Of a stretch of DNA of 42,010 nucleotides, positions 1 through 42,010 are shown in pieces. This DNA is from Candidatus Hermodarchaeota archaeon (GTDB lineage: Archaea; Asgardarchaeota; Lokiarchaeia; Sigyniarchaeales; SOKP01). The notes below the pieces were generated by a model. The model was given only the letters and a program-made list of their open reading frames with translations. It ran no database searches and was not told the origin of the DNA. The first letter of the stretch is position 1, and each line of letters starts with the position of its first letter. Position numbers and translations under genes: made by a program. The stretch is from the NCBI GenBank assembly GCA_048885525.1, contig JBHLLP010000031.1, positions 1-42,010 of the forward strand, written 5' to 3'.

Positions 1-1598
1 AGGCAAATTTTCTTCTCTTTATGAATTGCTATTTTCTCTTCTCGAATGTGAGAAGTTAGACTAAGACGTTTCTTAATTATTCCTTCAATTTGATCATCTA
101 AACGAGCTAAACCCAGACGCTCATTCATAGGAGCTTCTCTCCTCTTTAAATCTTTCCATAAATCTAATTTTTTGATTAACTCATCGTTTTCATAATTAAT
201 CTTCATCGTTAACTGGTTAAGACCATACCTTTGAGCTATTTGTTGAGCTTGAGTTAAAAATCGTTGAGCTTTTTTTAAATCTAATTCCAATAAAGTTATT
301 TTTGCTTGTAATAAGTAAGTTTCACATAATATCCAGGAGGAGTTTGATTTTTCGGCAACTTCTATTAATCGAGTGATTACAGGTTTAATCTCTTCCAATA
401 TTTCTGGTTCATTTGTTACTCGTAATTCAGTGAAGAATAAATCACAGAGCTGAATTAGAGTATATACTTCGTTATCAATAGGTAGGTTCTCTTCCTCGAG
501 GATTTGTTTTAGGATCTCTTCTGCTTCAATTTTATTTCTGAATCTATGGCTAGCTTTCAATAACAAGGCATTATTAAAAAGACAGGATAAATTCGAAACT
601 CTATTGTTAATTTGTTTATTGAGGTGTTCTAAGCGTTGAAAGTATTTTTGTGCTTGCTCAAGATCACCTTTAGCAATATATAGTTGAAAATACATCGAGA
701 GTAGAGAGAACTTATCCAAGTGACCCCCAAATTCTTCGCATATTGCCAAACTCTGTTCTAAGTAATCAAAAACTAGACCAAATTCACCTTTTTCAATATA
801 GATATTCCCAATATCCATAAGAGTATGCATTATCAAACTATTATTGTTAATTTCTCGAGCAACTTCTAATCCATTTTGGAAATATTCAATCGCATGATCC
901 AATTCGCCTTTTAAATAATATGAATAACCTAATGCATTTAATATCATTATAATTGGCCACTTATTCCCGCTTTCGTTGGCAAAGGTTAATCCTTGTTTAA
1001 GATATTCAATAGCACGATCTAATTCACCTTTATATCCAGATAGAACACTACCAACACCAAAGAAACCCATAGCAATTTCAACCTTACTACCAAATTGTTT
1101 TCGCAATAACAGGTTTTCTTCTAGAAACTTCAATCCTCTATTAATATCTTTATATGACCAAACATAATAATATCCTTTATTTTGAGCAATTAACGCTTTC
1201 ACCATATTATATCTTGGTGAATTATCTTTAGGGTATGTTTTCAGAAGATTTTCTGCTTGTTGTACCAGTTTAATTCCTTTATTTGGTTCTCTTAAAATGA
1301 TTTTTGAAAGAGCCATAATATTTAAAGCATCAATAGTGCTCAAATCTTTTTCTAATCCTAAACTATCTTTATAAGCTAACTTTGCTATTTTATAACAATC
1401 ACTGTACTTCCCTTGCCACATTAGAACTCGACATTGAAGGCGATAACATGAAATTCTGTGATAAAGTGGAACTCTCTCATTTTGCCCGACTTCTTTAAGA
1501 ATTTGAAAAGCTTCAGCAAACTTACTCTCCTTGATAAGATGCTCAGCATGTTCTAATTCTTTTGGTTTTTCATTTTCGGTTAATTTTTCGCTATTCAT
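1..1598 (-). CDS. Tetratricopeptide-repeat protein, C-terminus truncated by the window edge (not in the ORF track)
   Basis: Frame open from ATG at 1598 (MNSEKLTENEKPKELEHAEHLIKE...) to base 1. TPR-like repeats such as LNALGYSYYLKGELDHAIEYFQNGLEVARE and LMDIGNIYIEKGEFGLVFDYLEQSLAICEELG. Ends ...HKEKKICL at the edge. Confidence 0.9.
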   Translation of the reverse strand, partial: MNSEKLTENEKPKELEHAEHLIKESKFAEAFQILKEVGQNERVPLYHRISCYRLQCRVLMWQGKYSDCYKIAKLAYKDSLGLEKDLSTIDALNIMALSKIILREPNKGIKLVQQAENLLKTYPKDNSPRYNMVKALIAQNKGYYYVWSYKDINRGLKFLEENLLLRKQFGSKVEIAMGFFGVGSVLSGYKGELDRAIEYLKQGLTFANESGNKWPIIMILNALGYSYYLKGELDHAIEYFQNGLEVAREINNNSLIMHTLMDIGNIYIEKGEFGLVFDYLEQSLAICEEFGGHLDKFSLLSMYFQLYIAKGDLEQAQKYFQRLEHLNKQINNRVSNLSCLFNNALLLKASHRFRNKIEAEEILKQILEEENLPIDNEVYTLIQLCDLFFTELRVTNEPEILEEIKPVITRLIEVAEKSNSSWILCETYLLQAKITLLELDLKKAQRFLTQAQQIAQRYGLNQLTMKINYENDELIKKLDLWKDLKRREAPMNERLGLARLDDQIEGIIKKRLSLTSHIREEKIAIHKEKKIC

Positions 1599-1711
1599 GA
1601 TAATATCGAGTCTTTTTAGATTTTTCTAGGATTTCTTTTGAGTTTTAAGCTTTTCTTTTAGAATAATAATCCTCAATGAATTTATATCAAGTGATCCTTA
1701 ATAACAATTTT

Positions 1712-1962
1712 TCATGAATCCTTTTTCTTCATTCTTTTTATTAATATGTAAATCCCAGCAATAATTCCCATTAGGCAAAAAGCGATAAGTAAAGGTAGAA
1801 CAAAAACGCCTATCTAGCCAGTTACTATATCTCTTTCTCCTGTATCTGTGTCTATTGCATTATTCAATAAATTTGGATAACATCTTGAAAAAATACAAAC
1901 CAAACAATATAAGTTCCAACAATGACTACGAAAAAGAATAGATTAGATTTGGAAATTTTCAT
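1712..1962 (-). pseudogene. Degraded small two-TM membrane protein
   Basis: MKISKSNLFFFVVIVGTYIVWFVFFQDVIQIY* (stop 1864-1866) continues in another frame as NNAIDTDTGERDIVTG*IGVFVLPLLIAFCLMGIIAGIYILIKRMKKKDS*. That is one frameshift plus an internal TAG at 1814-1816. Confidence 0.5.
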
Positions 1963-2267
1963 TTATTTCACTCAAGAAATTAACGATAACTAAATGGTTC
2001 AAAATTATCGATATTATTTAACAATTATGTAGAATGTATAGGATCGATTATTTTGAAGAATACTTTACATTATAAATTTTCATTCTACATTTTCATGTAT
2101 TTAAAATTCTTATTTTTGTGATTAAGATTATTTTCTAAACATAAACCATGATATGAAAAAAGAAGTTTATGTCAAAATTAAATGAATTAAAAAATTCTCT
2201 TTGAAAATTGTTAAATATTTAGTCATTATCTTTATTAGTAATTTACAAAAATGTATAAAGCAAGAAT

Positions 2268-2567
2268 GTGATTCTTTTGAAAGAGAAAGTTATAGCATGG
2301 ACATTATTGATTGTTGGATTTTATATATTTTTTGGAAATACTATTTTATCAATTCTATTCTATGATGTCAAAATACCTTGTATGCCTACTCCTAATGGTG
2401 TCTATTGTGTTCCATTAGAGCAACTAAATATTTTTGAGATGTGGTTCAACGAAATTGGCGGGTATACAATTGCAATTGCAATTCTAGGTCTTGTTTTTAT
2501 CATCCTTGGATGTTATTATTTTGTAATAAAGAATGAATTAGAAAGTACTGAAGATATAGTAGTATAA
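2268..2567 (+). CDS. Small two-TM membrane protein, hypothetical
   Basis: Two hydrophobic helices flanking a loop containing CMPTPNGVYC. Confidence 0.65.
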   Translation: MILLKEKVIAWTLLIVGFYIFFGNTILSILFYDVKIPCMPTPNGVYCVPLEQLNIFEMWFNEIGGYTIAIAILGLVFIILGCYYFVIKNELESTEDIVV

Positions 2568-2581
2568 TTCTTGATGAACAA

Positions 2582-2701
2582 TTATATTAAATATCTTTTC
2601 TGTAATTTTAAATATTGATTATAATCCAAGAACTCGTTTTCGACATAATCATAAGCAATTTCAAATAATTGCCTAAAGAGTTCTCCAGGAAAAGCTTTTT
2701 T
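2582..2701 (-). pseudogene. Relic copy of the 3' end of the 3429..4079 gene
   Basis: Translates KAFPGELFRQLFEIAYDYVENEFLDYNQYLKLQKRYLI* versus KAFPEELFRQLFEIAFEYVEEEFLDYKEYVRLQKKVFI* in the intact gene (27/38 identical, counted by eye). No start codon. Confidence 0.85.
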
Positions 2702-2842
2702 GCTATACTATTGTTTAATTTTAACTTACTTAAGTAAATAAAAACTACAAAAATGTTAAATAATAGTAGATAATCATGAATTAGGACGACTGAATTTATC
2801 CAAAAATGTACCTTAAATAAGATTTATAAAGTGATATAAAGA

Positions 2843-3382
2843 ATGAGCGAATTAAAAATAAATGAAAAAGAAAAAATTCCAAAGAAATGGCAAGACAAGG
2901 TAGATATTACTTACGAAGATTATTTTCGGGCACCATTTTACATACCACATAATGGAGCTGTGGAATTAGCGAGATAGTTAGAGCGGATAATGGGAAAGGA
3001 GAAAGCACACGAAACTGTGGAAAAGGTATATGAGAGAATAGCTACTGATGGAGCAAAAAAAAAGGTTGAGGAAAAGCCGATTAATAATTTTGAAGAATAT
3101 AAAACTACTTTTAAAGAAATCATAAAGATGCCAATAAACTCACATGCAACAAATGTAAGTATTGTAGAGGAAACATCTAAAAAATTATCAGCAACCATTA
3201 CAGAATGTTTATTTGCAAAAACATTTAAAGAAATGAATGCGACGGATTTAGGTTATATTATGTGTTGTAAACCAGATTTTGCTATGGCTAAAATTTCCAA
3301 TCCCAAGCTTGAATTGACTCGTACGAAAACTTTGATGCGAGGAGATGAATGTTGTAATCCTACTTAAACATGGAAAGAATAA
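2843..3382 (+). pseudogene. L-2-amino-thiazoline-4-carboxylic acid (ATC) hydrolase family pseudogene
   Basis: ATG at 2843 (MSELKINEKEKIPKKWQD...), in-frame TAG at 2975-2977 and TAA at 3365-3367 (CCNPT*TWKE*). Family motifs TECLFAKTF, LGYIMCCKPD and LTRTKTLMRGDECC are present. The track ORF 2990..3367 is the middle piece. Confidence 0.75.
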
Positions 3383-3428
3383 GAACCAGATTAAATAGGA
3401 AAAACTAGGAGATTTTGTAGTGATATCT

Positions 3429-4079
3429 TTAAATAAAAACTTTTTTTTGTAATCTCACATACTCCTTATAATCCAAAAACTCCTCTTCAACATATTCGAA
3501 AGCAATTTCAAATAGTTGCCTAAAGAGCTCCTCAGGAAAAGCTTTTTGTTCAAAAATAGCTTCATTAACCAATTCTTCGGTTATAATTTGAGAATTAATC
3601 GGCTGATTATATACCAAAAAAGTCATCATTGCCTTATCCACTTTAGATTTAATGAGATTTTTTATGAATTTTAAACTAATATCTCGTTTTGGGTCAATAA
3701 AATAAGGAAAATTCATATCATCTAAGATTTTGATATAGTTTAAGGTATTCGCTATTTTTTCCACACAATAATCTAAAGAGCTTTCTGGAAGTCCGAATTT
3801 TTGACAAAAATCTTTTTTAGTCTCATGAGCAGGAAATGCAAACGGATGCCTTGAGATTATATAATAGGCTGCAATAAAAAATTTATACAAGTTATGCGGT
3901 ATTTTTCCATTATTTCTTAGATATTTATATACTACTGAAACTGTATCTAGTAGAAATTCCTCTTTAATATCAAATTGCTGCAAAAAATCTTGACCATCTT
4001 TTATTAAATCAATAGTAATGCGTTCTTTAGTGTTGATTACTTCACAATCAAGGGTATAAAGTTCTAACATTTTACACAC
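3429..4079 (-). CDS. Hypothetical protein with a possible single TFIIB/cyclin-like helical repeat
   Basis: IPHNLYKFFIAAYYIISRHPFAFPAHETKKDFCQKFGLPESSLDYCVEKIANTL resembles the TFB repeat pattern (..AAAxYIAxR....RTxKEIA...xVSE.TI...YKEL...L). There is no N-terminal Zn ribbon. The CDS is solid; the fold call is tentative. Confidence 0.6.
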   Translation of the reverse strand: MCKMLELYTLDCEVINTKERITIDLIKDGQDFLQQFDIKEEFLLDTVSVVYKYLRNNGKIPHNLYKFFIAAYYIISRHPFAFPAHETKKDFCQKFGLPESSLDYCVEKIANTLNYIKILDDMNFPYFIDPKRDISLKFIKNLIKSKVDKAMMTFLVYNQPINSQIITEELVNEAIFEQKAFPEELFRQLFEIAFEYVEEEFLDYKEYVRLQKKVFI

Positions 4080-4140
4080 ATGACCTTGTAATATTCATAT
4101 AGCATTTGAATAATATATGAATATTATATGATCCTCTTCA

Positions 4141-4202
4141 TTTATAAATCTATGCATCTTCAGTGATGCATTGAATGATCACCAAAGACGAATATTTAAA
4201 TA
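4141..4202. promoter_or_regulatory. Divergent promoter region with an inverted-repeat operator candidate
   Basis: TATA-like TTTATAAA at 4141-4148 and TTTAAATA near 4195-4202 flank a perfect inverted repeat ATGCATC-N6-GATGCAT (4152-4171). ATGATC also recurs near 4128, 4175 and 4214. Confidence 0.45.
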
Positions 4203-4257
4203 TAGGAAAAAAAATGATCATTATAAGCAAAAAAATTTTGTCGGGATTTAATTAAAA

Positions 4258-4683
4258 ATGCCATCAGAACCTAAAAAATCATCAGAACTATCTAGAATTA
4301 CATTCAGTTTAGATGCTTTCGATGAGAGAGTAATAACTATGATGGCAAAAAAAAGAAAGCAATCTCGCTCAGAAACAGTTCGAAATCTTATACACAACTG
4401 GATTGAAAGTAACCCAAATCTATTAAAAAGTAATTATGATATTGATTTAAATGATATAACAAGAGAAATCGAGATAACAGATTATGACCAAGTTATCCAA
4501 GATTCAATTCAGAAATTATTAAAGTATTCAGAATTGTTCAATGAAATAGAATTTGATATATTAGCAGAACAACTTGAAATTAGCAAAAAAATACTAAGAG
4601 ATATTATTTTTGAACATAAAAACAAATTAGAAAAATTTGGGATTAAACTAAGAATAAGAGGGAAGCTAATTGTAAAAGAATAG
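4258..4683 (+). CDS. Ribbon-helix-helix (CopG/MetJ-like) protein with a C-terminal HTH/wHTH-like segment
   Basis: RITFSLDAFDERVITMMAKKRKQSRSETVRNLIHNWIE fits the RHH beta-alpha-alpha pattern. IEFDILAEQLEISKKILRDII is HTH-like. Confidence 0.75.
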   Translation: MPSEPKKSSELSRITFSLDAFDERVITMMAKKRKQSRSETVRNLIHNWIESNPNLLKSNYDIDLNDITREIEITDYDQVIQDSIQKLLKYSELFNEIEFDILAEQLEISKKILRDIIFEHKNKLEKFGIKLRIRGKLIVKE

Positions 4684-4974
4684 GAAGGTGTTATACTAAC
4701 GAGTTCAAAAAAATTAGAAAAAACAAATCCAGAAATAATAAAGAATTCTTATGAAAAGATCTCAGAAGAAAACATCGATATTTCACAGCTCGTTATTCCT
4801 TTCTCAAAACTCAATAGAAATTATAAAATTCCTGATGTTTATTCAGGAAGAGAGAAAATTCCGTTTAGAGAAAGAGATCCTGAGTATAAAAAGATATTAA
4901 GGCAAGAGTTTGTCAATAATTTCAATGCTGAATTTAAAATTTTTAAATCAGTTGTAAAATTTCCTTCTTTTTAA
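4684..4974 (+). CDS. Unannotated 96-codon open frame encoding a 'YSG' small-domain paralog; no ATG/GTG/TTG
   Basis: EGVILTSSKKLEKTNPEIIKNSYEKISEENIDISQLVIPFSKLNRNYKIPDVYSGREKIPFRERDPEYKKILRQEFVNNFNAEFKIFKSVVKFPSF*. It aligns without gaps to 10338..10559 and is in frame with the upstream TAG. SD-like GGAAGGTG at 4683-4690. Confidence 0.7.
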   Translation, partial: EGVILTSSKKLEKTNPEIIKNSYEKISEENIDISQLVIPFSKLNRNYKIPDVYSGREKIPFRERDPEYKKILRQEFVNNFNAEFKIFKSVVKFPSF

Positions 4975-5201
4975 TATCTGCCCTTCTTTTTAACTATTCT
5001 TTAAAGTAATTGAGGTAATATTCTTAAAGTAAGTGTTAAATTGTTAATTGTATATTTTTTTTATAAAATTCTATACTATTTTAACAAGAAAAAAAATAAT
5101 CTAATCTAATTTAGAATTATAATCAAATTTCAATTGAAGATAAAACAGAAGCAGAAAGAAAACCTCAGGAAAAGAAATGGAGAAAAGCAAAGAAGGTATC
5201 T

Positions 5202-5363
5202 ATGGTGTTTGATTTATGTTCGATAATTTTCTTATTGCTTATAATGATATTATTTTCTATAGTCTATTGGTGGATAACTATTATAACTTTGTTTATGGTC
5301 GGTATTATTATGTGCATCATAATAATAAGAAACAAGAAGAAGAAGAGAGAATTGAATAAATAA
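5202..5363 (+). CDS. Small two-TM membrane protein (53 aa, not in the track; frame open from 5115)
   Basis: MVFDLCSIIFLLLIMILFSIVYWWITIITLFMVGIIMCIIIIRNKKKKRELNK*: a hydrophobic hairpin with a basic tail. Confidence 0.55.
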   Translation: MVFDLCSIIFLLLIMILFSIVYWWITIITLFMVGIIMCIIIIRNKKKKRELNK

Positions 5364-5887
5364 TTAAGTAAGAGTCGTCTCTTAAAAAAAAACAAATTCA
5401 GAAACAGATCATATTTTGGTATATTTAAATCAAATAAAGATTGAGCACAATGAATGCAATATAAGACCTTATATTTAACATTCAAAATTGCTATAGTATT
5501 ATCAAAATATTTTGTACTTACTTTTTAACTTTGATTTGATGTCAATTATCATCCACCTAAGGTAAATGAGAATTTTTCTTATATAAATATTTTGAACTTT
5601 AAATCTCTGAGATATAACAATAAAAATCTAATTTAAATCTAAATTAAATATTAAGAGATTTGAAGTGCATATAAAGAAATGAATAAAATTCAGTTATTGA
5701 TATCCTTTTCTATTCGCGATTAATTACCAACAAGATCGCAATATCTTTCAAGAAATAATTATTGATAAATAAGTGTAATTCGTGGCTTATAAAAACATGA
5801 TAAATACTTACATAAGTGTTAAATATTCAATTAATACATATTTCAATAACTAAATTTAAATTCCCAAACTTACAAAAGTGTAGAAAA

Positions 5888-6385
5888 ATGAAAAAGAAAA
5901 TAATGACAAAAATAAATATATTGATACTTATTGCTTTATTTTTATATTTCTCTTCAATTACACCTCAAACTGTAGCAATAGGTGAAAGCATAACAATTAC
6001 GAGTTATGGATGTAGTTCTTGTAGTATGGAAGAAAATAGTTATTCTGTAGATTGGAATTATAGTGGCAATATATCCAGTGTATCAATCTATTTGTATGAT
6101 GTAACAATGACAACTATAAAATATACTGTTATAGAAAATACTCCAAATCTTGGTACATATGAATGGAGTATGCCTGTGTCTCATACTCTCGATGGAAACC
6201 ATTCTCTAGTGGTTTGCGATTACAATAATAATAGTATAAAAGATTCTGTTTTTATGAATGTATATCCAATACAAACATTTACTCCACCTATACCTGGATA
6301 TCCTATGTTATTAGTCACTTGTATAATTTTAATAACAACTGTGATAACCATAGCAACTTTAAGTAAAAAATTAAGAAAGAGATAA
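5888..6385 (+). CDS. Secreted Ser/Thr-rich beta-sandwich surface protein with an IPGY-TM-basic (Loki-CTERM-like) anchor
   Basis: Signal peptide from ATG 5888 (MKKKIMTKINILILIALFLYF). YSVDWNYSGNISSVSIYLY...NTPNLGTYEWSMP resembles the Kre9/Knh1-like Ser-Thr-rich domain. C-terminus IPGYPMLLVTCIILITTVITIATLSKKLRKR. Confidence 0.75.
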   Translation: MKKKIMTKINILILIALFLYFSSITPQTVAIGESITITSYGCSSCSMEENSYSVDWNYSGNISSVSIYLYDVTMTTIKYTVIENTPNLGTYEWSMPVSHTLDGNHSLVVCDYNNNSIKDSVFMNVYPIQTFTPPIPGYPMLLVTCIILITTVITIATLSKKLRKR

Positions 6386-6470
6386 TTAATTTTAACTAAT
6401 GTTTTTTTTATTTTTGTTTTGATACACAAAAATCAATATTCAAAATTTTATTTCGTTTCGAAAGTGAATA

Positions 6471-6851
6471 TTAAAAACTCTTTTTAAGTGGTTTCATCAA
6501 GAATTTATTCTTCTGTTTAGTCCATTTTAATTTCTCCTGACCGAAGATTGTTAAGATGGTTACCATGGCAATATCCAAAAGAATCATAAAATTTATACTT
6601 CCAAGATGGGTTATTCTGTAAAGGAATAAAGCATATGTTATATTTATTGAAGTGTGAAAAAGCATTGTTATTAAGATGCTACCGTAGGTATTATTATGGA
6701 GCCATGTGAAAATGATCAATAAAGCTAGTATGGAAATTGTAAAACTATAAAAAGATTGATTAGTATAAGTAGTGTTCCTTATAAAGAACAATGGATAATG
6801 ATAGATACTCCAAATACCTCCAAGAATAAGGCCAGATTCAAAAGCACTCAA
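6471..6851 (-). CDS. Truncated CPBP (CAAX protease/Abi) paralog: C-terminal half only, possible pseudogene
   Basis: About two-thirds identical (by eye) to the C-terminal ~128 aa of 6900..7763. Lacks the EExxxR motif. Confidence 0.7.
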   Translation of the reverse strand: MSAFESGLILGGIWSIYHYPLFFIRNTTYTNQSFYSFTISILALLIIFTWLHNNTYGSILITMLFHTSINITYALFLYRITHLGSINFMILLDIAMVTILTIFGQEKLKWTKQKNKFLMKPLKKSF

Positions 6852-6899
6852 TTTATATATACCTTAAAAAGTTTAAAACAAATCTAAAATTTTTGAAAA

Positions 6900-7763
6900 C
6901 TAAATTTTATGTTTATGTTTAAAGATATTCATGTAGAAGTCTCTTTTTTCCTTAGTTAATTGTAATTTCTCTTGTCCAAAAATTACTAGAATAGCAACCA
7001 TCACTATGTCTAAGAGAATTATAAAACTTAAACTTCCTATGGGCGTAATATTTTGTAGAAATAATACATACGTAGTATTGATTGAAGTATGAAATAGCAT
7101 TGCTGCCAAGATACTTCCATTTGTATTATTATGCAACCACGTGAAAATGATTGATAAACTAAGTAATGAAATTGTAAAGTTAAAAAAAGATTGATTTGCA
7201 TAGATTGAGTCTGTTATAAAAAATAGGGGATAATGCCAAATACTCCAAATTCCTCCAAGAATTAAACTTGATTCAAAAGCATTCATTTTGGATTGAAGAG
7301 AATTAAGTGCATATCCCCTCCATCCAAATTCTTCTTGGAAAGGTCCACCAAAAAAAAACATAACCAAGATTTCTGAAAAAAGTTGTCCATAACGATAATA
7401 ATTTACGTAATTATTCAAACTCATCCCATCAATAATACTTGCTAATATTAATGAAACGAAACATAATAATGGGATTAAAGTGAAAGATATTACCAAAAAT
7501 GGTTTATTTTCGCAGCGCCACCCCCTTCTCCATAGTACTTTAACACCCTCAGATCCTCCATCAATAAATGTAAGAATAAATCCAGCTATAAATGGTCCAA
7601 AAGATCCAATAAACATTAAAAAATTATACAAAGGTATATGTTCAAAAAGTCCAAATGAGGAAAGAACACTAGGAAGCCATAATAACCATGAGAATGAAAA
7701 TGTTATTAAAACATATCGGAATGTACTCCTTTCTAACAGATCCAAATAGTTATTATCACTCAT
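6900..7763 (-). CDS. CPBP family intramembrane glutamic endopeptidase (CAAX protease/Abi)
   Basis: GGPFQEEFGWRGYA, IWSIWHYPLFF and AMLFHTSIN motifs; multi-TM. Confidence 0.9.
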   Translation of the reverse strand: MSDNNYLDLLERSTFRYVLITFSFSWLLWLPSVLSSFGLFEHIPLYNFLMFIGSFGPFIAGFILTFIDGGSEGVKVLWRRGWRCENKPFLVISFTLIPLLCFVSLILASIIDGMSLNNYVNYYRYGQLFSEILVMFFFGGPFQEEFGWRGYALNSLQSKMNAFESSLILGGIWSIWHYPLFFITDSIYANQSFFNFTISLLSLSIIFTWLHNNTNGSILAAMLFHTSINTTYVLFLQNITPIGSLSFIILLDIVMVAILVIFGQEKLQLTKEKRDFYMNIFKHKHKI

Positions 7764-8188
7764 AATAAGTTCAGTTTTTCTTTACCGTAGTGTTTAACCT
7801 TTAATACTTATAATAAAGACGCTTAAATAATTTATTATCAAAAAAAAATTGAGTCTCAATAATACGATATTTTGAAAAATTCAGATAGAATTTTCATAGC
7901 TTATCCATTTCTATATTTGAGTAGTGACAAAATTCTTCAAATTATTCATAAAGGTATTAAAACTATGATTTTTCAATTAAGATTACAAATTATATTCTTT
8001 TTTTTATATTTTTTTAAAGTTCGCCATGTATTCTAACTTCGAGTGAAGTTCAATACTTTAAACTATAAATTATCAAATTTCATTACATTAATTAATTTAA
8101 GGCAAATTAAGCTCAGTTTTAATATCAACCTTAAAAGAATAAAATAGCTATTTGTAAAATTCAAAAGTTTCTAAATAGGAGAAAAAGA

Positions 8189-8497
8189 ATGTCAAAAATA
8201 AAAATTACAGTTATTAAACGATTTAGCCCAGAAGATGTTTTCGGACATGAATATAAAACTCCAAATGGTAATATAGTAGATAAATGCTCGCTTAAAGAAG
8301 GACAAGAATGGATAAGCGAGAATGGAGCAATGCCAGAAGATTTTTGTAGTTGGGCGTGGATAGATATCGCTCGTAGTATGCAAGTTTTACGTTTTGGTGG
8401 TACATTCAAAGATTGGGCAGAGGAAGGCATAATGTATAATGCCTGTTCTGATGGAGTAAGACCCGTTTGTTTCAAATTAGAACGAATTGAGGAATAA
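8189..8497 (+). CDS. TIGR04076-like small Cys-containing protein
   Basis: KIKITVIK...C..KEGQEW....MPEDFCSWAW...ACSDGVRPVCFKLERI. Confidence 0.8.
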   Translation: MSKIKITVIKRFSPEDVFGHEYKTPNGNIVDKCSLKEGQEWISENGAMPEDFCSWAWIDIARSMQVLRFGGTFKDWAEEGIMYNACSDGVRPVCFKLERIEE

Positions 8498-8568
8498 AGT
8501 TGGCTATTGTTAAAAGTTAAGATTACTGAAATGAGTAGAAATTCAAAAAAAAATTAGGAGGTAGTAAA

Positions 8569-8874
8569 TTGTATAATGTAAAACTTACTGTTATAAAGCA
8601 ATTTAGTCCGGAAGATGTGCTTGGACATGAATTTATTAAACCCGATGGAAATCCAATTACAAAATGTGGCATGAAGGAAGGTCTTGAATTCGTAGTTGAC
8701 GAATCAGGAAATATGCCTGAAGGATTTTGCCACCATGCTTGGTTTGGATTATATAATAGTATTCAAGTTTTAAGATGGGGAGGGGGATTCCCCGATTGGA
8801 CGGGAGAAAAAATGATATACACTGCCTGTCCTGATGGTCTCCGCCCAGTATGTTTTAAAGTTGAGAGAATTTGA
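8569..8874 (+). CDS. TIGR04076-like small Cys-containing protein (tandem paralog)
   Basis: MPEGFCHHAW...ACPDGLRPVCFKVERI. SD AGGAGGT precedes the TTG start. Confidence 0.8.
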   Translation: MYNVKLTVIKQFSPEDVLGHEFIKPDGNPITKCGMKEGLEFVVDESGNMPEGFCHHAWFGLYNSIQVLRWGGGFPDWTGEKMIYTACPDGLRPVCFKVERI

Positions 8875-8923
8875 ATAAATTCATAAAAAAATGCGAAAGT
8901 TAAGTAAGAAAAAGTGAAAAAAT

Positions 8924-9781
8924 ATGGATATTAAAAAATTAGATTTTAAATCGATTTATTTTGATCTGTATGAACTAAGCCCCGGAATTTATACAGCTAT
9001 AAGCGCTGAGAAATTACCATCATCAAATGCGGGTTTTTTTGATCTTGGTAATTACTTAGTCATTTTTGATACAATTATGGATCCTTATGCAACAGATGAC
9101 CTCATTAAAGCTTCTAAGCAATTTACAGGTAAAAATCCTTCATTCATTATAAATAGCCATTATCATATGGATCATTTATTTGGTAATCGTAAGTTTCCAA
9201 TAGAAATACCTATCATTAGTAGTCCAGAAACCTTGTCTACTTATTGGAATAATTTGGATGAGACGCTTAAACGTTTTAAAGGAATTGCGACTGAAGAATT
9301 GAAAAGGATAAGAGAAGATATTAAGAAAGAAACTAATCCCGATAAGATCCTTGAAATGAACAATGATATTAATACATATAATGATATTCTAGATCTTAAC
9401 TTTACGTTAAGACCTCCAGATTTCATTATAAATGATTCTTTTACAATAGTAGGAACCAATAACAAAGTTCAGATAATCTATATAGGAGATGCTCATACAA
9501 CCGGAGATATTATTGCTTACTTTGAAAAAGAAAAAATTTGTTTTATGGGAGATTTATTATTCGAAGAAACAGATCCTAATTGGGCTACTACAACTGATCC
9601 TGCTCCTGTTCCTGCTAATCCTCAACGACTTCATGATACTCTAATTGAATATATGGAGAAAGAAATTGATGTCTATATTCCAGGACATGGAAAAATCTGC
9701 TCAAAAAAGATTCTTCAAGAAAATGCTGAATTTTTCGAAAAATATTTCATTAAAAAAGAACTGACAAAAACAGTAGCATAG
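8924..9781 (+). CDS. MBL-fold metallo-hydrolase
   Basis: SHYHMDHLFGN (HxHxDH), AHTTGD, FMGDL and IPGHG motifs. Confidence 0.9.
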   Translation: MDIKKLDFKSIYFDLYELSPGIYTAISAEKLPSSNAGFFDLGNYLVIFDTIMDPYATDDLIKASKQFTGKNPSFIINSHYHMDHLFGNRKFPIEIPIISSPETLSTYWNNLDETLKRFKGIATEELKRIREDIKKETNPDKILEMNNDINTYNDILDLNFTLRPPDFIINDSFTIVGTNNKVQIIYIGDAHTTGDIIAYFEKEKICFMGDLLFEETDPNWATTTDPAPVPANPQRLHDTLIEYMEKEIDVYIPGHGKICSKKILQENAEFFEKYFIKKELTKTVA

Positions 9782-9974
9782 AGATTGTAAGAATTTAAAT
9801 TAATTTTGAAAATCTCTTTTTTTTTTAACATTAACGTTAAAGAGTTCCTTATTTACTCCACTAAAATTCAACTTCTTTTTATATTTGAATAAAGATTATT
9901 CATAAAAGAGATTTAATTTGAATTGTTTTTAGATTCACGATTTATTGAAAAAAAAGATGAAAGTTTTCTGAAAT

Positions 9975-10238
9975 ATGTTTTCAAACCGAAATCTTCATTT
10001 AACAAGGAAATACTACAAAAAAGAGGTTTTTTTACTTTCAAAACTCGTAGCAGATTTATTTAAAAGTAAAAATTCACGTGTTTGTTTTAAAAATATTTCG
10101 AGTTTGATAATCTTAATCTTAAATATTTATAATGAAAAATTTCCATTAGATAAGTATTCAAAAAAGGAAAAAAACGCTCTAAATCGATTTAATTCAGATT
10201 ATAAACAAATTTTGAAAGAAGATTTTCTAAATGGTTAG
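9975..10238 (+). CDS. Divergent 'YSG' small-domain paralog
   Basis: ISSLIILILNIYNEKFPLDKYSKKEKNALNRFNSDYKQILKEDFLNG aligns gap-free with the other two copies. Start uncertain. Confidence 0.5.
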   Translation: MFSNRNLHLTRKYYKKEVFLLSKLVADLFKSKNSRVCFKNISSLIILILNIYNEKFPLDKYSKKEKNALNRFNSDYKQILKEDFLNG

Positions 10239-10337
10239 ATGGAATTCTTTGTTTTATCACTAAATTTGTCGGGTCTTTTAGTTTAAATTATTTAATTTTT
10301 ATAGGGTGATTAAAGAGAAATCAATGTGAGATGAAAA

Positions 10338-10559
10338 GTGGGGTTAGAAGTATTAAATAGAGAAACTCATGAAATTATGAGTGAAATAATAGTTTATGAA
10401 GATTTATCAAATATTTCAAATTTAATTATACCTTTTTCAATTATATTTAAATCAGATACTCCATCAGATATTTATTCTGGGGAGGAACGTATACCATTTG
10501 AGGAAAAAAATCCAGAGTTTAAGCAAATTCTGATATCTGAGTTTTTAATGGATTATTAG
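10338..10559 (+). CDS. 'YSG' small-domain protein, hypothetical
   Basis: ISNLIIPFSIIFKSDTPSDIYSGEERIPFEEKNPEFKQILISEFLMDY; paralog of 4684..4974. Confidence 0.7.
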   Translation: MGLEVLNRETHEIMSEIIVYEDLSNISNLIIPFSIIFKSDTPSDIYSGEERIPFEEKNPEFKQILISEFLMDY

Positions 10560-10694
10560 AACTAAATAAATAATCTACATATCAAGAAAATTTTTTTATT
10601 TAATTTTAATAAGAAATTCAAATTTTATATATTAATTAATATAACATAAATCCATATATCTCTAAAATTTAGTTAATAAAAAAAATGGATAATC

Positions 10695-11330
10695 ATGGAG
10701 AAATTAGATAAATTATTTGAAAAATTTCATACAAGTTATTTTGGGTTTATAGGGATTGCGATTTTTCTTGTTGGAATCATCCCAGCAATGGTAGTTCATA
10801 GTAATTTTAATTTAACTACTACTTATATAAGTGATCTAGCTGTACCAGCATGGAATGAACTTGCTATTTTTTTTAGCGTTTGTTGGTTTATAACAGGGCT
10901 TTTTATGATACTGTTTATATTGGGATTTACTCGATATTTACAAGAGAAGGGAGCTTCTACAAAAAGTACAAATATTGCAGGTCTTTTAGGTGTTATCTCG
11001 GCTATTGGAATCTTAATGCTAGCATTATTCAATACGAGGGATTTTGATGCTTTACACGATATTGCCCAATATGTATTCTTCTTTCCTGGTATATTATATT
11101 TATTTAGTTACGCCTATCTTGAACATAAACTTGAAGAATTTCCACTTTGGCAAGCTTTATTTAATGTCATTGTAGCATTTTTCTTTATATTATACTTGGT
11201 ACTCTTTATTATTAACAGGGTTGAAGAAACTTTATTTATTGAAGCTAAAGCCGTTGCTGAGTGGTTATTTCTTTTCGCAAATCTATTCTGGTTTGTAGAA
11301 ACAGGTGCTTTTATCTTAAAGAAGAAATAA
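10695..11330 (+). CDS. DUF998/Frag1-like multi-TM membrane protein
   Basis: YISDL motif after TM1, LHDIAQYVFF and EWL near the end; about 6 TM. Confidence 0.65.
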   Translation: MEKLDKLFEKFHTSYFGFIGIAIFLVGIIPAMVVHSNFNLTTTYISDLAVPAWNELAIFFSVCWFITGLFMILFILGFTRYLQEKGASTKSTNIAGLLGVISAIGILMLALFNTRDFDALHDIAQYVFFFPGILYLFSYAYLEHKLEEFPLWQALFNVIVAFFFILYLVLFIINRVEETLFIEAKAVAEWLFLFANLFWFVETGAFILKKK

Positions 11331-11336
11331 GAATCA

Positions 11337-11355
11337 TTTTTTTTTACTTTTTTTT
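11337..11355 (+). terminator. Oligo-T archaeal terminator between convergent genes
   Basis: Long T runs directly after the 10695..11330 stop. Similar runs follow the stops at 6385, 9781, 14707, 27918 and 38458. Confidence 0.5.
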
Positions 11356-11671
11356 AATACTTTCTTAAAGGTATAGTCATATTTGGGATTATAAAGACAT
11401 TTTGACACATAGGGCATGCATTATATTTTAAAAGCCAAGATGATACACAACTTGAGTGATAGACACTTTCACAAAAAGAGCATTTAATTGTTTTATGTCT
11501 ATTTAGATCAACAATTTTATGACATATTGTGCATTGAACTTCATGTGTCAGTCTTTCTTTCTTATTTTTTAAATTTCTACCACAAAAGCAACAAAAATTT
11601 GTTGTAATCTTACTATATTTGGGTAATCTCTTCCCACAATAAGGACAAAAATTGATGATTTTTTCAGACAT
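11354..11671 (-). CDS. Zinc-ribbon plus C4HC3 RING-variant protein (putative E3 ligase)
   Basis: CPYC...CCFC ribbon, then CTIC-x13-CSFC-x4-H-x2-C-x3-W-x6-CPMC. Confidence 0.75.
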   Translation of the reverse strand: MSEKIINFCPYCGKRLPKYSKITTNFCCFCGRNLKNKKERLTHEVQCTICHKIVDLNRHKTIKCSFCESVYHSSCVSSWLLKYNACPMCQNVFIIPNMTIPLRKY

Positions 11672-11768
11672 AATTTTTTCACTATGATTAGACTTATAAT
11701 TTCTAATAACCTAAAATAAAAAACCATAATAAAATGATCTTTAGTCCATTTTTTAAACCATCTTTCTT

Positions 11769-13043
11769 TTATTCATGAAAATATTTTGTTAAGATCCAGA
11801 TTTCAAATAAAATCCCTATGAACGTAATAATAAAAGGAGTTAAATAACTAAAACTTTCAATGAGAATTGCTCCAATAATGCCTGTAGGTAAATATCCAAT
11901 TCCTTGAAGAAAGCCCAAGATCCCATAAGATTCTGCTTTTCTGGTTTCATCCAAATCAGTTATGATCATCTGCTGAGCACCTATGAATGTGGAAGTACAT
12001 AAACCACGCAAAATAGCACCGATACTGAGGAAGGGGATTAAAAATATTCCAATTCCATTTGACCAGAGTATAAAAGCTAAAATGAGAATTGAGAAGAAGC
12101 TTAAACCAAAAAGTTCACTTATAATTAGAGTTCGCTTTTTCCCAATTTTATCTGCAAGATGTCCTCCAGGAATTTGAAAGACAATACTAGAAATGCTAAA
12201 GCTAATTGATACGAGAGCTAACTGTTCATATGTTAAATTGTATTGAGATCTTAATCCCGCATTATAAATTGATAGGGAAATGTTATATACTAATACATCT
12301 AATGTGAAAAAAATAATCACTGCTCTATTTTTAGGATTCAAAAAAATATTATGCCACAATTTTTTTCTATTATGAGGATTTCTATGAGTTGGATTTGTTT
12401 TTTCATTATTCAATGGATTAGAGATACAAAAAATTGTAATGAGGAAATTAATTAAACTAAAAATTATATAAATCACGAAATAGATACGAATTTCTTTTAC
12501 TATATCAAGCATTACAAAAAAATGGCCACAAACGTTTCCAACATTTATACCAAAAAACATTAAGCCAAACATTAAACCCTTTCTTGATATCCTACTACTT
12601 TCAGAAATAAATATTACATAACTAATCTCTCCTATAATTGCGCTTATATAATAAAAACAAATTCCCATAACTAAAGATGTAAGATTGTTGGCAAAAATTA
12701 GAAGAAATAGGCCTAAAGTTGCTAAAGGTACATCTAATAACCATATCTTTTTACGATTGAAGTGATCAGACAATTTTCCAACCCATGGTCTGGGAAAAAA
12801 CATTATTATCCCTCCGATGGTTATTAGAATTCCTGTAATAAAGAGCGATCCTGTAACTGCCAATAAGAACGGTTGATAAACTAGAAAAAATGGACTTGAA
12901 CTAAAACCATAGATTACTGCTATAAAAAATAAAGCCCAGAGATTCCTATGCATTAATTTTTCTTTTTCTTGAATATCTTTAACTACATTCGGAACTTTAA
13001 TAATCCTTTCTGGTTCATCATGAATTTTCACGTGATTCACCAA
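11769..13043 (-). CDS. MFS transporter
   Basis: Motif A copies GKLSDHFNRK and GHLADKIGKK; about 12 TM. Confidence 0.9.
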   Translation of the reverse strand: MVNHVKIHDEPERIIKVPNVVKDIQEKEKLMHRNLWALFFIAVIYGFSSSPFFLVYQPFLLAVTGSLFITGILITIGGIIMFFPRPWVGKLSDHFNRKKIWLLDVPLATLGLFLLIFANNLTSLVMGICFYYISAIIGEISYVIFISESSRISRKGLMFGLMFFGINVGNVCGHFFVMLDIVKEIRIYFVIYIIFSLINFLITIFCISNPLNNEKTNPTHRNPHNRKKLWHNIFLNPKNRAVIIFFTLDVLVYNISLSIYNAGLRSQYNLTYEQLALVSISFSISSIVFQIPGGHLADKIGKKRTLIISELFGLSFFSILILAFILWSNGIGIFLIPFLSIGAILRGLCTSTFIGAQQMIITDLDETRKAESYGILGFLQGIGYLPTGIIGAILIESFSYLTPFIITFIGILFEIWILTKYFHE

Positions 13044-13444
13044 ATTTTTCTTAATAATAATTTTAAATTCTTACTTTGATTCTCCCAAAATTGATCTAAT
13101 AGAGCCTAACTACCCTGGCTACTTATACTGAAATTCTTACTTCTCTACTTCTGGAAATTCGACTTATAGCAAATTATCATATATTTTTGAAGTAAGTATA
13201 TGTATAGAATGTATAACAATGGTCATAGCAATAATCTATAATTATAATGGCTAAAATTAGTACTTAGAAAAAAAGTTTAATTCAAAAATGATAATTGCTA
13301 ATGACTTAATCCATATTTAATCACTATACATATTAGCACATCTTAAATATTTAAATTTTTTGGTTTGAATTGGATTTTTTAAGAAGAAAATATAAATTAA
13401 TAGTAATTAGATCTTGCTTAAATTTTAACAGGATTGTTGAGTTA

Positions 13445-14233
13445 TTATTTGTGTTTCTTTATAAATTCTTTCAATGGATTTGTGTATTCTTCTCTAAAAG
13501 AGAATATATTATTATGACCAGCACCTTCAATAAGTATTAACTTTTTTTCAACTCCTTCTGGAATATTGTCAAAGATCAGTTTTCCTTCATCACAAGGAAT
13601 GATCCAATCTTGAGTACCATGAATAATCAAAACCGGTTTTTGAAGTTTTCTAATTCTTGTATCATTTGAATATTTACTCAATTCTTCTGGGGTAATTCCA
13701 GGTCCTCTTACTCTAAAGAGCGTTGTCATCATATTATACATACTTGCAAATCCACTTTCAAAAATGATACCTCGTAAGCTATTTGGATTATGTGATCCGA
13801 TTTCTGAAGCACAAACACTACCAAGTGAACGTCCCAAAAGAAATAAAGAGTCCTTTAAATGATTTTCATTCATCCAATTATAAAATTCATTGTAAACTGG
13901 TAGAGCATCAGAGATCAAACTGCTATATATTGGTGTTCCAGAACTGAATCCATAGCCGCGAAAATCAATGACAGCTAAATTTACTCCACAATCAAAATAA
14001 AAGTCTAAAAAGTATTGATAATCAGCAGCAATTTCACCATTTCCATGAAATAATAATATTGTTGGAAGACTTGAATCGTTTAAATAGAAAAACCCTCCAA
14101 TCAAGATATTTTCATTAATTTTAAATTTTAATACTTTAATATTTGGATCTAAGAGAGTTGGTTCAGGAATTTTTCGAGGATAAAAAACAATATTAGAAAC
14201 TGCTGGATTATCGATAAAGGATTTTTTTACCAT
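13445..14233 (-). CDS. Alpha/beta hydrolase (ABHD13/BEM46-like)
   Basis: FHGNGE, DFRGYGFS, GRSLG nucleophile, IIHGTQD and GAGHN. Confidence 0.9.
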   Translation of the reverse strand: MVKKSFIDNPAVSNIVFYPRKIPEPTLLDPNIKVLKFKINENILIGGFFYLNDSSLPTILLFHGNGEIAADYQYFLDFYFDCGVNLAVIDFRGYGFSSGTPIYSSLISDALPVYNEFYNWMNENHLKDSLFLLGRSLGSVCASEIGSHNPNSLRGIIFESGFASMYNMMTTLFRVRGPGITPEELSKYSNDTRIRKLQKPVLIIHGTQDWIIPCDEGKLIFDNIPEGVEKKLILIEGAGHNNIFSFREEYTNPLKEFIKKHK

Positions 14234-14398
14234 ATTAGAAAATTTCTTTTTTATCTTTAAAAAATTGGTCTAATGCTTTTATTTTTTATTGAATTTTTTT
14301 TTTTAACAAAAATGATAAATTTTAAATAAAATTAACATAAGGATCTAATTACCTTAAAATCCAATTTTAAAAGAAATGTAAAGAGGTAATAATTAATT

Positions 14399-14707
14399 AT
14401 GGGAATTTTTATGGTAACTATTTGGGTTCCTAACCATAAAGGAGTTGAAATGGCAAAATTATATTTGAAACAACCAAGAGAAATACCTTTTGTGACAAAA
14501 TGGCGCGTTTTTAATACAACAGGAGGATTAGATGGTGCTAAACAATATCATATATTTTATACAGAAAGGGGAAAAGCCGAAGAAGCGGGAGAGGGGATTT
14601 TAAAATATTTTATGCCATTTTCTAATGAAATTGAAGGATTCCGCTGGCAGGTTGAGAGTCTAGTAGGAGTATCCGATACCTATAAAATGCTTGGGATGAA
14701 ATGGTAA
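14399..14707 (+). CDS. Hypothetical protein
   Basis: Clean 102-aa ORF with SD-like GAGGT upstream and poly-T downstream. Confidence 0.7.
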   Translation: MGIFMVTIWVPNHKGVEMAKLYLKQPREIPFVTKWRVFNTTGGLDGAKQYHIFYTERGKAEEAGEGILKYFMPFSNEIEGFRWQVESLVGVSDTYKMLGMKW

Positions 14708-14755
14708 TCAAATTCAATTATTAATATTTTTTTTTTTTGAAGAATTAAACAAAAT

Positions 14756-15313
14756 CTATTTTTTAGATATCCTTTTCTTATATAATGTTATTAGAATTAC
14801 ATTATTTATCAAAAATGATATAAGAAATAAATTGAGTGAAGAGCTAATTGTAGATTGTAATTCTCCATTTTGATTAGTACAGACATCATAACCCTGAGAA
14901 ATCCAAGCTAGAATACCTCCAAGCATATTAAAAACTTTCGTAAAATTGTAAGATACGAGGATAACACTTGCTTCTGCGCTTCTACTTCCACTTCTACAGT
15001 AAACAATTATCTCAGTGTCTTTAAAAGGCTGAAGTTCACTTATTCTCGATTCAAGGTCTCCTAGTGGTATTAGAGTAGCATTACATATATGATTGGAATT
15101 ATATTCCTCTTGAGTTCTAACATCTAATATGATTAAGTCAGGATAAAAAGTAGAATTGCTCATCATATTAAAAGCTTCATCAGGAAGAATGTTGGTATAC
15201 GAATTTCCTCTCGTGAAAATTACAAAGTTTTGAAATGAAAACAACAATGTAATAAATAGAAGCATAAATTGGATTATAAAACCTATTGATCTAATTCTTT
15301 TTAATAACTTCAT
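14756..15313 (-). CDS. Membrane-anchored rhodanese-domain protein
   Basis: ILDVRTQEEY, active loop CRSGSRS and MLGGILAW; hydrophobic N- and C-terminal segments. Confidence 0.85.
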   Translation of the reverse strand: MKLLKRIRSIGFIIQFMLLFITLLFSFQNFVIFTRGNSYTNILPDEAFNMMSNSTFYPDLIILDVRTQEEYNSNHICNATLIPLGDLESRISELQPFKDTEIIVYCRSGSRSAEASVILVSYNFTKVFNMLGGILAWISQGYDVCTNQNGELQSTISSSLNLFLISFLINNVILITLYKKRISKK

Positions 15314-15345
15314 TTTAATGATAAAAATTATTAAATCTGGTACAA

Positions 15346-16092
15346 TTATTTTGCTTTTCCTTGACTCGCAACAGCTGCTATTGCTTTCTCAATTGCTTCT
15401 TGGTCCCCTAGATAATAATGAGTAATTGGCTTTAAATCATCATCTAACTCGTATATTAGAGGTACACCAGTGGGGATATTCAAACGAACTACCTCCTCAT
15501 CAGGCATATTATCAAGATATTTAACAAGTGCTCTTAGACTATTTCCATGAGCTGAAATCAAGACTCTTTTACCAGATTTTATAGTAGGAACAATTATTTC
15601 ATGCCAGTATGGTAATACTCTTGCAACTGTATCTTTCAAACATTCGGTCAAAGGAAGCTCATCAGCTGTTAAGCTCTTATATTTTTCCTCATTTCCAGGA
15701 TATCGTGGATCACTTGTTTTAAGAGGAGGGGGCGGCACATCGTAACTCCTTCTCCAAATAAGAACTTGTTCTTCTCCAACTTCTCTAGCCATTTCAGATT
15801 TTGAATAGCCTTGTAACGCACCATAATGTCTTTCATTTAACCGCCAAGAACGATAAACTGGAATCCACATTAAGTCCATCTTGTCTAAAACAATCCAAAG
15901 AGTTCGAATTCCCCTTTTAAGTACAGAAGTATATGCTATATCAAAACTATATCCTCCCTCTTTCAATAATTTAGCTGACTCAATCGCCTCTTGAACCCCT
16001 TTCTCTGAAAGATCAACATCAGTCCAACCTGTGAACTTATTTTCCTTATTCCATGTACTTTCTCCATGCCTTAGAAGCACTACTTTATACAT
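15346..16092 (-). CDS. gpmA: 2,3-bisphosphoglycerate-dependent phosphoglycerate mutase
   Basis: [54 protein letters not shown] and LNIPTG. Likely start at ATG 16092. Confidence 0.95.
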
Positions 16093-16284
16093 TCCAAATC
16101 GTCTTCTCAATAAATAATGAAAGTGTTATGTAATTATTTTAAAACTTAATATATATCTCTTTACTTTTTGACTCATAAATTTATGCAATTTCTATTGGTT
16201 GTAGAGGAAGGTATAAATAAATCTTTAAAAAATATTAAATTACACATATCTAATTTTATAGATTATAATTAGGTAAGTTAAATT

Positions 16285-17655
16285 ATGTCCGAAAATAATA
16301 GAATTCGAACCTATTCTTTAAAAGATAAGTTGATTTGGGGTATAGCACAATTTGGTACTTCAATAATTCAAGGGGTATTCGCTACTACTACAGTTATATT
16401 TTATCATGTCTATTTAGCATTGGATCCTTTTTATATCGGTATTGCAGCTACCATATATGCTATTTGGAATGCATTAAATGATCCGATTTTTGGGTATATC
16501 TCTGATAGAACGCGATCAAAGCTAGGACGTCGAATTCCTTTTATGAGGTTTACTGCTCCTTTTCTTGCTATAACATTTATTATATTTTGGCTAGTACCTA
16601 TAAATTTGCCTGATTTTTCCACCTTTTTATGGATGTTAATTTTAATGTCATTGTATGACACATGTTTTACAATTATTGGGTTAGTATATGCAGCTTTATT
16701 GCCAGAACTTTCAGAAGAAGATCAAGTTAGAGGACAATTACAACAATTCTCATCTTTATTTTACTTAATAGGAGTAATTTTCGGGTTTTTCATTCCTGAG
16801 ATTGTTAGACCTGAAGTTGGGGAGACCAATCTAACTACCTTTTATGTTGGTATGGTATTAGTTGGTATTATTGGAGCAGCATGTATAGTTATAACAACAT
16901 ATAGATTTAAGGAACGTCCAGAATTCACCGTTGTAGACAAACCTTTAGGGCTCAAAGCCTCAATTAAATACACCTTTAAAAGTAAAGCATTTTTGATAGT
17001 GACAGCAGCCAATTTTATGTCTATCTTATTTCAACAAATTCTTTTAAGCTATATGTTCTATTTAGCTGATTATGTAATGGAAGTATCAACTCTTATTTTA
17101 TTAGCTGCTTTAATTCTTGGACTAATAGTTGGCGTATTTTTTACGAATACACTTTCTAAAAAATTTGGAGTTGTTCACGCAAATCAAATCCATTTAGGTT
17201 TTGGAGCGATATTTCTGATACTTCTACCGTTTGTACCAGAATTTTTAATTTATCTATGCTTATTTATCGGAGGAATGGGATTAGCAGGACCATTAGTATT
17301 AACCAACGTTCTTTACGGTCAAATTGCTGATGAGGATGAAATAAAATCTGGAGTTCGAAGAGAGGCAGCATTTTTTGGCACAAATGCAATGCTCACTAAA
17401 CCTGCTCAATCTGTTGCTATTGCAATAGGTCCCTGGTTATTAGCTATAGCTGGATTTTTAACAGAGCAAGTTTCTCAGAGCCTTCGGGTTCAGATCATGA
17501 TAAAAATTATTATAGGGTTAATACCAGGTGTCGCAATGCTAATAGGTGTTATGATTCTTTTATGGTACCCCCTTACAGGAGATTATTTAGAAGAAGTTCA
17601 AAGAAAAGTTTTAGAAATGCATGCTGATAAACATGCAAAGCTAGAAAATACTTAA
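16285..17655 (+). CDS. GPH/MelB-like (MFS_2) sugar:cation symporter
   Basis: WNALNDPIFGYISDRTRSKLGRRIPF and IADEDEIKSGVRREAAFFG. Confidence 0.9.
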   Translation: MSENNRIRTYSLKDKLIWGIAQFGTSIIQGVFATTTVIFYHVYLALDPFYIGIAATIYAIWNALNDPIFGYISDRTRSKLGRRIPFMRFTAPFLAITFIIFWLVPINLPDFSTFLWMLILMSLYDTCFTIIGLVYAALLPELSEEDQVRGQLQQFSSLFYLIGVIFGFFIPEIVRPEVGETNLTTFYVGMVLVGIIGAACIVITTYRFKERPEFTVVDKPLGLKASIKYTFKSKAFLIVTAANFMSILFQQILLSYMFYLADYVMEVSTLILLAALILGLIVGVFFTNTLSKKFGVVHANQIHLGFGAIFLILLPFVPEFLIYLCLFIGGMGLAGPLVLTNVLYGQIADEDEIKSGVRREAAFFGTNAMLTKPAQSVAIAIGPWLLAIAGFLTEQVSQSLRVQIMIKIIIGLIPGVAMLIGVMILLWYPLTGDYLEEVQRKVLEMHADKHAKLENT

Positions 17656-17670
17656 ATTTTAATTCAACTT

Positions 17671-18570
17671 TTAATTTTTTTCTTTATTATTATTGTTTGA
17701 AAATTGATTTACATCAAATTTAATTCTCTCACCTGTATCTACCAACCTTCTCATTGGCTGTTTCTTAGTTTCTTCAATCGCATTTTGAGTAGGCTGATAT
17801 CTTTCAGCAGGATTTCCAATATAAATCCAGTTTGGGTCTAAAATTTGATTAATATGGGTAACCGTCCATACTCCTAAAGTTGCTCCCTTTCCAATTATTG
17901 TACCAGGGGAAACAATCGAATTTGCTCCTAAAACTACATGATCACCGACTATAACTTTTTTTAATAAAAAGTAATCAATATTCTCTATTCTAATAATAGT
18001 ACTCGAAAAAATTTGAGCGCCTTGTCCAATCATAATATTATTCCCATATTCAATAAATTCAACATCGCTCCAGCCATCAAACATAGTACTTTTAAAATCT
18101 GCGTTAATGTCACACATCTTAAAAGCAAAATTGTTAACCCATGGAAAACAGAAATTATTCCATATTAAGAAAATGAATTTTTTCACAACTACTCTCAGGC
18201 AGAAATAGGAATAGTCGTTATTCTTTTGGTCAATTTTGAAGAGACCCTCCTTTGGTTTATGAATTAATTTTAGTATAACTAAACATAATTTACCTAATAG
18301 CAAACTAATAAGAATATAGGATCCCCACCATGCTAAAATATCTATAAAGAACAACAATATTCTCCAATTAAAGAGATTTGAATCCATGGCAAAACTAAAA
18401 AAAGTTAGTATCATTACTGTAGGCATTACTATTGAAAGAATATGTAATATTAAATAAAGTAAAGAAGCAGAAAAAGTCCATTTAAATGCATTTGTTGTTA
18501 GAGGGATTTTTGTAATATCAATAGAATAATTATCAATCTTATTGACTGAAATTTCACTATTCTCCGTCAT
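17671..18570 (-). CDS. Membrane protein with one left-handed beta-helix (hexapeptide) acyltransferase-like domain
   Basis: Two TM helices, KPKEG linker, IEYGNNIMIGQGA...VIVGDHVVLGANSIVSPGTIIGKGATLG...YIGNPA. SD GGAGGTGA lies 2 nt before ATG 18570, inside the upstream gene. Confidence 0.85.
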   Translation of the reverse strand: MTENSEISVNKIDNYSIDITKIPLTTNAFKWTFSASLLYLILHILSIVMPTVMILTFFSFAMDSNLFNWRILLFFIDILAWWGSYILISLLLGKLCLVILKLIHKPKEGLFKIDQKNNDYSYFCLRVVVKKFIFLIWNNFCFPWVNNFAFKMCDINADFKSTMFDGWSDVEFIEYGNNIMIGQGAQIFSSTIIRIENIDYFLLKKVIVGDHVVLGANSIVSPGTIIGKGATLGVWTVTHINQILDPNWIYIGNPAERYQPTQNAIEETKKQPMRRLVDTGERIKFDVNQFSNNNNKEKN

Positions 18571-20089
18571 ATTCACCTCCAGTAAATTTCATAATTTCTT
18601 CTTGACTCAGTTTCTTTGCAGGAAATCGTCCATATATACCATTTTTTCCTAATTGATCATATTTTATTGTGGCACACATTGGTAATATTGTAGAATTATC
18701 TTCCATCTTGAGTCCAGGTAACGCCCCATTTGATAAACTAAAAACACAACTATTCCCAATATCTGCTCCAAAAAAAGTTAGATTTTCTTCTCCGTAAACC
18801 CCATCAACTAAATGGTTGGATATATGTGAAAAAGTTCCAACGTAGCAATCTCTACCTAAATTAATATGACTATGAAAAAATGTATCTTCAAATACAGTCC
18901 CTTTTCCAATTTTGTTCGAACCTATAAATCGTAATTCCCAATTAATAAGCCAAGGAAAGGGAGAACGAATAAATGCAAAAATTGGATATTTAAATAAGAA
19001 AGATCTAAAATGATAATAATCCAAAGCCTTAGATGTTTCGTCTAAATTCCGATCAAATACTCCTTGAACATGTCCTCTTTTTTCTGTCATTTTGTAAAAC
19101 CATCTAGTAAAGAGAGCCACAAAAAATAAATGTATTAGGTATAGACTAATAAAGATTAAAGGGGTAAGGAATAGAATTGTAATTACGTTTGGATCTAAGA
19201 GTAAATTTAAAGAAAAAGTAGTTGAGAGCAAATTTGGGACTAAAATTCCAAATAAAAAGATAAAAAATAAAAAACCCGGTAAAATAAAAGAAAATCCAAT
19301 TATAATTATTCCAGCGACTAAATAGAAGTGAAAAGGAACAGATAATTCTTTTGCATGTGCACTTAAATCTTCTTTATTGCATACACTGATTAGATCCATA
19401 TTAAAGATATGACCTTCGAGTTGATTTTTCTTTTTAATTATTTCTGTTTCCTCTATCTTTATTGCAGGAGCACCCCTGTAAATAGAATTTGGTTCCAATC
19501 GTTGATTAATTTTTGTCATAGCAATTGCATCTAGTACTGTATTAGACTCTATAATTGTACCTGGTAAGACGATTGAATGAGCGCCTACAATAACATGGTC
19601 TCTTATTGATACTTTTTTCATAATCAATTTGTCTTTGATGATAATATTAGAAATAACAAAACTACCTTGACCAATTTTAACATTTTTTCCTAATTCAATA
19701 AATTCGCAATCAATCCATCCCTCATGCAATGAATTGGAGAATGAAGTTTTTACACCTAGTAATTTCAAGATTAAAACTTCAAGAAAAGGTAATGACAATT
19801 GTCGTGCCAACCAAATTGGCCATTTTCTTACAACTGCTCTTAGACTCCAATAACAATAGTCTTTATCAATTTTATTTCTTAGGAAGATCCCTTCCTTAGG
19901 TTTATGCATGATATTAATAAATACCAAGAAGATCTTTGCGATAAGAGTAGCACTTATTATCAAAAATATTTCAGCTAAGAAAAAAGCGAATGGAAAAAGT
20001 ATAAAAAATATTAAATTAAGAATAGGAAAGAATTGCCAGAAATACCATAGCCATAACAAAGATGGTTGAGCACTTAAAATAATAATCAA
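18557..20089 (-). CDS. Membrane protein with two TM-hairpin plus left-handed beta-helix repeats
   Basis: Repeat 1: KPKEG...IELGKNVKIGQGS...VIVGAHSIVLPGTII...YRGAPA. Repeat 2: KIGKGTV...LGRDCYVG...SNHLVDG...YGRFPA. The frame is open upstream to 20182. Confidence 0.85.
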   Translation of the reverse strand: MIIILSAQPSLLWLWYFWQFFPILNLIFFILFPFAFFLAEIFLIISATLIAKIFLVFINIMHKPKEGIFLRNKIDKDYCYWSLRAVVRKWPIWLARQLSLPFLEVLILKLLGVKTSFSNSLHEGWIDCEFIELGKNVKIGQGSFVISNIIIKDKLIMKKVSIRDHVIVGAHSIVLPGTIIESNTVLDAIAMTKINQRLEPNSIYRGAPAIKIEETEIIKKKNQLEGHIFNMDLISVCNKEDLSAHAKELSVPFHFYLVAGIIIIGFSFILPGFLFFIFLFGILVPNLLSTTFSLNLLLDPNVITILFLTPLIFISLYLIHLFFVALFTRWFYKMTEKRGHVQGVFDRNLDETSKALDYYHFRSFLFKYPIFAFIRSPFPWLINWELRFIGSNKIGKGTVFEDTFFHSHINLGRDCYVGTFSHISNHLVDGVYGEENLTFFGADIGNSCVFSLSNGALPGLKMEDNSTILPMCATIKYDQLGKNGIYGRFPAKKLSQEEIMKFTGGEYDGE

Positions 20090-20325
20090 AAAATAAAATA
20101 TCAGATATCGTTTTTTAGCAAGAACATTTGTAGTTCTTGGTCCAACTCTTAATGATGATGGAATTGAAATTCTAAAATCACTTTAATTTATCTTATTTTA
20201 AAGCTAAAATATATCAAATTCAGCTAGTAAATTTTTATATAAAAGAATAAATTGGTTTAAATTATTTATTTTTATCCATTTAGAATTATGAGCTTATGAA
20301 GTCAATTTAGGTCATAAAAAATTAA

Positions 20326-20682
20326 CTATTCTATGGTGAAATCTTTAATCATTGAAACTTTTTTGTCAGTATCAATAGTAATGGCAATAAGATTTACTTC
20401 TTCTTCATCTTCTGTTTCTGGATCCATCATAACAAAATAAAATGTATTCCCCTCCGTGTCATATCCAACTTCCATTTCACCACAATCATCTGGTATTATC
20501 TCTTTAATATTTTTAGGAGCATTTTCTTTCAAGATCTCATAGATAGCATCTTCAAGTTTTTTCTGACTTGCTCTAATTTTTTTAATATTTGAGAAATCAA
20601 ATTGTCCCATTGATTCTTGAGCTTTAGAGTTTAACTCATTCCACTCCTGAAACATTTCTTTCAATTTAGGTATTGAAGCCAT
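20326..20682 (-). CDS. Hypothetical protein (acidic C-terminal half)
   Basis: 118-aa ORF with ATG start; no motif recognised. Confidence 0.7.
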   Translation of the reverse strand: MASIPKLKEMFQEWNELNSKAQESMGQFDFSNIKKIRASQKKLEDAIYEILKENAPKNIKEIIPDDCGEMEVGYDTEGNTFYFVMMDPETEDEEEVNLIAITIDTDKKVSMIKDFTIE

Positions 20683-20792
20683 AAATAATCATTAATAGTA
20701 TTTAAAATAAAATTTCTTATTGTCACAGAAATAAATAATAAGTAACTTTTTACTACTATATTGGAATTATTCAATATACATTAGGTGAGATA

Positions 20793-21368
20793 ATGGAACT
20801 CCAACTACCAAAACCCTTATTAGAAGGAAGTAAAAGTATTGAAAGATGTATTTATGACCGAGAGAGTGTTAGAAGTTATAAAAACAAAAGCATTGAAATT
20901 GAAAAGGTTTCACAAATATTATGGGCAACCCAAGGGAAAAAAGGAGATAAAAGAACTGTTCCTTCTGCGGGAGCAACTTATCCATTAGAAATTTATGTAA
21001 CTCTCAAGGATAGGGGATTTTTTAATTATAAGGTTAGGAAACATTCATTAGAATTAATTTCCGAAGAAGATTTGAGTATTAAACTTGCTAGAGCTTCCTT
21101 GGACCAAGATTTTATTGCTGAAGCATATATGAATATTATAATTTGTGCTGAATTCTCAAGAACCACTTGGAGATATGGACAAAGAGGCGTAAGATACGTA
21201 TTTATTGAAGTGGGACATTGTGCGCAAAATATTCACTTAGAGGCTGTAGCCTTAGGTTTAGCATCAGTACCGATTGGCGCTTTTGAAGATGATCAAGTAA
21301 AAAAAGTCCTTAACCTTCCTAAAAAGATTGAACCCCTTTATATCATACCTATTGGATATCCTAGATAA
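20793..21368 (+). CDS. SagB/ThcOx-type nitroreductase-family flavoprotein
   Basis: RESVRSY, RTVPSAGATYPLEIY, RYGQRGVRYVFIEVGHCAQN and IGAFEDD. Confidence 0.9.
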   Translation: MELQLPKPLLEGSKSIERCIYDRESVRSYKNKSIEIEKVSQILWATQGKKGDKRTVPSAGATYPLEIYVTLKDRGFFNYKVRKHSLELISEEDLSIKLARASLDQDFIAEAYMNIIICAEFSRTTWRYGQRGVRYVFIEVGHCAQNIHLEAVALGLASVPIGAFEDDQVKKVLNLPKKIEPLYIIPIGYPR

Positions 21369-21421
21369 GAGGAGTAAATGATTCGTTTAAATGTCTAAAA
21401 ATATTTCAATTAATCTAATTA

Positions 21422-21967
21422 TTAGAACTTTTGTGCTTCAAACTCTGCTTTTTCTATAGAGAAATACATTGCTTTAGAAGAAATCTTTTTTAATTGTTTC
21501 TGTCCCATGTATTTCATTCCTATTCTTTCAGCAACTTTCCATAACTGTGAGCTTTCAGGATTTAGATAGGCAATTACTTTAGAAATATTTAACCTAGAAA
21601 AGGCATAATCTATTAGTTTCTTCATCGCCTCTATAGCAAATCCATAACCTCTAAATCTTGGTAATAATGCATAGAAGCATTCTACTATTTTATCATTCTT
21701 TAAAGATATTAACCCACAGAGTCCAATACTCTTTTCACTCTCTTTAATTATGATCTCTAAAGCAATGATTTGCTTTGAACTGGTATAAGAGTTGATTATA
21801 GAGTGAAATAGATCATCAAAATTTTCCCTGATTTCATTTTTTAAAACAAACTTTAAGTTTTTGGATACATGAGCATCATTAATAATATGTGAAAAAACAT
21901 CAATAGTATCGTGAGTAATTGGTCTAAGTATGAGTCTTTTAGATTCTAATAGAGAAGGAACATCCAT
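21422..21967 (-). CDS. GNAT acetyltransferase (RimJ/RimL-like)
   Basis: LESKRLILRP, FRGYGFAIEA and KVAERIGM. Confidence 0.85.
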   Translation of the reverse strand: MDVPSLLESKRLILRPITHDTIDVFSHIINDAHVSKNLKFVLKNEIRENFDDLFHSIINSYTSSKQIIALEIIIKESEKSIGLCGLISLKNDKIVECFYALLPRFRGYGFAIEAMKKLIDYAFSRLNISKVIAYLNPESSQLWKVAERIGMKYMGQKQLKKISSKAMYFSIEKAEFEAQKF

Positions 21968-22065
21968 GATTTACTTTAGTTATATAAGGTATATGTTATT
22001 AAATTCTTAAGGTTGTATAAATATATATAATTTCAAATTAATTATAGTCTACTCTGATAATTTTT

Positions 22066-22881
22066 ATGAACTACAATTATAACCCTACAAATGAAAAAAT
22101 TAGAAACAGAAATATATATAATTCCATCATTTTTTTGGTTTTTCTATTTTGGTTTTCTTATTCTACGTTTGAAGAAGTTTCTATTCTAATATTATTAAGT
22201 TTAGTGACTTTTTTAGTAATTCTTACCAAATTCATGATAGATCGAAAATATGGATTTACTGAAAAAGAAATATTAGTTTATGTTCTACTATTTTTGATCC
22301 CATTCTATTTATATATCAATATTATCTTATTTATTAACGATTTACCTGCGTTTTTCATTCCATTTTATAGTTTAGTTGGAATACGACATAATCACAATAT
22401 CCTTTTATTTCTTCTCTATTTCTCAGTAATTCTGTTAAAAATAATTGGGATTAAAATTTACTTCTCAAAAAATGTAAAAACTATTAAAAACGGAAGCGGA
22501 GATGAGATTTTTAAGTATTTTACACGAGATTTGACATATAAAAGGGTTTTACTTCTAATATTTTTCTTTTCGCTTGCTGCATTTGTGGAGGAATTGATAT
22601 ATCGAAGTTTCCTTCTTAGCATTTTTGTTTACTATTTTAATTGGAGTTTTATTTTAAGTATAATTCTTATCTCAGTTATTTTTGGATTAGTTCATTACTC
22701 TACTACAAAAAATTGGAGTCATGTAATTTCAACCCTTATATCCTCCATAGTATACTCGCTTGCTCTGATTTATTTAGGATTATTATATCCTTGGATATTC
22801 CACCTTGCGACTAATCTTTTTGTTTTATTATTTTATTACCAAGCGTTTAGAAAGAATGCTAACGTTGAAGTAAAGAACTAA
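22066..22881 (+). CDS. CPBP family intramembrane protease
   Basis: AFVEELIYRSF, IFGLVHY and FHLATN; multi-TM. Confidence 0.85.
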   Translation: MNYNYNPTNEKIRNRNIYNSIIFLVFLFWFSYSTFEEVSILILLSLVTFLVILTKFMIDRKYGFTEKEILVYVLLFLIPFYLYINIILFINDLPAFFIPFYSLVGIRHNHNILLFLLYFSVILLKIIGIKIYFSKNVKTIKNGSGDEIFKYFTRDLTYKRVLLLIFFFSLAAFVEELIYRSFLLSIFVYYFNWSFILSIILISVIFGLVHYSTTKNWSHVISTLISSIVYSLALIYLGLLYPWIFHLATNLFVLLFYYQAFRKNANVEVKN

Positions 22882-23070
22882 AGAGCCATTCTTTAGCTAA
22901 AAATCACTTAGAGTATTACATTACCAAGTAAAGAATGTTATTTATTAAGTTTCTAAACTATATACTTTAAAAATCATATGGAAATAATTAAATCAAAAAT
23001 AATCTTAATAATATGACTATTGTTTGATTAAGTTAGCAAACTTTTAAAATGCTTATTTAAAAGTAAGATT

Positions 23071-23715
23071 ATGACTCAAAAAATTCTAATTTTGACGGGA
23101 GACTTTGTTGATGATTATGAATTAATGGTGCCTTATTGTGTCCTTACTATGTTTGGTTGCGAAGTTAAAATTATATGTCCCGGAAGAGGAAAGGGTGAAT
23201 TTATAAAAACTGCAATTCATTACATTTCTATAGAAGATTGGGAATTAGCATTACAGAGAAAGCCCATAACATATTCAGAATCACTTGGCCATCCTTACAG
23301 ATTAAATGAAGATTTCGATTGGGAAAATGTAGAGGAAGAAGTTGCGAATTATGATGGGCTTATTATTCCTGGTGGGAGGGCTCCAGAATATTTGTCATTA
23401 GTTCCTGAGGTACAAAAACTAGTTTCACACTTTATAGATAATAATAAACCCATAGGAGCAATTTGCCATGGGGTTCAAGTTTTAGCTTATTCTGATGCTG
23501 CTTTTAAAAAAATAAATTTTTTGAAAGATAAGAAAATTTATCCATATCCCTCTGTCGCATTAGAGTGTTCCTTACAAGGAGCAATAATAGATGATGAATA
23601 CCCTCCCAATATTGCTTATACACAAGACAAACTTGTAACAGCTCCATCTTGGGATGCATTGCCCGAATTTATGAGACAATTTCTTAATCTGTTAAACTTG
23701 ATTAAATTACCATAA
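23071..23715 (+). CDS. DJ-1/PfpI family protein
   Basis: GDFVDDYE, IIPGGRAPEYL, AICHG nucleophile and LVTAPSW. Confidence 0.9.
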   Translation: MTQKILILTGDFVDDYELMVPYCVLTMFGCEVKIICPGRGKGEFIKTAIHYISIEDWELALQRKPITYSESLGHPYRLNEDFDWENVEEEVANYDGLIIPGGRAPEYLSLVPEVQKLVSHFIDNNKPIGAICHGVQVLAYSDAAFKKINFLKDKKIYPYPSVALECSLQGAIIDDEYPPNIAYTQDKLVTAPSWDALPEFMRQFLNLLNLIKLP

Positions 23716-23754
23716 AAGACTTAAAATATAGTTAAATTCTATCATAAATAAACA

Positions 23755-24945
23755 ATGCCATCATTTGATTTTGGTAAGGAATATTTACTTCTTGGACTCC
23801 GCATGGATAAATTAATTGATGGATTTGTTGATGCGTATTACGGTCCATCAGAATTGAAAGCCCTTGTTGAGAGTGAAAAACCACTCTCCCCTAAAAATCT
23901 TTTAACATCATGTAAAAACCTCCAAAAACAACTTTACAATCAGGGATTTACAGAAGAACGTGTTAGATTTTTAGAAAAAACACTTGGGGCTATAGAGACC
24001 TCTTTAAATATTAATATTGGAGAAGATTTACATTTTCTAGATAAAGTGGAGAGATTATATGATATTAAACCTGAATTAATTGAAGATTCAATATTTTATA
24101 AACTCAAGGAGAAATTAGATTCAGTTTATAAAGGATCAGGACCGTTTCTGGATCGGTTTAATGCATTTTGGAAAAAACATGAACTATCAAAAAAACAATT
24201 GGAAAAAAAGTTTACTCACACTCTCAAATTAATACGAGATAAAACTTATGAATTATTTCAAGATATAATGCCTGAAAACGAAGAGATTTCAATTAAATTA
24301 GTTAAAAATAAGCCATGGCGTGCATATAATTGGTATTTAGGTCAAACGAAATCTAGAATAGAAATCAATACTGATATACCATTTTATTGTATGGGTGTTT
24401 TAAAGCTTATTACCCATGAGGCATATCCAGGACATCATACTGAACATGTTATTAAAGAAAAACACCTTTTTATTGATAAGAAAAGATTTGAGCACTGTAT
24501 TCTTTTGATTCCCACCCCTGAATCCGTTATCTCTGAAGGCATTGGAAATACAGCAGCAGATTTTCTTTTTTCAGATGAAGAGAAGGGGCAGATAATTTTG
24601 GAGGAATTGTGCCATGATCCATCAAACAATGATTTAGAAATTTTTATAAGTCATTATCCAACTCAAGGCAAAATAAATAAACTATTAAATAATCTAGCAA
24701 TTTTAGCTTACGTAAATGGATGGTCCGACGATAAACTAATAAAATATGCTTTAGATTTTGAATTGATAATGGAAAAAGAAATAAGGCAAACATTAAAATT
24801 TATTAGACATCCTCTGTGGTCTACATACATTTTTAATTATTCTTATGGAGAAACTCTAATTAAACAAAAATTTGGCACTCGCCCTTCTCCAAAAGATTTT
24901 AAAATGCTTCTAACTCATCCCATCTTACCCTCAGATCTGGAATAA
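23755..24945 (+). CDS. DUF885-like putative metallopeptidase
   Basis: VDAYYGP, HEAYPGHHTEH and SEGIG. Confidence 0.7.
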   Translation: MPSFDFGKEYLLLGLRMDKLIDGFVDAYYGPSELKALVESEKPLSPKNLLTSCKNLQKQLYNQGFTEERVRFLEKTLGAIETSLNINIGEDLHFLDKVERLYDIKPELIEDSIFYKLKEKLDSVYKGSGPFLDRFNAFWKKHELSKKQLEKKFTHTLKLIRDKTYELFQDIMPENEEISIKLVKNKPWRAYNWYLGQTKSRIEINTDIPFYCMGVLKLITHEAYPGHHTEHVIKEKHLFIDKKRFEHCILLIPTPESVISEGIGNTAADFLFSDEEKGQIILEELCHDPSNNDLEIFISHYPTQGKINKLLNNLAILAYVNGWSDDKLIKYALDFELIMEKEIRQTLKFIRHPLWSTYIFNYSYGETLIKQKFGTRPSPKDFKMLLTHPILPSDLE

Positions 24946-24967
24946 TCCAAATAAACATGATTTTATT

Positions 24968-25783
24968 ATGAAAATTGAATTTCGAGAAGCTAAAAGCATT
25001 ATAACAAAGAGTAATATCCCCTCAGTTGATTATGTAATTAATCCATATACAGGTTGCCAGCATGGTTGTATTTATTGCTATGCTGAATTTATGATAAGAT
25101 TTACAGGTCATAAGGGTGATAAATGGGGACAGTTTTTAGATATAAAAACTTTTGATATCAATAAAATAAAACCTCAAAAGTATAGTGGAAAAATAATTCT
25201 ATTAAGTTCAGTAACGGATCCATATTTACCCTTGGAAAAGAAATATCAAAATACGAGAAAAATATTACAAAGGTTAGTTGGAACTGATGCTGAAATCTCA
25301 ATTCTCACTAAGTCTAAATTGGTTGTTAGAGATATTGATCTATTTAAAAAGTTTAAAAAGATTAGAGTTGGTATCTCTATTAGTACCTTGAATGAAGATT
25401 TCGCAAGAATTATTGAACGAGCGGCATCAAAACCTTTAGAACGATTAGATGCTATTAAGCAAATTTATGAAGCAGGTATTGAAACATATACATTTATATC
25501 CCCCTTTTTTCCAGAAATTACTGATTATAAAGCAATTATTGAAGAGTTTAGAGAATATTCTACTCGTTTCAGCTTTGAGAATTTAAATTTCAGGCCTCAT
25601 AATGTTCCCAGAATAATGAAAATAATTAAACAATTTTATCCAAAGCTAATTTCAAAATATAAAATCATTCAAAAAGATCGAAGTTATTGGGATATTCTCG
25701 AGGATGAGATTAAGGATTACTGTGAAGTTAAAAATCTTAATTATTCAATTGAATTTCACCATGGAGGATTTTCAAAAAGTTAA
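24968..25783 (+). CDS. Radical SAM protein (SplB/DNA-repair photolyase-like family)
   Basis: INPYTGCQHGCIYCYA (CxxxCxxC), SSVTDPY and ILTKS. Confidence 0.9.
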   Translation: MKIEFREAKSIITKSNIPSVDYVINPYTGCQHGCIYCYAEFMIRFTGHKGDKWGQFLDIKTFDINKIKPQKYSGKIILLSSVTDPYLPLEKKYQNTRKILQRLVGTDAEISILTKSKLVVRDIDLFKKFKKIRVGISISTLNEDFARIIERAASKPLERLDAIKQIYEAGIETYTFISPFFPEITDYKAIIEEFREYSTRFSFENLNFRPHNVPRIMKIIKQFYPKLISKYKIIQKDRSYWDILEDEIKDYCEVKNLNYSIEFHHGGFSKS

Positions 25784-25828
25784 AACTCTATTTAATATTA
25801 TTACTTTTATTAACCAATTTTTAGTTAA

Positions 25829-26470
25829 ATGCCCAGCGGAGTAATTAGTCATCAAGCACCTGGATTGATATTAAAGATAAAATATCCGAGTAAGTTTGAT
25901 GGGACAGCTTTATGTATAAGTACATTAGTTCCTGATTTAAATGTATTAGTTGACCCCTTTTTACTATTTTCATTCCGAAATTTTACTCATAGCTTATTAG
26001 GATTACTGATTTATTCTATACCTTTAACAATAATATTAACAATTATTTTTTGTAGAAATATTTGTCCATTTATAGCTAACATTGCGAAAAGAGATAATTT
26101 GATATATAAACCTTTGAAATATTTTGGTGTAGATGAATGGGATAATTTAAAGAAAAAAAAGTATAATAGCAGATATTTTATTGTTGCATTTTATTCTGCA
26201 CTTATTGGAGGTTTAACACATCTAATACTTGATCTTCCTGCACATGAATATGTAGAATTGTTTTTTCCAATAATTTTTCAAAATCCAGATTTTTTATTAT
26301 ATTCAATAGTAGATTTTGGTCCTGTTACTATTGGTTCAATACAAATTGAACGTGATTTAACAATTTATCAACTCATATGGACCATTGAAACATTATTTAC
26401 ATTAATTATTTCTCTTTACCTACTGAGATATATTAAAAAACGTAATTTAATTAACAAATGGTACGAATAG
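25829..26470 (+). CDS. DUF4184/metal-dependent hydrolase-like membrane protein
   Basis: SHQA, VPDL, THSL and THLILDLPAH motifs. Confidence 0.7.
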   Translation: MPSGVISHQAPGLILKIKYPSKFDGTALCISTLVPDLNVLVDPFLLFSFRNFTHSLLGLLIYSIPLTIILTIIFCRNICPFIANIAKRDNLIYKPLKYFGVDEWDNLKKKKYNSRYFIVAFYSALIGGLTHLILDLPAHEYVELFFPIIFQNPDFLLYSIVDFGPVTIGSIQIERDLTIYQLIWTIETLFTLIISLYLLRYIKKRNLINKWYE

Positions 26471-26607
26471 GTTAAAATTCAATACATTCATCAATCGAAA
26501 TATTTATTAAATCTCTCTAATATCTTGATTTGTTAAAATATTTATAGAAAAAGAGTTTTTAAAAAGAACCTTTTTAATTTTTTAAATGTATAAATTTGTG
26601 AAAAATT

Positions 26608-27918
26608 ATGTCTGATAGAAGCAATAATTCAGGATTAATAAGCCCCGTCATATTAAAACTTCAAGAAAGCATTAAAATTAATAAAGATAAAGCGATATCA
26701 GAATTTTGGGGACAAATTGAAAGATCAGGAACCCCCATTTTTGAAGAGATTCAAGGGGATGATAAATATAGTCTTATTACTTTTATTGTACGAGAGGATG
26801 AAGAGGTACAGAATATTATTTGCTACAATGCATTTTTAGCTGGGGATATAAAAGAAGGTGTACTTGAGAGAATTGAAAATACTAATGTATATTTTAAAAC
26901 ATATAAAGTATTAAAAGGGATAAGGGATACTTATAATTTTTGTAAAAATAATCCACTTATTCCTAAAAATCCCTCTGAAAACCTTTTTAAATTTGGAAAC
27001 TTGGTTTTTACTGATCCTTTTAACTCTAAAATCCAACAATTCAGAGTAGGTGGATTTCTACTTCCTCTCAGTGAATTTGAATCTCCAGATGCTGCTCCAC
27101 AACCTTATTACGGTGAGAGAAGGAATATAGACCACGGGAAAGTTCGACAATTTATATCTAGCAGTAAAATTTTAGACATTAATAGAAATATCTTAGTTTA
27201 TACTCCCCCAAATTACTCTAAGGATCATTCTCCTTATTACTTTCTTTTATTATTTGATGGATTAATATTTGAAGAACATGCTAAAGTATCTTCCACTATC
27301 GATAATCTCATCGTAGAAGATAAAATTCCTCCTTTAGTCGCTGTTATGATAGAAAATTTCTTGCCTACAAGTATTGCTCAAAGATCTTACGAATTACCTC
27401 CTAATCCAAAATTTTTAGAATATATTATTAAAGAATTAATACCATGGATACGAGAAAATTATAATATAACATCAGATCCAACTCAATCAGTTATTGCTGG
27501 AGCTAGTTATGGTGGTCTTGCAGCTAGCTTTATAGCTTTCAAAAATCCAGAGATCTTTCGTAATGTTTTGTCTATGTCAGGAGCTTATTCTTGGTATCCT
27601 GGAGCAGAAAATTGGATGCAATATGTAAAGGATATTAAAGAATTAGAGCATTGGTGGGCGGAAGAAGAAGAAAGGGAAGAAGAATGGCTTGTAAAAAAAT
27701 TTGCTCAAACTGAAAAATTGCCATTAAAATTTTACCTAGATGTTGGTATACTTGAGGAACATGATCCGAATCAATTATTTATTTCTAACCGTCATTTCAA
27801 TAAAATTTTAGGAACTAAAGGTTATCCCGTTTTCTATGTAGAGTTTCTAGGAGGGCATGATTTTATCTGTTGGCGAGGTTCAATAGCTGATGGGCTTATA
27901 TACTTAATAGGAAAATAG
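26608..27918 (+). CDS. Enterochelin-esterase (Fes)-like alpha/beta hydrolase with an N-terminal DUF3327-like domain
   Basis: FW..I...GTPI, DPFN, VYTPP, LLFDG, GASYGG and GGHDFICWRG. Confidence 0.8.
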   Translation: MSDRSNNSGLISPVILKLQESIKINKDKAISEFWGQIERSGTPIFEEIQGDDKYSLITFIVREDEEVQNIICYNAFLAGDIKEGVLERIENTNVYFKTYKVLKGIRDTYNFCKNNPLIPKNPSENLFKFGNLVFTDPFNSKIQQFRVGGFLLPLSEFESPDAAPQPYYGERRNIDHGKVRQFISSSKILDINRNILVYTPPNYSKDHSPYYFLLLFDGLIFEEHAKVSSTIDNLIVEDKIPPLVAVMIENFLPTSIAQRSYELPPNPKFLEYIIKELIPWIRENYNITSDPTQSVIAGASYGGLAASFIAFKNPEIFRNVLSMSGAYSWYPGAENWMQYVKDIKELEHWWAEEEEREEEWLVKKFAQTEKLPLKFYLDVGILEEHDPNQLFISNRHFNKILGTKGYPVFYVEFLGGHDFICWRGSIADGLIYLIGK

Positions 27919-28391
27919 AAAAATTATAACCTTCTTTTTTTTAAGTGATAAATTTACTTTATTTCAACATTTTTTATATGTGAATTATAAGTAAATTCAA
28001 CAATAAGAATTTAAAAAAAAAAATTATTTTTAATTTTCGATCGATAATGATCAAAATTTGAGTATTTCATATTAGATTATAAAAGTGAAGTAGAAGATAG
28101 TCAGTAATCTCTGTAAAAATAGTAGTAAAATGTAAATTTTAGTGGTAAAAATTTATGAATTACCAGCAAAATTTAAAGAGCTAACTACTTTTATTCTACT
28201 TGATTCATAAGAAATATTGATTAGTTTTTAGCAGTTATAAGCAGCAGTTTTAACAAATTTCACTTTATTTTATAAAAGTGTTAATAATGGTAAAAAAAAA
28301 GTAAATATATATAAAGAATTTTAATGATTTAGTATATTAGTTATGAATTCTTTTCTAATTGAGAAGAAAATCGTTTTAATTGGAGGGGTGT

Positions 28392-30380
28392 ATGTTTTTG
28401 ACTTCTTTAAATGTTAAATTAGAAAATTTTGAAGAAGAATGTATAAATAGTATTGAATCAATTTTCGACGCTTATTTTTTACTCTCAAAAGAAAATACTG
28501 TTTTGGGTTATAGGATCAAAGATGAACTTCTTAATATTTATTTCGGTAAGGAAAGACTTCAAGGTGAAGATTTTTTGAATTTATTAAGATCCTATAATCA
28601 ACAAAAGAGTATTAAAGAATTAAAACAAAGAATTTTAGAAAATGAAGCTCAATTATTTGAGTTTAATATAAATGTAAATGATCGAGAAGGATACTATAAT
28701 ATTTTTATTTTTAATTTAGCTAATGACCAAAAACTCATTAATTTTCTGAATACTGATGATCAAAAGAAAATTGAGTTTGATTTAGCTGAAGAGAGAAACA
28801 CATTAAAAAATATAATTGAATTAAATCCTTATGCTATCGAAATAAAGGACATAGAAGGACGACATGTTAGTGCGAATAAAGCATTTATAGATATGTTTAA
28901 ATCAGTTGCTCCACCCGAATATTCTATCTTTACAGATCCTCATATTAAAAAAAGAGGATTACTTGATAAAATTTTAAAATTAAGGGAAGGAAAGGTAATA
29001 AGAATGGGAGAACATTGGTATGATCCTCGTGATTCCGCAATTGAAGCTGGTCTTAATTTAAAAGATGTTCCCAGTTCATTAATATGTCATAAAGCTGTTG
29101 CTTTTCCAATTTTTGACAGATGGGGCAGAATTAAGAATTATATTATGATGCATGAAGATATTACCAAACGAAAAATAGCAGAAAAAAGATTAGAAGAATC
29201 CGAAAAAATGTATAGAGATTTATTTAATAATACCCCCTATGCAATTTGGCTTGTAAATTTACAAGGTAAAATTGTTGATTGTAATGAAACGATGGATAAA
29301 TTCATGTCAGTATTTACACATACTGATTTAATTGGAAAACCATTCAGGGATGTGCTTAAAATGTTTTCACGCAAAGGGGATCCTAGGTTTGAAAATTTAA
29401 CACAAGTTTTTAAAGAGCGATTTAAGATTTTAATTAAAAATGGATATTTAGAACCTATAGAATTTGAGATATCAAGAGGCGATGGAAAAACATTTTGGAT
29501 AACTTTAGAAAGCTCTTTCGTAACGATTGGTAAGGAAAAACTAATTCAACTATTTATAAAGGATATTACAAAGAGAAAATTAGCGGAAATTGAATTAGAT
29601 GGTTTAAGGAAGGATTTAGAAGATAGAGTTAGAGAGAGAACTATCAAATTGGAAAATTCAGAAAAAAAGTATCGTGAAGCATACAGTAGAGCAGACTGTT
29701 ATAAAGGATTATTTACCCACGATATTTCTAACATTTTTCAAACAATTGGAAATTCCATGGAATTAAGTCAACTTCTTTTAGAGGAAGATTTTAATAAAAA
29801 CGAAATGCTTGAATATTATGAAATAGTTAACAAACAAATTAAACGAGGGAAAAATCTAATAGCTAATGTAAGAAATCTTTCTGAAATTGAAGAATCTGAG
29901 ATGCCTTTAGTCTCTACGGAAATCTTTGAGAAATTAAATAATGCAATCCAATTTGTTAGGGTAAATTTTCAAGATCGAGAAATTAAAATTAATCTAAAAA
30001 GTGATAAAAATAAGATTCATGTAATAGCAAATGATTTATTACTTGATGTATTTGAAAATATTCTTATTAACTCAGCTCGTTATAACAATAATGAATGTAT
30101 TGAGATTGAAATTAGTATTTCAAGAGTTGAAGAAAATGATAAGGTTTACATCAAAATAGAATTTAAAGATAATGGAATTGGTATTGATGACAATAGAAAA
30201 AAACTAATATTTAAAAAAAATAATAAGAAATTATTAGGATCTAAAGGTATGGGGCTTGGACTTTCTCTTGTAGCAAAACTTTTAGATCTATGCGACGGTA
30301 AAATCTGGGTTGAAGATAGAATTAAAGGTGATTATACTCAAGGAACTAATTTTGTTCTTCTAATACCAGAAGCAGGATAA
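28392..30380 (+). CDS. Cytoplasmic multi-PAS sensor histidine kinase
   Basis: PAS/PAC ends EDITKRK and KDITKRK; H-box FTHDISN; N-box ENILINS; DNGIGI; GMGLGL. No TM seen. Start 28392 or 28398 after GGAGGGGTG. Confidence 0.92.
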   Translation: MFLTSLNVKLENFEEECINSIESIFDAYFLLSKENTVLGYRIKDELLNIYFGKERLQGEDFLNLLRSYNQQKSIKELKQRILENEAQLFEFNINVNDREGYYNIFIFNLANDQKLINFLNTDDQKKIEFDLAEERNTLKNIIELNPYAIEIKDIEGRHVSANKAFIDMFKSVAPPEYSIFTDPHIKKRGLLDKILKLREGKVIRMGEHWYDPRDSAIEAGLNLKDVPSSLICHKAVAFPIFDRWGRIKNYIMMHEDITKRKIAEKRLEESEKMYRDLFNNTPYAIWLVNLQGKIVDCNETMDKFMSVFTHTDLIGKPFRDVLKMFSRKGDPRFENLTQVFKERFKILIKNGYLEPIEFEISRGDGKTFWITLESSFVTIGKEKLIQLFIKDITKRKLAEIELDGLRKDLEDRVRERTIKLENSEKKYREAYSRADCYKGLFTHDISNIFQTIGNSMELSQLLLEEDFNKNEMLEYYEIVNKQIKRGKNLIANVRNLSEIEESEMPLVSTEIFEKLNNAIQFVRVNFQDREIKINLKSDKNKIHVIANDLLLDVFENILINSARYNNNECIEIEISISRVEENDKVYIKIEFKDNGIGIDDNRKKLIFKKNNKKLLGSKGMGLGLSLVAKLLDLCDGKIWVEDRIKGDYTQGTNFVLLIPEAG

Positions 30381-30466
30381 TTTTAAAATCAAAATAAAAT
30401 TCATAAATTTTAATAGACCAAAACCTGAATAATTAATAAATCAAAAATTTAATAATATATTCAAAA

Positions 30467-31291
30467 ATGAATGAAAAAGTTCCTAAAAGAGATAAATCGA
30501 AGAAGGAATTAAAATGGTATACTTATGTAGATTCAGAACTCGATAATAAACTAAAAAATTTCATGGACGAACATAACATTAAAAAGCAAGCACAAATAAT
30601 AAGAGATTGTGTAAATTCCTATATAGATTATGTAAAACATGTTTTACAAAAACCTTTTGAAAAAAGAGAATATGATGAGATATACATCAATAAATATATT
30701 ATAGAAGCTATTGACCTTTATGATATAAACAAGACTCTTTTTGAAGATCTAAAACAGAGACTTTCACCTCTGAAAGTTTCAATTCTTATGTTGAGTAATT
30801 CTTTAAACGATCCAAATAAATTAACCGAAAGTATTGGAAATATAGAAAATGCATTAAAAGAATTAGAAGAGTTCATAAAAAGACGTTTTGAAGAACCAAA
30901 ACTGATCAGTCATGTGAAAAAAATTGATATTTTATACATTGAAGATAATGAATTAGAACGAAAAACAGTCGAAGTTTATTTCAAGAGAAAGGGGATGGAT
31001 ATTAAAGCTATAGAAACTTCTGAAGAAGGACTCGAAATTTTGAAAATTTTTACTCCTCGAGTATTTTTATTAGATATAGATTTAAAAACTAGTAATATTA
31101 ATGGAGATAAATTTTGTCAGTTATTAAAATCTAAAACTCAGTATCGTTCAATTCCAATAATATTAATATCTGCTGTTGTTACTGAAAACGAAAAAAAAGA
31201 AATATTAACATTAACTGGTGCAGATGATCTTATAATCAAACCTATCGACAAATTAGCCGATTTAGATGTTCTACTCGAATACCTAAGATAG
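30467..31291 (+). CDS. Response regulator: N-terminal RHH-like domain, degenerate HisKA-like helices, C-terminal receiver
   Basis: WYTYVDSELDNKLKNFMDEHNIKKQAQIIRDCVNSY (RHH-like). Receiver motifs ILYIEDN, FLLDIDL, ILISA and IIKP. Confidence 0.8.
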   Translation: MNEKVPKRDKSKKELKWYTYVDSELDNKLKNFMDEHNIKKQAQIIRDCVNSYIDYVKHVLQKPFEKREYDEIYINKYIIEAIDLYDINKTLFEDLKQRLSPLKVSILMLSNSLNDPNKLTESIGNIENALKELEEFIKRRFEEPKLISHVKKIDILYIEDNELERKTVEVYFKRKGMDIKAIETSEEGLEILKIFTPRVFLLDIDLKTSNINGDKFCQLLKSKTQYRSIPIILISAVVTENEKKEILTLTGADDLIIKPIDKLADLDVLLEYLR

Positions 31292-31450
31292 AATATTCTA
31301 TTTTTATATGATATTTATAAGTGTTATAATATCAAAAAGCACAGAGGTATAACTAATTTATATAATTTATACTCATCCTTGCTTTCTGATAAATCTCTTT
31401 TGCTCTTCTTTTTCTAAAATATTTTAGGTTATTCAATATTTTAAAGACAT

Positions 31451-32470
31451 GTGGTACAAGTGAAAAAAAAGTTAAATATTAATAGAAAGCAAGAAATCAT
31501 TGCCTATCCGTTGTTAATCTTAACTATGGTCATTTGGGGCGGTACATGGCCATTAGGTCGATGGTTAGTATCAGAAGAAGTAGGCGGTGAAACAATCCCA
31601 CCATTCATGATAGCCGCGATTCGTTATTTTTTAGCAATAATTTGCTTTTTTATAATTCTTAGATTTAAAGAAGGAAAGATAAATTGGCAATTTGCTAAAG
31701 AAAATTGGAAATTATTAGTATTAATGGGTTTATTTTCTGTAACTATTTATCAAGCAGGTTATCTGATAGGTGAAATATTCACTGCAGCAAGTGATGCTAG
31801 TATAATGGTTGCAACAAATGCTATTTGGGTAGTAATTCTTTCCAGTATATTTTTAAAAACAGAATTTTTTACCTGGAAAAAAGCGGCTGGAACTATACTA
31901 TCATTCTTAGCAGTTATTATGATTGTAGGGTTTTCTCCGAATGTAGATGTCCCGAATCGGATTCTTGGAGATGTCTTAATATTAATAGCGGCATTTGCTT
32001 ATGCTACATATACTGTTACTTTACGCTATTTTTTGAATAAGACGAAAAGAAAGGCAGAATCATATCAACCAAGCTCTATATGGATAATGACATGGGTATC
32101 CTTTTTTGGATTTTTAGCGACTACTCCAATAGCGTTTATTATCAGTCCTGAATTTCTTAATCCATTTGAGTACATTTTAATACCTCCCAGAGTATGGATA
32201 GGAATTGCTTATTTAGCATTTTTATCAACAGTGGGGGCATATACGTTCTACTTGGAAGGAGTAAAACGTTTAGATGCGAGTAGAGCTGCAATTTTTCAAG
32301 CATTGGTTCCTTTATTTGGTGTACTTTTTTCCGCGATATTCCTTCAAGAAAATTTTGATATTCTAATTTTCCCCATTTCTTTATCACTTGTTATTTTGGG
32401 AATAACTCTTGTTAACCTTAAAAATCTAAGAATTAAACGAGAAAAACAATTTAAGAATGAAAACAACTAA
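31451..32470 (+). CDS. DMT/EamA family transporter
   Basis: IWGGTW, AAIRY, LGDVLILIAAFAYATY and AIFLQE; about 10 TM. Confidence 0.9.
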   Translation: MVQVKKKLNINRKQEIIAYPLLILTMVIWGGTWPLGRWLVSEEVGGETIPPFMIAAIRYFLAIICFFIILRFKEGKINWQFAKENWKLLVLMGLFSVTIYQAGYLIGEIFTAASDASIMVATNAIWVVILSSIFLKTEFFTWKKAAGTILSFLAVIMIVGFSPNVDVPNRILGDVLILIAAFAYATYTVTLRYFLNKTKRKAESYQPSSIWIMTWVSFFGFLATTPIAFIISPEFLNPFEYILIPPRVWIGIAYLAFLSTVGAYTFYLEGVKRLDASRAAIFQALVPLFGVLFSAIFLQENFDILIFPISLSLVILGITLVNLKNLRIKREKQFKNENN

Positions 32471-32626
32471 TTTCGATTATTTTCTTTAGATCTTTTTTTA
32501 AATATTGTCTTATATCTGAAAAAAGAACTTAGTGAATTACAATTATTTTAAAAAAATCACTTTTAAATTTTAATAAATCATCAACTACATGTTTTTATAT
32601 TCTTGTTTTTTTATATTCCAAAGATA

Positions 32627-32974
32627 ATGAATGAGATTAAGGATTATTATGAGCTTTTAGGGATTGATAAAGATTCAACAGAAGAGGACATCAAAATAGC
32701 ATATAGAAAATTAGCTAAAAAATATCATCCTGATCTCAATAAAACTGATCCTCAAGCAAAAGAGAAATTTATTGAAATAAAGGAAGCTTACGACACGTTA
32801 ATAGATCCCATAAAACGTAAGACCTATGATCAGCTAAAGAATAATCCTCAAACATTCGATTGGAGTGATCTTTATAGAACAACAGATTTTAGTTTTTTTA
32901 GGGAAATATTGAGGGAAATTTATAGAAACAGAACTCCTTATTACAAACCTCCTCCTGAAGGTATGTACGTCTAA
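32627..32974 (+). CDS. Stand-alone J-domain protein (type III DnaJ-like)
   Basis: KDYYELLG...[14 protein letters not shown]...EAYDTL.DP.KRKTYD; no Zn-finger or substrate domain. Likely start at ATG 32627. Confidence 0.9.
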
Positions 32975-33063
32975 ATTATGGCATAAAAATCATAAAATAA
33001 GCTTGCTAATTCTTGAATTTGTAAAAAAAAAACAAATTAAAATAAAAATATTTTACTATAATT

Positions 33064-33189
33064 ATGACAGAAGTTATTTCAGAAATGGGAAATTGTAGTG
33101 AATGTGGAGCAGAAATTGACCTTGCTGAAGCTTGGAGGGTAGATGAGAAATACTACTGCCAAACTTGTTTTGAGAAATTGAACCTCTAA
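33064..33189 (+). CDS. 41-aa CxxC...CxxC zinc-finger microprotein (not in the track)
   Basis: MTEVISEMGNCSECGAEIDLAEAWRVDEKYYCQTCFEKLNL*. Confidence 0.75.
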   Translation: MTEVISEMGNCSECGAEIDLAEAWRVDEKYYCQTCFEKLNL

Positions 33190-33322
33190 GTACACCCCAT
33201 TAAATCTTAAAATTTCTTCATATCCCATTTAATTTATGAAATTCTCATAAAATTACTTTATTTCAAGAAATCTCCCCTGAATATGGTCTAATTATTATTA
33301 TATCTAGGGATGATATGGAGAT

Positions 33323-34141
33323 TTATTTCAGAGAATATTCAACTCTATCCAACCAATCATTTGTTAAAGCATTAAAAAGTTCTTCTTGCTCAATTTGAGG
33401 TATATGTCCTGCGTGATCTAATATAGCAAACGTAGCTCTTGGATAATTTTCTATAATGTTCCATGCATCTCGATACCCAACGACAGAATCTTGTCTCCCT
33501 AGCAGGAATAAAGCTGGTTTATCAAAAGATTTATTTAAATTTACATCAAAAGAAAATGCATGATTCTCCCTTACTTTTTCTAAGAATTGCATGTCGGCAA
33601 TTGTAATACCTGATATTCCTTCTTCTTTACCTCTTTCCAATACTTTATGGTTAATAATTGTTGACACATCTTCAAAAATTTCTCTCTCAAAAGGACTTAA
33701 TTTAGAAATTAATTCCTCATCTTTTACTAAGATAATATGTTCTGGCAAATCTCGCTGTTCCTCATAAGGTAAGATAGCAGGTACTAGATATAAAACGCCA
33801 TCTATCATACTTTGTTTTTTCTTGATCAATCCTCTTGCTAAATATCCCCCATATGATTCCCCCACAATAATGAAATTCTCATCGGGAATAACAGATTCCA
33901 CGAATTCAATGATAATTTTAAGATAATCATCAGTACCTTTAATCCAATCCTCTCCCTTAGTTTTCCCCATTCCGGGTAGATCAAAATAAATCCTTTTATA
34001 GTTAGGTCTATTTTCAAATATAGGTTCCATACATCCCTTCATAATTCGATGATCTACAGGCCATCCATGGATCATTAATACGGGATACCCTTCACCATGA
34101 ATTTCATAGTAAACTGTTATATTCTCAAGTTTGCATTCCAT
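33323..34141 (-). CDS. Alpha/beta hydrolase
   Basis: IHGWP, DLPGMGKT, GESYGG, GRQD and AGHIPQIE. Likely start at ATG 34141. Confidence 0.9.
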   Translation of the reverse strand: MECKLENITVYYEIHGEGYPVLMIHGWPVDHRIMKGCMEPIFENRPNYKRIYFDLPGMGKTKGEDWIKGTDDYLKIIIEFVESVIPDENFIIVGESYGGYLARGLIKKKQSMIDGVLYLVPAILPYEEQRDLPEHIILVKDEELISKLSPFEREIFEDVSTIINHKVLERGKEEGISGITIADMQFLEKVRENHAFSFDVNLNKSFDKPALFLLGRQDSVVGYRDAWNIIENYPRATFAILDHAGHIPQIEQEELFNALTNDWLDRVEYSLK

Positions 34142-34295
34142 TTTAATCAATAAATCCAATTTTAATTAGTTGAAAGCTAATCCAATTTGATTTTTATAAT
34201 ATAAAAAGAATGACACATTTTTCAATGATTTTTTTTTATGCGAGCTAAAACAATCTTAATTGACTAATTATTGAAAAAAAAAAATATTTTAAAAC

Positions 34296-37200
34296 CTATT
34301 CTGGTGTTGCTCGTTTTTTCATAAAAATGTAGACACCAGCGATTACTGCGACTCCTCCGACTACAGAAACAACAACTATAATTATGATAATAGTTGGATC
34401 TACTCCAGCGGGTGGAATCCTTTTCGTTATCGTTACGTCTTCAAAAGAGAGATTTCCTAAAGTATCATTAGCATAGAAGGTTATAGTGATTGAACCTTCC
34501 GATAAATCTGCCCATGCTGCTTGGTTAATAGTATCATTCGTAGTAATGACAAAAGTGGTTAATCCTCCATCAAGAGAATACCACACTGAGTCCAAGTGGT
34601 CATCTGTTATTGTAATTATGAAAGAGGGGGCAGTAACTCCAAACTCAGCTCCAGGAGATGGTGTATTGATAACGATATTTGGCCCTGTTGTATCTTTTTC
34701 TATATTTATATCAGCAAATCCAATAATTCCTCCTAGATCTGAAGCATAAAATGTGAGCGTAATAGTATCATCAGACATAGCATCCCACGCTGACTGATCT
34801 ATAGTTCCAGTAAATTCAGTAAATGTATAATTATGTAAACCGCCATCAAGAGTATACCACATCTCATCCAAATAATCATCAGTTATTGTTACATTGTAAG
34901 CAGGGGCATTGGTTCCAAATAAATCATCATCAACAGGAGAATTAACAATTACAGTGGGAGGAGTATCATCAGCTATAGGCAGATAGTCTTTATTCCCCGC
35001 AGATCCACTTATATTATAAGGGATGTCTACGATTCCAAAAGGCGATTCATCATCTGGACGAGTCCAATTATCCCAGTAATTTCCAATTGTCGTACTGTTC
35101 CAATAGTTATCAGTTCCGTCATCAATTGCATGTCTTCCATTTTTAAGAAAGAGATTATTATAAACTGTGTTGTTGCTACAATATGAATCAAATTTTAATC
35201 CGAAATCATTGTTTTTAATAATGTTTCCAGAGATTACATTGAAATGGCAGTCACCTTCAAATTGAATTCCATATTCGTTATTATCTATAGTGTTTGCTAA
35301 AAATGTATTATTATAACTACTATCACGGTCACCACCAGATAGAAATATCCCTGTAACACCGTTATATAATGCTATATTGTGTGAAATAGTATTATTATCG
35401 CATAGATCTTGAAGAAATATTCCATTATTTGTATTGTTATTTACGGTATTTTCAATGAGTATATTAAAATCGCAATCGTTTCCAAGGACGATCCCAGTAT
35501 GTTCATTAAAAGTTACCACATTTCTTGTAATGTTATTAAAATCACAATTACTACCTAGATAAATCCCCCTGAAATTTAAGGAACAATTATTTTCTATTAA
35601 AGTCCCATTACTAACAGTTTCTAACTTGATTCCCGCTTCTGAATTGTAGAAAATGCAATTAGTAACAATGAAATGAACGTTTGAGTTAATTATTTCCATA
35701 GCGTTTGTCATTGCAAAACCGTCTCTGGTAATATTTTCTATGATATATGGTTGGCTTTCTGTTCCTGATCCGGAACACCATGGTTGGCTTTCTGCCCATG
35801 TCCAATTTTGTGCTCCAACACCAGTAGCAGAGCCATTAATAAAGATTGGTAGCTCTTTATATGACTCAGAACATGTATTATTATCTATAATATTACCTGT
35901 ACACCCAAGTTCAAAAATACACATTCCATTATCTAATAATATATTATCTGAGATTGTGTTGTTATTGCAATTTTCTTTAAGCCCTATTCCTAAATTGTTT
36001 CTATTTATCGTATTGTTTTTGATTGCGTTGTTTTCACATCCGTCATCTAGAGCGCCTTCTCCATAAAGGTATATTCCGATCTGTACGTTATCATTTATAG
36101 TGTTTCCTGTGATATTATTATAATCAGCATTGGCAAAATGTATATATATACCAATGGCACCATTATGATTAACCGTGTTATTGATGATTTTAGTATTATC
36201 CGAATGATATAATTCTATTCCATATTTTGTATTTTCAGTTGCGATATTATTGATAAGAGTATTATGATCAGCTCCATTGTATGGAGATATTCCCGCAACC
36301 CCATTACGTCTAGCGGTATTATTTATAATATTATTAAAAAAAGCGCCACCCTCTATGAAAATCCCATAATATCGGTTATCATTTACTATATTTCCCGTGA
36401 AATTGTTATAATCACACCCTTTATTATATATTCCATCATCCGAGTTATCATTTACTTTATTGTTTATAATTTTATTATTAGTGCAATCTAAAGTCATCCG
36501 ATTCAATAAAATTCCCCATTTATTGTTGTTTGCAGTATTGTTAACAATTTCATTCTGATCGCAACCGTCATTCAAACTTATCCCTGAATCTCCATTATTA
36601 TTTGCGGTACTTTCCGTAATATTATTATAATCACTTTGGTATAAATATATGCCATGCTGTGTATTGTTATTTGCGGTGTTTCCAGAGATATTGTTATTAT
36701 TGCTACTACTTAAAAATATCCCCGTAAGTTGGATAGTAGTGCCATTATTGCCCGCAATATTTTCTGAAATCGTATTACCATCACTATTGTATAAAGAAAT
36801 TCCATATTGTCCATTATTACAAGCAGAATTTTCCGAAATTGTATTATTATCACTAGAAGTTAATTTAATACCATAGAAAGAATCGGGAACTGGAGGGAAA
36901 TTATCATCAGCGATGTTTCCCTTGATTACATTATCATGACTATCCGTTAAGCTTATTCCATAATAATTATTACTCGCATTGTTATTGATGATCTTTGAAT
37001 TATTTACATTCGTGCAATAAATTCCAAAAGTGTTGTTATATAATTTGTTGTTTACTATATTAGCATTAGTAACATTCTCTAATCTGATTCCTGCAAAACT
37101 AGCAATAGGAATATCTTTTAGCGTACAATTCTTAACAGTAAAATGCTTTCTTGAATTTCGAATCGTTAGACAATCTATAGCTGGGGGATAGATAATAGTT

Positions 37201-37466
37201 ATATTTTCTATTATAAAAGGGTATTCTTTTGTACCATTTCCTGCAGTACACCATGGTTGAGCTCTTGCCCACGTCCAATTACCATAAAAGGTTGTATTAG
37301 TAGTCGCTAAATCATCGATTATTATAAAATCAACCATAGCTGAAGTCTTTAGGTTATCAACATTAAGTTTATAATTATTTCTGAAATCCAAATTACCACT
37401 AAGAATTAAAGGAAAAATGAGTAATAGTACAAATAAGATCGCTAAATTTTTTGTTTTTATTTTCAT
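34296..37466 (-). CDS. Large surface glycoprotein: signal peptide, two NosD/parallel beta-helix modules, two Ig-like repeats, C-terminal TM anchor
   Basis: Many NNTISxNTANNN...GI repeats; NWTWAxxQPWC..GxGT cap twice; GNYWD; two WYxLDGG...TFYAxD repeats; TM followed by KKR. Confidence 0.9.
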   Translation of the reverse strand: MKIKTKNLAILFVLLLIFPLILSGNLDFRNNYKLNVDNLKTSAMVDFIIIDDLATTNTTFYGNWTWARAQPWCTAGNGTKEYPFIIENITIIYPPAIDCLTIRNSRKHFTVKNCTLKDIPIASFAGIRLENVTNANIVNNKLYNNTFGIYCTNVNNSKIINNNASNNYYGISLTDSHDNVIKGNIADDNFPPVPDSFYGIKLTSSDNNTISENSACNNGQYGISLYNSDGNTISENIAGNNGTTIQLTGIFLSSSNNNNISGNTANNNTQHGIYLYQSDYNNITESTANNNGDSGISLNDGCDQNEIVNNTANNNKWGILLNRMTLDCTNNKIINNKVNDNSDDGIYNKGCDYNNFTGNIVNDNRYYGIFIEGGAFFNNIINNTARRNGVAGISPYNGADHNTLINNIATENTKYGIELYHSDNTKIINNTVNHNGAIGIYIHFANADYNNITGNTINDNVQIGIYLYGEGALDDGCENNAIKNNTINRNNLGIGLKENCNNNTISDNILLDNGMCIFELGCTGNIIDNNTCSESYKELPIFINGSATGVGAQNWTWAESQPWCSGSGTESQPYIIENITRDGFAMTNAMEIINSNVHFIVTNCIFYNSEAGIKLETVSNGTLIENNCSLNFRGIYLGSNCDFNNITRNVVTFNEHTGIVLGNDCDFNILIENTVNNNTNNGIFLQDLCDNNTISHNIALYNGVTGIFLSGGDRDSSYNNTFLANTIDNNEYGIQFEGDCHFNVISGNIIKNNDFGLKFDSYCSNNTVYNNLFLKNGRHAIDDGTDNYWNSTTIGNYWDNWTRPDDESPFGIVDIPYNISGSAGNKDYLPIADDTPPTVIVNSPVDDDLFGTNAPAYNVTITDDYLDEMWYTLDGGLHNYTFTEFTGTIDQSAWDAMSDDTITLTFYASDLGGIIGFADINIEKDTTGPNIVINTPSPGAEFGVTAPSFIITITDDHLDSVWYSLDGGLTTFVITTNDTINQAAWADLSEGSITITFYANDTLGNLSFEDVTITKRIPPAGVDPTIIIIIVVVSVVGGVAVIAGVYIFMKKRATPE

Positions 37467-37639
37467 ATTCTTATTCCTAAATTTGTTATGATATGATTAG
37501 GTAAGATAAAGATGTATATAACAGTATAGATCTCGTAGTCTTTTCCTGCAATTTTTTTGAATTCTTTTTCTAATGAATTTAATGATTCACTTAAATACTA
37601 TTATTTTCTTTATTATATTGGAAAAGGGGGTGTATTAAG

Positions 37640-38458
37640 TTGAATCAAACCAAATTAAATAAGAAAGATAGTGAAAGTTTACAAAGAATTTGGAAAATTC
37701 GTGATTATATCCAGGAACTTGAGGATGTAAAGGACGAAATTATTGAATTTATAAGCTCTGATGATGATATAGACAATAGTACAAAAAATATTTGGGTTTC
37801 AGATGCAAAAGAATTCTATTTTGGCACAGTGACCGCATGGGAAATGCTTCACTTTACTGTGAGAGGGATAAAGAGCCATCTGAATGATTCAAAAGGCTTT
37901 TTATATCGTGCTAAAAGTTCACTAGCTCAATCTATAAGTGAATTAAAAATATTTGAAGAAGAAAAAAACCTAATGAAATTGATAAAGAAAGCAAAAGTGG
38001 CTTTTGAAAAATGTTGGAATGCTTTTCAAAGCGAATATAAGTTATTGGAACCAGAGATAAAAATAATGAAGCCTGTTCCAAGAGTAATAAAAATATCAAA
38101 GCACGAATACCAACTCCCATGTTCTATTTGTGGTGAAATCGCTGTCGATTATAAAATAGGTGTTGGACAATTTGATAAAGAAGAAAAACTCCTTTATAGA
38201 GGGATTATTTGTGGTACCTCACTTAATAAAGGATTAGCAAATGAATTATTTGAGATATTGGAAAACGAAAATATTGCTGGAGTTCATGAATTTATGAGGA
38301 AGTACCATTCATATGAAGGTTTAGATGCATACTGCCCACAATGTGATAAAATCTATTGTTGGAACCATTACAAATTAGAAGAAGAATGGGATGAGGGTTT
38401 TTATGATTGTACTTATGGAGAATGCCCTAAAGGGCATAAGAGAATGATAGATGATTAA
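37640..38458 (+). CDS. Hypothetical protein with a C-terminal Cys/His-rich (Zn-binding) domain
   Basis: CSIC, YCPQCDKIYCWNH and DCTYGECPKGH. Confidence 0.75.
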   Translation: MNQTKLNKKDSESLQRIWKIRDYIQELEDVKDEIIEFISSDDDIDNSTKNIWVSDAKEFYFGTVTAWEMLHFTVRGIKSHLNDSKGFLYRAKSSLAQSISELKIFEEEKNLMKLIKKAKVAFEKCWNAFQSEYKLLEPEIKIMKPVPRVIKISKHEYQLPCSICGEIAVDYKIGVGQFDKEEKLLYRGIICGTSLNKGLANELFEILENENIAGVHEFMRKYHSYEGLDAYCPQCDKIYCWNHYKLEEEWDEGFYDCTYGECPKGHKRMIDD

Positions 38459-38498
38459 TTAAACAAAATAAAATAATTACTTTTTTTTTTAAAATAAT

Positions 38499-38921
38499 TT
38501 AATCTGAAAACATGCTTTCAGGAAGTATCCAAACAGGGGGATCTCTTTTAAGACCTTTTTCTTTAAGTTTTTGCATCTTATTTTTATAATGATTATAAAA
38601 ATCATGTCCAAAGATACAAATACCATGATCAATAGCATCTAAAATTGATACAACACCTTCATGAAACATTTTATCAAATTCATCTGCTCTATAACAAAAT
38701 GCATCCAACCCTAAAGATAATTTATAATGCTCATAAATAATGCTAGGTCTATGAATAAAAGGTTCTTTAAAGTCTCCAACAAATATTATATCTAGGTCGC
38801 TATTTTCCATAAAATCACTTCTTGCTCTTGATCCAAATAGAATTACGCATTCTAATGATATTTTTTTATTGATATTTCCTGAAAATTTAATTAGATAATC
38901 GTTCAAATCAGTCTCTAGCAT
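38499..38921 (-). CDS. Minimal nucleotidyltransferase (MNT), partner of HEPN
   Basis: VILFGSRARSD and SDLDIIFV. Likely start at ATG 38921. Confidence 0.9.
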   Translation of the reverse strand: MLETDLNDYLIKFSGNINKKISLECVILFGSRARSDFMENSDLDIIFVGDFKEPFIHRPSIIYEHYKLSLGLDAFCYRADEFDKMFHEGVVSILDAIDHGICIFGHDFYNHYKNKMQKLKEKGLKRDPPVWILPESMFSD

Positions 38922-38925
38922 ATCG

Positions 38926-39324
38926 TTAGTCTCCTTTAATTTCTTTATTAACAAAATTAATTATATCTTTCGCTTGGATTAAAGCAATTTCTGCTTCTTG
39001 TTTATTATAAGCTTTATGTGGTGCAATATCTGGAAGTGCATCTGGATAACGTGTTGTAATATAATGTTTATCAAGGCTTAGTGCTAATCTTTCAATATCA
39101 TCAAAATTCTCATTTTTTAAATCTTTATATTTTACTAAAAGAGAGTGAATAGAATGCCCCCAACCATTAACTTTATTATGATAAAGTAAAGCTTTCACTG
39201 CTTTTTCTGCTGCTTGTTGACAATGAAAAACTACAGTATTGAATCTATCATTCTCAAATAAAATCTTTGCGTTTTCTAGATCCCAGTTTGCTTCCTCAAG
39301 CCAATTGGCAGTTCGTTCATTCAT
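38926..39324 (-). CDS. HEPN domain protein (HEPN-MNT module)
   Basis: W...A..DL..A, FHCQQAAEKAVKA, GHS and LDKHYITTRYPD. Confidence 0.9.
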   Translation of the reverse strand: MNERTANWLEEANWDLENAKILFENDRFNTVVFHCQQAAEKAVKALLYHNKVNGWGHSIHSLLVKYKDLKNENFDDIERLALSLDKHYITTRYPDALPDIAPHKAYNKQEAEIALIQAKDIINFVNKEIKGD

Positions 39325-39515
39325 GAAAGCAATTTTATTTTTTAAAAAGTTGTTCTATATTAAATATATCCTTTCAATTTTAAATAACTAGGTAGCAATA
39401 TAATAATTTCTATTAGGAGTACTATAAACAAAATCTCAAGTTAATTAATTAAATTCCAAATTTGCATAAAAAGTAGTCAATTGTTTAACACGTTACTGTT
39501 AAAACTTCATTCAAT

Positions 39516-39713
39516 TTATTTTGCTTTCTCAATATCTTCGGGGATAATTATTGAATGATCCCCTTTAATTCTCTCTAACACAATCTCAGTCTTGACCTTC
39601 TAAACTCCAGGAAGGTTGCGGAGTTTTTCAATAAGACCCATAGAACCTCTAATTTTACTGTCTTAAATCGAATAAATTCTTTTTATCTCTTTTATATTAT
39701 GAATTTGTCTCAT
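39516..39713 (-). pseudogene. Remnant of an Lrp/AsnC-type ligand-binding (RAM) domain
   Basis: MGLIEKLRNLPGV*KVKTEIVLERIKGDHSIIIPEDIEKAK* (39641..39516) with an internal TAG at 39600-39602. The upstream part is out of frame. Confidence 0.55.
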
Positions 39714-39810
39714 GATTACTTAATTTTGAACTAACTGATGGACGATACTACTTAATAGGTTGAAAATTTGATACTCAAATATTGTTATCAACTATTAATT
39801 TTTATGTAAA

Positions 39811-40374
39811 TTAGGTAGGTTTTCTTTTCCAAATTTTTATCGATTCATATATAAATACAGAAGTGCAAAAAATTATAAAAAATAGAAAAAGCAGGCTCGC
39901 AGGATTGGTAATAAAGGTGTCACCATATATTCCTGCAAGAAATACATATAATAAAACACCCAGAATATTAACAACTAAGTATAAAGAATATCGGGGAATC
40001 ATTAAAGGCCCTATGCGAAAATAAAACCCTAATACACCCTTTTTTATACCTTCTTTTACGTAGTATTTACCATTTTCGTCGTTTTTTGAAATAATCCCTG
40101 CTTTCATTAATTTATCTAATTGATAGGCTACCGTTCCAGAAGACACCATTTTTAATGCCTTTTGAATTTCCCGTACTCCCGCCTGATGATGAGTCAAAAT
40201 GTACCAATAGACTTGGAGAGTCTTCCCTTGCAATACTTTTTTATCATTTTTCTTGAGATCTGCTGCTTCTACATCATGATCTGACATTGCAAGTAAGGTT
40301 TCATTTTTTGATTTCGAGGATATAGGTTTTATTGCGAGGCTTTCGTTTTTATACTTTCTTCTTCTTGGTGTCAT
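39811..40374 (-). CDS. Winged-HTH transcription regulator with two C-terminal TM helices
   Basis: LQGKTLQVYWYIL...GVREIQKALKMVSSGTVAYQLDKLMKAGIISK...GKYYV, then IPRY and two hydrophobic helices. ATGA overlap with the upstream gene. Confidence 0.85.
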   Translation of the reverse strand: MTPRRRKYKNESLAIKPISSKSKNETLLAMSDHDVEAADLKKNDKKVLQGKTLQVYWYILTHHQAGVREIQKALKMVSSGTVAYQLDKLMKAGIISKNDENGKYYVKEGIKKGVLGFYFRIGPLMIPRYSLYLVVNILGVLLYVFLAGIYGDTFITNPASLLFLFFIIFCTSVFIYESIKIWKRKPT

Positions 40375-42010
40375 AAGAACTCTAAGTCCTCTTGAGGTTT
40401 TCTAAATTTTTCACGATTTTGATATATTATAAAAACGGCAACTCCGATTATTGTGATAGAAATAATGAGAATAATTGGAAAGTAATTTAATGATGGCAGA
40501 AGTGTACAAACATTATCTTGAATTACATTTCCTTCGCAATATTCTTCTAAGATGCATAATCGATTTCCTATTAATCGATTCCCCGAAACAGTGTTATTAA
40601 TACTATATTCCAAAAATATACCTATAAGGTTGTTATTTGCAGTGTTTCCCGAAACGTTGTTATAATAACTACCAGATAATCTTATCCCATATTTGTTGTT
40701 ATTTGCGGAGTTTCTCGAAACTGTGCTTTTTTCATTTTCCGTTAAAGATATCCCTACAAGGTTGTTATTTGCGGTGTTTTCCGAAATTGTATTGTAATGA
40801 CATATCGTCCTACAATCCCCACAGAAAAAGTCATTAAACGCTATCCCATATCTACCGTTGCTATTTACGGTGTTTCCTGAAATAATGTTATCGTCACTAG
40901 TTTCTAAATGAATCCCATTAAAGGTGTTGTTATTTGCGATGTTTCCCGAAATAATATTATTGTTACCCTGTGAAGATATCCCGCCGCCATTGTTATTTGC
41001 CGTGTTTCCCGAAATGGTGTTGTTATTACAATTATATAATCTTATCCCAATATCATTGTTATTTATGGTATTTCCCGAGATTGTGTTGTTATTACAATAA
41101 TATAATGAAATTCCTCCAGAAGCAATAGAAATGTTCAAGTTTGATATTACTGAATCATTACAATTGACCAATATAAATTGACCGGTATTCATAAAATCGC
41201 TTGGTCCTAAATATACTTCATGGGTATAATAATATAGGGGTTTTCCATTCACAAGATTAGTAGTATCTATATCGCATGAAATTAAAGTTGCAAGCGACCC
41301 ATATACACGTAGGCCACATTTAATCATTATATTTCCCGAAACTGTACTGTTATTACTAAACTCTAAAGATATCCCGGCTCCAATTATGAGATTTTCCGAA
41401 ACTGTGCTGTTATTACAAGAGGATACCGTTATCCCGGCTCCACTGTTGAAATTTGCAGTGTTTCCCGAAATGTTATTATTATTACTAAACAATAATCCTA
41501 TCCCAATAGTATTGTTATTTGCGGTGTTTCCCGAAATGGTATTATTATTATTATCATATTCTAACAATATCCCGGCTCCTCTATTGTTATTTGCGGTGTT
41601 TCCCGAAATGGTGTTATAATTATTATTAAAATATAAAGATATCCCCTCATCACCGTTGTTATTTACCGTGTTTCCCGAGATGGTGTTATTATTACTATCT
41701 TCTAACCATATCCCACGACGGTTGTAACTTGCGTTATTATTAATTAATGCTCCATTACTGACTCCTAGCAACCTAATACCTGCATCACCCCAGAATTCCC
41801 CTGACTTATAGAACGTACAATTTTCAATCTTAAAGAATACGTCGGAGTTTTCAATTAAAATACAAATTCCGGAATCTCCACCATCTATTATCAAATCTTC
41901 TATAACATATGGATCGGAGTAAGTGCCACTCCCCGTACATTTTCCAACATTTTTAAAATCAAGCCACACTGAATTATCGATTATGTGAATTTTTCCCGAT
42001 ACCGCTGAGA
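40371..42010 (-). CDS. NosD/parallel beta-helix surface protein with a C-terminal TM; N-terminus beyond the window
   Basis: Frame open to the window edge (SAVSGKIHIIDNSVWLDFK...); CTGSGTYSDPYVIE cap; ISGNTANNN repeats; NLVNGKPLYY; TM. Confidence 0.9.
   Translation of the reverse strand, partial: SAVSGKIHIIDNSVWLDFKNVGKCTGSGTYSDPYVIEDLIIDGGDSGICILIENSDVFFKIENCTFYKSGEFWGDAGIRLLGVSNGALINNNASYNRRGIWLEDSNNNTISGNTVNNNGDEGISLYFNNNYNTISGNTANNNRGAGILLEYDNNNNTISGNTANNNTIGIGLLFSNNNNISGNTANFNSGAGITVSSCNNSTVSENLIIGAGISLEFSNNSTVSGNIMIKCGLRVYGSLATLISCDIDTTNLVNGKPLYYYTHEVYLGPSDFMNTGQFILVNCNDSVISNLNISIASGGISLYYCNNNTISGNTINNNDIGIRLYNCNNNTISGNTANNNGGGISSQGNNNIISGNIANNNTFNGIHLETSDDNIISGNTVNSNGRYGIAFNDFFCGDCRTICHYNTISENTANNNLVGISLTENEKSTVSRNSANNNKYGIRLSGSYYNNVSGNTANNNLIGIFLEYSINNTVSGNRLIGNRLCILEEYCEGNVIQDNVCTLLPSLNYFPIILIISITIIGVAVFIIYQNREKFRKPQEDLEFL
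40630..41690. repeat. Intragenic imperfect repeats of ~32 bp (TTGTTATTTGCGGTGTTTCCCGAAATGGTGTT), mostly recurring every ~63-72 bp within two clusters
   Basis: About ten recognisable copies, encoding NTISGNTANNN beta-helix rungs. Confidence 0.8.

Follow-up and report, generated by a model that had tools for sequence, protein, structure and literature searches.

Two overlapping genes in an Asgard archaeal contig raise the question of whether a membrane module resembling the terminal part of Pls/PosA-type synthetases can exist as a system in its own right, and if so, what such a system would do. We examined these genes in a window of 42,010 nucleotides (the whole stretch of DNA that was analysed) from a Candidatus Hermodarchaeota archaeon. 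To our knowledge, the only membrane pseudo-trimers of left-handed beta-helix (LbH) domains described so far form the polymerising end, still unsolved, of Pls/PosA-type synthetases. A sequence-only reading of the locus had proposed that the gene pair encodes a stand-alone, Pls-like module split over two proteins, with three units, a single catalytic histidine and an unlinked donor.

Two overlapping genes encode three homologous membrane units

Both open reading frames lie on the minus strand, with units a and b encoded by the first gene and unit c by the second (Table 1). The genes overlap by 14 nt (18557-18570), and the strong SD sequence of the second gene, GGAGGTGA, is found within the first, just as the sequence-only reading had described; we infer that the two genes are translationally coupled. 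The start of the c gene at ATG 18570 agrees with an ESM Atlas entry and with the called protein P0124, and the GTG at 18576, which the open reading frame listing had picked as the start, falls within the SD sequence itself. Both proteins have many Asgard homologues: more than 200 for the a-b protein, at identities of 56-84%, and 214 for c at E <= 1e-20. An acidic protein encoded upstream of the pair, whose membership in the system is uncertain, is present at this position in 8 of 15 related loci.

All three units share one layout, in which a TM hairpin leads to a strand, a pair of helices and an LbH domain; the AF2 models show the hairpin as two long helices and reproduce this order in every unit. 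That the units are homologous and distributed 2+1 over the two proteins, as had been suggested, is borne out by BLASTP, hhalign and AF2 alike. Units a and c are 40% identical (BLASTP, E 1e-37), and in unit-against-unit hhalign comparisons a matches c with an E value of 5e-50, a matches b with 4e-16, and b matches c with 3e-11. The linker that follows TM2 likewise reads KPKEG in both a and c, as noted previously, whereas that of b reads KRGHVQG. The b linker is strongly conserved (DRN, YYH, KYP, SPFPW), and unit b holds the majority of the polar residues that are invariant in the a-b protein. Because basic residues (KKRY, HKPKEG) can be read from the sequence at the ends of the TM hairpins, the LbH domains are predicted to be cytoplasmic.

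The only Pfam domains in the two proteins are of the Hexapep type: P0001 matches Hexapep (PF00132) with 28.6 bits against a cut-off of 27, and P0002 falls just below it with 23.6 bits (Hexapep_2 26.6 bits). A scan of the neighbouring open reading frames found no AMP-binding or PP-binding match, in keeping with the earlier observation that neither the proteins nor their neighbours contain an A or T domain.

Table 1. Features of the a-b/c locus, in window coordinates.
Feature	Position	Strand	Basis or remark
a-b gene (protein P0001)	18557..20170	-	537 aa from ATT 20170; stop 18557-18559; ORF and homologues
Probable ATT initiation codon, a-b gene	20168..20170	-	ATT/ATC/ATA conserved at position
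GTGAT, SD-like motif	20177..20181	-	6 nt upstream of ATT 20170
Unit a	19370..20170	-	residues 1-267; AF2 model m1a399751735b
Unit a TM helices	20036-20113, 19907-20014	-	AF2 helices 20-45, 53-88
Unit a LbH	about 19448-19723	-	AF2 residues 150-241
Unit b	18560..19369	-	residues 268-537; AF2
Unit b TM helices	19226-19333, 19076-19192	-	AF2 helices 280-315, 327-365
Unit b LbH	about 18629-18913	-	AF2 residues 420-514
His453 codon (CAT), SNH motif of unit b	18812..18814	-	putative catalytic base
c gene (protein P0002)	17671..18570	-	299 aa from ATG 18570; ORF read from sequence
SD of gene c, GGAGGTGA	18573-18580	-	inside 3' end of a-b gene; read directly
Unit c TM helices	about 18385-18486, 18259-18366	-	from sequence and analogy with P0246 model
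Unit c LbH	about 17791-18081	-	from sequence and analogy with P0246 model
118-aa acidic protein	20326..20682	-	upstream of pair; membership uncertain; no Pfam family match

The a-b gene appears to begin at a non-canonical codon

The frame of the a-b gene is open from 20182, which the sequence-only reading gave as the outer limit of the locus. This position is not a start codon, however, but the first codon after an in-frame stop, and the conserved N-terminus begins at ATT 20170. The first ATG, GTG or TTG of the frame, a TTG at 20089, would give a protein of 510 aa. The N-terminal extension gained by starting at the ATT is conserved in homologues and paralogues and evolves as coding sequence. 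At this position we found ATT, ATC or ATA in all 15 loci where it was readable, 11 of which have no in-frame canonical start between this codon and the upstream stop, and the a-type paralogues carry an ATG there. The loci read also share a GTGA(T) motif, which in 12 of 15 starts 10-11 nt before the codon and is out of frame; in L022-L024 the distance is 9 nt and the motif is in frame. Judged from these alignments, the a-b gene appears to start at the conserved ATT/ATC/ATA codon, with GTGAT probably acting as its SD sequence. A conserved AUU/AUC/AUA start would be a rare and testable case of non-canonical initiation in archaea.

The units occur as linked triads

In each of the 15 related genomes fetched, the a-b gene stands next to the c gene, down to an identity of 46%, at which all other synteny around the pair is gone. 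Linkage in related genomes, on which the sequence-only reading had made its proposal depend, is thus confirmed for this sample. A tblastn search of P0001 against plasmids gave no match.

Further sets are encoded elsewhere in the same genome. The arrangement b|c|a occurs twice, a single a follows two b-c fusions, and the remainder is a c-like|a-like pair and an orphan b; in all, the a type is represented by 5 units and the b and c types by 6 each. The same triad arrangements (b|c|a, and b-c fusions followed by a) recur in other genomes, and the module was found in all 27 genomes sampled from the two families of one Asgard order. Natural fusions of the a-b, b-c and a-b-c kinds all exist, and they always sum to a single unit of each type. 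P0055 and P0246 are both a-b-c fusions; P0246 has 797 aa and turned up unchanged on two contigs, each from a different NCBI MAG. Alignment A5 contains only the colinear a-b, b-c and a-b-c sequences, as MAFFT stacked c-only sequences on unit a.

A single unit carries the catalytic-position histidine

When the units are aligned, the motif that reads SNH in b reads SNI in a and SST in c, with His453 of b in the column of the Ile of a and of the Ser/Thr of c. The claim that the middle unit alone has a His motif therefore stands. Across all b-type units of three paralogue groups, conservation of this His (H457 in P0246) is 90% or higher, and in the bacterial relatives its counterpart in the alignment is the His of the middle-unit motif LLPHA. 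It sits where, we presume, LbH acyltransferases of the MAT/GAT type carry their catalytic His. In b units of the window type it belongs to a group of four conserved His within 21 residues (HSH...SH...NH; three invariant, one at least 90% conserved). Three of the four vary in b units from other paralogue groups, as in P0246 with AKE...NVLTDH. Since a His at the catalytic position and a long conserved loop are features of b alone, the complex probably has a single active site.

The models are consistent with a pseudo-trimer

The AF2 model of the a-b protein has a pLDDT of 85.2 and a pTM of 0.85, and that of the a-b-c fusion P0246 has a pLDDT of 84.6 and a pTM of 0.86. A pTM of 0.85-0.86 would be out of reach for three independent units, each making up one third of the chain; the models thus depict one compact, rigid body, which fits a pseudo-trimer. 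In the AF model of the PosA C-terminus, whose units each consist of a TM pair, a strand, two helices and an LbH, the three LbH domains are packed with approximate three-fold symmetry on a helical bundle (PMC10522769). By analogy with that model, and from the pTM values, three-fold packing of the Asgard LbH domains seems probable. Together with the linkage in 15 of 15 genomes and the fusions, the predicted structures favour the earlier suggestion that the two proteins make up a three-unit pseudo-trimer with one His unit.

LbH acetyltransferases were matched with a probability of 1.00 by Foldseek and with Z scores of up to 13.9 by VIA, and the closest solved folds were CoA-dependent acyltransferases of the MAT/QdtC/AntD type (Z 12-14). 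LbH folds occur in non-acyltransferases too, such as gamma-carbonic anhydrases, dynactin p27 and eIF2B. The matches listed by sequence and fold searches of the PDB are generic LbH proteins only, and none of these chains spans the whole architecture.

Homology to Pls/PosA holds at the level of the unit

To what extent is this module related to Pls? TIGR02353, which has a curated cut-off of 423.1 bits, is the top NCBIfam match of P0001 (49.9 bits, E 1.6e-13); P0002 scores 27.8 bits, and the fusions P0055 and P0246 score 83.8 and 54.3 bits. All of these scores (28-84 bits) are a long way short of the level of the family, those of 50-84 bits by a factor of 5-9. Unit a alone gives 41.9 bits over profile positions 103-223, and unit b alone has no match to TIGR02353 at E <= 1e-4. 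A colinear correspondence of a, b and c to C1, C2 and C3 of Pls was considered and rejected: a and c both match the profile at about 77-234, the C1 part, b does not match it at that limit, and neither hhalign nor a quick tree gives any pairing.

Profile and sequence alignments nonetheless cover TM2, the linker and the LbH, and unit a matches the bacterial units with an hhalign E value of 1e-21. On this evidence, Pls/PosA and the Asgard proteins are true homologues, though at the unit level only. In the quick tree, the b units group apart from the others as a clade with a support of 99. By the profiles (hhalign) and this tree, the Asgard triplication looks independent of the bacterial one. Three tandem units of a TM pair and an acetyltransferase-like domain are indeed present, split 2+1 in the window and in a single chain in P0055 and P0246. 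The similarity to the Pls terminal domain that had been proposed therefore survives as a top-ranking match, but not as family membership or colinearity. A search for longer homologues found one protein only, the plant FAAL-PCP-Pls-like P0123, which serves as a Pls-like comparator. Within a limited collection, a literature search on TIGR02353/NRPS_term_dom and on Asgard membrane hexapeptide acyltransferases returned nothing relevant.

Proposed function and alternatives

The genome, which is 99.3% complete, encodes 19 AMP-binding (acyl-activating) genes, and no match was found in it to a carrier protein (PF00550, PP-binding) or to a phosphopantetheinyl transferase (PF01648, ACPS). A carrier-protein donor, one of those suggested earlier, is thus unlikely, and since the genome has neither match, acyl-CoA is the likeliest donor, an argument from elimination and from the fold. 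Gene context gave no further hint as to the substrate, in that no conserved neighbour pointing to one was found among the 16 loci compared (the window and 15 relatives). An MFS_2 transporter accompanies three loci in the window's own genome but adjoins the pair in only 4 of these 16, and it is absent next to the orphan-b orthologues; we do not regard it as a partner. An apparent operon of AMP-binding and PIG-L deacetylase genes beside the orphan b (C44) was likewise set aside as a general partner, as it is conserved only within the genus.

We consider it probable, with some reservation, that the a-b protein and c form a 1:1 membrane LbH pseudo-trimer in which one active site, in b, transfers acyl groups from a CoA thioester. 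The complex would consist of three non-identical units, each with a TM hairpin as its anchor and a cytoplasmic, MAT-like LbH domain, and the three beta-helices would pack on a six-helix membrane bundle, as modelled for PosA/Pls. The active site would lie at the interface between b and a neighbouring unit, and a and c would be structural or substrate-binding partners. On the cytoplasmic side of the membrane, the acyl group would pass from the thioester to an acceptor, for which a lipid, a lipid-linked glycan and a nascent exported polymer are candidates, and the several paralogous triads of each genome would serve different substrates.

The kinship with Pls could instead mean that the complex is a polymerase working in trans, where an unlinked enzyme supplies an activated monomer (an aminoacyl or acyl thioester, or an aminoacyl-tRNA), the three-unit module condenses it in repeated cycles, and the homopolymer is extruded through the TM bundle. 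Unit-level homology to the polymerising domain of Pls/PosA, the shared architecture and the rank of TIGR02353 among the NCBIfam matches of the a-b protein would all suit such an enzyme, and the 19 AMP-binding enzymes could activate its monomers. We think it unlikely, given that the genome has no match to a carrier domain or PPTase, that no A-domain gene is conserved beside any triad, that the TIGR02353 scores fall as far below the cut-off as they do with no C1-C3 colinearity, and that, among the bacterial stand-alone relatives, the only one whose gene context is informative lies in a sugar-nucleotide/glycosyltransferase cluster rather than an amino-acid cluster. Nothing in our results supports polymerisation, the activity that the sequence-only reading had entertained.

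Quite unlikely, in our estimation, is a complex that transfers no acyl group at all, be it a membrane scaffold or one with a metal site in b like that of gamma-carbonic anhydrases. Gamma-carbonic anhydrases and carbonic anhydrase-like LbH proteins, including the CA/CAL module of complex I, are among the sequence and fold matches, and the four conserved His of window-type b might suggest metal ligands; but their spacing differs from what we take to be that of gamma-carbonic anhydrase ligands, in the b units of other paralogue groups only one of the four, the SNH/TDH His, is kept, and the best and longest-aligned fold matches are MAT-type acetyltransferases. It is also conceivable that the proteins form separate homotrimers, with a3 and b3 bundles side by side and c3 apart, and that the genes are linked only through a common pathway. 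Solved LbH acyltransferases are homotrimers, and a and c are close paralogues. Such an arrangement is nevertheless very unlikely, because the units come together as one confidently predicted body in the monomer models, the fusions never depart from one unit of each type, the unit counts per genome are near 1:1:1, and in Pls/PosA and the bacterial relatives a single chain is modelled with its three units forming one trimer. We therefore retain the 1:1 pseudo-trimer with acyl transfer from CoA as our working model.

What is new about the module is that it exists on its own, that it splits into separate subunits, that it has probably become specialised as one catalytic and two non-catalytic units, and that in one Asgard order its copy number has risen to about five or six sets per genome. 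It could therefore offer a smaller, genetically dissected model of the Pls-type module, for example of which unit is catalytic, and it flags an abundant, lineage-specific and uncharacterised family of membrane enzymes in Asgard archaea, the closest known prokaryotic relatives of eukaryotes. A bolder reading, to which we give little credence, is that the triads are Asgard-specific, independently evolved membrane LbH machines without NRPS parts that act either as template-independent polymer synthases or as acyl-CoA-dependent acyltransferases acylating membrane lipids or lipoglycans in Lokiarchaeia-type archaea. An NRPS-free polymer synthase or lipid acyltransferase of this kind would bear on the lipid divide between archaea and bacteria and on eukaryogenesis.

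Comparison with known systems

Bacterial stand-alone relatives were found in P0313, P0338 (Planctomycetales), P0365 (Elusimicrobiota) and the SDR-fused P0370, and an Omnitrophota protein is 71% identical to P0338. Like the Asgard pair, these proteins have three TM-hairpin and LbH units, a His in the middle unit and no A or T domain, so the description of the pair as a stand-alone module is apt, but such modules are not only archaeal. The bacterial proteins differ in that they are single chains of three nearly equivalent units (B1~B2~B3, E 1e-54 to 1e-61) and are nearer to TIGR02353 (157-184 bits), whereas the Asgard units fall into clades of their own, with b strongly derived. One bacterial locus lies in a GT1/GMC/SDR/NTP-transferase cluster, the like of which is seen neither in the Asgard window nor in the paralogue loci inspected.

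The best fold matches are soluble LbH acyltransferases of the MAT/GAT/YvoF and sugar-nucleotide types (3srt, 3ect, QdtC 3fs8, AntD 3vbi), at Z 12-14 over 104-149 residues. For 3ect and 3srt, both of the MAT type, the match extends to the helices that precede the LbH, and NF058585 (YvoF) ranks first or second among the profile matches. These enzymes are soluble homotrimers with three active sites, whereas the Asgard complex, as modelled, would be a heterotrimer with a TM hairpin in each unit and one His unit. The gamma-CA/CA-like heterotrimer on the membrane arm of plant and protist complex I, chains of which appear among the sequence and fold matches, also comprises diverged LbH subunits on a membrane complex, some with degenerate sites. 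It lacks such a TM hairpin and a MAT-like linker, however, and has metal ligands rather than an acyltransferase His; the likeness is one of analogy only.

In architecture there is a close parallel with Pls/PosA, which has the same three units of a TM pair, a strand, two helices and a five-turn LbH, the same six TM helices and the same motif in the linker after TM2 (P-x-x-G-x-F/Y ... C/Y-Y-x-W-x-L). In contrast to Pls/PosA, the Asgard proteins have no A or T domain, in a genome with no carrier-protein match, and their units, which lie on two genes (on three in paralogues), are of three diverged types, in an archaeal system present in multiple sets per genome.

The gene pair and the start of a-b

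The two overlapping genes described in the sequence-only reading are tandem ORFs of the minus strand that share 14 nt. In the second, gene c, an ATG follows a strong SD; the GTG that automatic ORF listing picked for it lies inside that SD. The start assigned to the first gene, a-b, was wrong, as position 20182 is just where the frame opens upstream.

Coordinates of the features discussed (C24, C27 and C44 are contigs of the source genome)
Feature	Location	Strand	Remarks
a-b open frame	window, 20182 to stop at 18557	minus	first ATG/GTG/TTG is TTG 20089, giving 510 aa (P0001)
Start-codon region compared	window, 20168-20181	minus	
Gene c	window, ATG at 18570	minus	299 aa; SD GGAGGTGA at 18573-18580
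Acidic protein	window, 20326-20682	minus	118 aa; no Pfam family; upstream of a-b
MFS_2 (GPH-type) transporter	window, 16285-17655	plus	convergent with gene c
Extra unit loci (L009-L012)	C27 8858-30351; C24 28792-30411; C44 6018-6818		
b-c fusion	C27 12157-13977		no a gene of its own
Orphan-b gene group (L012)	C44 1745-6818		
Bacterial three-unit relative with the genes beside it (L062)	7971-16407		Planctomycetales MAG

Full-length homologues begin with MSIPSS(I/V)REGPRTTN; MSVPSSLKVGP is the N-terminus of the source genome's a-type paralogues, which have an ATG at the same place. In the window the matching peptide is encoded from ATT 20170 on the minus strand, and because the N-termini agree, the true a-b product is most likely 537 aa. 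We compared this region with loci L013-L027; 15 loci, the window included, were readable. In all 15, ATT, ATC or ATA (AUH) precedes SIP(S/A)S or STPSS, and a GTGA(T) motif starts 9-11 nt upstream of it. No in-frame ATG, GTG or TTG occurs between the AUH codon and the upstream stop in 11 of the 15, where that stop is 1-5 codons away. The next 25 codons show coding-sequence evolution, with 1018 differences at third codon positions versus 536 and 248 at the remaining two, and 743 synonymous versus 511 non-synonymous codon differences. Altogether, these comparisons suggest that a-b has a conserved AUH start.

Three homologous units and a single His-bearing one

The predicted 2+1 arrangement of units, each a TM hairpin, a linker and a left-handed beta-helix (LbH), was confirmed: the a-b protein contains two and the second protein one (c). 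They are homologous over their whole length (hhalign E 5e-50 for a and c, 4e-16 for a and b, 3e-11 for b and c; BLASTP agrees). An AlphaFold2 model of the a-b protein built on a 70-sequence alignment (pLDDT 85.2, pTM 0.85) gives each unit a pair of long helices followed by a short strand, two more helices and a beta-helix. KPKEG does follow TM2 in both a and c. Because basic residues flank the hairpin, before TM1 and after TM2, the LbH domains are predicted to be cytoplasmic.

The His motif is, as first noticed, confined to the middle unit: one aligned column reads SNI in a, SNH in b and SST in c. Unit b contains most of the polar positions that are invariant in a-b, and part of them is kept across the b units of three paralogue groups. 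The SNH/TDH His (H457 of P0246, a natural a-b-c fusion) is present in at least 90% of those sequences, and a Glu one turn before it and a linker rich in aromatic residues are also kept; the remaining His of window-type b (HSH, SH) are not general among b units. Since the polar residues and the His are conserved in b, and the His is absent from a and c, the simplest reading of the alignments is a single active site per complex, on unit b.

Gene linkage, distribution and origin

The a-b and c genes adjoin in all 15 related genomes fetched, and their adjacency persists at 46-51% identity, where no other window gene remains nearby. About five more sets, in differing fusion states, can be counted in the source genome, which spans 3.58 Mb and is 99.3% complete. 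They comprise two b, c, a triads, a pair of b-c fusions with a single a gene after them, a c-like gene beside an a-like one and an orphan b; the unit totals for the genome are 5 for a and 6 each for b and c. Other genomes also have b, c, a triads, and b-c fusions paired with an a gene in at least 13 loci. All three units are fused in P0055 (808 aa, N-truncated) and in P0246 (797 aa, Promethearchaeota), the latter identical on two contigs from different MAGs. The AlphaFold2 model of P0246, from an alignment of colinear a-b, b-c and a-b-c proteins, reached pLDDT 84.6 and pTM 0.86 over all 797 residues, a pTM out of reach for three units placed independently.

An exhaustive phmmer search of 1.84 billion representatives with P0055 returned only 568 proteins at E <= 1e-3. 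Sources looked up were all Asgard MAGs (Promethearchaeota, Lokiarchaeota, Helarchaeota) or unclassified archaea, apart from bacterial single-chain three-unit proteins: several, 650-690 aa long and lacking adenylation and thiolation (A/T) domains, come from MAGs of Planctomycetales, Omnitrophota and Elusimicrobiota, and one (P0370) carries an SDR at its N-terminus. In the bacterial relatives the middle unit always keeps a His (LLPHA) aligned with that of b, and the three units are mutually very close (E 1e-54 to 1e-61). A quick ML tree, which has long branches, placed the bacterial units in one clade (support 99), Asgard b in another (99) and Asgard a and c in a third (97), the c units branching from within a. 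Given these separate clades and the hhalign scores, the Asgard heterotrimer appears to stem from duplications of its own, converging on one His-bearing unit plus two others.

We searched with c in a sample of 150 further genomes from across the phylum. At E <= 1e-10 it had matches in the window's family (25/25 genomes) and in a sister family of the same order (2/2); two other families gave only weak matches, and the remaining families none. The system is lineage-specific and expanded.

Function and alternative readings

No neighbour conserved enough to name a substrate was found at the related loci or those of orphan-b orthologues. In 8 of the 15 related loci the acidic protein gene precedes a-b in the same orientation, and it could encode a partner or reflect mere conserved synteny. 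Three of the genome's 20 MFS_2 genes are no more than 5 kb from a locus with LbH units; same-genus genomes have none at the gene-c position. The orphan b is followed on the same strand by genes for an AMP-binding enzyme, a putative PIG-L-type deacetylase (identified by eye) and an MFS_2 transporter, a group that looks like an acyl-remodelling operon and is conserved within the genus only. Downstream of the bacterial relative at L062 are genes for GT1, a GMC oxidoreductase, an SDR and a sugar-1-phosphate nucleotidyltransferase, which, with the SDR fusion, hints at sugar or glycolipid chemistry or acylation in the bacterial branch, and only weakly at the same in Asgard proteins.

The genome encodes 19 AMP-binding enzymes, and neither a PP-binding domain nor an ACPS-type PPTase was found in it, which makes a carrier-tethered donor as in Pls unlikely. 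Fold searches matched the units to LbH acyltransferases and gamma-CA-like proteins only; the best matches were MAT-type enzymes (Z 13.8-13.9 over 145-149 residues), aligned also over the helices preceding the beta-helix, and the closest folds are CoA-dependent acyltransferases. Together with the cytoplasmic LbH domains, this leads us to lean towards an enzyme that uses acyl-CoA to acylate an acceptor on the inner side of the membrane, the paralogous triads acting on different substrates. Of the unlinked donors first proposed, acyl-CoA is thus favoured over a carrier protein.

A Pls-like polymerase acting in trans would suit the profile similarity described below; with no carrier in the genome we consider it unlikely. 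The gamma-CA-like matches would suit a gamma-CA-like or other non-acyltransferase complex, which, with MAT-type enzymes as the best matches, seems to us distinctly improbable. LbH enzymes are trimers, and each unit might form a separate homotrimer; set beside the linkage, the fusions and the models (pTM 0.85-0.86), this is the least probable of the three. The same evidence supports one a/b/c pseudo-trimer per complex, as originally suggested, whose three-fold packing we infer.

Relation to Pls and PosA

The proposed similarity to the terminal domain of the Pls and PosA homopoly(amino acid) synthetases held in part. Its profile, TIGR02353, is the top NCBIfam match of the a-b protein (E 1.6e-13), at 49.9 bits where the cut-off is 423; scores are 27.8 bits for the c protein, 54-84 for the a-b-c fusions and 157-184 for the bacterial three-unit proteins. 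Scanned singly, a and c hit one and the same part of the profile, C1 (positions about 77-234), and b has no match at E <= 1e-4, with no colinear C1-C2-C3 correspondence. P0123, a Pls-like plant-labelled protein, aligns with unit a over TM2, linker and LbH (BLASTP, 25% identity, E 2e-11) and with the whole of unit b (E 1e-3). Alignments of a with bacterial units (hhalign, E 1e-17 to 1e-21) span TM2 and a common linker motif, P-x-x-G-x-F/Y ... C-Y-x-W-x-L. Because these alignments extend over TM2 and the linker, homology to Pls-type proteins exceeds generic LbH likeness. P0123 itself, an Oxalis oulophora record of 2311 aa, combines amine-oxidase-like, FAAL-type adenylation, carrier and catalase-related domains with three Pls-like TM+LbH regions (178 bits on TIGR02353); it could be contamination or a Pls-like enzyme of eukaryotic origin.

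For the PosA terminal domain no experimental structure is reported; an AlphaFold/RoseTTAFold model has six bent membrane helices, each TM pair leading into a strand and two core helices, and three five-turn LbH in approximate three-fold symmetry (PMC10522769). Its unit topology is the same as in our a-b and P0246 models. A literature search returned nothing on stand-alone or Asgard versions of the module, whose architecture and evolution here are well supported and unusual. Pls and PosA have A/T domains, whereas the a-b and c proteins, as the sequence-only reading had stated, have none and fall below the cut-off that defines the family. For these two reasons the Asgard system should not be filed under Pls/PosA; it is a variant of the Pls-type membrane LbH module that is split, heterotrimeric and free of NRPS parts.
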